A DNA stretch of 64,000 nt from the NCBI GenBank assembly GCA_028866655.1, contig JAGWHQ010000004.1, forward strand, positions 7,674 to 71,673, written 5' to 3'. Below are positions 1 through 64,000 of this stretch, piece by piece. The DNA comes from Nitrososphaerota archaeon (GTDB lineage: Archaea > Thermoproteota > Nitrososphaeria > Nitrososphaerales > Nitrosopumilaceae). Position 1 is the stretch's first letter. Every line of letters starts with the position of its first letter. The position numbers and the translations under genes were made by a program. The notes beneath the pieces were generated by a model. The model was not told the origin of the DNA, made no database searches, and saw only the letters and a list, made by a program, of their open reading frames with translations.

Positions 1-663
1 AAGATTGCTTATACCAGATATAGCAACAGAACTGCCTGCAACTTTGCCTGCAAAATATCCAAGCATTCCATAAGTCAATTCATCACGCGGCTCTACCTTC
101 ATACGAATTGTAAGATTTGGCTCTCTGACATCATCGTCTCGCAAATCAGAGCACGGGCTTTTACCAGTAAGTGCACTTGCAAGAGCACTAAATGCACCCT
201 CTTTGTTTGTCTTTAATCCAGAAAAAGAGTTTGCATAAATTGCAGCATTACTTTCTGCAAAAGAAACATGAGTTCCTCGTTTTGGAATATCAAAAATTTC
301 ATACGGAATGCAAGAGTACGATGGAATTGCTCCCATTTTTTCATACGAGTCTTTGATACTGCGTTGATTTTCAATGAATTTGTCATCTAGTTTGTATCGT
401 GAAACTGAATCAAAATCAAACCCCATTGGATTTACTGTTGTTTTTACTTTGAATTTGGCATCCTTACTTAGAGATGAAAGGAATTCTTTTCCTGCATCAC
501 CTATAGTATTGTAATTTACTCCAGACAAATGTGCCCATTCGATTGGAATTAGTCTATTGGCATTTGATGCTTCGCCAATTGCTACAAGAGTTCTATATGC
601 AAGAGCAAGAGTATCTCCTTGTTTTCCGTCAAGTGCATCCTCTTCTTCTTTTGTTAATTCCAA
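1..663 (-). CDS. Aconitase X (DUF521) family; probable phosphomevalonate dehydratase large subunit (3' end runs off window)
   Basis: Not in ORF track. My translation from TTG at 663: MELTKEEEDALDGKQGDTLALAYRTLVAIGEA...AHLSGVNYNTIGDAG...HVSFAESNAAIYANSFSGLKTNKEGAFSALASALTGKSP, typical AcnX motifs. Confidence 0.85.
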   Translation of the reverse strand, partial: MELTKEEEDALDGKQGDTLALAYRTLVAIGEASNANRLIPIEWAHLSGVNYNTIGDAGKEFLSSLSKDAKFKVKTTVNPMGFDFDSVSRYKLDDKFIENQRSIKDSYEKMGAIPSYSCIPYEIFDIPKRGTHVSFAESNAAIYANSFSGLKTNKEGAFSALASALTGKSPCSDLRDDDVREPNLTIRMKVEPRDELTYGMLGYFAGKVAGSSVAISGISNL

Positions 664-716
664 TACATGACTTTGTTATAACAGATATAATACTTGTGTG
701 GTCAAAACAAGATCAA

Positions 717-1373
717 TTGGAAAAGATTGTAAGAATTTTAGATGGTATGATCTCAACAATGAATTCTGTCAAGCCGCCTCGTATGACAGCACTCAGAGAA
801 TTACGTGAGGCAGAAAATGGAAGTCCTCTGAATATTTTGATAGGAACAATACTTTCTGCTAGAACTAGAGATGAGAGCACTGCAGCTGTAGTTAAAGTAC
901 TATTCTCAAAGTACAAGACTGCTCATGCACTTGCAAGTGCCAAGTTATCAGATGTTGAAAAAATAATCAAACGAACTGGTTTCTATCATGTAAAAGCAAA
1001 AAGAATAATCGAGGTTGCATCAATCATAGATTCTAAATATTTAGGCAAGGTTCCTAAAACTATGGCAGACTTGTTAAGTCTACCAGGCGTAGGAAGAAAG
1101 ACTGCAAATTGTGTTCTAGTTTATGCTTTTGATGAGCCAGCAATACCTGTTGATATACATGTACATAGAATTTCCAACAGGCTTGGACTAGTGCAAACAA
1201 AAATTCCAGAAGAAACAGAAGTTGAATTGATGGAAAAAATTCCACGGAAACATTGGATTAGGATAAATGATACCTTTGTCATGTATGGCCAAAATATTTG
1301 CAAGCCAATTTCACCAATGTGTTCTGTCTGTAAGATAAAGAAAGACTGTAACTATTACAAGAACAAAAACTAG
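717..1373 (+). CDS. nth: Endonuclease III (HhH-GPD, 4Fe-4S)
   Basis: LPGVGRKTAN HhH, VDIHVHR, C-terminal CKPISPMCSVCKIKKDC; true start probably TTG 717 because the 531 start overlaps the AcnX gene. Confidence 0.92.
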   Translation: MEKIVRILDGMISTMNSVKPPRMTALRELREAENGSPLNILIGTILSARTRDESTAAVVKVLFSKYKTAHALASAKLSDVEKIIKRTGFYHVKAKRIIEVASIIDSKYLGKVPKTMADLLSLPGVGRKTANCVLVYAFDEPAIPVDIHVHRISNRLGLVQTKIPEETEVELMEKIPRKHWIRINDTFVMYGQNICKPISPMCSVCKIKKDCNYYKNKN

Positions 1374-2086
1374 GATGATTTATTCTCAGAGATCTTTTTT
1401 GCTTCTTCTGAACTTCTATTCTTAGTTTTTAGCAGTACAACAATCAATACCACTGTTACTGCAAGTACCATAAATGGCATATAGAATATTATATTTTGAG
1501 TTGGATCTCCAGAGACAATACTAAAGGTCAATGTTCCAGAAGTTACTGGAGGAGGATCAGAAGCAGAGTTCATTCCAGAAACAGTAAATTCTCTCATTGT
1601 AAAACCAGCGATATCCAAGTTAGAAACTGCCTCTTTTTGTCCAACACTGACAGTAAGACCACCACTACTTGAGTGAGTTGCAGTGATAAGCATGCTAGGA
1701 CCCCAACCAAGCTGTTTTTCATCATGAATCATAAAGTATCCATCTTCAGGAGTATTTACTGCCACCCAGAATCGATAGTCGGGTTGACCTCCCATTCCAA
1801 TTTCTATAAACTTGGGTGTGTGAATATCTTCATACAATCTTACCACTACGTTACCTTCCTGATCTGTATACTGGAGTTTGTTTTGCATTTCAATTTCCCA
1901 ATTGGTCACATGCTCGTGATCAAGTTTGAAAAGTGTGGCATTTTTGGCATATACATTAAACGCACTATATGGAACATCAACAGAATCATAACGCTCAGAT
2001 TTGTTCATTGTTGCTTCTTGGGCGTAAACAGGCAAAATGGAACCTGTTAACAAAAGTACAACGAGCAAGACACGCATAATCTGCAA
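1370..2086 (-). CDS. Hypothetical exported protein with C-terminal membrane anchor
   Basis: Signal-peptide-like N terminus and C-terminal hydrophobic helix followed by a basic tail. Confidence 0.7.
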   Translation of the reverse strand: MQIMRVLLVVLLLTGSILPVYAQEATMNKSERYDSVDVPYSAFNVYAKNATLFKLDHEHVTNWEIEMQNKLQYTDQEGNVVVRLYEDIHTPKFIEIGMGGQPDYRFWVAVNTPEDGYFMIHDEKQLGWGPSMLITATHSSSGGLTVSVGQKEAVSNLDIAGFTMREFTVSGMNSASDPPPVTSGTLTFSIVSGDPTQNIIFYMPFMVLAVTVVLIVVLLKTKNRSSEEAKKISENKSS

Positions 2087-2107
2087 TTATATCATTTCAA
2101 TAAAAAT

Positions 2108-3256
2108 CTAATCAACAAAAGGATTATCTAATTTCGTTAGTACTTGGAATACCTCTGGCCTCATCATATACTCAGATGGACTCTGTTTATCAAGAATCAT
2201 TGCTCTAAGTTTAGTTCCACTCAGGCTTTCTTGATATTCTGTACCATGTGGACAATTTCTTTCACTTGCAAATGACAAACATTTCCTACAATAGAAAAAT
2301 GCTGGAAAGAAAATTGGTTCTATGCCAATGTCAGGATACAAATCAAATATTTTTTGCGAAGCAAATGGATCATAATATGTACCTACACCTGCATGATCCC
2401 GCCCTATTATGATATTAGTACAGCCAAAGTTTTTTCGCATTATGGAATGGTGTATTGCCTCCTTTGGTCCCGCATACCTCATTTCCGTATGCAATGTACC
2501 AAGATAGCACCTGTTTAGAGGATAATAATACGATATGAGAGTTTCATAAGCAGTAACAATTGCTTCATCTTTGTAATCTCCAGATTTTTTCTTTCCTACA
2601 AGAGGATTAACAAATAATCCATCATGAGTGTTAAGGGATGCTTTTTGAAGCATTTCATGTGCTACGTGTGGAACATTTCTTGTTTGAAATGCTACAATTG
2701 TTTTCCATCCAGCCTTTTGAAAAAACTCTCTTGTTTCAATTGGAGTCTTTCTGTATCTTCTAATTTGAGTCTCATCTGCTCTTTTTACATAATCAATTTT
2801 TCCACCGACAAGAAATTCTTTCATATTCATGGTTTTTGCCACACCAGGATGTTTTGGATCAGATGTGCCATAGATTTTGTTTGAAACTATACTTTTATCA
2901 AAATCATAAACATCTTCCACATGCAAGATGGCAAAATTTTTACCATTCACATTTAGAGCAACATCTTTTGCATCTTTCATTTTTGTGGCAGTATCCTTGT
3001 CTACATCAAGTATGATTGGAATTGTCCATGGTAAATCGTTTGCAAGTCTACCGTGAGAAACTACTTTCTCAAAATCTTCTTGCGTTAAAAATCCTTCAAG
3101 TGGACTAAAGATTCCATCAGCAATATTTTCTATATCATTTGCAAGATCAGCATTAACAGCAATTGAAAACAACTGGCTTGGATCTTCTTTTGTAATCCTG
3201 TTTACTAGTTTTCCACCATGTGGTTTTGCTACACCAATATTTGTCATGTATATCAC
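2108..3256 (-). CDS. sat: Sulfate adenylyltransferase (ATP sulfurylase)
   Basis: [24 protein letters not shown] motifs. Confidence 0.95.
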
Positions 3257-3972
3257 TTGTTATGGTCTGCATGCAACCCACATTCTTTCTGGGAATCAGA
3301 TTCCCACCACCAACGTCCAGCTCGTAATGGTTCGCCAGATTTGATTGCACGCGTACATGGTTCACATCCAATACTAGGAAATCCTTTGTCATGTAATTTG
3401 TTATATGGAATATTGTTTTTCTTGATATAATCCCAAGTTTGCTCCCAAGTCCATTCTATTATAGGATTTATCTTGAGGATGGAATTATGTTGTTCATCTA
3501 GTTCAAGTTTATTTGCATTTGATCGTACCTCAGTTTGATCTGCCCTCAATCCTGTAATCCATCCATCTAATGTTGAAAGAATTCTATTTAGTGGATGAAC
3601 TTTTCTGATACCACAGCAAAGTTTTCTGTTGCCTACGCTATCATAAAATAGATTTAATCCATTTACACGAACCATTTGTTCGACCTCGTTCTGGTCTGGA
3701 AACATTACTTCTATATTCACATTGTATTTCTTGCGAATTTCGTCCATTACATCATATGTTTCTTGATTAAGCCTTCCAGTGTCAAGAGTAAAAATTCTTG
3801 ATTTTGGGTTTATTTTCATCATCATATCAATTACAACTACATCCTCTGCACCAAAGCTTGATGCCAAGGCTAGTCTAGGGTGAAGATTATCTAATGACCA
3901 TTTCAAAACTTCTTGAGGAGTTTGCAGACTTTCATTTAACTGCTGGATTTGTGCAGCAGTAAACTTGGGCAT
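3253..3972 (-). CDS. cysH: APS/PAPS reductase (FeS-type CC...CxxC)
   Basis: [32 protein letters not shown]-terminal ECGLH; overlaps sat start by 4 nt. Confidence 0.93.
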
Positions 3973-4058
3973 GATAAAATTTGCTATTATTCGTCATATA
4001 ATTATTTAGGTAAAACATTCATTCTAGAGTTATAAATAACATAAACGATGAAAACATA

Positions 4059-5183
4059 ATGTTAGAAAAAACTGTGCTTGTCATTTTTCCATCTATCTAT
4101 ACCTTGAATAAAATAAACAATCTTGCAACAAATGTCTCAAAAATTCTCAAGATGAAAAATCAACGTCATGATGGTGTAAGAAAAAATGAATCACTTGTCA
4201 TTGTAGAAGCAGTTGATCCAGTTCTAGCTTCATCTGCAGTAAATCTCTTATTTGGAATAGATAGAATTGCAATTGCAAAAGAGGTAGACAATAACTTTGA
4301 TTCTGTCTTGTCAGCCATTACAAATACTGCTTTGAGTTTGCTCTTAAAAGGCGAAAAATTTTATATCAAAGTTGAAGGAAAGACAAAAAAATTCCTAGCA
4401 AAAGATTTGGAAATTGCGGCAACCGGGATGCTGGTGGAGAAGAGTATGCATCTTGAGGTAAAACCTGGTTCAGAATCAAACCATGATAGACTCGTATATG
4501 TTTACATCACAGATGCGCATGCCTATGTTTGTATTTTTGTGGACAAGGGATTAAGCGGCATTCCATATAACTCACAAAAAGAAAAAATCCTATGTTGTAT
4601 CCATGATGAGCTTTCTGCGATAGCATGTCTTCAAACCATAAAGATGGGTTTTGAGGTAAAGATATTGATTTGTTATCATAATGAATCAGATTTGCTCAAA
4701 TTAGCGAAGATCATAAACAAAATACTACCAAGAATTATTGAAGAAAATGTTACTCTTCACATCTGTAAGATGAGTGGATCTACAGTAACACCAACTGCAA
4801 TTGCCACAATAACCCAAGTGATGATAGCAATAGCATCAAAGGAAAAGATTGGGAGAATCTCTTTGGGTATATCTCCAATGATCTTTCCAGCATCATTTTG
4901 TGAATACAATGCAAACTTGGTATTTCAGAACAAGATGATTCCATGGTTTTCTCTTTCTGGCATAGATTCTGGAATTTTTGAAAATGCAAAGGAGATTGGA
5001 TTAGAAAAATATATTACAAATTTGGAAAATCTTTGCAAGAAACATCCCAACTACGAGAAAATTTCCATGTCTGAGATATCAAGACATGCAACTAGTACAC
5101 TAAAAACTCTCAAATGCATTCAAGTTATTGCGGGTCCAAAAAATATACATGATATAATTGACTCATTAAAATCAAATCATTGA
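4059..5183 (+). CDS. ThiI-like THUMP-domain protein with degenerate PP-loop
   Basis: ThiI architecture (N-terminal domain, THUMP, 'KGLSGIP' linker) but SGGxDS position reads HDELS. Confidence 0.7.
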   Translation: MLEKTVLVIFPSIYTLNKINNLATNVSKILKMKNQRHDGVRKNESLVIVEAVDPVLASSAVNLLFGIDRIAIAKEVDNNFDSVLSAITNTALSLLLKGEKFYIKVEGKTKKFLAKDLEIAATGMLVEKSMHLEVKPGSESNHDRLVYVYITDAHAYVCIFVDKGLSGIPYNSQKEKILCCIHDELSAIACLQTIKMGFEVKILICYHNESDLLKLAKIINKILPRIIEENVTLHICKMSGSTVTPTAIATITQVMIAIASKEKIGRISLGISPMIFPASFCEYNANLVFQNKMIPWFSLSGIDSGIFENAKEIGLEKYITNLENLCKKHPNYEKISMSEISRHATSTLKTLKCIQVIAGPKNIHDIIDSLKSNH

Positions 5184-5214
5184 GAATTTAAACGGGTCAA
5201 ATTTACTTGCTGTT

Positions 5215-6447
5215 ATGAAGAAGATTGGAGGATTCATCTATCCTTGGGGAAATGGTCATTTTACAAGAATGATGCATCTTGATAATACAATTCAAGACAT
5301 GCTGAAAGATGACATTGAGATGCATTACACAAGTAGTGGTGAGATTTATCAAAAACTATTACAAAAATTTCCCCAGAAAAAAGATGCAATCCACAATATT
5401 GAGATGCCAACACCAATAGATGGTAAAAAGGGTCCCAGCATTGTTTTATCTTCACTTAATTTCCTTTTACCAATATCTGGAAGACCCCCTTTACTTTCAG
5501 TTGTAACCAACTATTTGAAAAAGGAAGCAAGACTTTACAATAGTCAAAAATTTGACCTTGTCGTAAATGATGGTGATGTAGGATCAAACGCAATTGCTCA
5601 ACGAAGAAACATCAAGTGTGTTTTTATTACAAACCAGTTTAGGCCAAAGCTCTGGACCTCTAGATTTTATCTTTATCCCGGAGTACTATATGTATCAAAA
5701 AATATTGAAAAAGCAACAAAGATAGTAGTTGCAGATTCTCCTCCACCTTATACCATATGCGAGTATAATCTCAATTTTCCTGAAAGATTAAAGGAAAAAG
5801 TCGTGTATGCAGGTCATTTTTCAAATGGCATCATGATACATTCCAAGCCGAAATCTAATTTAGAGAAGATAATTGAAAATGTAGATAGTTTTGGATATTG
5901 GATGATAACAGGAAACAAGTCTACAAAGAAAATAACTCTAGAAAATTACAAAAAAGCTTTTTCCAGTTTGGAGATGAGAGAAGAGAGAAGAATAATTTCA
6001 CATGCAAGTGCCGATCCATCTCTGGATAAAGTTTGGGGAAAGGACGGAAAAACATATTCTATTTTAGAAGCATTAGAAAAAAAGATAGATTGGATTCAGA
6101 TAGACATAGGATTTTTGTCAGAACAGGAAAAAGACACTGTTCTTAATTTGTGTAAATATGCAGTGATAAATGGCTCACATACAGCAATGGGAGAGATATT
6201 AGGAGGAAAAGCAAAACCAATCATAGGAATACCAGTCTATGACGAGCACACTAATCAAATAAAGTGGGCACAAGATAGGAATCTGGGAATTCTGGCTACA
6301 ACCGTTAAACAGACTGTCAAAGCAGTTTCTCTAATACACAATGATTACAACAAGTACCAAGAAAATCTTTTGGAATTTTCAAGAAATTATAGTACAGGCG
6401 GTACAAAGAATACAGTAAAAATAATCTCCGAGATGTTAGAAAACTAG
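5215..6447 (+). CDS. GT-B glycosyltransferase (GT28/MurG-like)
   Basis: N-terminal GNGHFTR, C-terminal INGSHTAMGE...PVYDEH donor-binding pattern. Confidence 0.75.
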   Translation: MKKIGGFIYPWGNGHFTRMMHLDNTIQDMLKDDIEMHYTSSGEIYQKLLQKFPQKKDAIHNIEMPTPIDGKKGPSIVLSSLNFLLPISGRPPLLSVVTNYLKKEARLYNSQKFDLVVNDGDVGSNAIAQRRNIKCVFITNQFRPKLWTSRFYLYPGVLYVSKNIEKATKIVVADSPPPYTICEYNLNFPERLKEKVVYAGHFSNGIMIHSKPKSNLEKIIENVDSFGYWMITGNKSTKKITLENYKKAFSSLEMREERRIISHASADPSLDKVWGKDGKTYSILEALEKKIDWIQIDIGFLSEQEKDTVLNLCKYAVINGSHTAMGEILGGKAKPIIGIPVYDEHTNQIKWAQDRNLGILATTVKQTVKAVSLIHNDYNKYQENLLEFSRNYSTGGTKNTVKIISEMLEN

Positions 6448-6480
6448 AAAGAATTATAATTTTTTAATTTTTAATACATA

Positions 6481-6556
6481 GTTCTGGTACGCGGCATTTT
6501 AGATGGGCGAACTGACCTTTTAGGGATGAAGACATAGACCGCGTACCAGAAACTGA
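6481..6556 (+). ncRNA. Candidate structured RNA: 13-bp stem with apical C'/D'-type K-loop (H/ACA-like)
   Basis: Perfect inverted repeat TTCTGGTACGCGG (6482-6494)/CCGCGTACCAGAA (6539-6551); CTGA 6512-6515 and GGGATGA 6523-6529; TTATAATT at 6455-6462. Confidence 0.45.
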
Positions 6557-6594
6557 CCAAAAGCTTTTATGGATAACTTTGATGATCGCCGTCG

Positions 6595-6816
6595 TTGACT
6601 GAATGTCCCGAATGTGCAGCCAAAGAAGTGGTGGTAGAAATGAAATTTGATGCCAACACTAAACACTTCATTTGCAAAAAATGTGGTTTGTTTGCTACTA
6701 GGGAACAAGTAAGTGATATCAGATATAGATTGAACAAGCGAGAGAAAACACGTGAAGACAAGCATGATGAATATCGTGATTGGTGGACAACAAGTAAGAA
6801 AGACAAACAGGGCTAA
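6595..6816 (+). CDS. Small zinc-ribbon protein
   Basis: CPEC...CKKC, 73 aa, TTG start. Confidence 0.75.
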   Translation: MTECPECAAKEVVVEMKFDANTKHFICKKCGLFATREQVSDIRYRLNKREKTREDKHDEYRDWWTTSKKDKQG

Positions 6817-6831
6817 TTACAGTGAGTCATA

Positions 6832-7233
6832 ATGGGAAAAGAAAAAGAAATTCCAAAATGGGTACAAGATGAGATAAAGGATGCCAAATTTGGCAAGCCA
6901 GAGTCTTTTACAAGAACTGGATACATACTTGAGATTTATGAAAAAGATATGAAGATTGATTCTCAACTTTATGAGGCCATAGAAGATGGAAGAAAGATAG
7001 TAGAAGGAATGAATTTGCCAAAGAAGACCAAACCTGCAGATCTTATGAAGGGAGTTGTCTATGAATTTACAATAAATTCATCAAAGGCGCCGTTAAGCAA
7101 AAAAGTTATCGAGTTTCTGAAAAAAGAAATGGAAATTGACATGGATGCAATTTATCAGTTTGAATTAACAAAACTTGAACTAATGGATGTAGACTCGGAT
7201 TCTTCAGGAGAAGAAGAATCCGAAGAAGAATAG
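6832..7233 (+). CDS. Conserved hypothetical protein with acidic tail
   Basis: Clean 133-aa ORF co-oriented with the zinc-ribbon gene. Confidence 0.65.
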   Translation: MGKEKEIPKWVQDEIKDAKFGKPESFTRTGYILEIYEKDMKIDSQLYEAIEDGRKIVEGMNLPKKTKPADLMKGVVYEFTINSSKAPLSKKVIEFLKKEMEIDMDAIYQFELTKLELMDVDSDSSGEEESEEE

Positions 7234-7244
7234 ATTATTCTTTT

Positions 7245-8042
7245 TCAATCTAATTTAGCTTTCATTGATTTTCTGAAAATTCCGCCCACTATGGGATTTA
7301 TCAGATATGGAAAAGTTTGCTTTAGCCATATTGCTAATCGCACTACCTGGGGAACAACAATCTCAAGTCTGGGTGATGCCGCAGCTTTTACTACAGCATT
7401 TGCTACTGTCTTAGAATCAAGTGACGTGGTTGAATATCTAGGCATCTTGCCAAAAGATTCGTGATCAAAGAAATTAGTTCTCACCATTATTGGACTGACT
7501 ACAGTTATTCCTACTCCAGTTCCTTTTAGTTCATGAAATAATGATTCAGAAAATCCTAACATAGCAAATTTTGATGCGCAGTATGACGCCATTCCTGGAA
7601 TTCCAATACTTCCTGCGACAGATGCAACATTAACAATATGCCCAGATCTCTGTTCTAGCATTTTTTGTAAAAATGTTTTTGTGCAATACATCATTCCAAG
7701 AAAATTTGTGGCCATTTGTGATTCCATTTCATCGATTTTTGTTTTTTCTACAGTATTGTATATCCCAAAACCAGCATTATTTACTAGTACATCGATTTTA
7801 CCAAATTTTTCAATTATAGTTTTTCCCATTTTATCGACTTGATCTTTGTTAGAAATATCACATGCATAAGCAAAAGCCTCAATTTGGTATTTTGATAATC
7901 TGGTAGCAATTTCCTGTAATCGTTTTTCATTTCTGGATACAAGTATCACATTAGCATGTAGTTTTGCAAATTTCTCAGCTGACTGTTCTCCTATTCCACT
8001 TGATGCGCCTGTAATAACAACTACTTTGCCAGAATAATCCAA
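7245..8042 (-). CDS. Short-chain dehydrogenase/reductase
   Basis: TGASSGIG, NNAGFG, YCASK. Confidence 0.92.
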   Translation of the reverse strand: MDYSGKVVVITGASSGIGEQSAEKFAKLHANVILVSRNEKRLQEIATRLSKYQIEAFAYACDISNKDQVDKMGKTIIEKFGKIDVLVNNAGFGIYNTVEKTKIDEMESQMATNFLGMMYCTKTFLQKMLEQRSGHIVNVASVAGSIGIPGMASYCASKFAMLGFSESLFHELKGTGVGITVVSPIMVRTNFFDHESFGKMPRYSTTSLDSKTVANAVVKAAASPRLEIVVPQVVRLAIWLKQTFPYLINPIVGGIFRKSMKAKLD

Positions 8043-8078
8043 TAATTAAAAATTAAAAGCTTGAAAATAAAGTGCTTT

Positions 8079-9095
8079 CTATACAGTTTTTGCTTTCTTT
8101 ATGCTTGGGTAAACCACTTTCATAAGAAAGAGCCAGCTTATTACAAGACCAACATGATAGGTAGCTATTCTCCACCCAATCACAATATTCCATTGAAGAC
8201 TGTTCTTAGCAGCCTCAAATGTCAAGCTATTCAAGTGTCCCAAATATGCCCAGATTGAAAATTCAGTCAGACCAGAACCACCAATAGTGATTGGCAAGTT
8301 ACCTACTGCAATAGATGCCATAGTAGCCATTAAAGAATGGAAAAAGTCTATCATGTATCCTGCACCATTTGCAATTATCATAAAAGAAAGACCATAGAGT
8401 GACCATGTAAATACAGAAATTATTATTGAAACTATGAATGCTTTTTTGATCTCTTTTGTGTGTAGAGTCTCCCTACTCATATCACAAATCTCTTTCATCC
8501 ACAGATTGGTTTTGTCAACATACTTTACTGAACGCTCTTTTCCTATTTTTGTAGCAAGTCTAGAAGCCCAGCCAGGTATCTGAAATGTTCTTTTTGACGA
8601 CAAAAAGAATAGAGTAGACCAAAGTCCTGTTATAGGTATACTAATTGCAAGTATTGTTATACCAATAGCATAAGCGCCATATGCAAATGAAAATGCTGCA
8701 GCAATAATTGCAAATGCCCCTGAAACCAATACTTCAGTTACAATTTCTATTATTGTTACCCAAGATGCCTTTCCAATTGGAATGCCTTTTTTGCCCAACC
8801 ACATTATTCGAACCAATTCACCGCCTACAAAAGAGGGAGTAGTAGATGTTACAAATTCACTACCTACTCTTACAGAAATTGTTCTCCAGTTTACGTCCAC
8901 AGGACCCAAGAATTTCTTTACAAGATAATTGAATTTTAGCCCTTGAGTGAATAGTTTACCTGCCATAGCAATTGAGGCACCTAGGAAAGGTAGAAAGCCA
9001 ATTGCAAGGAGATTTTCAAAACTTACATTAAATGTAGTTGCAATGATTAAGAATGGGATTATACTAACAGGAATGGCAAGAAGCTTCCAATTCAT
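8079..9095 (-). CDS. Lysylphosphatidylglycerol synthase TM / UPF0104 (flippase-like) membrane protein
   Basis: TPSFVGGE, LPITIGGSGLTE, WRIATY motifs; multi-TM. Confidence 0.8.
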   Translation of the reverse strand: MNWKLLAIPVSIIPFLIIATTFNVSFENLLAIGFLPFLGASIAMAGKLFTQGLKFNYLVKKFLGPVDVNWRTISVRVGSEFVTSTTPSFVGGELVRIMWLGKKGIPIGKASWVTIIEIVTEVLVSGAFAIIAAAFSFAYGAYAIGITILAISIPITGLWSTLFFLSSKRTFQIPGWASRLATKIGKERSVKYVDKTNLWMKEICDMSRETLHTKEIKKAFIVSIIISVFTWSLYGLSFMIIANGAGYMIDFFHSLMATMASIAVGNLPITIGGSGLTEFSIWAYLGHLNSLTFEAAKNSLQWNIVIGWRIATYHVGLVISWLFLMKVVYPSIKKAKTV

Positions 9096-9153
9096 TGCCT
9101 GCCCTACTCATGGATGGAAATATAAGCTCAACATAAAATAAATTATCAGAAAA

Positions 9154-9912
9154 ATGAAGGCAATTTTCATAGTAGGAACTGCAGGTGCGGGAAAATCTTT
9201 GTTAGCTTCTAAAATTCTTGATTATTATTCTAGAAATGGCGCTTTTGTTGGAATGTTAAATCTAGATCCAGGTGTTGAGAATTTACCATACACATGTGAC
9301 ATTGATGTTAGAGATTATATCGACATTGTACAGATCATGAAACAATATGATCTTGGCCCAAATGGAGCCATGATCATGGCAAATGATCTTATCGCGTCAA
9401 AAATAGATGATCTGCAAAATGAAGTAGATAATGTAAATCCAGATTATCTCATAATAGATACACCTGGTCAAATTGAGCTGTTTGCTTATAGAGCCAGTGG
9501 ACCATTTCTGATAAAAAACCTGAATGCAGAAGAAAAAGCATCAATATTTCTTCACGATGGATCGCTTATGACATCTCCAAGTAATTTTGTTTCAATTGCA
9601 TTACTTGCTACTTCAGTAAAATTACGACTTGGTTTATCACAGATAAATGTTCTAACAAAAATAGATCTTATTGAAGATAAGATTAAAGACATACTAAAAT
9701 GGTCAACAAATATGGCAAGTCTAGAAGATGCACTTGCAAAAGATTCTGATGGTGAAAATTATACTCTTGCAATTAATATTCTCAGAAGCTTGAATTTGGG
9801 AGGATTTGCTCAAGGAACAATTCCAATTTCTAATGCTACAGGAGATGGAATGGTGAACCTCCAAGCTGCACTAAGTCGCGTATTAAATTTGGGTGAAGAG
9901 GTGGAGGATTAA
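9154..9912 (+). CDS. GPN-loop GTPase
   Basis: GTAGAGKS, NLDPG, LGPNG, DTPGQIE. Confidence 0.92.
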   Translation: MKAIFIVGTAGAGKSLLASKILDYYSRNGAFVGMLNLDPGVENLPYTCDIDVRDYIDIVQIMKQYDLGPNGAMIMANDLIASKIDDLQNEVDNVNPDYLIIDTPGQIELFAYRASGPFLIKNLNAEEKASIFLHDGSLMTSPSNFVSIALLATSVKLRLGLSQINVLTKIDLIEDKIKDILKWSTNMASLEDALAKDSDGENYTLAINILRSLNLGGFAQGTIPISNATGDGMVNLQAALSRVLNLGEEVED

Positions 9913-10826
9913 TGAAAAGCGTAACTGCAAGGGCTCCAAGCTCTACAGCTAATTTGGGTCCTGGTTTTGATGTGTTTGGATTAGCTCTTGATGCATATTA
10001 TGATGAGGTGCAGATAACAAAACAAGGAAAGGGAATAACTATTGAGAGTTTAGATTCTGTTCCTCTTGAGCCAGAAAAAAACTCGGCAGGACTAGTGATC
10101 AAGGAAATGTCAAAAGAATTCAAGATAAAAGATGGGCTTTTAGTTAAAATCAAAAAAGGAGTTCCGGCAGGGTTTGGAATGGGTAGTAGTGCAGCATCTG
10201 CTGCAGCCGCAGCAGTTGCCTTTGATGCATTATTTGATCTCAAACTTGATCAAAATACCCTTGTAAAATTTGCAGGAATTGGAGAAAAAGCTAGTGCTGG
10301 ATCTATTCATTATGATAATGTGAGTGCATCAGTTCTAGGTGGATTTGTAATAGTAAGAACAGATCCGCTTGATGTGATAACAATTGATCCACCAAAGGAT
10401 TTGGTGTTATGTGTAGCAATACCAAAAATCAATGTTCCCAAAAAAAAGACAGAAGTATCCAGAGGAGTTCTTCCTCAACAAGTAAAATTATCAGATTATG
10501 TAAAAAATCTTGCCAATGCTTCTGCAATAACTACAGGATTTATCAACAAAGATGTGGAATTGATAGGTCATTCAATCAAGGACATAATTGTAGAGCCTGC
10601 TAGAAAACATTTGATTCCAGGTTTTGACAGAGTTAAAACAAATGCACTAAAAGCTGGCGCGTTAGGTGTAACAATAAGCGGTGCTGGTCCATCAGTAATT
10701 TCATTTACATCAAAATTTGCAGATCATAAGAAGATCTGTAAATCAATGGAGAAAGGGTTTGCGTCAGCAGATACAAAATGTACCACGGTAATTTGCAGGC
10801 CAAGCAAAGGCGCTTTTGTGTCATAG
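9912..10826 (+). CDS. thrB: Homoserine kinase
   Basis: SSTANLGPGFD, GMGSSAASA, HYDNV, SGAGPS. Confidence 0.95.
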   Translation: MKSVTARAPSSTANLGPGFDVFGLALDAYYDEVQITKQGKGITIESLDSVPLEPEKNSAGLVIKEMSKEFKIKDGLLVKIKKGVPAGFGMGSSAASAAAAAVAFDALFDLKLDQNTLVKFAGIGEKASAGSIHYDNVSASVLGGFVIVRTDPLDVITIDPPKDLVLCVAIPKINVPKKKTEVSRGVLPQQVKLSDYVKNLANASAITTGFINKDVELIGHSIKDIIVEPARKHLIPGFDRVKTNALKAGALGVTISGAGPSVISFTSKFADHKKICKSMEKGFASADTKCTTVICRPSKGAFVS

Positions 10827-11579
10827 CTATTTCTTTTCAATAAATTTACGCATTCTTTCTTCTCTATCCTTGGTTGAAAAACATACTGCCCATGAATAGA
10901 TCTCAAGTTTTAATCCAGTATCAAGATTTGTATCAGTGCCTCTGTTTACAAGCATTTTAGAAATTCCTATTGCAAAATTACTGTTTTTAGATATAGCTTT
11001 TGCATATGCCCTAGTTTCAGGAATCAAACTTTCAGAAGGAAATATTTTATTTATCAAACCCATTGAAAATGCTTCGTCTGCAGTAATTTTTCTACCAGAA
11101 AATATGAGGTCCTTGGCTCTGGCAGGACCAATAATTCGCAATAGTCTTTGTGTACCTCCCCAGCCTGGACAAATTCCTAATGTAACTTCTGGTTGACCAA
11201 GTTGTGCATTAGGTGATGCAAATCTGATATCACATGAGAGTGCAAGTTCACATCCTCCCCCCAGAGCATATCCATTTACTGCTGCAATGACTGGTTTTTC
11301 TAATTTTTCAATCCTGTTCAAAACTTCATGCCCACAAAGTGCATATTTTTCAGCCTCTGCAGGTCCAATGTTACTCATATATTCAATATCTGCACCAGCT
11401 GAGAAAGCTTTTGGGCCATCACCAGTGATAATAATGACTTTTGAAGAATCTTTTTCCAAGTTATCAAGAAGAGAGATAAATTCATTCATGACATCCAAAT
11501 TCATTGCATTTAGTTTGTCTTGCCTGTTGATTGTGATTTGAACAACTTCATCTTCGCGTTCAACTTGCAGATATGTCAT
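10827..11579 (-). CDS. Enoyl-CoA hydratase/crotonase (3-hydroxypropionyl-CoA dehydratase/crotonyl-CoA hydratase-like)
   Basis: FSAGADI, ALGGGCEL, GQPEVTLG, PGWGGTQRL. Confidence 0.9.
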   Translation of the reverse strand: MTYLQVEREDEVVQITINRQDKLNAMNLDVMNEFISLLDNLEKDSSKVIIITGDGPKAFSAGADIEYMSNIGPAEAEKYALCGHEVLNRIEKLEKPVIAAVNGYALGGGCELALSCDIRFASPNAQLGQPEVTLGICPGWGGTQRLLRIIGPARAKDLIFSGRKITADEAFSMGLINKIFPSESLIPETRAYAKAISKNSNFAIGISKMLVNRGTDTNLDTGLKLEIYSWAVCFSTKDREERMRKFIEKK

Positions 11580-11670
11580 ATATGAAAAATATTTTAGCAG
11601 AAATTAAACTTTAGAGATATGTTTCAGATAGAAACCGAGTTATAATACCATTCTCACAGTCAAATCATCT

Positions 11671-12498
11671 TTGAATCCATTTGGATTGGCATCATCTATT
11701 GGCTCTGCTGTTTGTTGGGGTACTTTTTTTGTTCCAGTCAAAAAGGTTAAGGTTGCAAATATTTGGCAACTTCAGGGGTCTACAGGAATTGGAGTTCTTC
11801 TTTTTGCAATACCAATTGGTTTTTTCTGGGGATTTGGAATTTTACCTAGTGGTCTTCTCAGCGGAGTAATTTGGGCTGTAGGAAACATTCTGGCGCTTTA
11901 TTCAGTTAAGATCATAGGACTTTCAAGAACCTCTCCGTTTCTTGCAGGTTTTAGTATTCTAGTTTCATTCCTATGGGGAATTTTGTTCTTTGGAGAAAAA
12001 TTTAGCTATATGATACTAGCAATTGGAGCAATCGGATTATTGTTAGCTGGTTTACCAATTATTGCAAGCGCTACAAAGACCTCAACTATTCAGCGAAAAG
12101 GATACTTGATTGCTGCAGCATCAGGCATTATTGGAGGATCTTATGTCATACCAATGCAGGCAACACATACACTGCAATCTGGATTCTTTTCATCTAGCTT
12201 GGCAATTTTTGCAATAGGAATACCGTTATTGTTGTTATCACGAAAATGGAGCAAAAAAGAGATCACTGCCGGAATAATTTCAGGAAGTTTATTCAATACA
12301 GGCAGTTTGTTTGTGCTGATGGCTATAGCATCAATAGGAATTACAGTAGCATATCCTATTTCCCAGACAGCTACGCTTTTTGCTGTATCTTGGGGAGTTT
12401 TGTATTTTAAGGAAATATCTAACAGACGCAATATACTCAGAGTCATTACTGGATCTGTCATGATTTTATCTGGAGCAGTATTGCTCTCTATTGCCTAG
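11671..12498 (+). CDS. DMT superfamily transporter, GRP/GlcU sugar-uptake-like
   Basis: About 10 TM helices in two repeats; CWGTFFVPVK, IGITVAYPISQ...VSWGVLYFKE. Confidence 0.75.
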   Translation: MNPFGLASSIGSAVCWGTFFVPVKKVKVANIWQLQGSTGIGVLLFAIPIGFFWGFGILPSGLLSGVIWAVGNILALYSVKIIGLSRTSPFLAGFSILVSFLWGILFFGEKFSYMILAIGAIGLLLAGLPIIASATKTSTIQRKGYLIAAASGIIGGSYVIPMQATHTLQSGFFSSSLAIFAIGIPLLLLSRKWSKKEITAGIISGSLFNTGSLFVLMAIASIGITVAYPISQTATLFAVSWGVLYFKEISNRRNILRVITGSVMILSGAVLLSIA

Positions 12499-12536
12499 TC
12501 AAGCATTTTATTTGGTATGATTGAATTGTTTTCAAA

Positions 12537-13211
12537 TTGAAAGCTGTTATAGTATTTAGCGGGGGTTTGGATTCAGTGTGTACTGCAGCCTATCTACAAA
12601 AACAATATGATCTGTATGGAATAACTTTTTCTTATGGCCAAAAAGCAAGTAGAGAAGTAAAAATTGCACGACAGTTTTCAAAATTGTTAAAATTTAGAGA
12701 ACATAAGGTAGTAGATATTGAATTCATGAAAGATCTATATGAAAATACAAATGCTCTAACTAATTCTAAAATGACAATTCCTTCAAAATTTGATTATTCC
12801 ATAGTTGCTCCAATAAGAAATGCCATTTTTCTTAGCATAGCTTCAGCATGGGCATTTTCCAAAAAAGCTGAAGTTGTTGCCTATGGTGCTCATATTGGAG
12901 ACACTAGATATCCAGACTGCAGACCAACGTTTACAAAATTGCTTGCAAGGGCTTTGAATGAAGGAGAAGTTGATGGAATAAATCTAGGTCTTAGAAAGAA
13001 GATAAAAATTTGGAGTCCATTTATGGACAACCTTTCAAAGAGTGATCTTCTAGAGAAGGGATACAAAGAGTTAGGTAAACAGATTTTCAAAAGTTGGAGT
13101 TGTTATAGAAATGACAAGATTCATTGTGGGAAATGTGAATCATGCAATAACAGAAAATTGGCTTTTGTTAAATCTAAAATTTTAGACAAAACTAGATATC
13201 TAGATTTTTGA
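12537..13211 (+). CDS. queC: 7-cyano-7-deazaguanine (preQ0) synthase
   Basis: SGGLDS, RNAIFLS, YPDCRP, WSCY...HCGKCESC. Confidence 0.95.
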   Translation: MKAVIVFSGGLDSVCTAAYLQKQYDLYGITFSYGQKASREVKIARQFSKLLKFREHKVVDIEFMKDLYENTNALTNSKMTIPSKFDYSIVAPIRNAIFLSIASAWAFSKKAEVVAYGAHIGDTRYPDCRPTFTKLLARALNEGEVDGINLGLRKKIKIWSPFMDNLSKSDLLEKGYKELGKQIFKSWSCYRNDKIHCGKCESCNNRKLAFVKSKILDKTRYLDF

Positions 13212-13454
13212 TAAAATCGGTCTTCTTAGTATTAATGGTCTTACAATTAGATAATAGGCTAGAAACACTACACCAATAATTCCCCAAAACGCCCACACTG
13301 TCATTGAAGAATCAAAACCCATTTTGGTAAAGAAACCCATTGAATTAAGAGAGATTCCCAATCCAGCACCCAATACAACAAAGAATTCTATGGCATACCA
13401 CATAAAAGATGGCCATGATTCTTTTGGAACGTGTATGTTATTGTGTGTGCCCAC
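13200..13454 (-). CDS. Small two-TM membrane protein
   Basis: 84 aa, two hydrophobic helices, co-oriented downstream of folE. Confidence 0.6.
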   Translation of the reverse strand: MGTHNNIHVPKESWPSFMWYAIEFFVVLGAGLGISLNSMGFFTKMGFDSSMTVWAFWGIIGVVFLAYYLIVRPLILRRPILSKI

Positions 13455-13493
13455 AGTAGTTCTGCATTATCTGTTATTATTTAATTTTTTAGA

Positions 13494-14057
13494 TTAACTA
13501 ATGCTTGGTTTAGATTTTCCATTATATATCAGATTTAGAACGTCTGATCTTAATTCTTTTTTATCGTAAATTCCTCTTGATGCTATTGTTGTTACTATAG
13601 CGTCATTTCGTACTCCTCGCATTTTCATACAGAGATGTTCACCTTCTGCAATTACAACTACGCCCTTGACTCCTTCTGAGTATAGTTCATCAGCTATATT
13701 TTTTGTAATTCGCTCCTGTATTTGTAATCGAGCAGAATATTTTTCTACAAGTCTAACCAACTTTGATATTCCAAATACTTTACCATCTGGTGCATATGCT
13801 ACACTTACTTTTCCGTAGAATGGTAACATATGATGCTCACACATGGAATAAAATTGGATATCTTTTGCAATTACGATATCAGAATCCTCAGAAAACTTTA
13901 CTGATAGTTCTGATTCTCCTTCATATCCCTTGAAGATCTCTTCGTACATATCCGCTATTCTACTTGGAGTATCAACTAGACCTTCCCTTGTTGGATCTTC
14001 GCCTATCTCTGCGATTATTTCTCGAATTAATTTTTTGACTCTTTCTTTATTCATCAA
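13494..14057 (-). CDS. folE: GTP cyclohydrolase I (type IA)
   Basis: GEDPTREGLVDTP, CEHHMLPF, QIQER, HLCMKMRG. Confidence 0.95.
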   Translation of the reverse strand: MMNKERVKKLIREIIAEIGEDPTREGLVDTPSRIADMYEEIFKGYEGESELSVKFSEDSDIVIAKDIQFYSMCEHHMLPFYGKVSVAYAPDGKVFGISKLVRLVEKYSARLQIQERITKNIADELYSEGVKGVVVIAEGEHLCMKMRGVRNDAIVTTIASRGIYDKKELRSDVLNLIYNGKSKPSIS

Positions 14058-14767
14058 GGTGCACCTATGAACTTGTGAAGCTGTGGTACTATTCTAACTT
14101 GATCATTGTAGGCATAAACTAAATCGTAAAAGCTAAATAGCTGTTCCAAACTAGGTTCGGAAATACCATACGTAGGCTGTATTATAAATCCTGCAAGTTC
14201 TGTTTTTGACATTATTTCAAATATCTGCTTAAGAAGCTTCTTGAAGGGACCTAATTGAGTCTTTGAACTTATTACCACTTTTACATAGGTTGTTTTCTTT
14301 GATTTTTTGGCAAGCCTTAGGCATTCAAGTTCATTTTCTAAAAGTTTAGAATAATGTTTTGAATCAACAAAACCAGAGTCTGGAGTTTTAAATTCAATTT
14401 TTATAAAATCAATATAAGGAAGAACTTCTGCAAACTTGGATGAATCATAACAAGATGATTCTAGATAAGTAGGAATTTTTTTGCTTTGTACAAAGTTCGC
14501 CAATTCTGCAACAGCCTTTGACTGAGCAAGTGGATCTCCGCCAGTAAAATTAACCTTGTACGTATTTTTCTTGAGATTTTTTTTGATTAATTCTTTTGCT
14601 TTGCTAATGGAATATTCTTTCCCAGAGTTCATTGGAAGCGCACCCTTGGTATCACAATAAAAACACTTGAAAGGACATCCTGACAGTCTCACAAAAAGAG
14701 TCTTTGTACCATACAAGATTCCCTCTCCTTCAACAGATGTAAATATCTCATAAAGTCTTACGTTCAA
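14054..14767 (-). CDS. queE: 7-carboxy-7-deazaguanine synthase (radical SAM)
   Basis: SVEGEG, FVRLSGCPFKCFYCDT, FTGGDP, C-terminal PQLHK. Confidence 0.92.
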   Translation of the reverse strand: MNVRLYEIFTSVEGEGILYGTKTLFVRLSGCPFKCFYCDTKGALPMNSGKEYSISKAKELIKKNLKKNTYKVNFTGGDPLAQSKAVAELANFVQSKKIPTYLESSCYDSSKFAEVLPYIDFIKIEFKTPDSGFVDSKHYSKLLENELECLRLAKKSKKTTYVKVVISSKTQLGPFKKLLKQIFEIMSKTELAGFIIQPTYGISEPSLEQLFSFYDLVYAYNDQVRIVPQLHKFIGAP

Positions 14768-14860
14768 GTATTCGATCTGTGCTTGTTCATTATTTAATTG
14801 GATCTTCTTATGAATGATTTTTTGCCAAAGTGAATATAATAGTAAATATAATAATTAGCA

Positions 14861-17224
14861 GTGGAAAAATTAATTTTCTTATTTTTACTTGTGGTCCTAC
14901 CATTTGTGGTTTATCAAGATGCTAATGCTTTAACGATAAGTGCTATTCCTGTAAAACAAGAATTTGGAGCAAATGAGTGGATAAAGGTCAATGTTACGAT
15001 TCAAGGGTATAACGGTGGTCAGGTAAATTGGATTGCCCACAAACCTGATAATTCAACAATATCAGGTGTACTAGACCAACAGCAGATAAAATCAGGAAAA
15101 ATAATACATCAAATTATACGAAGTGCAGATGATAATGAATTTGGTCAATGGTCAATTAACTATGGATATGGAGGTAGCAATCAGACAGCCCACGTTAATG
15201 TCAAGCCTCTTGATTTAACCGTAATAACAGACAAGATAACATACTATGAACCGGACACAATGAACATCAACATTACTTCATCTTACTATAGTCCATATTC
15301 CAAATTTGCACATTCTTATTTTCTGGATTTTTATGATCAGGACGGAAATAAGGCAATTGGAGTAACAGAAATTGAAGTAAAAGCAGATCAACCAAGTGTA
15401 ACATATCATTTACCAATGTTACAATTTGCTAAATACAATGCTCCAGGATTATATAATTTAAAAATTCAGTATTTTAATTCTATCAAATATGTACCATTTC
15501 TTTTAGGCGACATAAACAAGCTAATGGAGATATCAGTAAATTATTCACCCACTGATTATGTAGGAAACGATGTGGCACTTGACTTGATATTTAGCAAATT
15601 AACAGCATCAAGCGGCACTATAAAAATAACAGATCCTTTAGGAAATACCACTAGCAACCAATTTTATCCACAATCTGTACTGTATACTTTGACACTCAAG
15701 AATTTACCCAAAATAATTGGTACTTACAATTTTGAAATTGATTATGCTGGCATAACAAAGACGGGTTCCTTTAAAATAGTTCAAAATTCTCTAGAGCTAC
15801 CTAACATTAAGTTAGATATATTTCCAAATAAACTAAATTATAGACCAGGCGAAATTGCGAACTTTGAAATTCAGATATCAAATGTTACTACAAATTCAAT
15901 AAGTACATGGGTTACAAGTCCAAACGGTAACACAAGTCCAGCTATAACACTGCCAATGAATACAACTGAAATTATCATACCTCACAAGATTGCTCAAAAT
16001 GACAGCAAGGGGTTATGGGAATTGTATGTGAATTATGATGGAATTATAAAAAGTTCATCTTTTTACGTAGATGGTTCACCAGTTGATAGTGGAAGTGCTC
16101 TAGATGCAGTTCAATACAGCATTCCTACTCTTGTTTCAACAATTAATTCAACAACATTTGCGTCTCCAACTGGCATTGCCATTGATCATGACAATAATAC
16201 CTACATTGTAGATTCTGGAAATTCGAAAATAAAAAAATTCGATGATAAAAACAGATTGCTCCTTTCATGGGGTGATATGGGTTCCTCAAATGGACAATTC
16301 AAGAATCCATCAGGCATATTTGTAAATGAAAATTATGTGTATGTAGCAGATAGTGGAAATTCAAGAATAATCATGTTCAACAAGACTGGAAGTTTTGTTT
16401 ATTCTTGGGGTACATATGGAAATAATCCGGGCATGTTCCAAATACCAACTGCCATAAATTCAGATCATAGTGGTGATCTTGTTGTAGGTGATATGGAATT
16501 AGGATCCATTCAACTGTTTGACACCAAAGGCACCTATGAGGATAAAATAGACTCATCATCTGCAGATGGGGCAAGTTTCTCAGGCATCAAAGCATTAGCA
16601 TTTGATTCAAAAGATAATTTGTATGCCATTTCAACAGATAGTAAAATATTAAAATATTCTAGAATTGGAACATTTCTAAATTGGTATGGTTCTATAGGAG
16701 ATGCAGATGGTAGATTTAACAATCCATCTGCAATAGCTATTGATTCTAAAGATAATATCTATGTGGCAGATACAGGCAATCACAGGATCCAAAAATTGGA
16801 CTCTCATGGAAACTTTCTTTGGAGTTGGAATATGGAAGAGAATGGTCAGGGGGGATTTGAACAGCCAGTTGGTCTTGCAATTGATGCAGCAGATAACATC
16901 TATGTTGTAGATAAAAAAGAAAACAGCATACAGAAATTTGCACTTTATGGTGGAACAAACAACAATGTTTTACCTAGTTGGATAAAAAATACAGCTATTT
17001 GGTGGGCTGAGGGAGTTTTAGATAAAAAAGACTTTTCCCAGTCAGTCAGATATGTAGTAAACCAAGGAATAATCAAGACACCATCAATGAGTCAATCAGA
17101 CATTGTAAAGATTCCAAATTGGTTAAAGGGAAATGTGAAACAATGGTATTCAGGTCAGATTGATGATAACACTTTCTGGGCTTCCATCCAACATCTCCTA
17201 TCTATTGGAGCTATGAAGATTTAG
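14861..17224 (+). CDS. Exported NHL-repeat beta-propeller protein with Ig-like N-terminal domains
   Basis: Signal peptide; repeated F..P.GIAID...YV.D.GN.RI; C-terminal LPSWIKNTAIWWAEG thaumarchaeal surface-protein domain. Confidence 0.85.
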   Translation: MEKLIFLFLLVVLPFVVYQDANALTISAIPVKQEFGANEWIKVNVTIQGYNGGQVNWIAHKPDNSTISGVLDQQQIKSGKIIHQIIRSADDNEFGQWSINYGYGGSNQTAHVNVKPLDLTVITDKITYYEPDTMNINITSSYYSPYSKFAHSYFLDFYDQDGNKAIGVTEIEVKADQPSVTYHLPMLQFAKYNAPGLYNLKIQYFNSIKYVPFLLGDINKLMEISVNYSPTDYVGNDVALDLIFSKLTASSGTIKITDPLGNTTSNQFYPQSVLYTLTLKNLPKIIGTYNFEIDYAGITKTGSFKIVQNSLELPNIKLDIFPNKLNYRPGEIANFEIQISNVTTNSISTWVTSPNGNTSPAITLPMNTTEIIIPHKIAQNDSKGLWELYVNYDGIIKSSSFYVDGSPVDSGSALDAVQYSIPTLVSTINSTTFASPTGIAIDHDNNTYIVDSGNSKIKKFDDKNRLLLSWGDMGSSNGQFKNPSGIFVNENYVYVADSGNSRIIMFNKTGSFVYSWGTYGNNPGMFQIPTAINSDHSGDLVVGDMELGSIQLFDTKGTYEDKIDSSSADGASFSGIKALAFDSKDNLYAISTDSKILKYSRIGTFLNWYGSIGDADGRFNNPSAIAIDSKDNIYVADTGNHRIQKLDSHGNFLWSWNMEENGQGGFEQPVGLAIDAADNIYVVDKKENSIQKFALYGGTNNNVLPSWIKNTAIWWAEGVLDKKDFSQSVRYVVNQGIIKTPSMSQSDIVKIPNWLKGNVKQWYSGQIDDNTFWASIQHLLSIGAMKI

Positions 17225-17417
17225 GATGTAATTGAGGTTCTGGTCTTGAGAAGAATCCAGCTATGAAAATTATCACTCCCAGAATTCCGATAAGACTTCC
17301 TATAAATTCTACAGTATCCTTTAGATCTGCTTGTAATGATGCTAAAATGAAAGCAAGTATAATGCCAACTATTATCATTGGAATTCCCACGCCTACCGAA
17401 ATTTGCTTTGAAGCCAT
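17211..17417 (-). CDS. Small two-TM membrane protein
   Basis: 68 aa, two hydrophobic helices. Confidence 0.6.
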   Translation of the reverse strand: MASKQISVGVGIPMIIVGIILAFILASLQADLKDTVEFIGSLIGILGVIIFIAGFFSRPEPQLHPKSS

Positions 17418-17694
17418 CGCTCTTGGGTCTGGTAAAAATCTATATGAATTTTATGTAAAATCTATGCACGAGTGAGAATAGTGATTTTCTATTGTTCCCA
17501 GTCATGAACTTGGACAAATATGAAAAATCACTTTTAAATCAATATTTCACAATGTATTTTAGATTTATGAGATGTTTTTCGGATTTTTGCTTAATGTAGA
17601 ACTAGTAAATCTTTGAACATATCTATTACTCAAAAGCTATGCCAATCATGATTTTAGATGTATTACTAGTTCCTATTTGTCAAATCTATTAATT

Positions 17695-18306
17695 TCACTT
17701 GAGATCTTTTGCTTTATCAGAGGCCCGTTGTTTTGCCACTTCTGCAAGTGAATCATGAGCATTATTTAGAAACTGGTTTACAGATATAATCAATTGGGAT
17801 GTTTCATTAATTTTGCCAGTATCAAGATCCTGTTTTGCTTGCTTGATTAATTGATCAGATTGTGTAAAGTTAAAATCGATATGATTAGTTATTGCTATAG
17901 ATTGAAGTGTTTGATCAAACTTTTCTAATCTTGTGATTTCACTTTGTAATTGTATTACATCTACATGTTGTTGGTCATTTGTTTCTGTTTCATTAAGAGA
18001 ATTTATCTTATCATTTGTGATCTTGAAGAAATTCATTGCAGCAAGGAAATGTTGTTTGGCTGATGCAATGTCTTGTGCATTTACTGCCTTGGTTAAGGCA
18101 TTTGTTTCATTAGAGCCTTGATCATACAGAGAAACAATGTCGTTAGGAACATTAGGTATTTGAGATATGCTGATATTGAGATTGTTTTGTGCCTGTGTAG
18201 CAATACTCACTAGTGTATCAAGTTGAGGATCTGCATATGATTGGATTGGACCATTCAAAATTAATGTCACAACTAGTGCTGCGATGAAAATTGTCAAACT
18301 TTTCAT
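17695..18306 (-). CDS. Exported helical-bundle hypothetical protein (possibly 3'-truncated)
   Basis: Signal peptide; Q/N/A-rich amphipathic helices; start overlaps upstream stop (ATGA). Confidence 0.65.
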   Translation of the reverse strand: MKSLTIFIAALVVTLILNGPIQSYADPQLDTLVSIATQAQNNLNISISQIPNVPNDIVSLYDQGSNETNALTKAVNAQDIASAKQHFLAAMNFFKITNDKINSLNETETNDQQHVDVIQLQSEITRLEKFDQTLQSIAITNHIDFNFTQSDQLIKQAKQDLDTGKINETSQLIISVNQFLNNAHDSLAEVAKQRASDKAKDLK

Positions 18307-19529
18307 CTTTGATCCTCCATTTTACGAAGTTTAATGAGATTTTGTTGATCAACTTTTTCTATTTCAACAACATCTTCTCTTTCTAATCGTTTAACAGCAC
18401 GCCACATTGTTGTTCGTGGCATCAAGAATTTTTTACGTAATTCACTTTCGTATACTTGACCCCCTTTTTCAGAAATGAATGCTATGATTTCCTTGTCATC
18501 TTGTCGTAAATCTGGTTTGAGTTTGTAGATTGCCTCCTTTGTTGATGGAATATAATTACTATTTTGTGAAATTTCACTGGATGTTGTTATCTTCGTTGAT
18601 CTTGTCTTTCTCATCATTATGATCCCAGCTGCCGCTCCTGCTGCAATGATACCTCCAATCAAAAGGTAAATTATCAAATTATTAGATGAATTAGCCGATG
18701 TATAGTTATCTGATGAATTAGTAGACGGTTTTGAAATGTCAGTTTGTTGTTCTTGTAGAGCAAGATTCTTTGCTGAATTAGCAAGAGATTCTGCATCAGA
18801 ATACTTGCCTTGGTTAAAATCAAATTGAGCTTCTTGAAGTTTTGCCAAAGCCATTGGAGTTTTCACACCTGTAGAATTCAAAGTATTAATAAAATCTTGA
18901 GCTTTTTGGATTGCCAAAGTAGCAGTCTGGCTTGTACCCAGTACACCAAAAACATAATCGATATCTGATGAACCACTTGGCAATGATATGAGTGATTGAT
19001 CATCAACTATTTGCATGTTTAAAGGAGATGAGCTCATTCCAACAATTACTGTATTTTTTGGTAACATTATAGAATAATCAGTAGAGGAATCTACATGAAA
19101 AGTCCATGTTCTTCCATTCTTTGATATCAAATCAGGAGTATCATAGTCTACCTTTATCGCAGAAGCTCCTAGAGTTGCTATTGTTATAGTATTTGCGTTC
19201 ATCTTACTTGAAAGCAGTGTTCCATTTTCATCCTGTACAATAAGATTTTCAATATTGCTACCATATACATTCAGACTGAAATTCTGTGATTGAGAGTCTA
19301 CGTCAGTTTGATAGAAAACATGAGTTGTTCCATCTTCATAAACTGTAAAATCAAGAATTTTTGGACTAGCTATTGCATATTGTACAAATGAAGAAAGAGT
19401 AAGCAAAACAAAGCATGCCGCTACAACTGGAGCCCTTACCATTGTTGTGAGAATATGATTGATCCTTACAAAAAGCATTCTTTCTGGTGATACTTTTTGT
19501 ATCTCGATCATTTGATATTCTTGATACAT
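18303..19529 (-). CDS. Membrane-anchored transcriptional regulator (extracellular domain + TM + C-terminal wHTH; COG2512-like)
   Basis: Signal-like segment from alternative ATG 19442, TM LIIYLLIGGIIAAGAAAGIIMM, wHTH GQVYESELRKKFLMPRTTMWRAVKRLEREDVVEIEK. Confidence 0.8.
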   Translation of the reverse strand: MYQEYQMIEIQKVSPERMLFVRINHILTTMVRAPVVAACFVLLTLSSFVQYAIASPKILDFTVYEDGTTHVFYQTDVDSQSQNFSLNVYGSNIENLIVQDENGTLLSSKMNANTITIATLGASAIKVDYDTPDLISKNGRTWTFHVDSSTDYSIMLPKNTVIVGMSSSPLNMQIVDDQSLISLPSGSSDIDYVFGVLGTSQTATLAIQKAQDFINTLNSTGVKTPMALAKLQEAQFDFNQGKYSDAESLANSAKNLALQEQQTDISKPSTNSSDNYTSANSSNNLIIYLLIGGIIAAGAAAGIIMMRKTRSTKITTSSEISQNSNYIPSTKEAIYKLKPDLRQDDKEIIAFISEKGGQVYESELRKKFLMPRTTMWRAVKRLEREDVVEIEKVDQQNLIKLRKMEDQR

Positions 19530-19532
19530 TTC

Positions 19533-19820
19533 TTAATACCTGAGATTAAGGCCCTGCATTACACCTTGGAATCTTTGAAATTCCTGGAAGAACCGGATTC
19601 CCTTATCTGTGACCCTAAAAAGCCTGTTTCTATCAGATTTTATTGATTCTATCAATCCTGCATCTATCAATTTCTGACATTTCTCAAGCACCGCGTAATG
19701 CGATAGGTTTGCTCTTCTGGATATAGCAGAGACAATCACTCCCTGGATTCCTCCATCCATGGTAACGCCAAGGATATCGGCTATGATGCCCATTTCGGAC
19801 CTGTATTGTTGTTTTGACAT
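19533..19820 (-). CDS. Small winged-helix transcriptional regulator
   Basis: YRSEMGIIADIL...ISRRANLSHYAVLEKCQKLIDAGLI...FRVTDKG. Confidence 0.85.
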   Translation of the reverse strand: MSKQQYRSEMGIIADILGVTMDGGIQGVIVSAISRRANLSHYAVLEKCQKLIDAGLIESIKSDRNRLFRVTDKGIRFFQEFQRFQGVMQGLNLRY

Positions 19821-19854
19821 GAGATGTTATAGTATTGATGTGTTATCAGGGACA

Positions 19855-19901
19855 GCATGAAATTTCCTAGCGGAACACATAGCGGAACGGCAGTTTCATG
19901 C
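19855..19901. promoter_or_regulatory. Putative operator: 8-bp inverted repeat enclosing a 9-bp direct repeat
   Basis: GCATGAAA 19855-19862 / TTTCATGC 19894-19901 around TAGCGGAAC at 19868 and 19880. Confidence 0.45.
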
Positions 19902-20017
19902 CTTGAAACAATCAATTTTCTAGTTATTGAGAAGCGGGGGAAGAGATCAGAGCAGGTTAGAATGCAAAAAAAGATTACATAATGTACTAGATATTGGGGA
20001 GATTATTCCTTAATTTG

Positions 20018-20395
20018 TTATAGTTTTGCAGTTTTCTTTTTGATTAATTCTACAATTTCTAACTTTCGTTTTATGTCCATATCAGGCTCCATTGTTACGT
20101 AGACAGTCTTGCGTTTTGGATAGATTACAATTTGAGTGATTTTTTGACGTTCAATGTGTACATAATTTACTGGACCAAGGCTCTTGTCAAAGTGTTGCCT
20201 GATTTTTCTCCTTGTTGCTACTTGTTTGCAGAAATGTTCTTCTTCCTTTTGTGATTTTAGCGAGGTCTTTCCTTCCTTCATTATTGCTTCTGATATGTTT
20301 CCTTTTAGATCTATTATCGCAGCAAATCTCATCATTTGATCTAATCCAATGATATCTTCTACTATCGGAAGCAGGTTTACTTTGCCATTCTTCAA
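20018..20395 (-). CDS. Profilin/roadblock-like thaumarchaeal protein (DUF6659-like)
   Basis: MRFAAIIDLKGNI...FDKSLGPVNYVHIERQKI pattern. Confidence 0.6.
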   Translation of the reverse strand: MKNGKVNLLPIVEDIIGLDQMMRFAAIIDLKGNISEAIMKEGKTSLKSQKEEEHFCKQVATRRKIRQHFDKSLGPVNYVHIERQKITQIVIYPKRKTVYVTMEPDMDIKRKLEIVELIKKKTAKL

Positions 20396-20552
20396 GTAAC
20401 TCGAACCAAAGATTCAGGTCTCTAAATATATCTCAATCTCCGTTATAGCCCATTTTGACTAGAAATGTTCAATAGGCTACCAAACTTCTCAAAACTGGTT
20501 TTTTGTTTATTAACTTTTTATATATTAAAAACAACAATACCCAATAAGCGAT

Positions 20553-21146
20553 ATGTTTGATAAATTCAGAAAGAAAAAGGATGAATTCGGATCGACTTCA
20601 GGAATTGAGGATAAGATCGCTGACCAACCACCAGGCAAGGTTTTTCAATATGAACCAGAAGGAACAAGTGTAAAGACGTCTGAAGTCATAGAAGAATCCC
20701 GTTTTCGCCCTTCAGAACAAGTAAAAATACCGGAACCTATTCAACAAACTCGTATGAGCACATCAGGTGAAGATATAGGAATCAAGGCATTGATGGACAA
20801 GAGAACCAAGTTAGAAGAAGCCATAGACTATGTAGGTTTAATGATCAAGGATCTTAAAGACAAGCGAACTAGTCTAGAAAAAAACATCGAGGATGAATCT
20901 GTTGATATCAAAAATCTAAAGGAAAAACTTGTCAAAGTAGGTCAATACATAGAAGAAGAAAAACAGGGCATCAGGACATTACAACAGAAAAGGGGTGAGG
21001 TTGAAAAAGAAGCAGATGATGTTGCTGTAATGATCACCAGCCTACGAGAAAGACTGATCAGTATTGATCAAGTGGTAAATGAAGAAGGTAGCAAGATTGC
21101 AAAATTCAAAGAGACTAGACCAAAGACCGAGTCTTCCCTAACCTAG
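20553..21146 (+). CDS. Coiled-coil hypothetical protein
   Basis: Long E/K-rich heptad region; TTTATATA upstream. Confidence 0.7.
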   Translation: MFDKFRKKKDEFGSTSGIEDKIADQPPGKVFQYEPEGTSVKTSEVIEESRFRPSEQVKIPEPIQQTRMSTSGEDIGIKALMDKRTKLEEAIDYVGLMIKDLKDKRTSLEKNIEDESVDIKNLKEKLVKVGQYIEEEKQGIRTLQQKRGEVEKEADDVAVMITSLRERLISIDQVVNEEGSKIAKFKETRPKTESSLT

Positions 21147-21481
21147 AATGTGAAACTCTCTTTTACTAGTGCATCTAGATTTTCTTTTATTTCATCATCA
21201 GAAGACAATGAACCTAGATCTCTTACCAACACCTCAGTTGCAAGACACTGATTCTTGGAGTATTGGTAGTAACAATCTAGTTTTTCTTCGTATGTCTTTG
21301 CACTATAATAGGTAGTCCAGAAATTTTCTGTAGAATGTTGAACATACAGAAGGAACTTTTGAATTATTGATTCAATCTTCGGAGAAGGATTGTCTTTTAC
21401 CAATCCAATTAGAATTTGCTCTAGTTTGCTGTCTAGATTTGATTCGTAAATAAGCTGATACACATCCCCATCCTTTTTCAT
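21143..21481 (-). CDS. Hypothetical protein
   Basis: 112-aa ORF converging on the coiled-coil gene with 4-nt overlap. Confidence 0.6.
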   Translation of the reverse strand: MKKDGDVYQLIYESNLDSKLEQILIGLVKDNPSPKIESIIQKFLLYVQHSTENFWTTYYSAKTYEEKLDCYYQYSKNQCLATEVLVRDLGSLSSDDEIKENLDALVKESFTF

Positions 21482-21901
21482 GACTAGAGTACGTCATCGT
21501 ATCATAAAAGCTTTATAGAGAAATTTTAGATATATTTGAAAAATTATCTAACAACTTTGAATAATCAAGAAAATTCAAAAATTTAAGATGAAATTTAACA
21601 CAAGCCTTAAATATTTTATTCACGTATTAATACTCCCTGTCAAAGGAAATCCTCCCAAGATAGGTATCATGCAAGCAATGTGTGATGTGTAAAGACAATC
21701 TTTCCACATAAAGCATCCCAAGGTACCCCGAAGGAAAATGATGACAAAGGTCAACATGCTTTGAGTGTACTACACTCACAAGGTGTAGTCTCCACACTTC
21801 TGCATGATAGAATTTTTTCCACAAATAGCAAAGAATAGACAAAACTATGGAAATGTTTCAAATGCATTATACAATAATGTCCAATTTCTGATTCTAGAAC
21901 G

Positions 21902-23176
21902 ATGCAACTTCAAAATAAACGATGGATGTGGTACTTGTTACCATCTCAGATTACTTCTCAGGGATTAAGCACTGTAATTCCATTATACGTAATCTTTCTT
22001 GGAGGCGATATAGGAGAAATAGCTATCATATCTGCCCTTCAAAATGGCTCAATAGCTATTGGCTCATTAGTATGGGGGAAAATAATTGATAGATTTCATT
22101 CTAAAAGACTGATACTTGTTATCTCATCCTTTTTTGTTTTGCTTTGTAGTCTTGGCATGTATTTTACCAATTCAATCTACATTCTTTATGGATTAGCAAT
22201 AGTACTCGGGTTTTTTATGGTTGCAAAAAGCCCAGTTACCCAGCTTCTTGTAATGGAATCGGTACAAAAGAATCTTTGGAGTTGGCTATTTGCTAGAACA
22301 TCAATTATCAGTACACTTGGAATGTTAGTTGCTATGATAATTGGAACAGTTGGAAGTTTTTATTTTGATCTCAGACCATACTTTTTGATATGCGCTGTAT
22401 CAAGCGGCGTATCCATGGTTTTGAGCATCATATCTGTTAAGGATGACGAGGGTATTCATATTGAAAGAAGCAGTATTGCTCACTCTCTTTATGGTCTACG
22501 ATACTCAATTAGTCATCATCATTTTGTTTTTCCAAAAATTCTAGAAGTATATGATTTCAGGCACATAATTACACTATTCAAGGGAAGAATAAGCAATGAA
22601 ATAGGCATATTCTATCTGGCTTCATTTTTTTTCTATTTTGGAAGTAACATGTATTTTACTGCCTGGACGCCATTTTTGAAAAATCAGAATTTTTCAAATG
22701 CTGATGTTTTCCTGAATTATACAATTCAAATGATAACCATGCTACTAGTATTTTTCATAGCTCCCAAAATAATATCAAAATTTGGAGAAGAACGATCAAC
22801 TATTCTAGCGCATATACCACGAATTTTAGCAGTAATGATTCCAGCTGTATCATTATTCTTCATGACAGGGACTTTGGGTTTTCCAGTTACAATAACATCG
22901 GCTTGCATGATGGTAATTGCATTTTCAATCTTTAGTACATCTAGCTCTGTGATATTTTTCAAAAGCATCCCACAAGGATTCGAGGGAAAATATCTAGGAG
23001 TAAACAGCGCAGTAACAGGCATAGGAGTATTTGCAGGTTCTCTTGTTACAGGAGAATTGACAAAATTTCTAGGATATGCCACTATGTTTCTATCTGCCTC
23101 TGCAATACTAGTGGTATCACTAGTATTGTACAAGATATACTTCCGATATAGACTATCACACAATAAGATAATCTAG
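21902..23176 (+). CDS. MFS transporter
   Basis: About 12 TM helices; WGKIIDRFHSKR loop motif. Confidence 0.88.
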   Translation: MQLQNKRWMWYLLPSQITSQGLSTVIPLYVIFLGGDIGEIAIISALQNGSIAIGSLVWGKIIDRFHSKRLILVISSFFVLLCSLGMYFTNSIYILYGLAIVLGFFMVAKSPVTQLLVMESVQKNLWSWLFARTSIISTLGMLVAMIIGTVGSFYFDLRPYFLICAVSSGVSMVLSIISVKDDEGIHIERSSIAHSLYGLRYSISHHHFVFPKILEVYDFRHIITLFKGRISNEIGIFYLASFFFYFGSNMYFTAWTPFLKNQNFSNADVFLNYTIQMITMLLVFFIAPKIISKFGEERSTILAHIPRILAVMIPAVSLFFMTGTLGFPVTITSACMMVIAFSIFSTSSSVIFFKSIPQGFEGKYLGVNSAVTGIGVFAGSLVTGELTKFLGYATMFLSASAILVVSLVLYKIYFRYRLSHNKII

Positions 23177-23820
23177 ACGAAGCGTGTTGTGGAAGCTGAT
23201 TGATCCGCAGGAGTTGAAGGCAATTTGTCGTTGATTGCTGCCTCAGCAACTGCAGAAGCCTCTTGGAGAATCTTGTCAGATTCTTCGCTTGATGCGCTTG
23301 AGTCGATTCCAAAGTCACCACTGTGGAATGTATCAGTCATAAGACCTCCTAGCATCTCAGTCATTCCAGATAGTTCACGGTCAGCCTCTGGCATGAATTT
23401 GACTAGAGAAGATTTGAGGTTCTTCATCAAGCCTATTGTTGGCATGATTGTTACTACAGTATCTCCTAGGTCGTGGAATGTGCTTAGTCTAAGCTCGATT
23501 TGTTCTAGAGCAATTCTAGCATTTCCTAAAAGCTTTGTTACTTTTCTAACTTCGGCTAATTCTTTTGATAAAACTTTACTTGCAGTGATATCATGATTCT
23601 GTGTTGCAATTACAATTCTTTTGAATAATTTTTCATCTTTTTGTTTTAGCTTTGTAATCATTCCATCGAGTTTTACAATTTGAGTTTGGAGTCTTTTTAT
23701 TCCAGTCTCTAATCTTGGTTTTAGTGCACCTTTTGGTTTTATTACATCATTAAATTTTTCACCAATGCTTGGTGTTTGCTGTCTTTGCCAATTGTTCGTA
23801 AATGTTGTCATGGTTACCAC
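23173..23820 (-). CDS. cdvB: ESCRT-III/Snf7-family CdvB paralogue
   Basis: Helical Snf7 core KLKQKDEKLFKRIV...ELAEVRKV...LEQIELRL; 'SEESDKILQEASAVAE' tail; alternative start 23811. Confidence 0.85.
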   Translation of the reverse strand: MVTMTTFTNNWQRQQTPSIGEKFNDVIKPKGALKPRLETGIKRLQTQIVKLDGMITKLKQKDEKLFKRIVIATQNHDITASKVLSKELAEVRKVTKLLGNARIALEQIELRLSTFHDLGDTVVTIMPTIGLMKNLKSSLVKFMPEADRELSGMTEMLGGLMTDTFHSGDFGIDSSASSEESDKILQEASAVAEAAINDKLPSTPADQSASTTRFV

Positions 23821-23997
23821 TGATAAAGTTGGTTTTTAATTTCAGGTGTGAAATACGGTTCACAGTATACTAAATTTAGCTGACAAAACACAGAATGCCA
23901 GGTTCAGCCTACGCTTGGTCTCCATTTGAATAAAAAACTAAAAACTCGTGGATAACCATGATTGGATACATCCTACGACTAATCCCCGCGCAGAGCC

Positions 23998-24108
23998 TTA
24001 TTGCATTATTTGAATTGCAGTATTTCTCTGTGGATGGATTTTCTTTAGGTGAATAGCCAGTGCCTGGTTCGACTGCTGGAATTCACAACAAAGTGGACAT
24101 TGTTCCAT
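23998..24108 (-). CDS. 36-aa C2H2 zinc-finger microprotein (unannotated)
   Basis: MEQCPLCCEFQQSNQALAIHLKKIHPQRNTAIQIMQ = C-x2-C-x12-H-x4-H; TATA box upstream. Confidence 0.7.
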   Translation of the reverse strand: MEQCPLCCEFQQSNQALAIHLKKIHPQRNTAIQIMQ

Positions 24109-24122
24109 TTTATTTAATGCGG

Positions 24123-24147
24123 GTTCTGCAGAACAAATGTATTTAAA
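24123..24147 (-). promoter_or_regulatory. TATA box (TTTAAATA, 24147-24140) followed by a perfect 12-bp palindrome GTTCTGCAGAAC (24123-24134)
   Basis: Lies just upstream of the zinc-finger ATG at 24108. Confidence 0.5.
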
Positions 24148-24469
24148 GGTTATGTACAAGTCTGCAAAAAATAATTTTAAAGAAAAATTTTTGAAAAAAT
24201 TGTTTAAAGAAAAATTTAAAAAATAATTTTAAAAAATAAATCAAAAAATATTATTTGAAAAGATCAAATTTGATTTTGTCTCATGATCATCAGTCAAAAA
24301 AATGAATCAACGTGAGAGATTACAATATGCTAATTAGAATATTTTGGTATTAATGAAATATAAAATAGAATTTTTATATTATATCATGATGAAATAACGA
24401 ATTAATAGATTGTACACTCATAGTTAAACCTTTTTATTTATGTTAATCGAAATTCTTATAAGATATTAT

Positions 24470-25384
24470 ATGACTCGCGAATCTTTTGGTTCTGGTGGCC
24501 GTTGCCCTCGTTGTGGAAAAGGCCCAATGGTAACTGATAACACTACAGGAGAAATGTTTTGCGGAGGTTGTGGTTTTGTACTTACAGAGCGCGTAGAAGA
24601 ATCCGGTCCAGAATGGAGATCATTTTCTAAAGAAGAACATGAAGATCGAAGTAGAACTGGAACTCCTACTTCACTTGCAATGCATGACATGGGACTTGCA
24701 ACAATAATTGGTCCTGCTGACAAGGATGCATCAGGAAAACCACTTTCTGCATCAATGAAGAGTACAATAGAGAGACTCAGAACTTGGGATAGCAGAAGCC
24801 AAGTTCATGAACCAGTAGATAGAAACTTTAGACAAGCCTTCAGCGAACTTGATAGATTAAAAGATAAACTTGCATTATCTGATGCAGTAATTGAAAAGAC
24901 TGCTTACATTTACAGAAAAGCACTTGACAAAGGTCTTGTCAGAGGCAGATCAATTCCAGGACTTGTAGCTGCTGCACTATACGCAGCATGTAGAGATACT
25001 GAAACTCCAAGGACACTTACAGATGTTGCAAATGGAATCAACATCAAACGAAAAGATGTTGCCAGATGTTACAGATTATTATTGCGAGAACTTGATCTGA
25101 AAATGCCAGTTGTTGATCCAATAAAATGTGTAGCAAGAATTGCAAGTAAAGCAGGCTTGAGCGAGAAAACAAAAAGAAGAGCTTTGCAGATTCTAAAAGA
25201 TGCAGCTGAAATTGAAATTTCAGCTGGAAAAGATCCTATGGGACTTGCAGCTGCTGCACTATACTTGTCATGTGTTATGAACGGAGAAAACAAAACACAA
25301 AAGGATGTTGCACAAGCTGCTGGAGTAACTGAAGTTACAATCAGAAATAGATACAAGGGATTGAAAGAATCACTCAAACTCTAA
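24470..25384 (+). CDS. tfb: Transcription initiation factor IIB
   Basis: Zn ribbon CPRC...CGGC, GPEWRSF, two cyclin repeats, VTEVTIRNRYK; start ATG 24470. Confidence 0.97.
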   Translation: MTRESFGSGGRCPRCGKGPMVTDNTTGEMFCGGCGFVLTERVEESGPEWRSFSKEEHEDRSRTGTPTSLAMHDMGLATIIGPADKDASGKPLSASMKSTIERLRTWDSRSQVHEPVDRNFRQAFSELDRLKDKLALSDAVIEKTAYIYRKALDKGLVRGRSIPGLVAAALYAACRDTETPRTLTDVANGINIKRKDVARCYRLLLRELDLKMPVVDPIKCVARIASKAGLSEKTKRRALQILKDAAEIEISAGKDPMGLAAAALYLSCVMNGENKTQKDVAQAAGVTEVTIRNRYKGLKESLKL

Positions 25385-25436
25385 ATTTTTGTAAAATCAT
25401 TTTTCAATCAAGATAATTTTTACTTTCTAGTGGTTC

Positions 25437-25568
25437 AAAAATTAATGGCGTGGCCCTTGTTCGTAGACAAACAGAGATTACCTCTTTTTATCCCACCCAT
25501 GTGGGATTCACAATTCAAGTCTACGGAGCCACGCTCTCTTAAGCAGTAGATTTTACATCTTTCTGCAT
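25437..25568 (-). ncRNA. Candidate structured RNA, element E1 (homologue of E2)
   Basis: ATGCAGAAAGATGTAAA 5' motif; stems GCGTGGCTC/GGGCCACGC, CGTAGAC/GTCTACG, ATCCCAC/GTGGGAT, AGAG/CTCT; own TATA box and 3' T-tract. Confidence 0.7.
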
Positions 25569-25590
25569 TATTTATCATAATACATCATCA

Positions 25591-25598
25591 TATTTATC
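25591..25598 (-). promoter_or_regulatory. TATA box of element E1 (GATAAATA, preceded by BRE-like ATGAAAT)
   Basis: Ends 23 nt before the conserved ATGC start at 25568. Confidence 0.55.
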
Positions 25599-25768
25599 AT
25601 TTCATATGTATTTTTACATATTTTTAAAATATTTACATAAAATATTTCAATAAACATAGACATTGTTTACGATCACTAGATTGCTATAATATGCATTTTT
25701 GAAGATTCATCAAAATGAGTTGCTTGTCTTCGACAGACTAATTTGATACAGTATGTGATCAGACATGT

Positions 25769-26512
25769 ATGAAACTTTCTGGCAAGGTTGCAATTGTTAC
25801 AGGAGGTAGTAGAGGCATTGGAAAAGCTACGGCAATGTTACTTGCACAACATGGAGCAAATGTAGTAATCACATCAAAAGACAATACCAATCTTCAAAAC
25901 GCTGCAGCTGAAATGAAAAATGTTATAGCAATATCTGGAGACATTAGAAAAAATACAGATGTAGAAAATGTTGTAAAAAATACTTTGGAGACTTTTGGTA
26001 AGATTGACATTCTAGTAAATAATGCAGGTATTTTTCCCAAAGTAAAACCTCTACATGAAATTTCTGAAGAAGAATGGAATGACATCATAGATGTAAATTT
26101 AACGGGGCAGTTTCGTTTTACAAAAGCCGCAATACCTCATTTGATGAAAACGAGTGGTTGTATTGTCAATGTTTCATCAGATGCGGGGTTGAAATCATTT
26201 GAAAATTTTGAAGCAGATGCATATACTGCATCAAAGGGAGCACTAGTTTTACTTACAAAAGCATGGGCCGTAGAATATGCCAAATACAAGATACGTGTGA
26301 ATTGCGTCTGCCCTGGAATTGTGGAAACTGATATGACAAAGCCATATCTTGGAAATGAAGCTGACAGAGAAATGGCAATAGCAGAGCATCCAATTGGGAG
26401 AATAGGAATACCGGAGGATGTTGCAAGGGCAATATTCTATCTTGTTTCAGAGGATTCTTCATGGATTACAGGTGCAATTTTACCCGTAGATGGTGGAATC
26501 ATTACTAAATAA
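25769..26512 (+). CDS. Short-chain dehydrogenase/reductase (FabG-like)
   Basis: TGGSRGIG, NNAG, YTASK. Confidence 0.92.
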   Translation: MKLSGKVAIVTGGSRGIGKATAMLLAQHGANVVITSKDNTNLQNAAAEMKNVIAISGDIRKNTDVENVVKNTLETFGKIDILVNNAGIFPKVKPLHEISEEEWNDIIDVNLTGQFRFTKAAIPHLMKTSGCIVNVSSDAGLKSFENFEADAYTASKGALVLLTKAWAVEYAKYKIRVNCVCPGIVETDMTKPYLGNEADREMAIAEHPIGRIGIPEDVARAIFYLVSEDSSWITGAILPVDGGIITK

Positions 26513-26554
26513 TTATACTAATAAAATTAATAGAACCTATTCTAAGGTTATATC

Positions 26555-26773
26555 GTGACCCCAAAAAAGAAGAGTGCACTCAAGGTAATTATCATGCTTT
26601 CAATCATTTGGTTTGCCTCAGCATTACCTGTACCTTTCATATGGTCCAATCCAAGTCCTCAACAATCTGAACAGTTCAAGACCTATCTGGAAATAGCAGC
26701 CTTGATTTCTGTGCCATTTATTGCAATGGCAATTGCCTGGACATTAAAGCCAGAACTTACCACACGTGGCTAG
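26555..26773 (+). CDS. Small two-TM membrane protein
   Basis: 72 aa, GTG start, two hydrophobic helices. Confidence 0.6.
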   Translation: MTPKKKSALKVIIMLSIIWFASALPVPFIWSNPSPQQSEQFKTYLEIAALISVPFIAMAIAWTLKPELTTRG

Positions 26774-27513
26774 CCAAGAAACTCTACTGCCCCTAGTCCT
26801 TCGGGGGTTGCTTTAATCCACCTGGTTCTTCCAATCCTTTCAACTTCAATGAATCTCCACTCGTTTAGAAGTGGCTGGATGATATTTTTATCAAGACTTG
26901 CAAATCTTGCTTGTTGAAAATTTTCCTCTCTTGCATTTACCATGATGAGTTTTCTTTCGTATGCAATTTTTGCCATCTCCTTCTTGGTTATTTTTCCATT
27001 ATTTTCTTGTATTATTTTCAAGGCCTGTACCAGTACAGGTTTTGGAGTATGAATTTCATAAGCTGGCAACTTGACAACTGATTTGAGTCCAGATGATAGC
27101 TGTTCCCCCTTTACACTAGAGTAACTTTCCGGTTCTGCATAATATGGAGTAAGTTTTATCTTTCCTTGAAACATCATGCATGCCATCATACATGCAATTG
27201 CTTGTATTTTTGATCCAGAAGAACAGTTTACAAAAATATCATTGCCATCTTCTTTTTGTACAATTTCTCGTAATGCCTTTAGGATCTTGAATAGATCAAA
27301 TCTATTGGAATGTGCTACTTGGACTTCGATCTTTTCTTTTTTTAGCTGAGCTCGAATTTTTTCCATGAATCCTTGGGCTTGATCCTTTGATGGTTCTGCG
27401 TGCATCAATAGCCACACTCTATCGGCTTTCATTTGTTTTGCAGGAATTGCAATTCGATCAATTTCAAAACCTACAGGAGCTACATGTACACGGAGGTTTA
27501 CTATTTTACTCAT
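26770..27513 (-). CDS. CARF-like domain + wHTH transcriptional regulator (HFX_2341/DUF6293, Csa3-like)
   Basis: VHVAPVGFEIDRI, IFVNCSSGSKIQAIA, C-terminal wHTH ending RTRWIKATPEG; start ATG 27513. Confidence 0.75.
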   Translation of the reverse strand: MSKIVNLRVHVAPVGFEIDRIAIPAKQMKADRVWLLMHAEPSKDQAQGFMEKIRAQLKKEKIEVQVAHSNRFDLFKILKALREIVQKEDGNDIFVNCSSGSKIQAIACMMACMMFQGKIKLTPYYAEPESYSSVKGEQLSSGLKSVVKLPAYEIHTPKPVLVQALKIIQENNGKITKKEMAKIAYERKLIMVNAREENFQQARFASLDKNIIQPLLNEWRFIEVERIGRTRWIKATPEGLGAVEFLG

Positions 27514-27649
27514 GTTAGTATGTATAGTTATCATACTATGGTGATGATATATAATAATTGTGCATTGTATACAGAAACATGCAACAAAAACTCACATCAG
27601 AGCAAAGCAAAGTCTCTGTTTATCCTAGAATAAGATCAGTCTTTGAGAA

Positions 27650-28210
27650 CTAATTCTTCATCCACGGGGTAGATTCCAAGTAATCTATGGATTTTATCAT
27701 CTCGTCAAGCTTTGTAGCAACCGCAGTCACTGCTTGAAATTCTTCATACATCATTTTTTCTTCATCTTGTGATAGTACTTGTTTTTCTGCAGTGTCAAAG
27801 AACTTGTCTTCTTTTGTTAAATGATCATCGAGGTAAATTGCATACGCCTTGAGAAATCTTGCAACAGGTTCTCTTTGATCTTCTCCTGACTTCCACTTTT
27901 GTAGATGCTTTGAAATGTTTGATGCGATTCTTCTTCCAAATTCATGTTCAATCATAAACACTCGGATCTCTTGCTTGAGAGAATCATAACTTGCAACACA
28001 AGGAAAATACTGGTCTTCTTCTCTTGCATAATGTATTGCATCCAAAAATTCCGACATGATTGAAACCATTATTTGCATATCAGAAAATGGGATATCATTA
28101 TTTTCATTTAATGCAGTATAACATCTAGTGATTATTTTTTCTAGTCTGCGTATTTGTCTATGATCGTTTCGTAATGTTTCAGTTCCGCTCATATCAGGTC
28201 CTGATATCAT
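27650..28210 (-). CDS. Hemerythrin (HHE) domain protein
   Basis: NDHRQI, IHYAREED, IEHEFG, DHLTKED. Confidence 0.85.
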   Translation of the reverse strand: MISGPDMSGTETLRNDHRQIRRLEKIITRCYTALNENNDIPFSDMQIMVSIMSEFLDAIHYAREEDQYFPCVASYDSLKQEIRVFMIEHEFGRRIASNISKHLQKWKSGEDQREPVARFLKAYAIYLDDHLTKEDKFFDTAEKQVLSQDEEKMMYEEFQAVTAVATKLDEMIKSIDYLESTPWMKN

Positions 28211-29049
28211 TAGGGATTTACTGTAAATAGTATTACCTTTTTTGGGTTGTATTGGATTATGGCAAAATGTGGCATGGAAGAGCCAACACCATAATATCCA
28301 GCAGGACCTCCAAGGCCTAATCGTATGAGATAATCATTTGTTGGATTGATTACAATTTCTTTGCTTTCCAATATGTGTCCTGCAATTTTTTCTTTTTTTG
28401 GTTCAAGATTAGAGTAGATCTCACGAATTTTACCTGCTTGATGGACTAGGGCAGCCTCCATGTGCTGATGTCCGCACAGTATGATATGATTACGTACATG
28501 CTTTCCTACTTCTCCAAAAGCAGACGATGCTTTGTAATGATATCCGTGATAGCTAAAGAACTCAAAGCCTTCATCGGTGAGTCGTTGCCAATTTCTTTGA
28601 TATAACCAGGCTTCACTATTGGCATTTTTTGGGGTTATCTTCTTGGGATCCAATGGTCCTCCATGAACACAGAAAAGACCATTTTTTGTATCTACAAACT
28701 CTTGATTGCCAAATGTACCATCTTTATTCTGTTTGAAGAATGCCAAGTCTTCAGAATCAAGCTTTTCATGTGCATCCATGCTTTCAAGAGAACTGGCACT
28801 CACTTTTTTTCCACTCAAGAATCCTTCGTCATGGTTACCTATCACAGAAAATATTGGATAGTTTTTTTCAAGGGAGCGTAATTTTGATATGACTTGTTTT
28901 GGGTGAATGCCACGTTCAAGCAAGTCACCTAGATTGATGATTCTAGAAAAAGAACCATACTTTTTTACAAACTCATCACTTGATACAGTCTGGATTATCA
29001 GGTCAAGCCCGTTGAGGTCTGCATGAATGTCAGAAAAAACTAGATCCAA
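28210..29049 (-). CDS. Calcineurin-like metallophosphoesterase
   Basis: SDIHAD, LGDLLE, GNHD, VHGG, CGHQH. Confidence 0.88.
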   Translation of the reverse strand: MDLVFSDIHADLNGLDLIIQTVSSDEFVKKYGSFSRIINLGDLLERGIHPKQVISKLRSLEKNYPIFSVIGNHDEGFLSGKKVSASSLESMDAHEKLDSEDLAFFKQNKDGTFGNQEFVDTKNGLFCVHGGPLDPKKITPKNANSEAWLYQRNWQRLTDEGFEFFSYHGYHYKASSAFGEVGKHVRNHIILCGHQHMEAALVHQAGKIREIYSNLEPKKEKIAGHILESKEIVINPTNDYLIRLGLGGPAGYYGVGSSMPHFAIIQYNPKKVILFTVNP

Positions 29050-29273
29050 TACAACTTGTTGTTTTTTAGCCTAATTTGAAATTTTTTGTGTCAAGAATTG
29101 GTTTGTAGAAAGATGTATGTGTAGATTTGTGTCCAGAATTGATATGATGTCATTCTAGGATTTTAGAATAAGAAAGTAAAAGTTTGATCTCAAATAAATA
29201 ACAAGTTTGGGATACATTATCAAATTAGCTTGCATCCTCATTATCCTACCCTGTGGGGATGTCAGCCGATTTA

Positions 29274-30191
29274 TTATTGAGAATCAATTTTTTGAACAGA
29301 CTGTTTTGGGATATTAAGTTCTTGAAATGTGTCAGGATGAATTATCTTGGTCAAAATTTCAAGACCTGTTACAGTTCTTGGACCTGGTTTGCTAAAGTAC
29401 TCATTTGCATTCACTGCATAAACTTCTCCTCTGGTTACTGCCTTGATATTTTTCCATTTGTTGTTTTCAAGTAATTTTTCATATTCATCAAGTGTTCGTG
29501 ATACATCAAATCCACATGGCATTAGAATTATGATATCAGGATCAAATTGTATCATTTCTTCAATCTGTATTTTTCTTGATCTGTCTCCAGTTGCGCTTAT
29601 TCCGTTTATTCCACCTGCAATTTCCACCATTTGAGGAACCCAATGGCCTGCTGAGAAGAACGGATCAAGCCATTCTATGCATAACACCTTTGGTCTTGAA
29701 ATTTTTGGGGTATTTTTGATATAGTCAATTCTTTTCTTTAATTTTATAACAAAGTCTTTTGCCTTGTCTTGTTTTCCTACTTTATCTCCTACCTCAATGA
29801 TGTTTTCCAGTATGCCGTCAAGATTTTTTGGATCTAGAACAAGGACCTCTGGTTTGCCTCCAAGCAGTGTGACTGCTTTGTTTATCTCTCTTGTATAAGG
29901 GGAACATACTTCACAGATTCCTTGAGCTACAATCAGATCTGGATTTGCTTGCTTGAGGACTTGTTCATCTAATATGTAGATGTCTTTTCCTGCATTTACT
30001 AGTTCCATTACCTTGCTGTCAATTTCTTGGCTAGACATTTTTTCTGGGTCAAAGGAGGAATGGATAACCCTTGGCTTTGCCTTGGCCTCTGTTGGATAAT
30101 TGCATTCATGTGTTACTGCTAATACTTGATCTCCCACTCCTAGCTCATACAATATTTCAGTTGCACTTGGAAGAAAGGAGACTAGTTTCAT
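29274..30191 (-). CDS. BtuF-like cobalamin/iron-chelate binding protein, no signal peptide
   Basis: VSFLPSATEILYELG, THEC, PDLIV, EWLDP...GHWVP, RPGPR-like KPGPR. Confidence 0.85.
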   Translation of the reverse strand: MKLVSFLPSATEILYELGVGDQVLAVTHECNYPTEAKAKPRVIHSSFDPEKMSSQEIDSKVMELVNAGKDIYILDEQVLKQANPDLIVAQGICEVCSPYTREINKAVTLLGGKPEVLVLDPKNLDGILENIIEVGDKVGKQDKAKDFVIKLKKRIDYIKNTPKISRPKVLCIEWLDPFFSAGHWVPQMVEIAGGINGISATGDRSRKIQIEEMIQFDPDIIILMPCGFDVSRTLDEYEKLLENNKWKNIKAVTRGEVYAVNANEYFSKPGPRTVTGLEILTKIIHPDTFQELNIPKQSVQKIDSQ

Positions 30192-30305
30192 AGATGTATC
30201 ATCTATGATATTTGTTTTAAACATGTATTCAAGTTTTAGATGATTACAAATTTCTCTTATACATATTCCTCAAAACTTAAGAATAGCCAAGGCTCGATTT
30301 GGTTG

Positions 30306-31181
30306 ATGATTGATTTTACAGTTATTGGTGGACCGTCTTCAGAACAATTAGCAAAAAAGATTGCCTCTAAATTAAAATCAAAGTTTATCAGTTGTGAACT
30401 GCGGACCTTTCCAGACGGGGAAAGCAAGGTCACACTCAAGGGAAAACCTAGTGGAAAGATTCTGGTAGTACAATCAATCTATCCTCCAGTTGACTCGAAC
30501 CTGCTTCGCTGTCTTGCAATAACATCGCAAGCAAGGACATTTTCTTCTCACGTGTATGTTATCATACCATATATCGGATATGCAAGACAAGACAGGCAAT
30601 TTCTTCCAGGCGAGATTATTACAATGGAACTTGTTGCAAAAATGTTCAAGTCGGCAGGTGCAACCAAGGTAATTGTGGTTGATATCCACAGTACTACCGC
30701 ACTAGAGCATTTCCAGATTCCTGCAAAAAATATCAGTGCAGTTGAAGAGCTTGCAAAACATTTCAAGAAAATGTCACTTAACTCTCCTCTTGTAGTATCA
30801 CCAGACAAGGGAGGAGTAGAACGAGCAAGAAACTTTGCAAAATCACTCGGTGTTGATTATATCGCACTAGAAAAACACAGAGACCGAAAGACTGGAAATG
30901 TTGCAATAAAATCCAAAGGCCTTGATGGAGTCAAGGGTCGAGACATTATACTAGTTGATGACATGATAAGTACTGGAGGCAGCATTGTAAAAGCTGCAGA
31001 ATTTTTAAAGAAACAAAAAGGCGGCAAGATCTATGCATGCTGCACACATGCATTACTAATTGGAGATGCAGAGAAAAATATCATAAAAGCTGGAGTTACA
31101 AAGATAATCAGCACAAATACCATACCAGGTAAGACATCAGTTGTTGATGTCTCATCAATAATTGCAAAGGCAATAACCTGA
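30306..31181 (+). CDS. prs: Ribose-phosphate pyrophosphokinase
   Basis: FPDGES, YARQDR, VSPDKGG, VDDMISTGG; start probably ATG 30306. Confidence 0.95.
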   Translation: MIDFTVIGGPSSEQLAKKIASKLKSKFISCELRTFPDGESKVTLKGKPSGKILVVQSIYPPVDSNLLRCLAITSQARTFSSHVYVIIPYIGYARQDRQFLPGEIITMELVAKMFKSAGATKVIVVDIHSTTALEHFQIPAKNISAVEELAKHFKKMSLNSPLVVSPDKGGVERARNFAKSLGVDYIALEKHRDRKTGNVAIKSKGLDGVKGRDIILVDDMISTGGSIVKAAEFLKKQKGGKIYACCTHALLIGDAEKNIIKAGVTKIISTNTIPGKTSVVDVSSIIAKAIT

Positions 31182-32114
31182 ATGTCAAGCTTTTTTGTAT
31201 TACAGAAACAATACGAAGACCTTGCAAGGGATGAGATAATTGCAATATCAAAAAGTTATGATCCAAAGTCAAACATAAAATCAGAGCCAAGACTTGTCAT
31301 GGTATCATCAAAGGTTCCATGGCAAAAGATAGCAAGCAGGGCAACATTTGCAAGATATTCTGGAACCATAGAAAATACATTTGATGATATTACAAAAATC
31401 GACTTGTCTATACCTACACCAAAATCATTTGTATGCAGGACAATAAACTTGTCATCAAAAAATACAGGCTCGTCTGCACTTGAAAGACAAGCAGGTGGGA
31501 TACTCTCAAAAAGATGGGGCTCCAAGGTTTCCCTCTCAAACCCTCATGTTATAGTATATCTCATCATTACAGATTCCAAAAAATATCTAGGATATGCAGA
31601 CTGTCAGATTTCACCAAGTCATCCAAAAAAGATAATCAAGCACCCGCATGAACTTGATACAAAACTTGCAAGATGTATTGTTAATTTATCAGGATTAAAG
31701 GAAAAAGACACTCTCTGTGATCCTTTTTGTGGCACTGGAACAATTTTGCTTGAAGCTGAATCCATGGGGATTAATGGTATCGGAATGGATTTTGATAAAA
31801 CAATGTGCAAGATAACAAGAAAGAACTTGGCTGCAAATGGATTTGATTCCCAGGTGATAAATTCTGGCTATGAAAAAATACAGGACATCATGGGTACAAT
31901 AGACGGTATTGTTACCGACTTGCCATATGGAATATCATCAAGGTCATCTGTCTCTCCAAAGAAATTGATTCAAGATTTTGTCTCAGTCATACCAAAGAGA
32001 AAAAAACTTGTAATTGTATACAAGAAGGGTCTTGAAGTGGATGATATCAGCAAAGCAAAGAAATACGAGATCTACAGACACAAGAGCTTGACAAGAGTGA
32101 TTGCGGTAAGATGA
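31182..32114 (+). CDS. THUMP-domain tRNA guanine-N2 methyltransferase (Trm11/TrmG10-like)
   Basis: [11 protein letters not shown] motif, TDLPYG. Confidence 0.8.
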
Positions 32115-33010
32115 AGCTAGTATTTTTGGGAACATCAGCAGCACAACCAACTGCAGAGCGTGGCATGACATGCATCTGTTTGGTACTTGACAGGGAGATA
32201 CTGATGTTTGATGCAGGAGAAGGCGCACAGATTGCATTTTCAAAAGCTAAACTTGGCTGGAATAAAAAAATGAAAATATTTGTGACACACTTACATGGAG
32301 ACCATTGTGTTGGGATACTTGGCCTATTGCAGACCATGTCGTTGCAGAACAGGACAGAGTCTGTTGACATCTACGGTCCAACTGGAATTGAAGAGTTTAT
32401 CGCGGCAAATCTCAAGATACTAAATTTTGGCCTGACATTTCCTGTCAGAATAACTAGAATCAAGGAGGGACTAGTCTTTGATGATTCTGGATTTAGCGTT
32501 CACGTATGTGAGGCAGAGCATTCCATTCCTGCCTACTCGTATTTATTTACAGAAAAAGACAGGCCTGGCAAGTTTTATCCTGAGAAAGCAAAGGAGCTTG
32601 GCATCCCAGAGGGAAAGCTCTGGCATGATCTTCAAAGCGGCAATGAGGTAAAAGTTGGTGATAAACTGGTAAGACCATCTGATGTAACTGGAGAAAAACG
32701 TCATGGCATCAAGATTGGCATATCAGGGGACACAAGACCTACTGCCAAGCTTGTAGAATTTTTCAAGGGTTGCAATTACATGACATTTGATTCTACATAT
32801 TCTGATGCATTACAAGACAAGGCAAAAGAGAATTTCCACTCGACATCAAAGGAAGCAGCAGAGCTTGCCAAAAAAGCAGGTGTCTTAAATCTTATCTTGA
32901 CACACTTTTCTGCAAGGTATGAAGATGTGCAAGAGCTTGTCAATGAAGCAAAGACAATTCATGATTCCGTTACTGCTGCAAAAGATCTCTTAGAGATTGA
33001 CATCAAGTGA
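32111..33010 (+). CDS. rnz: Ribonuclease Z
   Basis: FLGTSA, THLHGDH, exosite [23 protein letters not shown]. Confidence 0.95.
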
Positions 33011-33735
33011 AAATGTGGGATATCATATCTAACAAATTAAGACAGGCAGAAAAAATTGTATTTGTAACAGGAGCAGGAATTTCCCAAGAGAGTGGAATTC
33101 CTACATTTCGCGGAAAAGATGGTTTCTGGAGAAAGTACGATCCAATGAAGCTTGCAACAATAGATGCATTCTATGAAGATCCAAAACTTGTATGGGAATG
33201 GTATGAAGAGAGGAGAAAAAACATTCTAGATGCAAATCCAAACCTTGGTCATGTTTCCATTGCAGAACTTGAAAAACATAAAAAAATTTCTGTCCTGACA
33301 CAAAACATTGATGGTCTTCATCAGAAGGCCGGAAGCTCGCATGTTTACGAATTGCATGGAAGTATCATTACAATCAAGTGCACCGTATGTGATTTCAAAG
33401 ATTCCATCACATCTGGATTTTCTCATCTTCCACCACTCTGCAAATGTGGAAACATACTGCGACCTGATGTTGTATGGTTTGGTGAAGCTTTACCGCAGGA
33501 TGTGTGGAAGTCTGCAATGGAAGAGGCAGTCTCTTGTGACATCATGATTGTTGTTGGAACCTCACTTGTAGTATCTCCTGCAAATCTATTGCCAGTATAT
33601 GCCAAGCAAAATGGAGCCACTCTAGTTGAGGTAAATATTGAGGATACTCCCATGTCGTCAAACATGGACCTGTCCCTTAGGACCTCTGCTGCAAAGGCAC
33701 TTCCAGGACTAGTTGATATTGTATCCAGGCTCTAG
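33007..33735 (+). CDS. cobB: NAD-dependent protein deacylase (sirtuin)
   Basis: [23 protein letters not shown], Zn CxxC pairs, RPDVVWFGE. Confidence 0.95.
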
Positions 33736-33850
33736 TTTGTGTTTTTTCAGATTAATTTGATTAGTTGTGAGTAAAATGTTGATTATTTTGGATATGAGAA
33801 CAATAATTTATACAAAATAAAATATATTCATGTAAGAAATCATACTAATT

Positions 33851-33858
33851 ATTAAATA
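33851..33858 (+). promoter_or_regulatory. TATA box of element E2 (ATTAAATA)
   Basis: Ends 23 nt before the conserved ATGC at 33881, same spacing as E1. Confidence 0.55.
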
Positions 33859-33880
33859 AGAGAATAACGTATAAAGAACA

Positions 33881-34024
33881 ATGCGGAAAGATGCAAATTC
33901 TGGCAAATGAATTTGCGTGATCCTGTGAAAAATGGTACATAGTGAAGTACAATTCGTTGTACGAAGCGGCAAGAGAAAGCTTTTGCCTATACAGGGTCAC
34001 GCCATCACACCTTTTCCTGTTTTT
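33881..34024 (+). ncRNA. Candidate structured RNA, element E2 (homologue of E1)
   Basis: ATGCGGAAAGATGCAAA 5' motif; 12-bp stem 33915-33926/33991-34002; GTACAA-TTCG-TTGTAC; GGCAAGAG-AAAG-CTTTTGCC; 3' T-tracts. Confidence 0.7.
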
Positions 34025-34066
34025 ATAAAATTCAAGTTCAATCGATACTGAAATTTTCTTTGTATT

Positions 34067-34939
34067 TTATTGTGATAAAATTCCAGTTATGGTAGAATTT
34101 TGCACATCTGATGGTGCATATGCAGATGCATGCAATGTTCCGTAAATTGCATTGTTTATTGTCATTTCTATGATGTGTGGAGTGTTTGGAACATCGTTAA
34201 CCTGGGTTGAAAACTGGGAAGAATAAAATGTTCCAGAGAACAAGACAGTGTCACTGTTTTTCATTGTGACTGTAACTGATTTTGTCTGGCCAGATGTATC
34301 ATCAAAATTTAACACTGCATTGTTTCCTTGGTTTACCATGGTAAGCTTGACTGTTTGATAGTAAGATGGAAGAGATGGTAAGGTAGTTGAGCTTGTACCA
34401 CCATCACTAGAATAAGGAGAGATTATCAGACCACTTGGAACATCTACTGGTGGAGAATTTGGTTTTGCTGTAAGTTTTGTTACCTGCACAGGATCATCTA
34501 CATTTGATTGACATTGATCAAGTTGAATTATTCCAGTTAGCTGTTTTATTCCATTTATTGTCTGGGCCAATTCTGGAACAGAGATTTGACATGTATTACC
34601 ATTTTTTTCAAAGACCTGTCCAGTATAGTTTTGTCGAGATACATATTGTGGAGCAAGTTGATAAACAGAAGTTGAATTGTTATTTGGAGCCATATTTAGA
34701 ATAGAATTTGCACTAGACAATATACCAGAATTGTTTTCAAGCAATTTTGCACCAAGGCCTACGTCCTTGACTGCTAGCTTGGAATCATTAATCACTTGCT
34801 TGCTGGTTGCAACTTGATCAATCTTGCCTTTTACAGTATCAATTGATGATGGTATTTTCTGAAAGAATTTTGATGAGCTTGGTACAAAGATAGCTACTGC
34901 AGCTATAATGATTCCAATAATGATCAGTTTACCTATCAA
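34067..34939 (-). CDS. Membrane-anchored exported hypothetical protein
   Basis: N-terminal TM, S/T/P/N-rich beta domains. Confidence 0.7.
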   Translation of the reverse strand: MIGKLIIIGIIIAAVAIFVPSSSKFFQKIPSSIDTVKGKIDQVATSKQVINDSKLAVKDVGLGAKLLENNSGILSSANSILNMAPNNNSTSVYQLAPQYVSRQNYTGQVFEKNGNTCQISVPELAQTINGIKQLTGIIQLDQCQSNVDDPVQVTKLTAKPNSPPVDVPSGLIISPYSSDGGTSSTTLPSLPSYYQTVKLTMVNQGNNAVLNFDDTSGQTKSVTVTMKNSDTVLFSGTFYSSQFSTQVNDVPNTPHIIEMTINNAIYGTLHASAYAPSDVQNSTITGILSQ

Positions 34940-35007
34940 ACAGTTACTTTTCTTGAGGTATTCATAAAAAAGCGCAAATGCACACTAGTTGAGCAAGTGT
35001 AGTAAAT

Positions 35008-35430
35008 TTATCCAGTTATTTGAGTCAGATCAGGTGCAAGCCAGTCCACTACCTTCTCAAGGTCCTTTGAATGAAGTATCACCTTGATTGGGCCCATGGC
35101 AGACTCTTCTGCTTCCTCGCATACTGCAATTATATCCACATAGGCTGCCTGCTTGTTGAGGTAAAACCAAGTGGTGTCTCCTTTTGTATTAAATCGCATC
35201 TGTCTTCGGTAGATCTTGTTGGTTCGATGTTTTTTGATTGTCTCTTGGATTTTTACAAGCGATTCCAACTGGTTTGAGGTTGCCTTGATGCTTCCTTCCT
35301 TGTATTGGTAATCTGTTTCTAGTATGACATGCGATACAGCAAGTCTGACTTTATCTGGATCTTCGGATGGATTTACTGCTGCATAGACTTCGATCTTGCA
35401 GGTAACATTTGGAATCTTCAATTCATCCAA
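35008..35430 (-). CDS. UPF0201 RNA-binding protein (ribosomal L5-like fold)
   Basis: VNPSEDPDKV, FYLNKQAAYV, MGPIKV. Confidence 0.85.
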   Translation of the reverse strand: MDELKIPNVTCKIEVYAAVNPSEDPDKVRLAVSHVILETDYQYKEGSIKATSNQLESLVKIQETIKKHRTNKIYRRQMRFNTKGDTTWFYLNKQAAYVDIIAVCEEAEESAMGPIKVILHSKDLEKVVDWLAPDLTQITG

Positions 35431-35963
35431 CCTTTGATGACTCGATATGAAGCGTCAACAAGTTCTTGAATTGTCATGTTGTTATTTGAAATTGTTTCGT
35501 CTGCAAGTGCAATTGATTCGCTCATGCCCACTCCAATTTCTCTTGAATCCCTTTTTGTAAAATCTTCACGATCAGATGGAGCATCAGATCTGCCCCTTTC
35601 TGTTAGGAATTTGTATCGTATATCACCAGATGCATGGATTGCAAGAACTTTGACTGTACCAATTTTTTTCAATACATCAACTTCTGCAAGTGATCGTACC
35701 CCATCTACAAGTATAACATCAGACTTGGAATTTTGTATTCCATCTTTTATGAGCTCAGCCACTGCACCTGGACCATTTTTTTCTCGCAGCTCAATCATAA
35801 GCTTGCCAAGATTAGCCCCTGTTGGATCTATCTGTCTTCTTGTTGCTTCTGCCCTTACAGCATCACCCATTGTAATTTTATCAAAGCCTTTTGATTTCAA
35901 ACCCTCAGCTATTGTGGTCTTTCCAGCTCCTGGCATTCCTGTAAGACATACGATTAGTTTCAC
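35418..35963 (-). CDS. P-loop nucleotide kinase (COG0237, dephospho-CoA kinase-like)
   Basis: LTGMPGAGKT, MGDAVR, DGVRS, ERGRSD; start probably GTG 35963. Confidence 0.8.
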   Translation of the reverse strand: MKLIVCLTGMPGAGKTTIAEGLKSKGFDKITMGDAVRAEATRRQIDPTGANLGKLMIELREKNGPGAVAELIKDGIQNSKSDVILVDGVRSLAEVDVLKKIGTVKVLAIHASGDIRYKFLTERGRSDAPSDREDFTKRDSREIGVGMSESIALADETISNNNMTIQELVDASYRVIKGWMN

Positions 35964-36036
35964 ACTCACAAACTTTATCCTCCAGTCTATGAAGCTACCG
36001 GAAATTATTATAGATGCCACAATCTGAATTCCACTA

Positions 36037-36576
36037 ATGCGTGCCTTTATTGCAGTAGAGATTCAGGATGAGAGTGTACTTGATGCAATTACCAAGATTC
36101 AATCTGAATTCAAGATAAGGGCAACACCAGTAAACAAAAAAAATATGCATTTTACATTGCTTTTCTTGGGAGAGATAACAGAAGAGACTGCTGCAAATGT
36201 AAAAAAAGCACTAGATACAATTTCATTTAAAAAAATAGATGTAAACTTTACACATGTTGGAGCATTTCCAAATCCAAGATCTGTACGAGTTATTTGGATT
36301 GGCGTAGATGAAACATCTTCAAAACAGTTGGTAGAGCTTGCAATGCAAGTAGAAAAAAAATTGTCGCCTCTTGGATTTAGGTCTGACAAGCCTTTCAAGC
36401 CACACCTAACAATATTTAGAATAAAGAACAAGATAGATGATATTTCAGACATGATGGAAAAATTCAAGAAAATTGATCTAGGAAGATATACCATGACAGA
36501 ATTAAAGTTCAAGCAAAGCATCTTAACCCCTAGCGGGCCAATATACTCTGATTTACAGGTGATTTTAGCTAAATGA
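36037..36576 (+). CDS. thpR: RNA 2',3'-cyclic phosphodiesterase (2H family)
   Basis: MRAFIAV, HFTL and HLTI motifs, GPIY. Confidence 0.93.
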   Translation: MRAFIAVEIQDESVLDAITKIQSEFKIRATPVNKKNMHFTLLFLGEITEETAANVKKALDTISFKKIDVNFTHVGAFPNPRSVRVIWIGVDETSSKQLVELAMQVEKKLSPLGFRSDKPFKPHLTIFRIKNKIDDISDMMEKFKKIDLGRYTMTELKFKQSILTPSGPIYSDLQVILAK

Positions 36577-37907
36577 GGAACGTTCTGGAGCAGGCAAGAA
36601 AGATATCAATTCCCACAAGACAAGAAGAGGAAAAGATAGAAGCACTTGCAAAAAGTCTTCTTGACTTGGTAAAAAAAGAGATTGTAAAATATCCAGAGAT
36701 CAGCTCAGTAGAGCTTGGTGGATCTTTTGCAAAAGGAACTTGGCTCAAGGGCAAGCTAGACCTTGACATTTTTGTCAAGATGAAAAAAGACACAAACGAA
36801 AAACAATTCGAAGAGATTGGCAGAGAAATTGGTTTTGAATCCATGAAAAAGTTTGGCCCCTATGTTAGATATTCAGAACATCCATACGTTGAGGCAGTAG
36901 TTCAATGCACCAAGGTAAATGTCGTTCCTTGCTATGATGTGGAAATAGGTCAGTGGAAGAGTGCAGCTGACAGGTCATCGTTTCATACCAAATTCATACT
37001 TGAAAAATTAGATGCAGAAAAAAAGAATGAGGTAAGACTGCTCAAAAAGTTTCTCAGGGGAATTGGAATCTATGGTGCAGAAATTGCAATAGAAGGGTTT
37101 GGAGGATATGTCTCTGAGGTTTTAATTTACCATTACGGAAGTTTTATGAAAACTTTGGAGGCTGCCGCAAACTTTTCCCAAGGACAAATCATTGGTAGCC
37201 CCACAAAAAAATTTGAGACAGCATTAGTATTGATAGACCCAATAGATAGCAACAGGAATCTTGGTACTGCAATCTCTGCTCAAAACCTTGGCAAGTTCAT
37301 ACTTGCAGCAAGGGCATATCTGAAAAAACCTTCACTTGAATTTTTCAATGGTAAAAAATTGTTGCCAAACACAAAGAACCTACAAAATGTTCTAGTTGTC
37401 AAGTTCAAGTACAAACCTAGAAGTCCTGATATCATTTGGGGTCAGGTAAAAAGGGGGGCAACTGCACTTTCTGGCCAACTTGAGCTTGGTGGATTTCAGG
37501 TATTGCGTAAGGGTGCCATAACAGATGAAAAGTCAGAGGCTGCAATGCTTTTCCTATTACATTCTACAACAATTGAAAAATTCATGGTCAAAAATGGTCC
37601 AGACGTATTTAGAAAACCAGAATCAGAGAACTTTATTTTGAGAAATTCCAAGAATAACATAACCTGGGTTGACGAACAAGGAAGGATCTTGTCACTGCAG
37701 CAAAGAGAATTTTATGATGCAAAAAAATTCCTCCAGTCACTTTTGAAGAAAAATCTGACAAAAGCAGGCATCCCAAGCGGTATTATTTCAGACATGAAAT
37801 GTGGCTTTGTGATATCAGTGGGTCATCAGGTGACAAGCAAATCCATTAAAAAGGCTCTGGCTGAGTTAACCTCTACCAATGAACTCATCTTTGGTTCCAA
37901 CAAGTAA
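36573..37907 (+). CDS. cca: Archaeal class I CCA-adding enzyme
   Basis: GSFAKGTWLKGKLDLDIF, EHPYV, DRSSFH, GFGGYVSE, IDPIDSNRN. Confidence 0.95.
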   Translation: MRNVLEQARKISIPTRQEEEKIEALAKSLLDLVKKEIVKYPEISSVELGGSFAKGTWLKGKLDLDIFVKMKKDTNEKQFEEIGREIGFESMKKFGPYVRYSEHPYVEAVVQCTKVNVVPCYDVEIGQWKSAADRSSFHTKFILEKLDAEKKNEVRLLKKFLRGIGIYGAEIAIEGFGGYVSEVLIYHYGSFMKTLEAAANFSQGQIIGSPTKKFETALVLIDPIDSNRNLGTAISAQNLGKFILAARAYLKKPSLEFFNGKKLLPNTKNLQNVLVVKFKYKPRSPDIIWGQVKRGATALSGQLELGGFQVLRKGAITDEKSEAAMLFLLHSTTIEKFMVKNGPDVFRKPESENFILRNSKNNITWVDEQGRILSLQQREFYDAKKFLQSLLKKNLTKAGIPSGIISDMKCGFVISVGHQVTSKSIKKALAELTSTNELIFGSNK

Positions 37908-38646
37908 GCTTGTCAAAGAACCATACTCTCTGATACTAGGATACCCCAAGGCAACAAAGGGTGAGCTTGCAAAAAGGCTTGTCGAGCTTAAAAAACTTGG
38001 AATTACCGGAGTCATGTTCGAGGGTGAGACAATTTTGAACAACATCCATGTACTTGGCAAGGGCTATGTTGGAGTTGTTGTATTATCAAGGCTTGGCAAA
38101 AAAAATGTAGCCCTCAAGATTCGTAGAATAGATTCTAGCAGACAAGAGATGAAAAGCGAAGCAAAACTTCTCAAGATTGCAAACAAGGAAAACATAGGTC
38201 CAAAATTGATAAGCAGTAGTAAAAATTTCTTGGTAATGGAATATCTTGAAGGTAAAAAAATAACTGACTGGGTACAAGATCTAAAAGGTAGAGGAAGCGC
38301 TGCAACATTTAGATCTGTTGTAAGACAAGTCTTGGAAGATTGTCACACCTTGGATAGGATTCATCTTGATCATGGAGAGCTTAGCTACATCCACAAGCAT
38401 GTCATTGTAGGAAAATCTCCATGCTTGATTGATTTTGAAAGCTCTAGTACAAACAGGAGAACTTCAAATGTTACATCTGCAACTCAATCAATATTCATAG
38501 GATCTGTACTTGCAAATATCGTCAAAAATATGATCAAGATACCAAGCAAGAAAAAGATGATAGGTCCTCTCAAAAAATACAAGCATGACCAATCAAGAGA
38601 AAATTTTGATGCCATATTGAAGATGTTGGGGTTGGACAAGAGTTGA
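37879..38646 (+). CDS. RIO/atypical Ser/Thr kinase-like protein
   Basis: LGKGYVGVV, VALKIRR, HGELS, IDFE. Confidence 0.75.
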   Translation: MNSSLVPTSKLVKEPYSLILGYPKATKGELAKRLVELKKLGITGVMFEGETILNNIHVLGKGYVGVVVLSRLGKKNVALKIRRIDSSRQEMKSEAKLLKIANKENIGPKLISSSKNFLVMEYLEGKKITDWVQDLKGRGSAATFRSVVRQVLEDCHTLDRIHLDHGELSYIHKHVIVGKSPCLIDFESSSTNRRTSNVTSATQSIFIGSVLANIVKNMIKIPSKKKMIGPLKKYKHDQSRENFDAILKMLGLDKS

Positions 38647-40001
38647 GCTTGCAAGACATCAAGACAAATGCACTAAAAATTTCACTTGCAGTAATACTTT
38701 CTGCCTTTGCAGTAGAATTTTTGATAGGAGTCTCTTCTAACAGTCTTGCTCTTGTCACAGACAGTATCCATGCAATACTGGATTCTATTGTAACAATGGT
38801 TTTGCTTGTTGCTGCAAAATGGTCTACCAAGCCACCGGACAGAGAACACACCTATGGTCATGGAAAAATTGAGACAATGGGCAGTTTTGTAGCAGGGATC
38901 ATAATTCTTGTAATTTCACTGTTTTTTGTGTACGAATCGATATCAAGATTCCAGGAACCAAAACCCCTAGTTTTGCCTGGAATTTTAGCCGTCATTGCGG
39001 CTACGTATACGCTAGGATCAATCTTTTTCAGGATTGTCATCCTGAAAAGAGCACTCAGAAAAACAGAGGGTTCATCACTTCAAGTCGACTTGTACCATGC
39101 TCTCATGGACATGGGTGCAACTTCTGTTGCATTGGTAGGAATTGTGTTTGTAATAATGGGATTCTACCAAGGTGATAACATTGCGGCATTGATTCTTGGA
39201 GGCCTGCTTGCTGTATTGAGCTTGAAATTGATCCACAAGAGTGGTCTTGAGCTAACTGATGCCGTTCCTGCAAACATGGTCAAAAGAGTACAGGATATTG
39301 TAAACAATACCAAAGGAGTGATGAAAACAGAATCTGTACAAATACGCAGATCTGGCAGTGACATTTTTACTGAAATTACAATATCATTGAGTGCTGCATC
39401 AAGTTTTGAGGAAGCCCATAAGATTAGTGCCAATGTAGAAAAGAACATTAAAAATGCAATTGCAAATTCAAATGTCACTATTCACTTTGAGCCAACTTGG
39501 AAAGATGTTCCAGCAAATTATGTCATAAATACAATTGCAACTTCAGTCAAGGGAGTAAAAGAGATCCATAATGTAACTTCATTTGCTGCAGAAAATGGCA
39601 TCTTCATTAGCTTGCATGTGATGGTTGACAGAAACATGTCACTTGAGGATGCACATCGTGTATCAGATGAGATAGAATCACAGATAAAAAAATCAGTTGC
39701 AAATGTAAATCACATTACTATACATCTTGAACCATATGTCTCAATTCCAGAGAGTATTCCTGTAGAAGACATAACAATAGAAGAGCAAGTTACAAACATC
39801 ATAAAAGAATATCCCAAGGTAAAAAAAATTGGTCGAGTGATAACATTACATCTGCAAGACATCTTCAAGATAGACATTGATTGTTCATTTGAAAAAGATC
39901 TTACAATAGAAGAAGTCCATGACATTGTCTCAGGTATTGAAAGCAAAATTAAAGATCAAATAAAAAATGCCATAGTTACTATACATCCAGAGCCAAACTA
40001 G
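38643..40001 (+). CDS. Cation diffusion facilitator with three C-terminal dimerisation domains
   Basis: DSIHAILD, PPDREHTYGHGKIE; three repeats ending TIHFEP/TIHLEP/TIHPEP. Confidence 0.9.
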   Translation: MSLQDIKTNALKISLAVILSAFAVEFLIGVSSNSLALVTDSIHAILDSIVTMVLLVAAKWSTKPPDREHTYGHGKIETMGSFVAGIIILVISLFFVYESISRFQEPKPLVLPGILAVIAATYTLGSIFFRIVILKRALRKTEGSSLQVDLYHALMDMGATSVALVGIVFVIMGFYQGDNIAALILGGLLAVLSLKLIHKSGLELTDAVPANMVKRVQDIVNNTKGVMKTESVQIRRSGSDIFTEITISLSAASSFEEAHKISANVEKNIKNAIANSNVTIHFEPTWKDVPANYVINTIATSVKGVKEIHNVTSFAAENGIFISLHVMVDRNMSLEDAHRVSDEIESQIKKSVANVNHITIHLEPYVSIPESIPVEDITIEEQVTNIIKEYPKVKKIGRVITLHLQDIFKIDIDCSFEKDLTIEEVHDIVSGIESKIKDQIKNAIVTIHPEPN

Positions 40002-40002
40002 C

Positions 40003-40608
40003 ATGACAATTACTGATGCAATAAAATTTCTTAGACAAGACAAAGAGATGGCTCAAGTCATAGATACAATTGGTGAATACAAGCTAAAGAAAAGAAATCA
40101 CCATTTTTCAGTCCTGGTAGAATCAATAATCTCTCAACAGCTTGCTACTAGTGCAGCAGATGCAATTTTTAAGAGATTCAAGGAATTATATCCAAAATTT
40201 CCAACTGCCTCTGAGATTCTTGCTACAAGAAAATCCAAGCTTCGCCAAGTTGGGCTTTCTAGTATGAAGATAGATTATCTAAAAGACTTGGCAAAACATG
40301 TCAATAAAGGAAAATTGAACATGAGATCGCTCTCTAGGATGGATGATGAAGATGTAATATCTCATCTAACTCAGGTCAAGGGAATAGGAAGATGGACTGC
40401 AGAGATGTTTCTCATTTTTTCTCTTGGAAGGCAAGACATTTTTCCTGTTGGCGATCTTGCGTTGAGAAAAGGTGTTCAGATATTGTTTTCATTGCAAGAG
40501 ATTCCAAAACAAAACGAAGCTGAAAAACTTGGCCAAAGATGGAAACCATACAGAACTATAGCCACATGGTATTTGTGGAAGAGTTTGCGACAGTTCAACA
40601 AGATTTGA
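40003..40608 (+). CDS. DNA-3-methyladenine glycosylase (AlkA family)
   Basis: IISQQL, VKGIGRWTAEM, FPVGDL, WKPYRT. Confidence 0.9.
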   Translation: MTITDAIKFLRQDKEMAQVIDTIGEYKLKKRNHHFSVLVESIISQQLATSAADAIFKRFKELYPKFPTASEILATRKSKLRQVGLSSMKIDYLKDLAKHVNKGKLNMRSLSRMDDEDVISHLTQVKGIGRWTAEMFLIFSLGRQDIFPVGDLALRKGVQILFSLQEIPKQNEAEKLGQRWKPYRTIATWYLWKSLRQFNKI

Positions 40609-40721
40609 TGATATTATTTTCACAAGATGTGGAATATGATTATAACAAAATTAAATTTGAAATGTAGTAAAACAAGCGATTAAGTATTGTTCTTTAAACA
40701 TTTTATCATATCTGAATTAAC

Positions 40722-42431
40722 ATGACTACTGTTCTTGAACACTTTCCAGAGGAATTCAAACCAAGAGAAATACAAAAAGAGATCTTAAAGGGGATAGAGG
40801 AAAAGATCAAGTCAGGATACAAGACAATCATCTTGTCTGCACCAACAGGAGTTGGAAAATCACTCATTGCTGCAACGCTTGCAAGATATTTTGGTAGCTC
40901 TTTTGTCGTTACTGCGTCTAAACAATTACAGGACCAATATTCTAAAGATCTAAAATTTCTCATGCCAGTAAAGGGAAAATCAAATTTTGCTTGCCTCAAA
41001 TTGATGGACCAAGAATCAATCCTAAAATCAGATACAAGAAGTGCAATCCAGAAAGGCCTTACTTGTGAGAAAGGTCTCTGTGAAGAGACAATAATGCAAA
41101 ACGGAAAGAAAGTCAAGGAGATTTGCCAGTTTAAACCAAAGTTAGGAGAGCCACAAGGCATTCCCAAGGAATCGTGTTATTATTATGAACAGAAATATCG
41201 TGCATTGACTTCGCCTCACTCTATCTGGAACTATGCTGCATATTTTCAATTGATGAGGTTTAACAGAAAGGCCTATGAGGAATATGTTAAAAAACCAATA
41301 GCAATTTTTGATGAGGCACACAAGGTAGAAGACCAGATTATCCAGTTCATAGGTGTAGACATCTACAACACATATTTTACAGAGTGTGGCATAGATGCAA
41401 AAAAGTTTGATGATCTTGGAGATATTGATACAATAGCAAAGTTGCTTGAGGGTTTGGCAAAATCATATGCAAAACAGATACTTGATTTGCAGGAAAGCAG
41501 AGCATTTATGCTAAATCCAGATTATGCCACGCTTGCAAAATTAGAGTCAAGGTATGAAAAGATGTCAAATTCCTATGTAGAAATAAATTCAAACAAGAAT
41601 AATTTTGTGGTAAATGATCCATTCAAAGATGAAAGAGGAAATTTCAGATCAGTTTCTATCAAACCACTTGACATTTCAAAGTACGTCAAGGCCTTTTTTG
41701 ATATCGAAAATCAAGTTTTCATGTCTGCAACAATAGACAAGGATAGTTTTTGTGAAAATACAGGACTTGATCCATCAAAAGTTGGATTTGTGGATACACC
41801 AAGATCTCCATTTCCTCCAGACAAGAGAAGAATTAATTTTCTTAATACAAGAAAACTAAGTTATTCTTCAAGTAGAGATGACGAACTTGCTGTCATAAAA
41901 AAAATTGATGAGATAATGTCACAACATGGTACCGAACGAGGATTGATACTTACTTCGTCAGAGAAGAAATGTCTTGACATAAAAAATAATCTCTCTGAAA
42001 AAAATAGACAACGAATTAGGATATGCCATAGCAGAAATGAGAATGGTATGACACAAGATGAGGTATTGCAGGAGCACTCTTTTGATGAAGATGGTGTATT
42101 ATTATCATCGTCATTATGGGAAGGAGTTGACTTGAAAGATGACTTGTCAAGATTTCAGATAATAGCAAAGGTACCATATCCTAACCTAAGTGAAAAGAGA
42201 ACCAAGACTAAAATGCAAAAGTTTCCTTTATGGTACAAATCTCAGACATTGACAAAGCTACTACAAGGTTTTGGTAGATCAATTAGAAGCGAAGATGATT
42301 GGGCTGTTACGTATGTTCTTGATTCTGCTGCAAGTGATCTTTTGCTTCAATCAAAATCAATGATTCCAAAATCATATCAAGATGTACTTGGATTTCCAAG
42401 CTATGAATCAAGCATGAAATCTACCTTATAA
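40722..42431 (+). CDS. DinG/Rad3-like SF2 helicase
   Basis: APTGVGKS, DEAH, MSAT, LWEGVD, QGFGRSIRSEDD. Confidence 0.88.
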   Translation: MTTVLEHFPEEFKPREIQKEILKGIEEKIKSGYKTIILSAPTGVGKSLIAATLARYFGSSFVVTASKQLQDQYSKDLKFLMPVKGKSNFACLKLMDQESILKSDTRSAIQKGLTCEKGLCEETIMQNGKKVKEICQFKPKLGEPQGIPKESCYYYEQKYRALTSPHSIWNYAAYFQLMRFNRKAYEEYVKKPIAIFDEAHKVEDQIIQFIGVDIYNTYFTECGIDAKKFDDLGDIDTIAKLLEGLAKSYAKQILDLQESRAFMLNPDYATLAKLESRYEKMSNSYVEINSNKNNFVVNDPFKDERGNFRSVSIKPLDISKYVKAFFDIENQVFMSATIDKDSFCENTGLDPSKVGFVDTPRSPFPPDKRRINFLNTRKLSYSSSRDDELAVIKKIDEIMSQHGTERGLILTSSEKKCLDIKNNLSEKNRQRIRICHSRNENGMTQDEVLQEHSFDEDGVLLSSSLWEGVDLKDDLSRFQIIAKVPYPNLSEKRTKTKMQKFPLWYKSQTLTKLLQGFGRSIRSEDDWAVTYVLDSAASDLLLQSKSMIPKSYQDVLGFPSYESSMKSTL

Positions 42432-42468
42432 GAAAAATTTCCAACTCAAAAAAAGCGCTGATGGGAAA

Positions 42469-42777
42469 TCAATTTGTAATTGCATGTACTGATTTGTCAG
42501 GTAGATCAGTCAAGGTAAAGACAAATCTAGAACCCTCAAATTCAGTTGTTCCTTCTCTTTCCCAATTCACTTTGTAAGATTTTATCAGGTGACCACCCAC
42601 TATTGAGATTGTCTTTGGTACACCTTCGAAGAGTTTCTCTACCTTTTCTTTATCCCTTGTCATAAGCAGAGATCTTCGCCTTTTCATGAGATACTTGATT
42701 GCAACATTCTTGTGCAAATGTCCTTCTACCTCAATCTTCTCGTTGCCAAGGTCAATAGTGAATTTTCGTTTTCCCAT
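42469..42777 (-). CDS. Conserved hypothetical basic protein
   Basis: Start probably ATG 42777 (MGKRKFTIDLG). Confidence 0.65.
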   Translation of the reverse strand: MGKRKFTIDLGNEKIEVEGHLHKNVAIKYLMKRRRSLLMTRDKEKVEKLFEGVPKTISIVGGHLIKSYKVNWEREGTTEFEGSRFVFTLTDLPDKSVHAITN

Positions 42778-42916
42778 GGGCCTGTTACAATCACAATTAT
42801 ACAAAAAAGGTGGTTGACAATTTGACATTAGCAAGTAGATTGTAAATTATGACAAAATTTGCTTTGCATGAGACATGATAACAGATGAGACAAGATTTTA
42901 CATCATATCACAAATT

Positions 42917-43315
42917 CTATCTTTTTCGAGCAATCTTCCAAGCATTTTGTATGTTTTCCATCCCAATGTGAGAATAAAACGAGTTTGCTTCTGGGGCAGA
43001 TAACAAAAGTATCATGACTTGTTCTCCAAGTGTTTTTTGTGCCAATTTGAGTAGCTTTTTTCCAATTCCAAGACGCTGATATTTTTTGTCAACTGCCAAA
43101 TCAGATACATAGCAACAGTAGCTAAAGTCAGTTACAGCGCGCAATATTCCAACTAGCTTCTTGTCATCTCTTGCACATATTATCAAATTTGCATTTTCAA
43201 TCATGCGTTTTATTCTTCCAATATTATTTACAGGTCTTTTAATTCCAGAATTAACAAACAGTGTAACTACCTCCTTTGGTTTCAAATCAGGATTTATCAG
43301 ATATGATATTTTCAT
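42917..43315 (-). CDS. GNAT N-acetyltransferase
   Basis: YVSDLAVDKKYQRLGIGKKL acetyl-CoA motif A. Confidence 0.9.
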   Translation of the reverse strand: MKISYLINPDLKPKEVVTLFVNSGIKRPVNNIGRIKRMIENANLIICARDDKKLVGILRAVTDFSYCCYVSDLAVDKKYQRLGIGKKLLKLAQKTLGEQVMILLLSAPEANSFYSHIGMENIQNAWKIARKR

Positions 43316-43371
43316 GAATTGTTTGTCTTGATGTATCTATGCAAAATCAAGTCTTAACTATATCTCATACA

Positions 43372-43448
43372 TGGTGGGGCCGGCCGGACTTGAACCGGCG
43401 ACCTCTAGCACCCCAGGCTAGCATCATACCAAGCTAGACTACGGCCCC
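43372..43448 (-). tRNA. tRNA-Pro(GGG), CCA encoded
   Basis: GGGGCCG acceptor stem, anticodon arm CTAGC-CTGGGGT-GCTAG, T-loop GGTTCAAGTCC, ends CCCCACCA. Confidence 0.97.
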
Positions 43449-43522
43449 TCAAGGTGCTGGCTATTGTTGAAATTATTAAGTTATAGTATTGAATTGATAT
43501 CAAGAAATTTGTGTTTGAAAAT

Positions 43523-44665
43523 CTAGAGCCATTTTTTCAGTCTTTCTTGTTCAAACTTTTCTTTTTCTGCAAAGTGTTCTGTTGATGAGGATTTTAGCTG
43601 AGTCAGAGGATCTGGTGTTGCAAACATGTCAACCTGAATATATCCTGCAGTTCCCTTGCCAGTTTCAAGAAAACATCCACCTTTTCCATCAAAGACTGCT
43701 TTTTCAAATTCATTTTTTATTTGCGCAATAATATTTCTTGCAACTGTTATTCCCTCAGCTTCTGCAAAAATTCCTGCCTTTGGCACAGCTATCTTGTCTG
43801 TTACCATTATCTGGTTTACATCGCCTATTGCATAGACATTCTCATATTTTGTTTCACAGGTTTTGTTTACCGACACAAACTTGCCATTTTCTGCAAAACC
43901 TGCATCTACTACAACTGAAGGAGCCTTGTGAGGCGGAACAGAAATTAAAATATCAAAACTTGTCTCACCGTTTTCAAATTTTATTTTGTTTGGCTCTACT
44001 GCAATAGTTTTATGATTTCCGTGAAATTCTATCTTTTTTGATTTTAAAATTTGAAATATTTCCTCACTTACCTGTGGACCTCCCGCAGGAAGTGTAATTG
44101 GAGTTGGACTGTAGAAATCCATCTGGACAGAATCACTTGCACCTGTCTCCTCAAGTACAGACCTAATCAAAAGAGCTGCTTCAAATGGTGCAGGAGGACA
44201 TTTGTATGGAAGGCCAGTGATTGCCATTGCAATCTTGCCTGACTTGACTTGTCTTATTGTATCTCTGATTTTTGGAACATCGTTGATGTCATAAAGTACA
44301 AAACCATTTTCTTTCAAACCGGGAATCTGTTCTGGTGCAAGCTCTACACCAAGTGCTATTATCAAATAGTCATAATGAAATTGCCTATACTTTGTTCGAA
44401 CAGATTTGTTGACAGGATCTATCTTCAGTATGTCTTCATTTACAAATTCAATACCTTTCTTGGTAACATTTTCAAGTGATCTCTTGGAAGACTCGAACTC
44501 TCTTGTTCCGTTGATTATCCATAGCTTAACCAAGTCCATCATGAACCAGTCTTTTTTATCAATTATTGTAATTCGTGTATCTTGTGTAAGATTATCTCGA
44601 AGTTCATTTGCAGCGGCAAGACCCCCAAAACCCCCACCTAAAATTACAATGTTTGTTGGTCTCAT
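43523..44665 (-). CDS. FAD-dependent oxidoreductase, sulfide:quinone reductase/FCSD family
   Basis: GGGFGG, YKCPPAPFE, AIGD, VPKAG, GGCF. Confidence 0.85.
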   Translation of the reverse strand: MRPTNIVILGGGFGGLAAANELRDNLTQDTRITIIDKKDWFMMDLVKLWIINGTREFESSKRSLENVTKKGIEFVNEDILKIDPVNKSVRTKYRQFHYDYLIIALGVELAPEQIPGLKENGFVLYDINDVPKIRDTIRQVKSGKIAMAITGLPYKCPPAPFEAALLIRSVLEETGASDSVQMDFYSPTPITLPAGGPQVSEEIFQILKSKKIEFHGNHKTIAVEPNKIKFENGETSFDILISVPPHKAPSVVVDAGFAENGKFVSVNKTCETKYENVYAIGDVNQIMVTDKIAVPKAGIFAEAEGITVARNIIAQIKNEFEKAVFDGKGGCFLETGKGTAGYIQVDMFATPDPLTQLKSSSTEHFAEKEKFEQERLKKWL

Positions 44666-44680
44666 GGCAAGGTACAGTCT

Positions 44681-45421
44681 CTATTTTTCTTGTGTAGTTG
44701 GTCTGATTGTAATTTCATTTACATTCATGTGAGATGGAGACTGGAGTGCAAAGATTATGGAATTTGCTATATCTTCTGCCTTGAGAGACTGGATTGTTTT
44801 TGAGTGTGTCACAAATGATTCAAGAGATTTGTCTGTAATTGTATTTGTAAGTTCGGTATCTACTATTCCAGGCTCTATTGTTGTAACTCGAATATTATTT
44901 CGGACAGATAGCTCTTGTCTGAGTCCCTCACTAAAAGCACGTACTGCATATTTAGTTGCACAATAAACACTTCCTGCGGGAAAGACCACTCTACCTGCAA
45001 TTGATGAAATGTTCACAATATGACCAGATTTTTGTGCGATCATGTGAGGAATTGCAGCTGCGGTACAGTACATCACTCCTTTGATGTTTACGTCAATCAT
45101 TTGTTCCCACTCGTCTATTTTGAGATTTTTTACAAAACTCAAAGGCATCAGTCCTGCGTTATTTACCAAAATATCTACTCTATTCCATTTTTTTATTGCA
45201 GAATTAATCAAATTTTCGCAATCACTGCGTTTTGTTACATCGCATGATACAACAATACATTCTACTCCAATTTTTTCAATATCTTTTTTGAGTTGTTCTA
45301 ATTTGTCAACTCGTCTTGCACCAATTGCAACCTTTGCACCAGCTTTTGCTATTGCAATAGCAGTTGCATATCCTATTCCACTACTAGCGCCTGTTACTAC
45401 AGCTACTTGGTCTTTTATCAT
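44681..45421 (-). CDS. Short-chain dehydrogenase/reductase
   Basis: TGASSGIG, NNAGLMPL, YCATK. Confidence 0.92.
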   Translation of the reverse strand: MIKDQVAVVTGASSGIGYATAIAIAKAGAKVAIGARRVDKLEQLKKDIEKIGVECIVVSCDVTKRSDCENLINSAIKKWNRVDILVNNAGLMPLSFVKNLKIDEWEQMIDVNIKGVMYCTAAAIPHMIAQKSGHIVNISSIAGRVVFPAGSVYCATKYAVRAFSEGLRQELSVRNNIRVTTIEPGIVDTELTNTITDKSLESFVTHSKTIQSLKAEDIANSIIFALQSPSHMNVNEITIRPTTQEK

Positions 45422-45526
45422 ACTGAAAACTATTTTTGATCACACCGTCTTGCGTAAATAAGTTTTGTCAATTGAAAAATACTTTTGTTCACTAACACTA
45501 ATTTAGGATCTCAATTAATTACAATT

Positions 45527-45751
45527 ATGGAACAATTTGACTGTGCATATTGCGGACAAACACAAGATTTACCTTTTGAATGTAATTATTGCAATGACAA
45601 GTTTTGTGCAGAGCACAGGTTGCCAGAGTCACATAGATGTGTAAAACTATTTCAAATCAGAGCAAAGAAGTTTGGAGGAAAAAAGATCCAGAGAACAAAG
45701 GGAATAGGCAGACAAAGTTTCATCAAGCGAATTTTTGGAAAGTTCGGCTAG
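45527..45751 (+). CDS. AN1-type zinc finger protein
   Basis: CAYC...LPFECNYCNDKFCAEHRLPESHRC. Confidence 0.9.
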   Translation: MEQFDCAYCGQTQDLPFECNYCNDKFCAEHRLPESHRCVKLFQIRAKKFGGKKIQRTKGIGRQSFIKRIFGKFG

Positions 45752-46020
45752 TACAGTGCTTTTTGTGGATCAAGTTTTGAGAGTCTTGCTTGGTAAAACA
45801 AAGCTACTGCAAGTGCAAGCAATACACCAGCTGTCAGCCAATGAGCAACCTGCATTGTAAGATATGCCACACCAAATCCCATACACATTACTGCTTGGGT
45901 CAAGAGTTTTGCCCAGTTTTTGATCTTGGCCAGTCTGCAGATCATTTCTATTATAAATAATCCAGCAACTGGGTACAGTATAATTTCAAAATAGACATCA
46001 AGATCTATTCCATTATGCAT
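45748..46020 (-). CDS. Small membrane protein
   Basis: Three hydrophobic helices. Confidence 0.6.
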   Translation of the reverse strand: MHNGIDLDVYFEIILYPVAGLFIIEMICRLAKIKNWAKLLTQAVMCMGFGVAYLTMQVAHWLTAGVLLALAVALFYQARLSKLDPQKALY

Positions 46021-46049
46021 GATACTTTACAATATCAGTTGTCTAATTT

Positions 46050-46622
46050 CTAGTCTTCCCAGCTTACCTTTATTGCCACTTTCTTTCCAATCAATGAACG
46101 TGCATTTTCAAAGGGTAATGTAGCAACATCTTCCGCTTCAAACGGTCCATATGACTGGAGATCGGTGCCCATTATCTGGTCTATTGGTTTGAGAAATCTA
46201 ACTACAATTGATCTTGCTCGGTGGTTTTCTCCTACGGTCTCTAAAAGTTTCAGTCTTCCATTGAGTGTAGCAGAAAGAATAGTTTCTTTTCTTTGTCGCA
46301 GCTCATCCTCAGAATCTAAAATAAATCTCTCTTCGTCAAGAAGATTGGTATAATCAATTTCATCCAATGATGTTGCCTTTTCAATTCTGATCTTCAAAAG
46401 AATTGAAGTCATCTCTGTTATCATTTTTACAAGTGATTCAGTAATCTTGGATTCAACTCCATCATAATCATGATTCTTTATGTTTCCAAGAAATTCTGCA
46501 ATATTATGATACAAGCTAGGATCTACCTCCTGAACCGTATCGTTCTCTACTTCACGGAGAAGAATAGCATACAATAAATTTACATCAATTTTTTTTGTTT
46601 CTGACATTTCCATATCCAACAA
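46050..46622 (-). CDS. GINS complex subunit (Gins51/15 type)
   Basis: Helical A domain plus B domain VRFLKPIDQIMGTDLQSYGPFEAEDVATLP. Confidence 0.8.
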   Translation of the reverse strand: MLDMEMSETKKIDVNLLYAILLREVENDTVQEVDPSLYHNIAEFLGNIKNHDYDGVESKITESLVKMITEMTSILLKIRIEKATSLDEIDYTNLLDEERFILDSEDELRQRKETILSATLNGRLKLLETVGENHRARSIVVRFLKPIDQIMGTDLQSYGPFEAEDVATLPFENARSLIGKKVAIKVSWED

Positions 46623-46666
46623 TACTTAAATCATAGACCTCTTTGTGTTATGATCAAGGTGCAAAA

Positions 46667-48127
46667 TTGCCATATAAAGTGATTGGTGGAGAACCAGTAC
46701 CAGTTTCTTATTCTGCAGAAGATGTTTTCTCAAAAATAAAGCACGATCAGATAAAATTTATCGATTTACAATTTACTGGCCTTAGAGGAAGATTTCATCA
46801 CACCACAATTTCTGCAAATCTGTTCACTCCACAACAAATGCAGGATGGTCTGCCAAAACTTGACGGTTCTTCAATTGTAGGATTTTCATCAATTGAGGAT
46901 TCAGATATGGTTCTCAAACCAGATCCCACTACTTTTGCAATAATTCCATGGATGGAAAATGCAAAAACTGCCAGATTGATTTGTGATGTATATCGTAGCA
47001 GAAACAAAGGCAGACTAGAATCTGATCCAAGAGGAATTGCTCAAAAAACAGAAAAATATCTAAAAACTCAAGGATTTGACAATAGTTACTGGGGTCCAGA
47101 AGTAGAATTCTTTGTATTTGATAAAATTAACTGGGATGTACTTACTCCTTACAAAGGCCAATCATATTCAATAGAATCCCAAGAGGCACCTTGGAGCCAA
47201 GACGGCAAGGGATACCCAATGGCATTGAAGAAAGGATACTATCCAAGCACACCAGCTGATACCTTGACAGAATTTAGAAATGATTGTGTAGAGTGTTTGA
47301 ATGAATATTTCGGAATTTTATGTGATAACCATCATCATGAGGTAGCCACAGCAGGACAGTGTGAGATTGATATCAGATATGATACCTTGACCAATTCTGC
47401 AGATGGAGCACAGACATACAAGTATGTCATAAGAAACATTGCTAAAAAATATGATAAAGTTGCCACAATGATGCCAAAACCAATTTCAATGGATGCAGGT
47501 TCTGGAATGCATACAAACGTAAGCTTGTGGAAAGACGACAAGAACATGTTCTATGATAAAGACGACAAGGAAGAAGTTAGTCAATTAGCAAGATACTATT
47601 GTGGAGGAATCATGAATCATGCAAGAGCATTATCTGCAATTGTTGCACCTACTACAAACTCTTATCACAGACTAGTTCCAGGTTATGAAGCTCCAGTGTA
47701 TATTGCATGGAGTGCCAGCAACAGATCTGCAATAATTAGAATTCCATCTCACTTTAGAGGAGAAGGATATGCCAAGATTAAGAGAATAGAGTTTAGAGCT
47801 CCTGATCCATCGTCAAATCCATATCTAGTATTTGCAGCAGTTCAAGCAGCAGGATTAGATGGAATTAAAAAGAAGATGGATCCTGGTGACCCAGTTTATG
47901 AAGATATTTACAAGATGACTAAAGCTCAGCGAGTTGCAAAAGGAATTAGAGATTTGCCTGCAACTTTGGGAGAGGCACTTGATGAATTGGAGAGTGATAG
48001 AAAGTTTCTCACTCCAATTTTCTCAAATGAAACTCTTGATAAATTAATAGAGGTAGAAAGAGCAGACGATCATGAGGTTTCAATAAGACCTCATCCACAT
48101 GAATTCTATCTTTATTTTGATATCTAG
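46667..48127 (+). CDS. glnA: Glutamine synthetase type I
   Basis: LDGSSI, GPEVEFF, HHEVATAGQCEI, GSGMH, RLVPGYEAP, RIEFRAPD; start probably TTG 46667. Confidence 0.96.
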   Translation: MPYKVIGGEPVPVSYSAEDVFSKIKHDQIKFIDLQFTGLRGRFHHTTISANLFTPQQMQDGLPKLDGSSIVGFSSIEDSDMVLKPDPTTFAIIPWMENAKTARLICDVYRSRNKGRLESDPRGIAQKTEKYLKTQGFDNSYWGPEVEFFVFDKINWDVLTPYKGQSYSIESQEAPWSQDGKGYPMALKKGYYPSTPADTLTEFRNDCVECLNEYFGILCDNHHHEVATAGQCEIDIRYDTLTNSADGAQTYKYVIRNIAKKYDKVATMMPKPISMDAGSGMHTNVSLWKDDKNMFYDKDDKEEVSQLARYYCGGIMNHARALSAIVAPTTNSYHRLVPGYEAPVYIAWSASNRSAIIRIPSHFRGEGYAKIKRIEFRAPDPSSNPYLVFAAVQAAGLDGIKKKMDPGDPVYEDIYKMTKAQRVAKGIRDLPATLGEALDELESDRKFLTPIFSNETLDKLIEVERADDHEVSIRPHPHEFYLYFDI

Positions 48128-48185
48128 AAAATAGAAAATTTTTGATTAAAGATCTTGTGATTGAATATGCAGATCTAATTGTATT

Positions 48186-48488
48186 CTAGACTTTGCCAAT
48201 TGCAGTGTACACAAGGAACAATGCAGCTGAAGTAATAACCAACCCAATAATGAGATAGGCTTTTTTGTGTCTGTCAGCAGTAGCTGCTTTGTATATAGAA
48301 ACAGTTCCTGCAAGGCCTACAAATAAGATCAAGGTACCAAAGATAACTAGATCCCAGCTACTGTGAGTAATTATAGGATAGAACATTCCAGAAAGCAATG
48401 CAAAGAATGCTACAAGATAGATGTATCTTGCACTAGTTAGAATCTTGGTTGAGCCAATTTGCATAGAGTTCCTATCTAGATTAGTCAA
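48186..48488 (-). CDS. Small three-TM membrane protein
   Basis: Hydrophobic 100-aa ORF. Confidence 0.6.
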   Translation of the reverse strand: MTNLDRNSMQIGSTKILTSARYIYLVAFFALLSGMFYPIITHSSWDLVIFGTLILFVGLAGTVSIYKAATADRHKKAYLIIGLVITSAALFLVYTAIGKV

Positions 48489-48521
48489 ATAAACTTTGAG
48501 AGAGAAATGTGAATTTGTTAA

Positions 48522-50219
48522 TTACATATCCATGCCAGGCATACCCATACCGCCCATTCCGCCCATGCCTCCCATACCAGGCATTCCACCCATACCGCCC
48601 ATGCCTTCAGCTCCTGGCGGTGGTCCTGCAGATTTTGCAGTTGCAATAACATCATCGATTCTTAGTATCATAGATGCGGCTTCTGTTGCACATGTAATTA
48701 TTTGGATCTTGACAGAGAGTGGCTCAAAGATATCACTAGCGTGCATACTAGAAACTTGGGCTTTCATAACATCAATACCAGTCCATTTGTTTCCTTTGAG
48801 TTGCTTTGAGCGCAATGATGCCAATGTATCAATTGGATCCATTCCTGCATTCTCAGCAAGTGTAATTGGAATTACTTCTAAAGAGTCTGCAAATTTTTCT
48901 ACTGCAAGTTGTTCTCTACCTTCAAGTGTTTTTGCCCACTCACGTAGTTTTGTTGCAGCATAAGTTTCTGGTGCACCACCGCCTGCTACTATCAATGGTT
49001 TTTCCATTACATCTTTTACAACCATCAATGCGTCGTGGACTGATCTTTCTACTTCATCAACTACTCTTTGAGAACCGCCTCTTAGAAGAAGTGTAACTGC
49101 CTTTGGATGTTTGCAGCCTTCAATGAAGACCCATCTGTCAGTTTCTACTTTTCTTTCTTCTACTAGTTCAGCAGAACCGAGGTCTTTTTCAAACAAGTCA
49201 TCGAAATTACTGATAATTCTTGCGCCTGTTGCTTTTGCAAGTTTTGTCATATCACTTTCTTTTATTCTTCTTACTGTAAGTATTCCAGCTTTTGCAAGAT
49301 AGTGTTGTGCCATGTCATCAATTCCCTTTTGGCAGAGCAAAACATTTGCGCCAGAGGCAATTACTTTGTCTACCATATTTTTGATTATTTTTTGTTCTTC
49401 ATCTAGGAATGATTTCATTTGTTGTGGGTTTGTAATGTTTATCTTTGCATCAAACTCTGTCTTGTCAATTTCAAGTGCATTATTGACTAGAGCAATCTTT
49501 GCATTATCGATTTTCTTTGGCATTCCACTGTGAACAACTTCTTTGTCAAGTACTATTCCTTTGATAATTGCACAGTCTTTGATAGAACCTCCAGCTTTCT
49601 TTTCTACTTTGATATCATCAATGTCAACTAGATAACCGTCTTCTTTTCTCTCAGCTACTGCAATTACAGATTTTACAATCATGTCTGCTAGGTTCGCAGA
49701 ATCTCTTCTGACAAGTTTTGTCTGCATGGATGTTCTTGCAATTCTTTCAAGTACATCTTTGTCAGTTGCAGTAACTTTGTCTGCAATTTTTTCCAAGAGT
49801 TCTACTGCTTTTTGAGCAGCTTTTCTATAACCATCAACAATAATTGTTGGGTGTACGTCTTGCAAAATCAAAGCCTCTGCATGTTCCAATAATGCTCCTG
49901 CTAGAACTACGGCAGATGTTGTTCCATCGCCTACTTCATTATCAGTTGCCTTTGAGATTTCAACCAGCATTTTTGCAGCTGGGTGTTGAACATCAATTTC
50001 TTTTAGAATAGTAGCACCGTCGTTTGTAATTGTAACATCACCTAGTGAATCAACAAGCATTTTGTCCATTCCACGTGGACCAAGGCTAGAGTGAACGATT
50101 TCAGCAATTAGTTTGGCTGCTGCAATATTGTTTTTCTGTGCATCACGACCCTTGGTCTGTTGAGCACCGTCCTTTAGAATAACAACTGGTATTCCACCAG
50201 CAGAAGGTTGAATCGACAT
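48522..50219 (-). CDS. Thermosome (group II chaperonin) subunit
   Basis: [28 protein letters not shown]-repeat tail. Confidence 0.97.
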
Positions 50220-50344
50220 ATTTGCAAGAGGTCGATTTTCCCTTATTATGTCTTATGAGATCAGAATCATTTACACTTGAAATAGATAATTTTCAACACC
50301 CTTTGAACGATGTTTTTAAATTAGGAAAACTGTCGGAACTAAAC

Positions 50345-51667
50345 ATGTCTCGTTCTTCACCGCGATCAGCTTACAATGAAGTGCTTTCAAAGCTTAAGAT
50401 ACATAATCAATGGTTTGCAAATTCAATTCCTCTTATTGCAAGTGAGAATGTAACTAGCCCAGCAGTCCGAGAGGCAACAGTCTCAGATTTTGCCAATAGA
50501 TATGCAGAAGGCTGGCCAGGTGAACGGGTCTATGCCGGTTGCATCTACATCGATGAGGTAGAATTCAAGTGCATGGAACTTGCAAAAAAATTATTCAAGG
50601 CAGAGTTTGTAGATGTAAGACCAATTTCAGGTGTTGTTGCTAACCTAGCTATCTATTCCGCATTTTCAAATCCAGGTGATGTTATGCTTGCACCTTCTAT
50701 TCCATCTGGAGGCCACATATCACATGGTAAAAAAGAACATGCTGGTACTGCAGGTCTTGTCCATGGATTAGACATTGAATTTTATCCATTTGATGCTGAA
50801 GAGATGACAATTGATGTAGACAAGACAAAAGACAAAGTCAGAGAACTTGAAAAAGCCGGAAAGATTCCAAAATTAGCAATGTTTGGAGGTTCAGTCTTCT
50901 TGTTTCCACATCCAGTAAAGGAGCTTGCAGATTTTCTAAAAAGTTACAATATGTTTGTCAATTATGACGGTGCACATGTTGCAGGTCTCATTGCAGGTGG
51001 ACAGTTCCAGGATCCATTAAGAGAGGGTGCAGATGCAATGACAATGAGTACACACAAGACTTTGTTTGGTCCTCAGGGTGGAATGATCTGTTCATTTGAA
51101 AAATATGGTGAGAGCATCAAAAAGGCTACATTCCCAGGAATGACTAGCAATCATCATTTGCATCACATGGCAGGAAAGGCAATTGCTTATGCAGAGATGT
51201 TAGAATTTGGTAAAAAATATGCAGCTCAAGTCATAAAGAATGCAAAGGCACTTGCAGAGTCGCTTAACTCATTTGGTTTTTCAGTGCTTGGTGAAAAACG
51301 AGGATTTACAAAATCTCATCAGATAGTTGTAAATGTACTCTCATTTGGTGATGGTGGAACAATTGAGGCAGATCTTGAAAAGGCAAACATTATCGTAAAC
51401 AGACAACTCATACCAGGAGATATCAAGGCTGGACGTAATTATTTCCATCCAGGTGGAATGAGACTTGGTGTTGCAGAACTTACACGACTTGGCATGAAAG
51501 AATCAGACATGAAAGAAGTGGCCAAGTTTATCAAAAAAGTGGTAATAGATAAAAAAGACAAGAAAAAGGTGGCATCAGATGTCAAGAAATTTAGAAAAGA
51601 GTTTCAGAAAGTTCGCTATTGTTTTGAAAGCAAGCATGGCGGTTATGATTACATAAAGATCCGCTAG
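50345..51667 (+). CDS. glyA: Serine hydroxymethyltransferase
   Basis: LIASEN, RYAEG, GGHISHG, YDGAH, STHKT PLP lysine; start probably ATG 50345. Confidence 0.95.
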   Translation: MSRSSPRSAYNEVLSKLKIHNQWFANSIPLIASENVTSPAVREATVSDFANRYAEGWPGERVYAGCIYIDEVEFKCMELAKKLFKAEFVDVRPISGVVANLAIYSAFSNPGDVMLAPSIPSGGHISHGKKEHAGTAGLVHGLDIEFYPFDAEEMTIDVDKTKDKVRELEKAGKIPKLAMFGGSVFLFPHPVKELADFLKSYNMFVNYDGAHVAGLIAGGQFQDPLREGADAMTMSTHKTLFGPQGGMICSFEKYGESIKKATFPGMTSNHHLHHMAGKAIAYAEMLEFGKKYAAQVIKNAKALAESLNSFGFSVLGEKRGFTKSHQIVVNVLSFGDGGTIEADLEKANIIVNRQLIPGDIKAGRNYFHPGGMRLGVAELTRLGMKESDMKEVAKFIKKVVIDKKDKKKVASDVKKFRKEFQKVRYCFESKHGGYDYIKIR

Positions 51668-54600
51668 GCAAAGTCTGTAAGAATAGATTGACTGCTTTCT
51701 TCTTTACCAAAGACTAGCTCTAGTTCATCCAAGAGAGAAAGTACACGTCCTCGAAGATAGGGCGATATTGTATACTTGTTCAACATTCTTCTTGCCAGTT
51801 TGAGATATTTTTGTACAGATGGCCTAGTCATGGTTTGAATCAACCTATTTCCACAGTCAAGACATTTGCCAACAAGAGGAACTCTCCTATAGCTTGCACC
51901 ACATGTAGTACATCGGAAGGATTGGCCAGAATATGACCTGAGATTTCCCATGATATCAGGCAGCAGGTGAGTGGTCATCACCATTGAAACTACTTCACTT
52001 GGGTCAACCGCGTTTATGATGTCTGCAGTTCGTATCTGCATGTCAAGCTTCTCAAGCAATGAACCAAGTGTAGAGTAGGCACTCCTTGACTTTGATGTAG
52101 TCAGTGTAGATGTCATGTGTGTAAAATCATGTCCAAGAAATTGTCTTTCTGTTTCTAGTCTTGATTTTAAAATCTCGACATCTTTGATCTCACTTGCCTT
52201 TTCTCTTGCAAGTGTAGCTTCAAAAAATGAAAGTGGATACGCCTTGACAACTTCAAAGTTGTGAGCTTGTCTTTGTACCTCTTGTGGAATCACAATAGGT
52301 TGAACAAGTAATGGTGCATCCATCAGACCACCTATTCTATCAGACAAAAATAATCTTGAGAAATTAAGCAGACTGTCCATTAGTAACATGATAGAATCTG
52401 CATCACCATCGGCATCACGTCTTTTTGCAGAATGCCATACCGCAGTTCCAAGGCATACTTGGGTATTGGTGTATCCAATTATTCTGCCCACAATTCCAAC
52501 AGATGTATGCGGTGCAAGACCAATGATAAGATGGCCTACAAGATCATCAGTACTTTTCACATTGTAAAATGGCGTGCGTCCAAAAAGTTTTGCAAGCTCT
52601 CTGTCAATGTATTGACATACAAAAACAAGACTGTCTCCACACTCTTTGGGAATTATTACATCTTGGACTCTGAGCTCAACAAGCTGATTAGAATTTTGTA
52701 GTGGATCGCCGTTTGTGTCATGAGTATATCCAAGTTCAACTAGTTTTTCTGGGGTTACTCCAATCCAAGATGGCTTGAAGTGTGAGAGTGGTGCATTAGT
52801 GGTATCAAATCTTATTGTGCCATCCTTGAAGACATTTAGTCCTAGACTCTGCCTTATCAGGCCTTTTTCAAGTGGTTCTGGAACCCTATCCTGGTTTATG
52901 AGCTCTTTTACACCCTTGAATGGCTCTTGGGCCCTAAATCCAGTCCTTTCCTGAGCAGCATACAAGAGATCTTTGAGTGGAAATGAGCGATATGAGTGTC
53001 CTTGTGCCCTAGACTTGCATTTTGGGCAATAATCTGTCTCAATCTCATCTCTGCATTTTTTGCATATGAAAATTGTACTTGTTTTTGTATTACACTTGGG
53101 ACATGCTATGCTAATAGAAGGAGTGTTACATTTTTTGCAGAATCTGTTGTATATGTTACAGTAAAAGTTTGGCTGTTTTGCTGCCTTGAGCAAATCACGG
53201 GATGCTCCACCCTTGTTTCCCACTGGAAATAAAGTATGTACTGGAGGCTTCATTTTTCGTAATGCAGCTTTTTCTGGTCTTCCGACTCGCACTCCAATAG
53301 AGGTTGAAAATTTATTTGGTATTTTTATGCCAGATGATTTTGTTATGATTTGTGGAACAGAAAGATCGTTTTCAAGTTGGATTTGTTTTCTAAATAACAA
53401 ATAGAAAAAGACCTTGGCCTCTATGTCTTTTAGAAGAAGAGAGTCTCCTGCAACTTCATGTGGAACACCCAATTTTTCTAAAATATCTTTTGCATCCATT
53501 GGATAAATAATGAGATCTGAATCAAATTTAGTAGGTTTGAGAATTTTTTCAAATTCTTCAATTGTGATTTGATCCCAATAGTACAGATAATGTGGATGAA
53601 GGCCAATACCAAAATTCAATGATATTCTAAAGGCTTCTTCTAGATCTGGTGTCTTGGATACATAACTGAGAAGTTCAGTGTCATTTGGTTCGTACTTGGT
53701 TACTTTGTCTAGTAGTTCCTGAGTCCAGAACTCTTCTACATATCCAGTCGGTATAAGTTCGGCATTATTTTCTAAAAAATCTCCATAACTTATCAAAATG
53801 TCGCCAAGATGCAAAATCTTTGCAATCTGTGGTTTCAGGGAAATCCCATGTGCAGTGTTCTTTATTTTTACAACATTTCCATTTGTTAATCTAACAATAG
53901 GAGTATCAATCGAGTCCACAAAGGCTACAGTTGAGGCTTTTCCAGGCACATCGAGCTTGATCTGAGTGCCTACGGCTATGGCATGGTCAAGTATCTCTGC
54001 AACTACGGGATGAATGCCAATTGAGGCAAATCCAGTATTGCAGGCACGACCATATCGTAGTCTAAACCCCCCAAGCTTCTTAGGCATGGAAAGCACTGAT
54101 CTGCCTGTAATCACCTCTCTCATTCTATGTGCGGCGGCATCAGCATCACCTGTTTGAATGGCCCCTTTGAGGTCTTTGAGCCAGTCCCAGCCATCAAGCT
54201 TGTACAATTCAATGAGTTTGAGTAGTTTACGGGATCTTCCGATTAGACCGTCATTTAGGACACGAAGGGCACCACCACGAACCCTATTGGTACCAATTCG
54301 CACCATGTTCCTGTGGCTTACAATCTCAACTAGGTCAGTATCTACACCATCAAGTTCCACTGGAAGGTTAGAGATGACATTAATCACATCTTGGTCAGGA
54401 ACATGGAACTGAAAGCTTCCAACCTCTCTTTCGTATACCCTCAACTCTTCTACAAATCGGCCAGTCTCATCATCAAATGAGTTTGCTTGATATTTTGCAA
54501 GTCCAGCTATCTTTCGTACATGATCTGCAATGAGCATGGTAGAGGCCGCTTCTGTTCCTCCTGCTGACCTAATAGGACCTGCAAATGATACAGACAGGTA

Positions 54601-55038
54601 TTCAGTACCATCTGCATTTTTCTTGATTAGAACCTCACTGATGCCTTGAAGGGGGGCAATAGTGACTCCTTCTGTAACTATAGCCAAAGCCACACGTACT
54701 GCAAGATCAAGTTTTTCCTGAAGACCTATGTCAGGTCCAGAGTACTTGCCTTGTGCTATATCTTCTGCAAGCCTTAGAGCAGCTAATTCTTTTGTGGTAT
54801 TTTGAATGAGAGATCGAAGATTATCAGTTACGTCAATGTCGTGCATTTTAGATACACGATCTGCAAGATCAAAAGCGATCTTGGGTTCTACCATCCCAGA
54901 AGAGTCTGCAAGTGTTGCCTTGGCAGATGCGGCTTGTTCAAAAATAGTAAAGACTTCTTCTGATATCTTGGTGTAATATGCAAAATAGTCTTGAGGCATT
55001 GGGACCTCTTTGAGTCTCAATGCTAGGTTTTCAGACAT
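51664..55038 (-). CDS. polC: DNA polymerase D large subunit DP2 (no intein seen)
   Basis: GPIRSAGGT, GGFRLRYGR, RFDTTNAP, KRRDADGDADS, C-terminal Zn fingers. Confidence 0.96.
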   Translation of the reverse strand: MSENLALRLKEVPMPQDYFAYYTKISEEVFTIFEQAASAKATLADSSGMVEPKIAFDLADRVSKMHDIDVTDNLRSLIQNTTKELAALRLAEDIAQGKYSGPDIGLQEKLDLAVRVALAIVTEGVTIAPLQGISEVLIKKNADGTEYLSVSFAGPIRSAGGTEAASTMLIADHVRKIAGLAKYQANSFDDETGRFVEELRVYEREVGSFQFHVPDQDVINVISNLPVELDGVDTDLVEIVSHRNMVRIGTNRVRGGALRVLNDGLIGRSRKLLKLIELYKLDGWDWLKDLKGAIQTGDADAAAHRMREVITGRSVLSMPKKLGGFRLRYGRACNTGFASIGIHPVVAEILDHAIAVGTQIKLDVPGKASTVAFVDSIDTPIVRLTNGNVVKIKNTAHGISLKPQIAKILHLGDILISYGDFLENNAELIPTGYVEEFWTQELLDKVTKYEPNDTELLSYVSKTPDLEEAFRISLNFGIGLHPHYLYYWDQITIEEFEKILKPTKFDSDLIIYPMDAKDILEKLGVPHEVAGDSLLLKDIEAKVFFYLLFRKQIQLENDLSVPQIITKSSGIKIPNKFSTSIGVRVGRPEKAALRKMKPPVHTLFPVGNKGGASRDLLKAAKQPNFYCNIYNRFCKKCNTPSISIACPKCNTKTSTIFICKKCRDEIETDYCPKCKSRAQGHSYRSFPLKDLLYAAQERTGFRAQEPFKGVKELINQDRVPEPLEKGLIRQSLGLNVFKDGTIRFDTTNAPLSHFKPSWIGVTPEKLVELGYTHDTNGDPLQNSNQLVELRVQDVIIPKECGDSLVFVCQYIDRELAKLFGRTPFYNVKSTDDLVGHLIIGLAPHTSVGIVGRIIGYTNTQVCLGTAVWHSAKRRDADGDADSIMLLMDSLLNFSRLFLSDRIGGLMDAPLLVQPIVIPQEVQRQAHNFEVVKAYPLSFFEATLAREKASEIKDVEILKSRLETERQFLGHDFTHMTSTLTTSKSRSAYSTLGSLLEKLDMQIRTADIINAVDPSEVVSMVMTTHLLPDIMGNLRSYSGQSFRCTTCGASYRRVPLVGKCLDCGNRLIQTMTRPSVQKYLKLARRMLNKYTISPYLRGRVLSLLDELELVFGKEESSQSILTDFA

Positions 55039-55039
55039 G

Positions 55040-55789
55040 TTATTTCCTTATAGATTGGATGGCTTTTACGATATCGGAAATTGTTTTGAAACTTCCGCCT
55101 TTCTCAATGAAAGTCCCAATTACGATGGCATCTGCACCGGCTTTTGCTATATCCTCAGCAGTTTCTGGGCTTCGAATGCCTCCACCGACTATAAGAAATC
55201 CTTTGAAAAGTTTCCTTACTGCAGCAACCATCTCAGGTTTCACGTTAGATTTAGCTCCAGAACCTGCTTCCAAGTACACAAATCGCATTCCCATGAATTG
55301 AGCAGACAAAGCATACATGACTGCCAAGCCCGGCTTGTCAAAGGGAATTGTTCTCACCGAACCTACATGCCAGACAGTTGTTCCCTCACCAATAATGATA
55401 TAGGCTGTAGGAAGGGGTTCAAGACCAAATCTTAGGACGCTTGGTGCTCCTAGGGCTTGTGCCTGTGAGATAAAGTATGGATTATCCGAGTTCAAAAGTG
55501 AGCTGAATAGTATTGCATCAGCGCCAGGAACCACGCCTGTAACATTTCCAGGAAAGAGAATTACAGGTATCTTGACTGCTTTTTTGATGCTAGATACAGT
55601 CTCAGTCATAGTAAGTTGATCAACGGCCGATGAGCCGCCAACCAAAATTGCAGAGGCGCCATTTTTTTCCGCTTCTTTTGCTAATGTTGAAGCAGAGCGT
55701 CCTGCAGAATTTTCAGAATCTATTAACACAAAGAGAAGTGTTCCCTTTTTCTTTTTTGTAGCGTGAAGATAATTCTCTGTCTCTTGCAT
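55040..55789 (-). CDS. Geranylgeranylglyceryl phosphate synthase (PcrB family)
   Basis: ILVGGS, LFPGN, YLEAGSG, VGGGIR, IVIGT. Confidence 0.93.
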   Translation of the reverse strand: MQETENYLHATKKKKGTLLFVLIDSENSAGRSASTLAKEAEKNGASAILVGGSSAVDQLTMTETVSSIKKAVKIPVILFPGNVTGVVPGADAILFSSLLNSDNPYFISQAQALGAPSVLRFGLEPLPTAYIIIGEGTTVWHVGSVRTIPFDKPGLAVMYALSAQFMGMRFVYLEAGSGAKSNVKPEMVAAVRKLFKGFLIVGGGIRSPETAEDIAKAGADAIVIGTFIEKGGSFKTISDIVKAIQSIRK

Positions 55790-55824
55790 ATGGATGGTTG
55801 AATACCTATTGATTAAAAGTTTAA

Positions 55825-56217
55825 TTGAATATAGTTATACAGATTTGTATAGCTATGAGCAATCCCCCTGATGATAATTTTAGTAATATTATAAGACAAA
55901 TTATAAAAAAATCATCATTTACTGAAAGACAAATTGCAATTATTTTAAAACGTAAGAACCTTGTAGACTCGCAGTTTACTATCAGTAAAGGGGCATTTTA
56001 TCGACAAGTAACCCAGTCTAAAGACAAGTTGACTGCACTATGCTATTCATGGATCCTGCTCAGGAGCCTAGGCGTGCTTAGTAGTGATGATATTGATGTG
56101 ATAAATCGCCTTTCTGAGCAGGTTTCTGTGATACAAAGTAGTGATGTTTTTCCAGAACGTGAGGAACAAATCATGTCTGTGATACAGGAAGTACTAAAAC
56201 GGACCTGTAACCTATAA
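55825..56217 (+). CDS. Hypothetical protein with predicted HTH
   Basis: FTERQIAII...ISKGAFYRQVTQSKDKL resembles a sigma-region-4/LuxR-type HTH; alternative ATG at MSNPP. Confidence 0.65.
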   Translation: MNIVIQICIAMSNPPDDNFSNIIRQIIKKSSFTERQIAIILKRKNLVDSQFTISKGAFYRQVTQSKDKLTALCYSWILLRSLGVLSSDDIDVINRLSEQVSVIQSSDVFPEREEQIMSVIQEVLKRTCNL

Positions 56218-56260
56218 TTTGGCTTCAAAAATAGGCACGTTTTGGCAAATGGTTGTGATA

Positions 56261-56335
56261 AGATGTGATTAGATGTGTTTGATATTGATGTGTAAGATGT
56301 GAAATAATTTTACTCAAACATGATAAATCACATCA
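56261..56335. repeat. Array of (A/T)GATGTG heptamers
   Basis: Direct copies at 56261, 56271, 56286, 56295; inverted copy CACATCA at 56329-56335. Confidence 0.6.
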
Positions 56336-56349
56336 CTTGACGTTACATC

Positions 56350-56910
56350 GTGATGTTAGTAGACATACCAGACGTAGGAGTCATTTTAAGCGTATTTGCA
56401 TCATTTATTGGCGGACTAGTAGCTATTACAGTGTACAACAAAGTAAGGCCACGACTAAAATCAGATGCCGAAAATGCAAAAATTCTAACAGAACGCTTAC
56501 AGTATTATGAAAATTTGTTAATTGATATGAAAATTCGTTTAGATTCAGTAGAAATGGCACAAGAAACCCAGGAAATTCCTCAAGCACAAATTCCAAGGCC
56601 AAAGGAGCAAAAAGTACAGCAAGAACCTCCAGTAATTGTCAAAGAGGAGAAGCCAAAGGAGAAAATCCAGAATGTGCAGTTTGGAAATGTCACGGATCAT
56701 GTTCTACGTTTAATCACAGAGAAGTCAATGACATCACGTGACATACAAGTCACATTAGGAAGAACTAGAGAACACACATCACGTATGTTAAAGAAGTTGT
56801 TTGAGGAGGGTTTGGTCGAAAGAGACATGACAACAAAGCCATTTTCCTATAAAATAACTGACAAGGGTCTTACAAGGATAGGGGTTATCAAGATGGCTCC
56901 AGCCCAATAA
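56350..56910 (+). CDS. Membrane-anchored wHTH (MarR-like) protein
   Basis: N-terminal TM, coiled coil, C-terminal wHTH MTSRDIQVTLGRTREHTSRMLKKLFEEGLVER...YKITDKG. Confidence 0.8.
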   Translation: MMLVDIPDVGVILSVFASFIGGLVAITVYNKVRPRLKSDAENAKILTERLQYYENLLIDMKIRLDSVEMAQETQEIPQAQIPRPKEQKVQQEPPVIVKEEKPKEKIQNVQFGNVTDHVLRLITEKSMTSRDIQVTLGRTREHTSRMLKKLFEEGLVERDMTTKPFSYKITDKGLTRIGVIKMAPAQ

Positions 56911-57084
56911 CTTTTAGGATATCAATAGTTTTCAGATCAAGAAATTAGGACCAACCCCGGTTATTTTTTAATTAATTTAATCTCCAGTCTATTCAATTTT
57001 CTATCAGGTCATCAAAAATCATTATATTTTAATAATCTTAATTAATTGTAAATTCTTAAATTATTGTTCTTATAATGTAATAAC

Positions 57085-57237
57085 ATGTCTAATGAGCAAT
57101 TAATCAAAATTACCACTGCAGGAACAATCTCAATCCCTAAAGACTTTAGAAAATTCTTGGAACTTCAGAAAGGAGACTATGTCAAGATCACAATAGATGG
57201 GGATCACCTAGTGGTCAAAAAGGTAGTAATCTCCTAA
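57085..57237 (+). CDS. AbrB/MazE/SpoVT-family DNA-binding protein, 50 aa (missed by ORF track)
   Basis: MSNEQLIKITTAGTISIPKDFRKFLELQKGDYVKITIDGDHLVVKKVVIS. Confidence 0.85.
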   Translation: MSNEQLIKITTAGTISIPKDFRKFLELQKGDYVKITIDGDHLVVKKVVIS

Positions 57238-57632
57238 GGCCCATTCTTTTCTCTCTGGGCTATCTTTAGTATCTGGTAGGCCCATTCTTTTCCTTGTTTT
57301 TCCCTTGCTACTCTACCCTTTACTGCAAATCTGGATAGATATGTAGAGATCACGCTCAGCTTGATGGGTTCATCATACTCATCTTCGTATTTTTCCAATA
57401 TCATTGAGGAGGTAAATTTGCCTATGGGGAAGTTCTTGTCTATTATATTCCATATCTTGGCTCCTATGGAATCCAATTGGGCTCCTCCCCCCTCTGGTTC
57501 TTCTATATTCATAAGGTTCATCAATTCAAATATCTTTAGCATCTTTTCACGAGTAACATTTCCCTCTAGGCTAAAGTTGTACTTGGCTCCATCCGAGTCT
57601 TCCAAGTCTATTCTGATTCTTTTTCGGGCCAT
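57234..57632 (-). CDS. Origin-adjacent hypothetical protein with C-terminal wHTH
   Basis: FTSSMILEKYEDEYDEPIKLSVISTYLSRFAVKGRVAREKQGKEWAYQI wHTH pattern. Confidence 0.7.
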   Translation of the reverse strand: MARKRIRIDLEDSDGAKYNFSLEGNVTREKMLKIFELMNLMNIEEPEGGGAQLDSIGAKIWNIIDKNFPIGKFTSSMILEKYEDEYDEPIKLSVISTYLSRFAVKGRVAREKQGKEWAYQILKIAQREKNGP

Positions 57633-57645
57633 TGGGATCGATCTG

Positions 57646-57926
57646 GTTAACTGTTAACACTTGAACAGATCATAGAAGATTTGTTAACTAGTGGGTTTGT
57701 TAACATTCACTGCCTAGCCCACGCCTAGCCATTTTTGATATCTTAACAGACCTTATGAGGCTTATATTCAAACAAGCCCATATTTCATGCCTAGAGTGGA
57801 AACAATGGGGTATTCTTTAGGATGTTAACAATGTTAAGAGCCATCTTCACGCCTGGACTGGAAATAAAGGGGTCATTTTGGGCTTTTCAGGACCTTATGT
57901 TAACAGAAAGTTCACTAATTGTTAAT
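57646..57926. repeat. Cluster of GTTAAC palindromes in the origin region
   Basis: Exact copies at 57646, 57653, 57683, 57699, 57824, 57899; near-matches at 57742, 57833, 57921. Confidence 0.7.
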
Positions 57927-58070
57927 ATCATTTCAGGAAGACTCACACACCTATACTTCCACTCTAGCTTTATTTAAAAAATTTTTTTAATGAAAATAAA
58001 AATAAAAATAATTAATGATATACTAAATTTGGTTTAGTTATTCTATTCTAATCTAATTAATTGAGTAGAG
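57791..58070. other. Probable replication origin oriC: three ORB boxes plus AT-rich unwinding element
   Basis: CTAGAGTGGAAACAATGGGGT (57791-57811), CTGGACTGGAAATAAAGGGGT (57853-57873), inverted CTAGAGTGGAAGTATAGG (57967-57950); AT-rich 57969-58070; directly upstream of cdc6. Confidence 0.85.
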
Positions 58071-58077
58071 TCCTTAT

Positions 58078-59319
58078 GTGGATAGAGAAGAAACGATGGT
58101 GTGTGGGTTCATGACAAAAGATCCAATTGATAAATTATTAGATGATGCACAAAGTGGCAAGTCATTATTTAAAAATCGTGAAGTCCTACATTTTACATTT
58201 ATTCCTGATGTAATTTTACACCGCGAGGACGAACAAAAAAAGGTCACCCAATCACTATTACCATTATTAAAAAAATCACGTCCTTCCAATCTACTAGTTT
58301 ACGGAAAACCAGGTACAGGAAAGACATTGGTAGTAAAGAAAGTTCTTGGTAAGATACAAGAACGAGTAAAGGATAACTCTTTTCCAATTCAATTGCTTTA
58401 TGCTAACGCAAAAGAAGAGACTACTCTCTATGGATTACTAGTAAAATTAGGCAGACAATTGGGTCTTACATCCCAAAAGGAACTACCTTCTACAGGGCTT
58501 TCAATTAGTGAAGTATTCAATCGTATTATTGCAGTAATTGAGAAGAATGAGCTAAACACAGTGTTCGTAATTGATGAGATTGATTATCTCGTAGAACTTG
58601 TCTCTAAATCAGGTAAAGATGTATTTTATTCACTAACCAGAGCCAATGAGAGGCTAAAAAAGGGCACATTAACCCTGATAGGAATTTCCAACGATCTCAC
58701 ATTCAAAGAACGCCTAGATCCTAGGGTCCTAAGCAGTCTAAGTGAGGAAGAGGTAATCTTTACCAATTATACCGTCGAACAGATCAACGAAATTCTTGAT
58801 GAGCGTATCAAGGTCGCCTTTGTACCAAATACTGTAGAGCAGGCAGCCCTAAACCTATGCTCTGCCATGTCTGGCCAAGAACATGGGGATGCAAGAAGGG
58901 CAATTGACCTTTTACGTGTTGCAGGTGAGATTGCCGAGCGTGAACAATCTGATACAGTAAAGGAAGACCACATACGAAGAGCCTCTCTTAAGATGGAGGA
59001 AGATAAGGAAACCACTGCATTGAATTCATACCCATTACATGAAAAATTACTCATACTTGCAGTAATGAAGGCAAGCGGAAACACAACTGGTGAGATATAC
59101 CAATCATACAAAAATCTCTGTAAAATTACAAGACAAAAAGAACTAACCCAGCGTAGAATTACACAGATGCTAAGTGAGATAGAAATGACCGGATTAATCA
59201 CAGGAAAAATTGTTCATCAAGGAATGCATGGAAGAACAAAAAAATTCAATCTCACACTAAATGCTGATACTGTAAAAAAAGCATTCAAAGAAGATCTAAC
59301 CTTAGAAGATCTCTTGTAA
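58078..59319 (+). CDS. cdc6: Orc1/Cdc6 replication initiator
   Basis: YGKPGTGKT, VIDEID, GDARRAIDLLR, C-terminal wHTH GRTK; alternative start ATG 58111. Confidence 0.97.
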   Translation: MDREETMVCGFMTKDPIDKLLDDAQSGKSLFKNREVLHFTFIPDVILHREDEQKKVTQSLLPLLKKSRPSNLLVYGKPGTGKTLVVKKVLGKIQERVKDNSFPIQLLYANAKEETTLYGLLVKLGRQLGLTSQKELPSTGLSISEVFNRIIAVIEKNELNTVFVIDEIDYLVELVSKSGKDVFYSLTRANERLKKGTLTLIGISNDLTFKERLDPRVLSSLSEEEVIFTNYTVEQINEILDERIKVAFVPNTVEQAALNLCSAMSGQEHGDARRAIDLLRVAGEIAEREQSDTVKEDHIRRASLKMEEDKETTALNSYPLHEKLLILAVMKASGNTTGEIYQSYKNLCKITRQKELTQRRITQMLSEIEMTGLITGKIVHQGMHGRTKKFNLTLNADTVKKAFKEDLTLEDLL

Positions 59320-59322
59320 ATT

Positions 59323-60756
59323 TTAAAAAGAATTTTCTGTAAAGTCTTTTGTAAAAACCTTCATGGTGGCAAGGTTTACAATAATGGCAATTCCTGGCGT
59401 AGGACTGATTCCAACACTTGTTTGAAATGGGGTCTGGCTTTGCCATGCGCCAGAGTTTACGATCAATGTTCCCTTGTACATGTCAAGCTCAACAACATGG
59501 ATGTGGCCAGAATGTAAAATGTCTGGAACTTCAGATATTACCATCATGTCTTCCAACTCTGGCGCAATCGGAGTTCTCTTGCCATATATCGGACTTAGAT
59601 GCCTAGTTTTTAGCAAAACCCGCATGGCTTTTGCCGGTTGTGCATAGCTCAATCCTGGTGTGCTGCCAACAACATCATCAAGGCTTTGGCCATGGAACAT
59701 CAATATCTTGACGCCATTTAGCTCAAGCAGGGATGGGTTTCCCACCATGAAAAAATTCTCTCTATTCCAGAGGTGCATATTGTGCTTTTCTGGAATTGCT
59801 GGCTGGGGAAGGGCTCTTCTTCCTGGGTCATGGTTTCCTGGAATGATGAAAACCTTGATGTGTTTTGGGATCTTGTCTAAAAGCTCGGCAGCCTTTGCCA
59901 TCTGCTGGTCCACATCTAATAACAAGAGTTCCTTGTCTTGGTTTGGAAAGATACCTATTCCATCAATAATGTCTCCACCCACTAGGACAAATCTGACCTT
60001 TCTTGCTATTGGATCAGGGCTTGAAAGCCATGAAACAAACTCTGTAAACTCTTTTTCCATAAAGAATTTGCTTCCCACATGCAAATCCGAAATGAAGACA
60101 GCATAAGTTTCAGTCTTTGAACGATTTGCTATGTGTTCAGGTATATCTGGAACAAGGATTTCTTTAACAAAAAATCCACCATTCTTCCCACTTGCAATTG
60201 ATACCATAACAAACTGATCAATTTGCAGAGAATTTGCGGTTTCCTGTATCTCTTTATTGAAAATTAACAATTCTATTGAGCCTGAGGGATCGTCTATGAC
60301 CAACTTTGTGACATCCCTGTCTATTCTTCTATCCATCAACAGACCTGCGATGTATATCTCATCATCTAGCTTACCATTTGTCACATTTGAAATGGGAGTT
60401 AGTTTCTTTGACTGTGAACGCTGCATCATGATTTTAAGCAATTTTGCGTATCTGTCTTTGAATAAGGCATGAAAACCCTCAATTCCTTCTGCAGATGTAA
60501 CCTTTTTCGTAGGATCAAACAAAATCACATGATTATTTTCAATACTGTCGTCTATTTCTGATTCTACAAACATTTTGAGATCACTTTGATTAATCAAAAA
60601 CATATTTTGTTTAGCTTTTTCTCGAACTACTTGTTTGATTATGTTCTGGAGTTCTTTAACATCAATTTTTTCTAATATTTTAAACGCATCAGGATGAATC
60701 TGAAATCCTTTACTTAGTGCATAAGTTATGGCAGAGGAAACTTCTTCTTTCAACAA
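59323..60756 (-). CDS. polB: DNA polymerase D small subunit DP1 (proofreading exonuclease)
   Basis: SDLHVGS, GDIIDG, PGNHD, FHGQSLD, HSGHIH, NSGAWQ. Confidence 0.95.
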   Translation of the reverse strand: MLKEEVSSAITYALSKGFQIHPDAFKILEKIDVKELQNIIKQVVREKAKQNMFLINQSDLKMFVESEIDDSIENNHVILFDPTKKVTSAEGIEGFHALFKDRYAKLLKIMMQRSQSKKLTPISNVTNGKLDDEIYIAGLLMDRRIDRDVTKLVIDDPSGSIELLIFNKEIQETANSLQIDQFVMVSIASGKNGGFFVKEILVPDIPEHIANRSKTETYAVFISDLHVGSKFFMEKEFTEFVSWLSSPDPIARKVRFVLVGGDIIDGIGIFPNQDKELLLLDVDQQMAKAAELLDKIPKHIKVFIIPGNHDPGRRALPQPAIPEKHNMHLWNRENFFMVGNPSLLELNGVKILMFHGQSLDDVVGSTPGLSYAQPAKAMRVLLKTRHLSPIYGKRTPIAPELEDMMVISEVPDILHSGHIHVVELDMYKGTLIVNSGAWQSQTPFQTSVGISPTPGIAIIVNLATMKVFTKDFTENSF

Positions 60757-60831
60757 GGTCTCATAATACGACTTTTAATTAAATCTGATCCAACCACCAA
60801 CCTCAAATATAGTTCTCTTAAAACTGGGGTA

Positions 60832-61374
60832 TTGTTCAGTAAACCGAGAGTTCTAGTATTTCTTATTTTCATTATGATTTTTTCTTTATCTTATTTAATC
60901 GGAACTCAAAGCAAATTATCTAATGACGAATCACAAACATTTCTCAAAGAATTTCAAAAAGTAGTTCAAGGTATTGATGCTATAGGAATTTTTGAACACA
61001 ATGCGTCAGTTGCACTACCCATGTTTATCCCAGGTGCAGGACTAGCTTGGGGTACATTTGCAGCTTGGTCAACAGGGGTTGCGTTTGAGGCTCTAGTAAC
61101 AACAACCCCAACACTTGCAAAAGTTCCTCCATTGGCATTGCTTTACTTGTCTCCCTTTGGCATAATGGAGCTTACAGCCTATTCAATTGGAATGTCAAGA
61201 AGCCTTTTGCTTATAGTTGTAATAGTAAGAAAAAAATCTCTAAGAACTGAACTACGTCATACTGCTATAGAAATAGGAATTGTCTTGGCTCTTCTGCTTG
61301 CTGGAGGATTCATTGAATATTATATGATTCAACAATTTGGATCAAATGTAATTCATCCAAAAACTAGTCTGTAA
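60832..61374 (+). CDS. SpoIIM-family membrane protein
   Basis: IFEHN, PFGIMEL, LLLAGGFIEY. Confidence 0.8.
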   Translation: MFSKPRVLVFLIFIMIFSLSYLIGTQSKLSNDESQTFLKEFQKVVQGIDAIGIFEHNASVALPMFIPGAGLAWGTFAAWSTGVAFEALVTTTPTLAKVPPLALLYLSPFGIMELTAYSIGMSRSLLLIVVIVRKKSLRTELRHTAIEIGIVLALLLAGGFIEYYMIQQFGSNVIHPKTSL

Positions 61375-61443
61375 AGACAATTAACCGGGAATTGCCTAAT
61401 TGTGTGATAAATTATACCCAGTAATTAAATATACAATAAGGGG

Positions 61444-63135
61444 TTGGATAATCTAATGAAATACGTATTTCTGTTTCTAATGATAATTGCAGGACTTGTT
61501 GCTACTACAATGTATTTACCTAATGCCTATTCTGATTTCTCATCTAATGGAAAATACTTGATTGATGCTTCAGGTTATCTTTCAGGAAACAAAACCATTT
61601 TTGATTCAAATATCGCTTTACAGATTACAGCAGGAGCTAACAATGGTACCAGCATGCAAGCCACACTTGATAATGGCCTTGTTACTATAGCAAATACACA
61701 ATATCTTAATTCTGGATTATGGCAAGTCGCAATCTTACGAGATAACAAGTATTTTGTAATACAAGGCAATGCGCAGGATGAAAACGGAAACACAGTTCAT
61801 CTCAATTTGTTTGGAAGAATAATTGGTAGCAACCAAGATGGTTCTGTTTTTACCATATCAGGAAAGATAACTGGATCTGAAACTATGAAAGCAAGTTACA
61901 GCGCTAAAGTATTATCTGCAGGTACTGTAACCACAAAACCGATTACATCAACTACCACACCGACTCAGCCCCCATCATCTAAAATAGTGAACATAAGCAT
62001 TCTACAAGGTGCATCTAATATCAACAACCAAGTCCACTATTCACCATCAAATGTACAGGTAGCTCTTGGTACCACCATAGTATGGACCAACAATGATTTG
62101 GTTCCACATAGAATAATGAGTGGTGTGGCATCTGCAATAACCACTAATCAATCATCTACTACACTTATTTCTGATGGCAAGATTGACAGCGGTGTAATAG
62201 CCCCAGGCCAGTCATTCCAGTATACAATAACTAGTTTTGATACTACTCAATCACTAGATCCTAGGGTTGCAGCACGTTACAACATTCCACAAGATGAAAC
62301 AGTAGGTGACATTACCTTCTTTGATCCCACTTACCAATTCATGGTGGGAATAATTGCACCACTCTCACAATCATCAACTATGCAAACACAAACAGCTCAA
62401 ATGACCATACTTAACGGCGCATCAAATTCTAGTAACATACAATTCCTTGCACCATCATCACTCCAAATTACACCAGGTACAGTTGTAGTATGGACCAACA
62501 ATGATTTGGTTCCACATAGCATAATGAGTGGCCAGTTAATATCAACAACAGAAAGTGCTGGAGGAAAAGGTGCTGCTGGAAAAACAGTTAGTCCTCACTT
62601 TATTTCAGATGGAAATATTAACAGTGGTCCCATTGCTCCAGGCCAAAGTTATCAAACTACTTTTAGCAGAACTGGTTCTACACAAATCTTTGATCCAACA
62701 TATACATGGATAAATGGAATTATCATCTCATCACCTGCAAGCACAACTCAAATTGCTCCAGTCAAAATTAGTATAAACCCAGGCTCATCATCAGCAAAGG
62801 GAAGTGCAACTCAACAGACGTATAATCAATACAATACATACTATACACCAGATACTATACAGATAGTTCCTGGCACTCCTATTATTTGGACTAATAATGA
62901 TTCTATAGCCCATACCATTTACAGTGGTGTTAGTACACAAAAAAATACCAATCCATTTACTCCTGATGGAAAAATAGTAAGTGGTACCATAGCTCCAGGA
63001 CAAACATTCACGGTTATTGTAAATGATACTGGAATTGTTAGATTCTATGATCCACAGTACACTTGGATGAATGGCGTGATAATTTCAATGCCACCAACTT
63101 CGTCATATGTAATTGGCAACACCCCACCTCAATAA
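61444..63135 (+). CDS. Exported protein with three cupredoxin-like repeats lacking the type-1 copper Cys/His
   Basis: Three WTNND..H..SG...SG.IAPGQ.F repeats each ending DP.Y..(M/I).G; no Cys seen in the translation. Confidence 0.8.
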   Translation: MDNLMKYVFLFLMIIAGLVATTMYLPNAYSDFSSNGKYLIDASGYLSGNKTIFDSNIALQITAGANNGTSMQATLDNGLVTIANTQYLNSGLWQVAILRDNKYFVIQGNAQDENGNTVHLNLFGRIIGSNQDGSVFTISGKITGSETMKASYSAKVLSAGTVTTKPITSTTTPTQPPSSKIVNISILQGASNINNQVHYSPSNVQVALGTTIVWTNNDLVPHRIMSGVASAITTNQSSTTLISDGKIDSGVIAPGQSFQYTITSFDTTQSLDPRVAARYNIPQDETVGDITFFDPTYQFMVGIIAPLSQSSTMQTQTAQMTILNGASNSSNIQFLAPSSLQITPGTVVVWTNNDLVPHSIMSGQLISTTESAGGKGAAGKTVSPHFISDGNINSGPIAPGQSYQTTFSRTGSTQIFDPTYTWINGIIISSPASTTQIAPVKISINPGSSSAKGSATQQTYNQYNTYYTPDTIQIVPGTPIIWTNNDSIAHTIYSGVSTQKNTNPFTPDGKIVSGTIAPGQTFTVIVNDTGIVRFYDPQYTWMNGVIISMPPTSSYVIGNTPPQ

Positions 63136-63156
63136 CTAACTCTAATCTTCATTAAA

Positions 63157-63858
63157 TTATTTGAAATTAATGTATGATTCTAGCTTTGTTTGATCAAAGA
63201 CCATTACAGAGAGATCAGAGAATTGTTTTCCTTCCAAATCTTTTACCTTGCCAATAAAATGTGTCTCTTTCTCAGTAGTTAGAAATTCAAAGACATGTAC
63301 CTTCATCTTCGAAGTGTCAAAGCCATGATCTTTTAGATATATTGCTATCTCTGATTGCATAAAGTGCTTGGATGGTTCTTTTGGCCAAGGTCTTGGTACA
63401 AGTATTACACTAAATCCATCAATGAGTGCCTTTTGAAGCTCAAGTTTCTTTTCCTCTATGCTTGTGGAAATATGCATAGTAATGACCTTGCTCTTGTCTG
63501 TTGGTACTTTTGCTTTTGATGCAGCAACCTGCGTGGAACTAATTCCTGGAATAATCTGCACATCACCAAATATCTCAATTAACCTGTCTACAACTTCTGA
63601 TTCTGAGAAATTTACATCTCCTGTAAAAGGAACAACACATGTCTTATTTCCCAAAGTCTTTGAGACCTTTTGATATGCCTCTTCCTGATCTTTCATAGTA
63701 ATTTCATGTATCTCTTTATTTTTCAAGAGGGTTTCTATTGTTCTGAGCGTGTACTTGTAGCCAATAACAATATCCGAATTTAGTACTATTTCTTTTACTA
63801 TCTCAGTTACATATTTTGGTGATCCTGGTCCAACACCAACAGCATAGACCTTTCCCAT
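63157..63858 (-). CDS. cbiE: Precorrin-6Y/cobalt-precorrin-7 C5-methyltransferase
   Basis: VGVGPGSPKY, TGDVNFS, IPGISSTQVAAS; start probably ATG 63858. Confidence 0.8.
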   Translation of the reverse strand: MGKVYAVGVGPGSPKYVTEIVKEIVLNSDIVIGYKYTLRTIETLLKNKEIHEITMKDQEEAYQKVSKTLGNKTCVVPFTGDVNFSESEVVDRLIEIFGDVQIIPGISSTQVAASKAKVPTDKSKVITMHISTSIEEKKLELQKALIDGFSVILVPRPWPKEPSKHFMQSEIAIYLKDHGFDTSKMKVHVFEFLTTEKETHFIGKVKDLEGKQFSDLSVMVFDQTKLESYINFK

Positions 63859-63908
63859 AAATGCAGTTTTGTAATGTTCAATATATTTCAGCAATGCAGA
63901 ATTCTATT

Positions 63909-64000
63909 TTACCAAACATCGTCAACTTCATCAAGTTCTTTGAATTCCTCAACAGGCTTTTCACGCATTACCTTCAATCGAGCAATGTCTCTATCAAAGA
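63909..64000 (-). CDS. 3' end of an unidentified gene entering from outside the window
   Basis: ...FDRDIARLKVMREKPVEEFKELDEVDDVW* open to the window edge. Confidence 0.5.
   Translation of the reverse strand, partial: FDRDIARLKVMREKPVEEFKELDEVDDVW

Follow-up and report, generated by a model that had tools for sequence, protein, structure and literature searches.

What is a reading frame of nine codons doing at the very start of a structured RNA? The question is raised by a 64,000-nt stretch of DNA (hereafter the window) from a Nitrososphaerota archaeon of the family Nitrosopumilaceae (GenBank assembly GCA_028866655.1, contig JAGWHQ010000004.1), in which two short elements, E1 and E2, each open with an ATG whose frame closes at codon 10, with different stop codons, 4 nt before the main stem of a folded RNA. 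Ammonia-oxidising archaea are among the most abundant microbes of soil and ocean, and RNA-based regulation in them is almost unstudied. An initial annotation, made from the sequence alone, described both frames, with sequences, coordinates and stop geometry that proved exact for E1 and E2 alike, and proposed a ribosome-engaging RNA in the form of a leader peptide, a ribosome sponge or a rescue-type RNA.

Here we place the two elements within a chromosomal, vertically inherited small-RNA family that is defined across soil, groundwater and marine Nitrosopumilales. In this family start, frame and stop are conserved as a unit although the peptide is not, and the unit is fused to a structured core, which offers a testable case of ribosome engagement by an RNA that is not an mRNA, in a phylum that mostly initiates on leaderless messages. 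If confirmed, it would bear on how cells that translate such messages prevent their stable RNAs from being handled like mRNAs, or turn such handling to use, and on how translation status is sensed.

Anatomy and fold of E1 and E2

A single family of structured small RNAs, approximately 125-135 nt in length and inherited vertically across Nitrosopumilales, is represented in the window by two paralogues, E1 (25568-25437, minus strand) and E2 (33881-34015, plus strand). They have a common architecture, with their own TATA box, a 5' hairpin (P0), a three-way junction of helices P1, P2 and P3, and a T-run terminator. The E1 covariance model recognizes E2 at 24.5 bits (E 0.015), the E2 model recognizes E1 at 42.5 bits (E 5.5e-7), and neither finds a third copy within the 64-kb window. 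The features of the two genes are these:

33852-33859, plus: E2 TATA box TTAAATAA, at -29 to -22 from the A of the ATG, kept in all E2 orthologues
33881-33910, plus: E2 micro-ORF, ATG CGG AAA GAT GCA AAT TCT GGC AAA TGA (MRKDANSGK*), with ATG at 33881-33883 and TGA at 33908-33910, then an ATTT linker and GCGTG from 33915
33893-33916, plus: E2 5' hairpin P0' (GCAAATTC / GAATTTGC), from the MFE fold
33915-34002, plus: E2 three-way-junction core, from RNAalifold on 29 orthologues
33915-33925 / 33992-34002, plus: E2 helix P1
33947-33952 / 33957-33962, plus: E2 hairpin P2, loop TTCG
33968-33975 / 33980-33987, plus: E2 hairpin P3, loop AAAG
34003-34024, plus: E2 3' tail, read from the sequence, with T-runs TTTT (34012-34015) and TTTTT (34020-34024)
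25590-25597, minus: E1 TATA box ATAAATAT, at -29 to -22 from the A of the ATG
25539-25568, minus: E1 micro-ORF, ATG CAG AAA GAT GTA AAA TCT ACT GCT TAA (MQKDVKSTA*), with ATG at 25568-25566 and TAA at 25541-25539, then a GAGA linker and GCGTGG from 25534
25543-25566, minus: E1 5' hairpin P0, outer stem GCAG/CUGC, inner stem AGAU/AUCU, loop GUAAA
25448-25534, minus: E1 three-way-junction core, from the fold, RNAalifold and pair counts
25534-25526 / 25456-25448, minus: E1 helix P1a
25525-25519 / 25468-25462, minus: E1 helix P1b, separated from P1a on the 3' side by the bulge AACAA
25507-25501 / 25496-25490, minus: E1 hairpin P2
25485-25473, minus: E1 hairpin P3, AGAG-GUAAU-CUCU
25437-25447, minus: E1 3' tail CATTAATTTTT, T-run terminator

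The T-runs of E2 are likely an archaeal terminator, and a T-run is found 3' of CACGCC in all E2 orthologues.

In structure alignments of 26 E1 and 29 E2 orthologues alike, helix P1 is long and closes the structure, hairpin P2 is variable and a further hairpin, P3, follows; the frequency of G-U pairs fixes the strand of the RNA. The E1 core is 99.2% paired, against 31-52% in slid controls, and the E2 core 98.4%, against 28-49%, with 0 of 500 shuffles matching the observed values in either case. Compensatory double changes are seen at about 10-11 pairs in E2 and 5 in E1, and single-sequence folding yields z-scores of -4.0 (E2) and -5.3 (E1) relative to shuffled controls. Because an alignment of the whole divergent family by MAFFT and RNAalifold misaligned the middle part, P2, the structural claims made here rest on the two sub-family alignments. 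Within the E1 family, P3 is invariant.

Hairpin P3 (R-AGAG-GNAAU-CUCU-Y; 25473-25485, minus) is also the best-conserved part of the family, and contains a GAGG(U) core that may resemble a Shine-Dalgarno sequence; its GUAAU/GNAAU loop may likewise resemble the 1095 loop in the GTPase-associated centre of 23S rRNA. A pairing of the P3 loop with the 3' tail, seen by eye, was discarded as expected by chance in T-rich tails.

The initial annotation did not remark that the ORF coincides exactly with the conserved hairpin P0, which in E1 occupies nt 3-26 of the RNA, that is, the body of the ORF. All clades are predicted to form a two-tier P0 that starts at nt 3-5 and reaches approximately nt 26, with energies of approximately -5 to -9 kcal/mol and with differing, partly compensating sequences in both the outer (GCAG/CUGC, CGA/UCG, GUCGA/UCGAC, UGCGU/GCGCA) and the inner stems (AGAU/AUCU, GGAU/AUCC, CGAU/AUCG). 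The E2 hairpin P0' differs from the P0 of E1, being formed by GCAAAUUC/GAAUUUGC and including the GA of the stop codon, and its pairs compete with the first 2 bp of P1; in the alignment, 97% of its cells are paired, with U-G wobbles and one compensatory pair (U-A to A-U, at locus L041). Nucleotides A1 and U2 are predicted to be unpaired with probabilities of 0.97 and 0.86. In a marine-type clade (loci L088, 2585-2713, minus; L100, 273-400, plus), the 5' hairpin is exactly 3 nt shorter and the ORF has 8 codons followed by TAG; here a CA immediately 5' of P1 is predicted to take up the U and G of the AUG in base pairs (UGCGU/GCGCA), which would partly sequester the start codon.

None of the RNA classes compared accounts for the two genes. 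A search of the whole window against Rfam 15 at the gathering score returned tRNA-Pro only, as did ARAGORN, with nothing at E1 or E2; relaxing the Rfam search of the two regions to E<=10 gave chance-level matches only (STnc30, 21 bits against a gathering score of 120; SpR20, 17 against 45). Box C/D guide sRNAs were rejected on the lack of a C (RUGAUGA) or D (CUGA) box in E1 and E2 and of any Rfam snoRNA match inside them, and H/ACA guides on the ACA after P1, which is present in E2 orthologues only and not in E1 or distant homologues. A hammerhead-like core is absent or not conserved among the homologues. A minimal RNase P RNA was likewise set aside, there being no RNaseP match in Rfam, and Nitrosopumilus maritimus having a standard archaeal rnpB (PMC2996960).

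Distribution, history and neighbourhood

Homologues were collected by two routes. Through RNase Z, 80 genomic loci with 10-kb flanks were gathered, among which E2 is present in 42 and E1 in 31, at syntenic positions, and distant E1-type copies were found in four Nitrosopumilaceae genomes. Metagenomes were scanned with a pattern made of P3 and the 3' strand of P1 (AGAGGNAATCTCT N14-30 CACGCC), in which the 5' end plays no part; this gave 120 loci, 65 of them recognized by the E1 model, with marine, sediment, groundwater and soil contigs represented. The final set of 136 homologues, with 79 distinct 5' domains, is drawn from soil, groundwater and marine Nitrosopumilales and covers the lineages that keep the P3/P1 pattern or the RNase Z synteny. 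In a protein search with Snf7, the relatives among the matches listed were all at least 82% identical.

The flanking genes in the window, which belongs to a Nitrosotalea-like ammonia oxidizer, encode TFIIB, an SDR protein, Sir2, RNase Z (97% identical to Nitrosotalea/Nitrosopumilaceae proteins) and a Snf7/CdvB-like protein. Synteny shows vertical inheritance of the RNA genes and does not imply co-transcription with their neighbours. A mobile or viral origin was rejected on the same synteny, and on two pattern scans of IMG/VR that gave chance matches only, recognized by neither model. E2 lies between the Sir2 gene and a gene for a 290-aa protein in the Nitrosotalea clade only (window 33736-34066); in other Nitrosopumilaceae (L058-L064, L070-L074) only about 15 nt separate these two genes and no RNA intervenes, which marks E2 as a lineage-specific duplicate of the Nitrosotalea clade.

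Downstream of both RNAs the next gene is convergent: a TFB gene (24440-25384, plus) follows E1, on the minus strand, and the 290-aa ORF (34067-34939, minus), which has no Pfam domain, follows E2, on the plus strand. Marine or groundwater relatives have a convergent ORF of 144-158 aa in this place, and the distant loci L125 and L109 are arranged alike. The convergent arrangement means that E1 and E2 are not 5' leaders; cis-regulation of neighbours was rejected as well, these being convergent or divergent. In distant relatives the order throughout is the RNA, the convergent small-protein gene and a Snf7/CdvB-like gene on the strand of the RNA. The Snf7/CdvB-like gene lies about 570-900 nt downstream of the RNA and is followed by a gene for a coiled-coil protein (Nitrosopumilales; the same two loci and others). 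In Nitrosotalea, the TFB (TFIIB) paralogue fills the slot between the RNA and Snf7 (23173-23820, minus).

Several other genes nearby deserve mention. The protein encoded at 26770-27534 (minus) has an HFX_2341-like N-terminal domain, weak CARF/Csa3-like matches and a C-terminal winged helix (DUF6293), and so resembles a CARF-type regulator; no CRISPR array or cas genes were seen near it. Two RNA-metabolism genes lie within 1-2 kb of E2, namely the RNase Z homologue upstream (32111-33010, plus) and a gene for a PF01877 'RNA binding' family protein downstream (35008-35430, minus). As E2 is a recent insertion, its adjacency to them is probably a coincidence.

Conservation of start, frame and stop

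An ATG occupies model positions 1-3 in 136/136 homologues, followed by positions 4-6 that vary by 0.9-1.7 bits, and all 79 distinct 5' domains have a frame-1 stop just before P1, with frame 1 never closed early. The initial annotation had asked whether the ATG at +1 and a stop at nt 28-30 are both invariant, homologues lacking the ATG or the codon-10 stop being taken to speak against its proposal. The ATG proved invariant, and no homologue (0/136) has lost it or the in-frame stop; the fixed stop position did not hold, the stop being at nt 28-30 in 66 of the 79 domains, at nt 25-27 in 5 and at nt 31-33 in 8. It is thus codon 9 in the marine clade, codon 11 in one E1 sub-clade and codon 10 elsewhere, always in frame, and lies 1 or 4 nt after P0 and 4, 3 or 0 nt before P1. 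All three stop codons are used (TAA 37, TGA 31, TAG 11) and TGG never; in 39 E2 orthologues neither the ATG nor the TGA (nt 28-30) varies. In composition-matched shuffles of the 5' domain, the first in-frame stop falls in the same zone with a probability of 0.12; a stop ahead of P1 occurs in 38/79 domains for control frame 2 and in 15/79 for control frame 3, mostly early. Such regularity in frame 1 goes far beyond chance. Immediately beyond the stop, 3-4 nt rank with the most variable of the whole RNA (1.1-1.8 bits); the first base of the stop itself does not vary.

Since the homologues are kin, raw counts of this kind overstate independence, and a count of changes on a tree is the fairer measure. 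On a neighbour-joining tree built from the 3' domain alone, the state of the stop changed at least 17 times, its codon identity shifting 16 times and its position 4 times (each shift of position being +/-3 nt). All of these changes produced a different in-frame stop, none TGG or a sense codon. The triplet adjacent to the stop underwent at least 31 changes among 19 forms. Where the stop lies with respect to P0 and P1 thus drifts, but its phase relative to the ATG stays fixed, which argues that a reading frame, rather than an RNA motif, is conserved. As judged by this comparison, the constancy of phase is the strongest argument for that view, the multiples-of-three part of which draws on about 4 changes of stop position.

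The peptide itself is another matter. Mean entropy at codon positions 1, 2 and 3 is 0.63, 0.90 and 0.93 bits, with no excess of the third position over the second, and amino-acid class is exchanged freely at codons 2, 5, 6, 8 and 9. Synonymous variation is seen for Lys (AAA 29, AAG 26), Asp (GAT 46, GAC 13), the final Asp (GAC 29, GAT 6) and Arg (CGG/CGA/CGT/AGA), and Asp stands at codon 4 in 59 of 66 sequences, giving a consensus of M-x-K-D-[AVI]-x-[SP]-x-[DAK]. These patterns suggest that selection acts on start, frame and stop, and weakly on the peptide, bearing out the caution of the initial annotation that the peptide might not be selected, at least not strongly. Nucleotide-level conservation without a third-position excess indicates that constraint on the RNA explains most sequence identity in the 5' domain, and RNA structure likewise accounts for much of what E1 and E2 have in common at the nucleotide level, given that the ORF coincides with the P0/P0' hairpin.

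The 5' end and what the frame may do

The promoter bears on whether the RNA begins with the AUG. The TATA box of E1 and E2 is of the type (A/T)TAAATA(A/T), with a second conserved TAT near -10; the 8-mer stands at -29 to -22 in both genes and in all homologues that include upstream flank, and TAAATA is invariant in these. All 11 Thaumarchaeota genomes surveyed previously are dominated by leaderless genes, with a promoter about 26 nt upstream of starts, and in the geometry termed group D the TATA box lies about 26 nt before the start codon with a spacer of 22-24 nt (PMC6028130). The geometry of E1 and E2 matches that of group D (PMC6028130), and the local Snf7 gene has an identical TATA-ATG spacing; a window-wide histogram of TATA positions for protein genes, with naive first-ATG starts, is sparse and merely consistent with this. 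As the promoter geometry is that of leaderless genes and the polymerase is blind to what follows, a start at A1 is the simplest expectation from the sequence, and we infer that transcription starts at or within a few nt of the invariant ATG. Spacing in comparison with tRNA promoters fits a start at A1 or at G3 equally (with an uncertainty of about 2 nt), and a G3 start would remove the AUG and coincide with the beginning of P0. The promoters of tRNA-Pro (18 orthologues) and tRNA-Val (3) have the same TATA type and no ATGC at the predicted start.

The RNA is present in metatranscriptomes, where assembled Logan contigs end at 33880 (1 nt before the ATG of E2) and 25572 (4 nt before that of E1), and, at the 3' end of E2, at 34015. 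Contigs from RNA libraries include the AUG, and some (X23, X7) also cover the promoter, so that DNA carry-over is possible. In three rhizosphere metatranscriptomes the RNA was not conspicuously abundant. Beside these, the promoter of tRNA-Pro(GGG) (43375-43448, minus, and 18 orthologous loci) is highly conserved (CCCAC-N-ATTTAATAATTTCA...), and 25 nt separate the end of its TATA box from the mature 5' end, which implies a leader of only 1-3 nt.

The reading that we favour, with a probability of about 45%, is that the leaderless micro-ORF is selected for ribosome engagement on a trans-acting structured RNA. Read from A1, the RNA consists of an AU overhang, P0, the stop codon, a linker of 0-4 nt, the GC-rich P1 closing a junction with a variable P2 and a near-invariant P3, and a U-run, and the AUG opens a frame of 8-10 codons covering exactly P0 and ending at the foot of P1. 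Initiating ribosomes would bind this AUG, as may be expected where most mRNAs of the phylum are leaderless, and initiation, short elongation and termination, not the peptide, would be what matters. A ribosome at the stop would melt P0 and, with its downstream footprint, the first turns of P1, so that translation and the folded core, presumably protein-binding, would be mutually exclusive, and the folding of the RNA, its stability or its binding of partners would be tied to the translation-initiation capacity of the cell. This scheme would accommodate a translation-gated switch, a decoy for initiating ribosomes or protection of the 5' end by ribosomes. The narrower proposal of an order-wide RNA acting as a translation-gated switch or ribosome decoy, whose fold, partners or lifetime report or buffer initiation capacity, we regard as unlikely; if true, it would be a regulatory principle undescribed for trans-acting RNAs in archaea. 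Counting against ribosome engagement in general is the position of P0 directly behind the AUG, which should lower leaderless initiation.

That same hairpin is part of the case for a purely non-coding RNA, a serious if somewhat doubtful alternative in which the ATG would be a promoter or 5'-end element, such as an ATGC 'box B' initiator with a start at G3, or a 5' end recognized by a protein, and the U-R-R after P0 would be a motif of the RNA, a site for protein binding, or simply a safeguard by which stray ribosomes are let go before they unfold the core. The older literature on archaeal stable-RNA promoters gives ATGC as the box B consensus, and ATGC fills positions 1-4 in 52 of 66 distinct 5' domains of the 30-nt class. 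In the E1 clade the first nucleotide of the outer P0 stem is G3, which is paired for the most part; TATA-to-start spacing fits either A1 or G3, and nucleotide conservation in the 5' domain has no clear codon periodicity. The idea of a general ATGC initiator is weakened by the tRNA-Pro and tRNA-Val promoters of the same lineages, which lack it, and by the ATGA of the distal E2 clade and the ATGT of four sequences, where the ATG is nevertheless invariant. The AUG is also included in contigs from RNA libraries. As for the motif and the safeguard, the distances from the stop to P0 and P1 vary, its frame relative to the ATG does not, the identity of the triplet changed at least 16 times and always to a stop, and frame 1 is never closed early, though a pure safeguard would tolerate early stops.

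At the opposite extreme, a tiny protein-coding gene would have a peptide of 8-10 residues as its product and the structured 3' part as a stabilizing or regulatory 3' UTR. Conservation of start, frame and stop would fit, as would the synonymous variation at some positions (Lys, Asp and Arg codons) and the prevalence of Asp at codon 4. The reading is nonetheless improbable, in that second codon positions vary like third ones and codons 2, 5, 6, 8 and 9 are free, E1 and E2 of one genome encode different peptides, peptides of this length rarely act alone, and the most conserved parts, P1 and P3, lie in the supposed UTR, so that the RNA itself appears to be the functional entity. Two of the forms put forward by the initial annotation fare worse still, even though a ribosome-engaging RNA, as it proposed in general terms, agrees with the comparative data. 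A short ORF that runs up to the base of a stable helix, with a U-run behind it, does look like an attenuator, and one of about 10 codons resembles the tag of tmRNA. A leader peptide has no co-oriented gene next to it to control, the downstream gene being convergent in every lineage examined, including Nitrosotalea and the marine and groundwater relatives. A rescue-type RNA would call for a tRNA-like domain, whereas ARAGORN finds no tRNA-like or tmRNA gene, Rfam yields no tmRNA or tRNA match even at E 10, and the ORF begins with an AUG at the 5' end rather than an internal resume codon. Both we consider highly improbable.

The closest parallels to selection for ribosome engagement lie elsewhere. 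Dual-function sRNAs such as SgrS/SgrT, RNAIII/delta-haemolysin and Spot 42/SpfP are likewise independently transcribed and structured and carry a short conserved frame. Their ORFs are internal, usually have a ribosome-binding site and encode conserved peptides of 15-50+ residues, whereas the frames of E1 and E2 are leaderless, 8-10 codons long and weakly conserved in peptide, and form a hairpin abutting the core helix. E1 and E2 share with this class their own promoter and terminator and a stable, conserved secondary structure, and their conserved single-stranded stretches, the P0 and P3 loops, are short. In Archaea, the 'spRNAs' of Methanosarcina mazei are reportedly dual-function (coding and regulatory) small RNAs. 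Haloferax volcanii, likewise an archaeon with prevalent leaderless translation, has sRNAs with ribosome occupancy and no detectable product, suggestive of a regulatory interaction with ribosomes (PMC12482152). These were defined experimentally and the present family comparatively, and we know of no frame-conserved micro-ORF reported for them. The searchable literature yielded neither a description of this RNA family nor a TSS or Ribo-seq study of these archaea, and Rfam has no family for it. We therefore regard the family as new, with an unusual architecture in which a leaderless ORF forms a hairpin abutting the core, and with dual-function sRNAs and those of H. volcanii as its nearest counterparts.

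Other likenesses are more partial. Like tmRNA, E1 and E2 are stable structured RNAs with a frame of about 10 codons closed by a stop; unlike it, they have neither a tRNA-like domain nor an internal resume codon, with the AUG at the 5' end, and we know of no tmRNA in Archaea. Regulatory micro-ORFs in which translation rather than the peptide matters are familiar from bacterial leader peptides and eukaryotic uORFs, such as that encoding the 'MAGDIS' hexapeptide of AdoMetDC, where start and stop are likewise conserved, the peptide is loose and the ORF ends before a regulatory structure. E1 and E2 differ from them in having no downstream cistron, the RNA ending about 100 nt later at the U-run. The Asp at codon 4 followed by Ile, Val or Ala may be reminiscent of MAGDIS.

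Follow-up and report, generated by a model that had tools for sequence, protein, structure and literature searches.

In Sulfolobus, the activity of the origin requires ucm, a non-ORB motif bound by the protein UBP (PMC12141716). WhiP, a Cdt1-like winged-helix initiator, adjoins Sulfolobus oriC3 (PMC3607249, PMC5333045). For N. maritimus, marker-frequency analysis located a single origin (Pelve et al. 2013, as cited in PMC4010727). The operators of the BlaI/MecI/CopY family are built from TACA/TGTA half-sites (PMC7253601).

We analysed a locus that touches on each of these systems. It lies in a 64-kb window, which is the whole stretch of DNA analysed, from a Nitrosotalea genome. The likeness to UBP/ucm is a non-initiator DNA binder together with a short non-ORB motif among archaeal ORBs, DNA binding here being predicted (PMC12141716). 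However, UBP is a β-rich, saddle-shaped protein that is encoded elsewhere in the genome and has hundreds of sites (PMC12141716). The proteins considered here are ORF4 and ORF2, two predicted wHTH proteins whose genes adjoin the origin. They have no detected sequence or fold similarity to UBP, and the motif is present in many copies, whereas Sulfolobus ucm is present in one. We found no account of these proteins in the literature that could be searched.

We tentatively read the locus as a class-wide conserved, origin-flanking regulatory cassette of the Nitrososphaeria, a reading that we hold at a little below an even chance. The core of this cassette would be ORF4 (a BlaI-like wHTH protein), ORF2 (a membrane MarR-like wHTH protein), and ORF1 (a small helical protein), to which the Nitrosopumilaceae add ORF3.

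Gene order and the origin region

The four ORFs are genuine genes of the Nitrosotalea genome. They are located between the GGGP synthase gene (GGGPS, PcrB) and oriC-cdc6, where the first-pass annotation had placed them, and the starts of ORF1 and ORF2 have been corrected. ORF1 (55855..56217, 120 aa), ORF2 (56353..56910, 185 aa), and ORF3 (57085..57237, 50 aa) are on the plus strand. ORF4 (57234..57632, 132 aa) is on the minus strand and is divergent from cdc6 across oriC. The Orc1/Cdc6 initiator gene (58078..59319, plus strand) matches Cdc6_lid (7e-26) and Cdc6_C (1e-20) and anchors the origin assignment.

The region between ORF4 and cdc6 (57633..58077) contains oriC and the shared control region of the two genes, with TTAAC(A) repeats, ORBs, an AT-rich stretch, and the cdc6 promoter. 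The ORBs are repeats that combine the core (T)CCAGTGGAAA with a G-string and occur in both direct and inverted orientation. ORB1 (57784-57811) and ORB2 (57846-57873) are direct repeats with 82% identity, and ORB3 (about 57941-57968) is an inverted copy. Other genera and the distant lineages also conserve these elements. An AT-rich unwinding stretch (about 57969-58040) is located beside the ORBs, with cdc6 alongside, and the cumulative GC skew reaches its maximum near 56.5-57 kb. The two direct and one inverted ORB-like repeats, the AT-rich stretch, and the adjoining cdc6 fit the assignment of this region as oriC. No known RNA families were found in the intergenic regions of the locus.

Soil metatranscriptome contigs of low depth span ORF1-ORF3, and ORF4 is covered in one run. 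These contigs are suggestive of expression. They stop short of the promoter gap and oriC and cannot map transcription start sites.

Conservation across the Nitrososphaeria

In each of the 67 Nitrosopumilaceae loci whose flanks are long enough, drawn from Nitrosotalea, Nitrosarchaeum, Nitrosotenuis, and Nitrosopumilus, ORF1, ORF2, and ORF4 stand beside cdc6 in an unchanged order and orientation. ORF4 is also divergent from cdc6 across the origin in eight of nine distant lineages (L083, L086, L087, L088, L089, L090, L091, and L092). The distant ORF4 homologues are 24-52% identical in one common alignment, or 27-55% when cluster representatives are taken. Even homologues of 24-29% identity remain divergent from cdc6, usually together with ORF2-like and ORF1-like genes. 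ORF2 orthologues with the same architecture are found in seven of these lineages (L083, L086, L087, L088, L090, L091, and L092), where HMM searches confirm ORF2 homologues, and HMM matches of ORF1 adjoin the ORF2-like genes in L083, L087, L088, L090, and L091. Genes outside the block vary among the distant loci. ORF2 is convergent with ORF4 in most lineages. It lies 6 kb from oriC in L086, where the PcrB-ORF1-ORF2 unit is intact though split from ORF4-oriC-cdc6.

One Nitrososphaeraceae-type lineage is arranged differently. There, ORF4 is paired with a different membrane wHTH protein of reverse topology, away from cdc6. No cdc6, PolD, or GGGPS gene was found within the available flank of this pair (up to 9 kb on each side), and there is no TTAAC array 5' of ORF4. 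Since this locus is without cdc6, the pair of ORF4 and a membrane wHTH protein can exist apart from the origin. The membrane wHTH protein was considered as an orthologue of ORF2, but the hhalign probability was 32% and it is treated as analogous. ORF4 of this lineage may be a paralogue. With this lineage included, ORF4 is always paired with a membrane-anchored wHTH protein.

ORF3 is found in 66 of the 67 Nitrosopumilaceae loci and is absent from all distant loci. The first-pass annotation had named a lack of conservation of the cluster next to oriC as an outcome that would refute its proposal. Gene order across the Nitrososphaeria was compared on this point, and that outcome did not occur. ORF1, ORF2, and ORF4 are under purifying selection, and the comparison of loci shows them to be, as judged from gene order, co-inherited with cdc6/oriC over very deep divergence. 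Each of the three also lies downstream of a conserved putative cis-element of its own: for ORF4 the TTAAC(A) repeats, which are interleaved with the ORBs; for ORF2 motifs of the GTGAT type; and for ORF1 the sequence TATACA-N4-TGTATA at its start. On this footing, the core trio are strong candidates for origin or cell-cycle control. We infer that they most likely regulate locally or serve as accessory binding proteins in the region of oriC and cdc6.

ORF3 is a Nitrosopumilaceae-specific insertion between ORF2 and ORF4, outside the core. Its profile matches to PF04014 (35.1 bits, cut-off 24.7) and TIGR01439 (38.9 bits, cut-off 28.3) confirm the predicted AbrB-like protein of the annotation as a lone SpoVT/AbrB domain protein of 50 aa. 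ORF2 ends 174 bp upstream, and ORF4 is convergent. Stand-alone AbrB/SpoVT proteins, such as MazE-type antitoxins and small archaeal DNA binders of the AbrB fold, resemble ORF3, which is a single swapped-hairpin AbrB domain. However, ORF3 is without a toxin partner and is fixed at one syntenic site in the Nitrosopumilaceae only. No MazF, PIN, or Doc-like ORF is located beside it. We rejected a MazE-type antitoxin of a type II toxin-antitoxin system for ORF3, as there is no adjacent co-directional toxin gene.

ORF4 and the repeats among the ORBs

The AF2 model of ORF4 consists of an N-terminal β-hairpin and helix (residues 1-42), a linker, and a C-terminal wHTH domain (residues 50-121) in the order H-β-H-H-wing. 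The pLDDT is 70-90 in the wHTH domain and 66 overall, and the alignment is shallow, so that the model is of only moderate confidence. The match of ORF4 to Penicillinase_R (PF03965) has E = 0.008 and 16.9 bits, under the cut-off of 22.6, and that to CopY_TcrY has 18.3 bits against a cut-off of 121.95. The family profile finds BlaI in the PDB at E = 0.0098. Among the 50 Foldseek matches listed for the model, all the meaningful ones were generic wHTH proteins (E of at least 3e-3). The STYL-x-R motif of the recognition helix is invariant. Together with the model, these sub-threshold matches weakly support the wHTH assignment made earlier and weakly place the predicted domain nearest to BlaI/CopY. 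Some sources label the ORF4 family 'predicted transcriptional regulator' or 'BlaI/MecI/CopY family'.

The likeness to the BlaI/MecI/CopY family lies in the wHTH of ORF4, for which this family is the best though weak match. The conserved TATACA-N4-TGTATA palindrome of the cassette may be a counterpart of the TACA/TGTA half-sites of that family. There are also differences. The spacer of TATACAGATTTGTATA at the ORF1 promoter is N4, whereas that of BlaI/MecI/CopY operators is N2. These regulators have an N-terminal wHTH followed by a C-terminal helical dimerisation/sensor domain; this order is reversed in ORF4, whose N-terminal β-hairpin/helix domain is unrelated to them. ORF4 has no CXC metal site or Cys motif as in CopY, and no BlaR1/MecR1-type partner as for BlaI/MecI. 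WhiP is similar in being a winged-helix protein encoded right beside an archaeal origin, but homology to ORF4 was not detected. WhiP is larger than ORF4, which has 132 aa and a single wHTH. Since a canonical Orc1/Cdc6 with ORBs is present at the locus, ORF4 need not be an initiator. Two assignments were rejected for ORF4. Neither WhiP nor Cdt1 was among the top 50 Foldseek matches, and UBP was found neither in the PDB profile searches nor among the 50 listed Foldseek matches. The PDB copy searched postdates the UBP paper, and the PDB profile search of ORF1 gave no UBP match either.

TTAAC(A) repeats are located at 57646, 57653, 57683, 57699, 57742, 57824, 57833, 57899, and 57921, with pairs between ORB1 and ORB2 and between ORB2 and ORB3. 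GTTCAC-type variants accompany them in 57633..58077. Six of the nine GTTAAC sites of the window fall within 57646-57904. Relative to the ORBs, which they separate and flank, the repeats hold conserved positions in the different genera, and they are enriched in distant lineages. The intergenic TTAAC/GTTAA count was reached in none of 1000 composition-matched simulations for the window, L083, L086, L088, L091, and L092. The variant TTCAC/GTGAA of L090 was likewise unreached in 1000 such simulations, and enrichment in L087 and L089 was not significant in them. Half-site variants in other lineages are ATTAAC, CTTAAC, and GTTAAT, in addition to TTCAC in L090. Clustered HpaI-type methylation sites were considered as an explanation of GTTAAC but are unlikely to account for everything, since what is conserved is the half-site TTAAC(A). 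Both arrays of the annotation, GTTAAC here and GATGTG upstream of ORF2, are real clusters in the window. The GTTAAC array is, to judge from its conservation, a deeply conserved putative origin element, and the GATGTG array is not conserved as such.

If the cassette reading is correct, dimers of ORF4 would bind the ORF4-cdc6 intergenic region at the TTAAC(A) repeats, a pairing of motif and protein suggested by proximity alone. A further site for ORF4 may be the TACA/TGTA-type palindrome of the ORF1/GGGPS promoter. The candidate DNA for an ORF4 dimer would be TGTTAACA or TATACA-N4-TGTATA. Bound ORF4 would set the expression of cdc6 and of its own gene and/or modulate the loading of Orc1/Cdc6, in parallel with accessory origin-binding proteins of other organisms. 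ORF2, held in the membrane with its cytoplasmic wHTH on a flexible linker of 45-70 residues, would act on the same few local sites, and ORF1 would be a regulated partner or co-factor. Covariation of motif and recognition helix was tried as a discriminator between the two wHTH proteins. Substitutions occur in both helices in the two TTCAC lineages (REH-T to V in ORF2, V94 to T in ORF4), and covariation therefore cannot name the reader of the repeats.

The same control region can be read in another way, and we regard this second explanation as rather unlikely though worth serious weight. The proteins would be ordinary local transcription factors that regulate their own genes and control the neighbouring housekeeping genes (cdc6, PolD subunits, and GGGP synthase), perhaps following the cell cycle or the rate of growth, and would take no direct part in the firing of the origin. 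The TTAAC repeats would then be operators of a shared divergent promoter within which oriC happens to lie. In prokaryotes, a transcription factor is most commonly encoded divergently from its target. Upstream of each gene, near a TATA-like box and the start codon, lies a conserved motif particular to that gene, and both the annotation of the ORF4 family as a regulator and the position of the Nitrososphaeraceae-type pair away from cdc6 agree with such a role. However, nine to nineteen TTAAC half-sites over about 300 bp between the ORBs are far beyond the needs of an operator. The array is missing where ORF4 is detached from cdc6, and the synteny with oriC persists while all the surrounding genes are shuffled.

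ORF2, a predicted membrane protein

The start of ORF2 was corrected to the ATG at 56353. A TM segment spans residues 8-26, with a mean Kyte-Doolittle value of 2.29. Because acidic residues precede this segment and K/R residues follow it, ORF2 is predicted to be a single-pass membrane protein of N-out/C-in topology. A coiled coil is read from the sequence at about residues 40-68, with hydrophobic residues at 45/49/52/56/59/63/66 in a 3-4 heptad pattern. It is followed by a variable, charged, P/Q/E/K-rich linker of 45-70 residues. The C-terminal wHTH matches PF13463 (HTH_27) at residues 113-173 with 26.9 bits (cut-off 22.2), and the protein ends about 10 residues beyond the wing. The nearest PDB entries to the family profile are of the MarR type (AdcR, 8.9e-6), and the REH motif of the recognition helix of this MarR-like domain is invariant. 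The architecture of TM, coiled coil, and wHTH is thus the one described in the annotation. ORF2 is probably dimeric.

In having one TM helix linked to a predicted DNA-binding domain in the cytoplasm, ORF2 is reminiscent of membrane-anchored one-component transcription factors of the ToxR/CadC type. In contrast to these, ORF2 has only residues 1-7 beyond the TM helix, and since only about 7 residues are outside the membrane, it is without an extracytoplasmic sensor domain. Furthermore, its wHTH is MarR-like and C-terminal, after a coiled coil and a long linker, and the protein is archaeal and origin-linked. In respect of MarR/TrmB-type archaeal wHTH regulators, the wHTH passes the HTH_27 cut-off, and among solved sequences AdcR and other members of the MarR group come closest to it. 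However, MarR is a soluble homodimer formed via N- and C-terminal helices, which ORF2 does not fit; the dimerisation helices around the wHTH are replaced by the TM segment, coiled coil, and linker, and no ligand pocket is evident.

The region upstream of ORF2 (56248..56352, plus strand) contains GTGAT/GATGTG repeats at 56255-56301 with an inverted copy at 56329-56334. Five GATGTG sites fall in 56262-56334, of 38 in 64 kb. The TATA-like element ATGATAAATCAC (56320-56331) is located about 28 nt before the ATG of ORF2. ATGATAAATCAC and GTGA motifs are conserved across genera, and GATGTG copies fall to 0-2 outside close relatives. The GATGTG array was therefore rejected as a conserved element and is strain-local; beneath it, only the GTGAT/ATCAC and ATGATAAATCAC elements are conserved. 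GTGATAT/ATATCAC-type motifs are found 5' of the ORF2-like genes of distant lineages.

The architecture of ORF2 also bears on the proposal of the first-pass annotation that the cassette tethers or segregates the origin, which we consider improbable. Membrane-fixed dimers of ORF2 would bind the origin repeats and keep oriC at the envelope or sequester it there, whether following initiation or to allow partitioning, with ORF4 and ORF1 as adaptors. A TM segment, coiled coil, and long linker with no sensor domain point to an anchor rather than a signal receptor, and the invariance of the REH recognition helix implies that its DNA target is conserved. The constant company of ORF4 and a membrane-anchored wHTH protein, even where the partner is non-orthologous and of reverse topology, is in keeping with a tether. 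So is the genetic neighbourhood. ParABS/SegAB systems have a ParA/SegA ATPase beside the DNA-binding partner, whereas none is encoded in the 64-kb window: as the annotation had held, the deviant Walker A motif KGGxGK[ST] is absent from all ORFs of at least 100 aa. Nor did a ParA/SegA ATPase appear among the genes called at the distant loci. However, no segregation motor or partner was identified, the promoter of ORF2 itself bears a different motif (GTGAT), ORF2 lies 6 kb from oriC in L086, and the Nitrososphaeraceae-type pair is not near cdc6. The more specific version, in which ORF2 is an origin-membrane tether on the TTAAC(A) repeats, with or without ORF4, sequesters or positions oriC at the envelope, and couples initiation or segregation to membrane growth in view of the adjoining GGGP synthase gene, is very doubtful.

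ORF1 and the divergent GGGPS promoter

ORF1 starts at the ATG at 55855, as corrected because homologues are nearly all of 120 aa and stop codons are present upstream in other genera. There are 3078 homologues, of which the best 120 are nearly all of 120 aa, and none of these best 120 carries a functional name. The N-terminal half is basic and the C-terminal half is acidic. ORF1 had been annotated as an HTH protein, an assignment that we do not retain. No match was found in Pfam, NCBIfam, or PDB, family profile included. The AF2 model (from a 44-sequence alignment) is all-helical at a low pLDDT of 56, and a Foldseek search with it found no fold match. The stretch 'FTERQ..IL / ISKGAFYRQV' resembles a sigma-r4/LuxR HTH, and we make no claim from it.

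The 65-bp divergent GGGPS/ORF1 promoter contains a TATA-like element, AAAGTTTAATT (55816-55826), and a 16-bp palindrome, TATACAGATTTGTATA (55836-55851), of the form TATACA-N4-TGTATA, which ends 3 nt ahead of the ORF1 ATG. Both are invariant across the Nitrosopumilaceae and are located in the region 55816..55854 (plus strand). The palindrome TATACAGATTTGTATA is the sole exact match within the window. It is conserved in all lineages examined, being found directly 5' of the ORF1-like genes in L083, L086, L088, L090, and L091 and in imperfect form in L087. The GGGPS gene adjoins ORF1 in the window, L086, L088, and L091, and adjoins ORF2 in L092; one small Elf1-like gene separates it from ORF1 in L087. 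PcrB is absent from the L083 block, and the corresponding 256-aa gene of L090 has no PcrB match.

The candidate link of the cassette to lipid synthesis draws on the adjacency of ORF1 and GGGP synthase only. The adjacency of PcrB, its staying with ORF1 and ORF2 in L086, and the invariant palindrome between GGGPS and ORF1 would suit a regulator of lipid synthesis by membrane status, in which ORF2, aided by ORF1, responds to the membrane (via the TM segment and juxtamembrane part of ORF2) and controls GGGP synthase, origin proximity being incidental, but we think this most unlikely, given the missing PcrB in L083 and L090, the convergence of ORF2 with ORF4 rather than a PcrB link in most lineages, and the lack of precedent for lipid sensing by ORF2.

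Implications for the Nitrososphaeria

The Nitrososphaeria include globally abundant ammonia oxidisers. These archaea have an ordered cell cycle, and their superphylum is without obvious homologues of eukaryotic cell-cycle regulators (PMC7617429, PMC5120986). The locus offers a small set of candidates, comprising three oriC-linked protein families, the TTAAC(A) repeats as a second class of origin repeats besides ORBs, and an invariant palindromic putative operator. If the tether reading were true, ORF2 would be the first such archaeal protein described, and the pairing of ORF4 with a membrane wHTH protein would be a conserved two-protein bridge between DNA and membrane. If ORF4 or ORF2 binds the origin repeats, the cassette would be only the second archaeal accessory origin-binding system described, after UBP/ucm of Sulfolobus. 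It would be the first such system whose genes lie at the origin, and might be the first link in archaea between an origin and the membrane.

Organization of the Origin Region

The window derives from an ammonia-oxidising archaeon of Nitrosotalea type; for all its proteins, the top matches bear Nitrosotalea names. The PolD large subunit gene (51664-55038, minus strand) and the gene for the GGGP synthase PcrB (55040-55789, minus strand; PcrB, 6e-52) are followed by four small genes, namely ORF1 (55855-56217, plus strand), ORF2 (56353-56910, plus strand), ORF3 (57085-57237, plus strand) and ORF4 (57234-57632, minus strand). The starts of ORF1 and ORF2, placed at 55825 and 56350 in the first-pass annotation, are corrected here. 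A 445-bp intergenic region (57633-58077) separates ORF4 from the Orc1/Cdc6 gene (58078-59319, plus strand) and is built like an archaeal origin. It contains two 28-nt direct repeats resembling origin recognition boxes (ORB1, 57784-57811; ORB2, 57846-57873), an inverted copy (ORB3, about 57941-57968), an AT-rich stretch and the cdc6 promoter. At around 56.5-57 kb the cumulative GC skew reaches its maximum.

Beyond cdc6 lie the PolD small subunit gene (59323-60756, minus strand) and, adjoining it, a gene for a SpoIIM-like membrane protein (60832-61374, plus strand; PF01944, 6e-9). The latter keeps this position in Nitrosopumilaceae and in the distant locus L091, and is directly beside cdc6 in L092. 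This gene, too, belongs to the conserved origin block. The stretch 61444-63135 encodes a 563-aa protein; its translation shows a hydrophobic segment at the N-terminus and an internal repeat present three times, every copy closing with a DP(T/Q)Y-x-(F/W)-(M/I)-x-G-(I/V)-I-type motif.

Domain Architecture of the Four Proteins

Public sources give all four proteins only a 'hypothetical' or generic label. ORF2 was described from its sequence as a TM, coiled-coil and winged helix-turn-helix (wHTH) protein, and this architecture holds. The hydrophobic segment (residues 8-26) is preceded by acidic residues and followed by K/R, so the topology is N-out/C-in. Since the extracytoplasmic part is only about 7 residues, ORF2 has no sensor domain. 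The helix after the TM segment shows a heptad pattern of hydrophobic residues (45/49/52/56/59/63/66) and leads into a P/Q/E/K-rich linker that differs in length and sequence among genera. The C-terminal wHTH scores above the HTH_27 cut-off, with MarR-type proteins as the nearest structures.

ORF4 was also annotated as a wHTH protein. It has no family assignment above threshold, but its C-terminal half gives weak BlaI/CopY-type matches and its AF2 model contains a classical wHTH at residues 50-121 (pLDDT 70-90). The N-terminal part is modelled as a β-hairpin and helix (1-42, pLDDT about 57) followed by a disordered linker. Foldseek returns generic wHTH repressors only (E >= 3e-3). The recognition helices carry invariant motifs, REH in ORF2 and STYLxR in ORF4. 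ORF3 is indeed AbrB-like, a stand-alone SpoVT/AbrB domain of 50 aa, and has no toxin partner. ORF1 starts at the ATG at 55855 and is 120 aa long. Its proposed HTH is not confirmed, because family-profile searches find no relatives of known function and the all-helical AF2 model is unreliable (pLDDT 56) and has no fold match.

Conservation beside cdc6 and oriC

The neighbouring genes were searched in 80 species-level genomes found via Cdc6 (70-98% identical). ORF1, ORF2 and ORF4 have identical order, orientation and spacing in 67/67 Nitrosopumilaceae loci that reach far enough upstream, including those of Nitrosarchaeum, Nitrosotenuis and Nitrosopumilus; ORF3 is found in 66 of the 67. A search with ORF4 against 1.8 billion cluster representatives matched just 216 clusters, indicating a small, lineage-restricted family. 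The sources name these clusters as Nitrososphaeria, Nitrososphaerales or Conexivisphaera-like.

Genomic context was fetched for nine divergent members, whose cluster representatives share 27-55% identity with ORF4 (24-52% in a common alignment). In eight (L083 and L086-L092), the ORF4 homologue is divergent from cdc6 across a 400-730 bp spacer with ORBs. An ORF2 orthologue is convergent with ORF4 in six of these eight, usually overlapping its 3' end, with the same TM, coiled coil, linker and wHTH and the invariant REH motif. An ORF1 homologue comes next in five (HMM E 7.5e-5 to 3.7e-33). ORF3 occurs in none of the distant loci. L091 has the entire block (SpoIIM, PolD-S, Cdc6, oriC, ORF4, ORF2, ORF1, PcrB, PolD-L) minus ORF3 only, and in L086 a rearrangement has split it into ORF4-oriC-cdc6 and PcrB-ORF1-ORF2. 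Since the genes outside the block vary between lineages, the block itself is the conserved unit. The idea of a cluster kept beside oriC thus passes the synteny test strikingly. The earlier picture of four DNA-binding genes at the origin, one of them membrane-tethered, is largely right, except that a DNA-binding fold of ORF1 is unconfirmed and ORF3 is restricted to Nitrosopumilaceae.

Where ORF3 is absent (L083, L088, L090, L091, L092), the convergent 3' ends of ORF4 and ORF2 overlap by 11-77 nt; in the window, the end of ORF4 shares 4 nt with the inserted ORF3. Such overlaps could allow transcriptional interference or antisense coupling. An Elf1-type small zinc-ribbon gene directly follows the ORF1-like gene in L083 (11579-11818) and L087 (10857-11090). 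It directly precedes the PolD-L gene in L083, and PcrB and then PolD-L in L087.

The ninth lineage, a Nitrososphaeraceae-type group (L085 and 30 metagenome loci, L093-L122), is the exception. Its ORF4 homologue has no cdc6, PolD or PcrB within flanks of up to 9 kb on each side. In all loci with enough downstream sequence, it is followed by a different membrane-anchored wHTH protein of roughly 187 aa (L085:7654-8217) with the reverse topology to ORF2. Its wHTH is N-terminal and its TM helix C-terminal, it also has a coiled coil, and its acidic, GDF-rich tail carries the invariant DTGDFGGFDxGGFGDF. Orthology with ORF2 is not detectable; this partner is a non-orthologous membrane-anchored wHTH in ORF2's genomic role. 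This ORF4-partner pair as a whole may be paralogous.

Repeats and Upstream Motifs

The GTTAAC array noted near the origin genes is real, with 6/9 of the window's sites at the origin. Every one of the 67 Nitrosopumilaceae origins has 2-6 sites, comprising most or nearly all copies per locus (up to 21 kb). Their positions are fixed in the alignment. One pair adjoins the ORF4 ATG, two TTTGTTAAC are spaced 16 bp apart, the ORB1-ORB2 interval holds one pair and the ORB2-ORB3 interval a group. What is conserved is the half-site TTAAC(A). TTAAC/GTTAA counts in the origin regions of the window, L083, L086, L088, L091 and L092 are 12 to 19 versus about 2-3 expected, values attained in 0/1000 composition-matched simulations. 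L090 has TTGTGAAC/TTCAC repeats instead (0/1000), and enrichment is not significant in L087 and L089 in such simulations. The array is absent beside the detached Nitrososphaeraceae-type ORF4. Both TTCAC lineages have substitutions in the recognition helices of ORF2 and ORF4 alike, so this covariation is silent on which protein reads the repeats.

Outside oriC, GTTAAC looks depleted, with 3 copies in about 63.5 kb (2046, 34196, 37865; all in coding regions) versus about 12 (sd 3.5) in whole-window shuffles. Such depletion would be consistent with the hexamer being avoided as a site that has a dedicated reader or restriction-modification system. A GATC-bounded palindrome, GATCTGGTTAACTGTTAACACTTGAACAGATC (57638-57671), abuts the ORF4 start, and its GATC ends are kept across genera; the detached ORF4 has a conserved palindrome AAAGATCTTT ahead of its start instead. 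The exact 15-nt direct repeat AGGCCCATTCTTTTC occurs at 57237-57251 and 57278-57292 (ORF4 3' end/ORF3 end), its copies read in two different ORF4 frames. The segment 57240-57260 is 81% complementary to ORB1 (57789-57809), which could be an ORB-like relic or chance.

A 16-bp palindrome missing from the first-pass annotation, TATACAGATTTGTATA (55836-55851), stops 3 nt short of the ORF1 start codon in the 65-bp GGGPS/ORF1 divergent promoter. It is the sole exact match in the window and is invariant in Nitrosopumilaceae. TATAC(A/G)-N4-(T/C)GTATA precedes the ORF1-like gene in all distant lineages having one, with a symmetric A/T to G/C change in L083. The palindrome may act as an operator in DNA or as a hairpin at the 5' end of the RNA. 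Soil metatranscriptome contigs of low depth fall within 55053-57272, with the GGGPS gene followed by an unbroken 55831-57272 (ORF1, ORF2, ORF3 and both gaps); in another run ORF4 is covered, at 57427-57624. These low-depth contigs have no coverage of 55701-55830 or the oriC region. The coverage hints at read-through transcription of ORF1-ORF3 with a 5' end near the palindrome.

Upstream of ORF2, ATGATAAATCAC is conserved about 28 nt before the start. The annotated GATGTG array is a strain-level elaboration (0-2 copies elsewhere) of this element and of conserved GTGAT/ATCAC motifs.

Possible Functions

The gene families and their linkage to oriC and cdc6 are conserved, and each gene is preceded by a conserved motif of its own. 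Regulation of the origin and/or cdc6 by ORF4, with ORF2 at the membrane and ORF1 as a regulated partner, is the likeliest reading, which we hold tentatively. ORF4 would bind the TTAAC(A) repeats in the region it shares with cdc6. It may also bind the TATACA-type palindrome. The family closest to its wHTH is BlaI/MecI/CopY, whose members recognise TACA/TGTA half-sites (PMC7253601). Bound ORF4 would control expression of cdc6 and itself and/or the action of Orc1/Cdc6 at the ORBs, which would place it with Sulfolobus UBP/ucm (PMC12141716) as an accessory origin factor. ORF2 would be a dimer anchored in the membrane, its wHTH on a long tether, and would act on the same few local sites.

That the proteins are purely transcriptional local regulators is conceivable, though rather unlikely. 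A true origin-membrane tether or segregation device, with ORF2 as the anchored member, is improbable, and a membrane-status regulator of the GGGP synthase, whose gene shares its promoter region with ORF1, is more doubtful still. These four readings overlap.

The cassette is partially like UBP/ucm, BlaI/CopY repressors, WhiP and ToxR-type membrane regulators, but belongs to none of these four. Searches of the accessible literature turned up no account of either these proteins or the TTAAC repeats; origin mapping in N. maritimus may mention origin repeats. A putative origin-control or tethering role, as first proposed, passes its synteny test strikingly well. In Nitrososphaeria the cassette is thereby a clearly delimited candidate for control of the origin or the cell cycle, conserved over deep divergence and within reach of experiment.

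Follow-up and report, generated by a model that had tools for sequence, protein, structure and literature searches.

A conserved hexamer array among the ORBs of a Nitrosopumilaceae replication origin and a candidate winged-helix reader encoded beside it

We were interested whether the short motifs repeated among the ORBs of a Nitrosopumilaceae replication origin are read by a protein other than the initiator Orc1/Cdc6. Ammonia-oxidising archaea (AOA) are among Earth's most abundant microbes, and to our knowledge no more has been described of their replication control than one origin, ORBs and one Orc1/Cdc6. The N. maritimus origin was reportedly mapped by Pelve et al. in 2013; the searchable literature, whose reach did not extend to that study, holds no description of the hexamer array.

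The array was found in a 64-kb stretch of DNA (the window), in the spacer between the gene of a 132-aa protein, here called p132 (57234-57632, minus strand), and the orc1/cdc6 initiator gene (58078-59319, plus strand; Pfam Cdc6_lid, Cdc6_C and AAA), the true start of which is likely the ATG at 58111. Three ORBs are interleaved with the hexamers, as stated by the original prediction: ORB1 (CATGCCTAGAGTGGAAACAATGGGGT, 57786-57811, plus; repeat family D1), ORB2 (CACGCCTGGACTGGAAATAAAGGGGT, 57848-57873, plus; from repeat analysis) and the inverted ORB3 (57944-57968, minus; reverse complement GCTAGAGTGGAAGTATAGGTGTGTG; inverted repeat I9), which borders an AT-rich unwinding element (57969-58065, GC 0.17-0.25) recognised by composition and conservation. 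A nearly invariant block within this element (58003-58028) could represent either the promoter of orc1 or an element of the ucm kind, and an ORB4-like box (TAGAGAAGAAACGATGGTGTGTGGG, 58083-58107, plus; also family D1) lies on its orc1 side; conservation supports all four boxes.

A motif search of the window confirmed GTTAAC at 57646, 57653, 57683, 57699, 57824 and 57899, the first copies being 14-26 bp from the p132 ATG (57632), and three predicted near-matches were likewise recovered (TCTTAACA at 57741, TGTTAAGA at 57832 and TGTTAATA at 57920). Six of the nine copies in the window fall within 259 bp, the other three being located at 2046, 34196 and 37865, and the context within the array is TGTTAACA at four of the six and GGTTAACT and TGTTAACT at the other two. 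Enrichment proved to be local and extreme, with a Poisson probability of 1.8e-11 for at least six copies in a fixed 260-bp span (~3e-8 allowing for scanning), and not window-wide, as nine copies were observed against 11.9 expected from shuffles. TTAACA/TGTTAA behaves similarly: 12 of its 46 copies in the window lie within 57652-57925 (<300 bp), the 34 copies outside compare with an expectation of roughly 34 over the entire window, and no second cluster was detected elsewhere in the 64 kb. In the flanks of 80 related loci (434 kb), only two other clusters of at least three hexamers within 120 bp were observed.

The sites, S1 to S10, start with an operator-like left block adjoining the p132 start codon (57636-57671; conservation 0.96-0.98), which consists of GATCGATC (57636-57643), S1 (GGTTAACT, 57645-57652), S2 (TTAACA, 57654-57659), a degenerate TTGAACA (57661-57667) and GATC (57668-57671), and which carries three near-invariant GATC sites in total. 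S3 (TGTTAAC, 57682-57688) and S4 (TGTTAACA, 57698-57705) repeat TTTGTTAAC directly at a period of 16 bp, followed by S5 (TTAACA, 57743-57748, plus), where xxTTAACA with two variable preceding bases is found in 58 of 66 relatives. Between ORB1 and ORB2, S6 and S7 build up the composite palindrome TTAACA-A-TGTTAA (57825-57837), and the interval 57900-57925 between ORB2 and ORB3 holds S8 (TTAACA, 57900-57905), the weak S9 (TTCACT, 57911-57916) and S10 (TGTTAA, 57920-57925).

Alignment of 66 Nitrosopumilaceae origins led to a conservation of 0.98 for the hexamer columns, compared to 0.89 for the ORBs and 0.62 for the remaining spacer; the hexamers are under strong purifying selection. In the weight matrix, T-T-A-A-C-A reaches 0.94-1.00 per position, the 5' base is G, C or A but never T, and the flanks are weak. 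The selected unit, as read from these alignments, is a 7-mer without symmetry, [G>C>A]TTAACA, in about ten copies and both orientations, and not a palindrome; GTTAAC and TGTTAACA would result wherever this unit has the favoured 5' G or overlaps with a second one. The palindrome as such, which had been taken for the motif, is not what is conserved, and TTCACA is found in some lineages. Full GTTAAC is kept at S2, S6 and S8 in 29, 21 and 10 of the 66 loci, respectively, and across S2, S6, S7 and S8 in 9-29, while TTAACA or TGTTAA persists (TTAACA in at least 58 of 66 at S2, S5, S6 and S8); at S3 and likewise at S4, 65 of the 66 relatives retain GTTAAC.

The breadth of this pattern was assessed in 20 lineage representatives with less than 70% p132 identity, down to 27%, by scanning 450 nt upstream of the p132 homologue. 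TT[A/C]ACA was detected 141 times (19.5 expected) and exceeded all 300 shuffles in 16 of the 20 lineages, and the array in this form is present in all 20, including contigs labelled Bathyarchaeota. At least one hexamer lies about 2-55 nt from the start codon of the homologue in every case, and the homologue is divergent from orc1 in every checked lineage whose contig reaches orc1. The head-to-head pair with a 1-nt spacer recurs between two direct ORBs and persists even where the motif variant differs (TTCACA-T-TGTGAA in L091, TTAACA-C-TGTTAA in L102). The hexamers thus cluster, hold fixed positions relative to the ORBs and co-occur with the p132 family across distant lineages. Absence from other AOA origins would have spoken against the original prediction; when these origins were checked the motifs recurred, so that no such absence was found. 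A metagenome scan with P0261 gave no match.

Two explanations without a second reader of the proposed type were weighed against these data. The hexamers could be an extra class of Orc1/Cdc6 sites, i.e. degenerate half-ORBs, and indeed the array sits in an Orc1-dependent type of origin and some ORBs are directly preceded by TTCAC (ATCTTCAC-GCCTGG, 57843-57855). This is nevertheless very improbable, as the hexamers bear no similarity to the core GAGTGGAAA...GGGGT carried by ORB1-3 and switch between A and C over the same lineages in which the ORB core stays constant; the claim that the motifs are not ORBs stands, the matrix being [G/C/A]TTAACA. Like ORBs and mini-ORBs, the hexamers recur with defined orientation within the origin and show family-wide conservation. 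They differ in lacking the GTGGAAA core (no TCCAGTGGAAA-like dyad) and the GGGGT G-string, are shorter and more numerous, and occur in both orientations and only to one side of the unwinding element. GTTAAC could also be a DNA methyltransferase target and the cluster a methylation-based timing or sequestration signal comparable to GATC in E. coli oriC, which had been predicted as an option and which we consider scarcely credible. GTTAAC is a palindromic type II site and appears depleted outside the origin (3 versus 12 expected by base composition), but this depletion is weak against a higher-order Markov expectation (3 versus about 5.7). Unlike Dam/SeqA-type origin sites, exact GTTAAC is not preserved position by position, most relatives lacking it at S2, S6, S7 and S8 with retention of TTAACA/TGTTAA, and whole lineages carry TTCACA in its place. 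Reported AOA methylomes contain GATC (m6A) and AGCT (m4C) only and no GTTAAC, according to a 2024 review (PMC11033074). A methylation signal in GTTAAC is thus unlikely, and if methylation matters, the three GATC sites at 57636-57671 would be better candidates. An assignment of the hexamers as TATA boxes or TBP sites was rejected, as C at position 5 in 99% of the sites and the occurrence in both orientations argue against it.

Members of the p132 family carry the name 'hypothetical', and no Pfam entry is assigned to the family. An AF2 model of p132 (pLDDT 83, with a confident wHTH) shows a beta-beta-alpha domain (residues 5-44), a flexible or disordered linker (about 43-55) and a C-terminal winged helix (56-121), for which the Foldseek matches include MecI, Fur, ArsR and centromere-binding wHTH proteins, the rmsd to MecI (1sax/1okr) being about 3 Å over 68 residues. 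Sequence matches are weak (Pfam Penicillinase_R, E=0.008; NCBIfam CopY, E=0.002; PDB CopR 2k4b, E=0.0025; BlaI 1p6r, E=0.1) and lie below the curated family thresholds (16.9 versus 22.6 bits for Pfam PF03965, 18.3 versus 121.95 bits for NCBIfam CopY_TcrY); the winged helix is remotely like BlaI/MecI/CopY. HMMER alignment places positions 94, 97 and 101 of the p132 family opposite T43, T46 and R50 of BlaI, reported as contacts to the TACA/TGTA bases (PMC1935004), and the recognition helix of p132 has the same T-x-x-T-x-x-x-R pattern of base-contacting positions as BlaI/MecI/CopY (PF03965); T97, Y98, R101 and Y119 are invariant across the family. The BlaI/CopY operator TACANNTGTA (PMC7253601; PMC1935004) and the hexamer have an ACA/TGT core in common, and both systems include a head-to-head pair (TTAACA-N-TGTTAA compared to TACA-NN-TGTA). 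In the array there is one such pair (57825-57837), with a spacer of 1 nt instead of 2, and most hexamers are single or irregularly spaced. Further differences are the opposite domain order, BlaI/MecI/CopY having an N-terminal DNA-binding and a C-terminal helical dimerisation domain whereas the presumed dimerisation domain of p132 is N-terminal and unrelated, the lack of an evident sensor-protease partner for p132 and the location at a replication origin.

Residue 94 co-varies partly with the A/C variant of the motif. Thr at this position was found together with TTCACA in L081, L085, L091 and L093, and Val, Ile or Leu together with TTAACA-type sites in 12 lineages. One of these 12, L097, has Val and TCAACA/TTAACA but no TTCACA, although a rough and weakly resolved NJ tree places it within the Thr-type sequences. 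A strict rule by which residue 94 sets A or C held in the first 14 lineages, but had to be downgraded because of L107 (Ile, yet mostly TTCACA), L104 (Thr in LATISTYL, yet TTAACA) and the mixed L082. The remaining co-variation, among lineages that are not phylogenetically independent, is suggestive, and would predict a specificity of V94 for TTAACA and of T94 for TTCACA.

We propose that a sequence-specific DNA-binding protein may bind the region 57645-57925 at about ten sites, each consisting of one asymmetric [G>C>A]TTAACA unit. The likeliest reader of this array would be p132, in which a flexible linker joins a BlaI/MecI/CopY-like winged helix and a small domain at the N-terminus. In agreement with the original prediction, the adjacent wHTH is the best candidate, its gene being divergent from orc1 with a hexamer near the start, its residues aligning with those of BlaI and residue 94 partly tracking the variant. 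That the hexamers are both operator and origin sites for p132 has, in our judgement, about an even chance of being right; the identity of the reader, its stoichiometry, its autoregulation and its effect on replication are what we infer. The N-terminal domain would presumably serve dimerisation, and the winged helices paired by it would dock on single hexamers via the recognition helix (V94, T97 and R101), the linker allowing the dimer to span hexamers at 7, 9, 11 and 16 bp in varied orientation, including head-to-head TTAACA-N-TGTTAA. Four or five sites at the p132 start codon (-14 to -73) may act as operator for autoregulation of p132; BlaI/MecI/CopY repressors autoregulate via sites overlapping their own promoter. 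The geometry of such an autoregulation is conjecture, because no convincing TATA box was found for the p132 gene. The sites among ORB1, ORB2 and ORB3 would set p132 shoulder to shoulder with Orc1/Cdc6, where it could, in the role of an accessory factor, influence the loading of the initiator, the architecture of the origin or its firing.

The hexamers may also be protein sites for a different reader, to which we assign a minor but appreciable chance: the membrane-anchored 186-aa wHTH protein, as an origin-membrane tether, the 130-aa neighbour, or an unlinked nucleoid-associated protein or transcription factor. The 186-aa protein (gene at 56350-56910, plus; Pfam HTH_27) combines a single N-terminal transmembrane helix (residues 10-28, hydropathy 2.3) with a MarR/TrmB-like wHTH at the C-terminus. 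The recognition helix of the latter, TREHxxRxxKxL, is almost unchanged even between distant lineages, as expected if its DNA target is conserved. Together with the ~130-aa protein it accompanies p132 beside orc1 in distant lineages, and as the whole neighbourhood is syntenic, adjacency alone fails to single out p132; in Sulfolobus, moreover, the reader of the ucm motif, UBP, was found via biochemical purification and not via gene neighbourhood. On the other hand, no feature of these candidates follows the A/C switch, their genes are not directly beside the sites and have no hexamer clusters upstream, and the correspondence of BlaI-type residues is an extra point for p132. An AbrB-type 50-aa neighbour (57085-57237) was rejected as reader, as it is not called there in the distant loci examined, which keep the motif. 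It is unlikely, though a fit to part of the data, that the array is a plain operator by which p132 or another regulator controls just the divergent p132/orc1 transcription, e.g. for cell-cycle control of orc1, with no direct role in firing and an incidental overlap with the ORBs. The densest and best conserved sites do adjoin the p132 start codon, a partial inverted copy of this start-proximal block directly before orc1 in one clade (L041 and L050-L052) fits a portable promoter/operator cassette, and autoregulation is common among small wHTH repressors. However, five or six sites are 170-290 bp away from both start codons, fixed between ORB1, ORB2 and ORB3 and conserved like the start-proximal ones, and the inter-ORB palindrome survives a change of the motif itself.

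Tentatively, and with more doubt than for p132 as reader of operator and origin sites, the hexamer array, the p132 family and the membrane-anchored wHTH could form an ancient origin-organising system of Nitrososphaeria and probably Bathyarchaeia, in which a second reader is required beside Orc1/Cdc6, either as co-initiator or licensing switch gating Orc1/MCM or as a centromere-like membrane tether for segregation, with residue 94 contributing to reader specificity.

Sites for non-initiator proteins among initiator boxes are well known from bacteria, where IHF, Fis and SeqA-GATC sites (E. coli oriC), CtrA boxes (Caulobacter Cori) and Spo0A boxes (B. subtilis oriC) tune initiation; as the domain of life, the initiator (DnaA instead of Orc1) and the proteins differ, the analogy is purely functional. 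The closest analogue is the Sulfolobus ucm motif together with UBP, the protein that binds it (Dhanaraju et al., Nat Commun 2025; PMC12141716). The ucm is likewise a short non-ORB element in Orc1-type archaeal origins with conservation among related species; it is needed for origin activity and is read by a small non-initiator protein. UBP is an abundant nucleoid protein of 111 aa confined to Sulfolobales and Desulfurococcales (PMC12141716), whereas p132 belongs to an unrelated wHTH family of Nitrososphaeria and contigs labelled Bathyarchaeota. The ucm has the core TTATACAAAC (about 10-11 bp; PMC12141716 and the Ori-Finder-Arch preprint) and is located, in every origin, within the unwinding element between the inverted ORBs (PMC12141716). 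In contrast, the hexamer consensus is unrelated to it, and its about ten copies are found among the ORBs and adjoining a gene start, upstream of ORB3 (57645-57925) and outside the unwinding element (57969-58065).

An array better conserved than the ORBs, together with a conserved but unannotated protein of DNA-binding type, points to a second layer at which the origin is recognised or regulated, which, if true, would extend across Nitrososphaeria and, by contig labels, into Bathyarchaeia. The ucm/UBP study left open whether origin proteins of this kind exist in other lineages of archaea (PMC12141716), and the array and p132 would be a concrete candidate answer. The p132 family, now without a function, would gain one. 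Origin annotation would gain from including the hexamer array, as the accessible part of the Ori-Finder-Arch preprint (2026) covers ORBs and Sulfolobus motifs only.

An Rfam scan of 56900-58300 gave no meaningful structured RNA (one match, E=0.92, 16 bits versus a gathering score of 100), and a sigma-70 and terminator scan remained at chance level and is irrelevant for an archaeon. Contigs from public RNA and DNA runs gave no coverage of 57600-57965. Two further repeats had been noted in the spacer. GACCTTATG (57749 and 57891) is present, but its columns are just 0.1-0.5 conserved in relatives, and it was discarded as a functional element and treated as lineage-specific chance. GCCTAGCC (57712 and 57723) is both present and conserved, and looks like two truncated 5' ORB halves (CACTGCCTAGCC and CACGCCTAGCC, 57708-57730, plus) similar to the CAYGCCTRG with which ORB1 and ORB2 start.

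The DNA belongs to a Nitrosotalea-type ammonia-oxidising archaeon, whose Orc1/Cdc6 is 99% identical to that of Nitrosotalea MAGs and 96% identical to that of Ca. Nitrosotalea devanaterra. The 445-bp spacer between the gene of a 132-aa protein (p132; 57234-57632, minus strand) and the first possible start of orc1/cdc6 (58078/58111-59319, plus strand) has the anatomy of an archaeal origin. Two direct Orc1/Cdc6 boxes (ORBs) lie at 57786-57811 and 57848-57873 and an inverted one at 57944-57968, followed by an AT-rich element (57969-58065; GC 0.17-0.25) and, towards orc1, by a further ORB-like box (58083-58107). DNA polymerase D subunits are encoded on both sides of the region, and the single Nitrosopumilus maritimus origin mapped by marker-frequency analysis falls in the homologous region (PMC4010727, PMC5333045, PMC5797428). 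The longest orc1 ORF starts with GTG at 58078; conservation and alignment with homologues point to the ATG at 58111 instead, and the stretch between the two overlaps the ORB4-like box.

Within this spacer, six GTTAAC palindromes had been interpreted as a second, non-Cdc6 origin code. All six were found at the predicted positions, the three near-matches were real, and three further copies occur in the 64 kb. The total of 9 GTTAAC in the window is unremarkable (11.9 expected), in contrast to the occurrence of six in 259 bp (scan-corrected probability ~3e-8). The shorter hexamer TTAACA/TGTTAA is present in 12 copies in 57652-57925, while the rest of the window roughly follows higher-order Markov expectation and holds no second cluster; the flanks of 80 related loci, 434 kb in all, yielded only two other groups of three hexamers within 120 bp. 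The clustering is confirmed and far beyond chance. Four or five units abut the p132 start codon (57645-57705), with three near-invariant GATC sites framing them, TTAACA-A-TGTTAA lies between ORB1 and ORB2 (57825-57837), and TTAACA-N14-TGTTAA between ORB2 and ORB3 (57900-57925).

We were interested in what exactly is conserved at these sites and compared 80 orc1 loci from Nitrosopumilaceae species genomes (Nitrosotalea, Nitrosarchaeum, Nitrosopumilus, Nitrosotenuis and MAGs; Orc1 identity 70-99%). In nearly all of these loci, GTTAAC occupies the same positions relative to orc1 (about -450, -415, -400, -275 and -180). Alignment of 66 spacers gave a weighted identity of 0.98 for the hexamer columns, compared to 0.89 for ORB1-3 and 0.62 for the remaining spacer. 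Among the numbered hexamer sites of this alignment, S2, S5, S6 and S8 retain TTAACA with two variable bases before it, S7 and S10 retain TGTTAA, and the full TGTTAAC(A) is retained at S3 and S4 alone. Pooling the sites gave a matrix of G 0.55, C 0.28, A 0.16 or T 0.02, followed by TTAACA, with weak flanks. Therefore, from the site-by-site conservation and this matrix, the selected element is an asymmetric 7-mer used in both orientations, of which the HpaI-type palindrome GTTAAC is a frequent by-product. The repeated GCCTAGCC of the original prediction is present and conserved, and looks like two tandem truncated ORB 5' halves (CACTGCCTAGCC and CACGCCTAGCC; 57708-57730), kept in relatives without the GTGGAAA...GGGGT part.

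The same arrangement extends to distant p132 homologues, collected from contigs at 27-45% identity and a metagenome scan. The p132 gene is again divergent from orc1 wherever the contig extends that far, frequently with the same neighbours (PolD small subunit, a membrane-anchored winged-helix (wHTH) protein and a ~130-aa protein). NCBI records labelled Bathyarchaeota occur in one 90%-identity p132 cluster, and others carry the label Nitrososphaeria or Nitrososphaerota, although MAG labels can err. In the 450 nt upstream of the p132 gene of 20 lineage representatives, TT[A/C]ACA was counted 141 times (19.5 expected), above all 300 dinucleotide shuffles in 16 of the 20, and TTGACA and TTTACA are nearly absent save in one mixed lineage. 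Some lineages carry TTCACA/TGTGAA in place of TTAACA and retain the architecture, as in L091 with TTCACA-T-TGTGAA between its two direct ORBs, and in every lineage inspected the p132 start codon has a hexamer within about 2-55 nt. The sites are very probably an ancient array of non-ORB binding sites, kept in the origin by selection.

As for the protein reading them, p132 matches no Pfam family, and its relatives, where named, are "hypothetical protein" (4029 clusters at 90% identity, 216 at 50%). In an AlphaFold model from a 43-sequence alignment (pLDDT 83), a disordered linker (residues 43-55) joins an N-terminal beta-beta-alpha unit to a C-terminal winged helix (pLDDT above 94). All Foldseek hits of the model had E above 0.001 and were wHTH regulators of a generic kind (MecI, Fur, ArsR/SmtB and the centromere-binding AspA and TubR). 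Sequence methods concur on a weak tie to BlaI/MecI/CopY regulators (Pfam E=0.008, below cut-off; NCBIfam CopY E=0.002; CopR 2k4b E=0.0025 and BlaI 1p6r E=0.1 in the PDB). In the HMMER alignment, positions 94, 97 and 101 fall on BlaI T43, T46 and R50, which contact TACA/TGTA bases in an NMR-based model (PMC1935004); T97, Y98, R101 and Y119 are invariant in the p132 family. Operators of the BlaI/MecI/CopY family (TACANNTGTA; PMC7253601) share the ACA/TGT triplets with TTAACA/TGTTAA. Thr94, the family consensus and the BlaI residue, occurs with TTCACA in L081, L085, L091 and L093 (L082 is mixed), and Val, Ile or Leu with TTAACA-type sites in twelve lineages; L097 has Val94 although a rough NJ tree places it with Thr-type sequences, and it carries TCAACA/TTAACA but no TTCACA. 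On chemical grounds it would be plausible for a hydrophobic residue to face the thymine methyl of A:T and for Thr to sit at C:G. The rule is not strict, as L107 combines Ile94 with mostly TTCACA and the motif in L104 (LATISTYL) is TTAACA, as in the closely related L102 (LAAISTYL), and therefore this co-variation is suggestive support for p132 as the reader rather than proof.

Other readings were weighed against this one. Methylation of GTTAAC as a signal, also part of the original prediction, is unlikely: relatives do not conserve the exact palindrome, some lineages lack it, and the AOA methylomes of a 2024 review contain GATC and AGCT only (PMC11033074). GTTAAC is less frequent than expected outside the origin (3 versus about 5.7, higher-order Markov), but this depletion is not compelling. 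If any methylation signal acts at the origin, the candidates would be three GATC sites (57636-57643, 57668-57671) that flank the first hexamer pair and are 0.96 conserved in the 66 relatives, GATC being m6A-methylated in the marine AOA methylomes cited in that review. That the hexamers are Orc1 half-sites is likewise unlikely, their sequences being unrelated to the ORB core. A purely transcriptional role is possible, and the L041/L050-L052 clade speaks for it: part of the start-proximal block (GATCGATC...TTGAACAGATC...TTGTTAAC) recurs there in inverted form directly upstream of orc1, as expected of a portable operator cassette. Against it, conservation is just as high at the sites with fixed positions between the ORBs, which lie 170-290 bp away from either start codon. 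In L041, L050, L051 and L052 the orc1 N-terminus differs and inverted copies of the block bracket the origin, the upstream one at about -170 to 0 relative to the orc1 match.

A serious alternative to p132 is the neighbouring 186-aa protein (56350-56910), with one transmembrane helix and a MarR/TrmB-like wHTH whose helix TREHxxRxxKxL hardly varies across distant lineages. It shows no change linked to the A/C motif switch; as the reader it would suggest an origin tethered to the membrane. The adjacent BlaI-like p132 is the likeliest reader, at about an even chance. The original prediction is partly supported: it holds for a selected non-ORB array with the adjacent wHTH as its likeliest reader, though not for the methylation code. 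p132 probably autoregulates and acts at the origin; a direct role in replication is a more tentative proposal, somewhat less than evenly likely.

We class the array with the accessory origin elements. Its closest precedent is the Sulfolobus ucm, a non-ORB motif essential for firing and read by the small protein UBP, which is reported in Sulfolobales and Desulfurococcales only, with analogues in other lineages asked about (PMC12141716). The array would work like such an element without belonging to the ucm/UBP system: its sequence and copy number are different, it lies outside the unwinding element, and the protein has another fold. The accessible part of the 2026 Ori-Finder-Arch preprint recognises only ORBs and two Sulfolobus motifs, and full-text literature searches turned up neither a TTAACA-type origin motif nor the p132 family, although the primary N. 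maritimus origin paper may mention these repeats.

The membrane-anchored wHTH, often together with a ~130-aa protein without Pfam hits (55825-56910), travels with p132 beside orc1, also in the distant lineages L087, L090, L091, L093 and L097, and the three form a conserved origin-proximal gene module. Between the p132 and 186-aa genes, Nitrosopumilaceae encode a 50-aa AbrB/MazE-type protein (57085-57237) with no evident toxin partner beside it; the distant lineages examined have no gene call there. A block in the AT-rich unwinding element (AAAAATAATTAATGATATACTAAAT; 58003-58028) is near-invariant across Nitrosopumilaceae. Its Nitrosopumilus-type version, AATTACAAACTAAAC, bears a loose likeness to the ucm (TTATACAAAC), which is also placed inside the unwinding element; the BRE/TATA of the orc1 promoter is an equally good reading of the block. 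In one Nitrosotalea MAG (L046), a ~490-bp insertion, possibly with a small reverse-strand ORF, divides the origin between S10 and ORB3 (about -640 to -170 relative to orc1).
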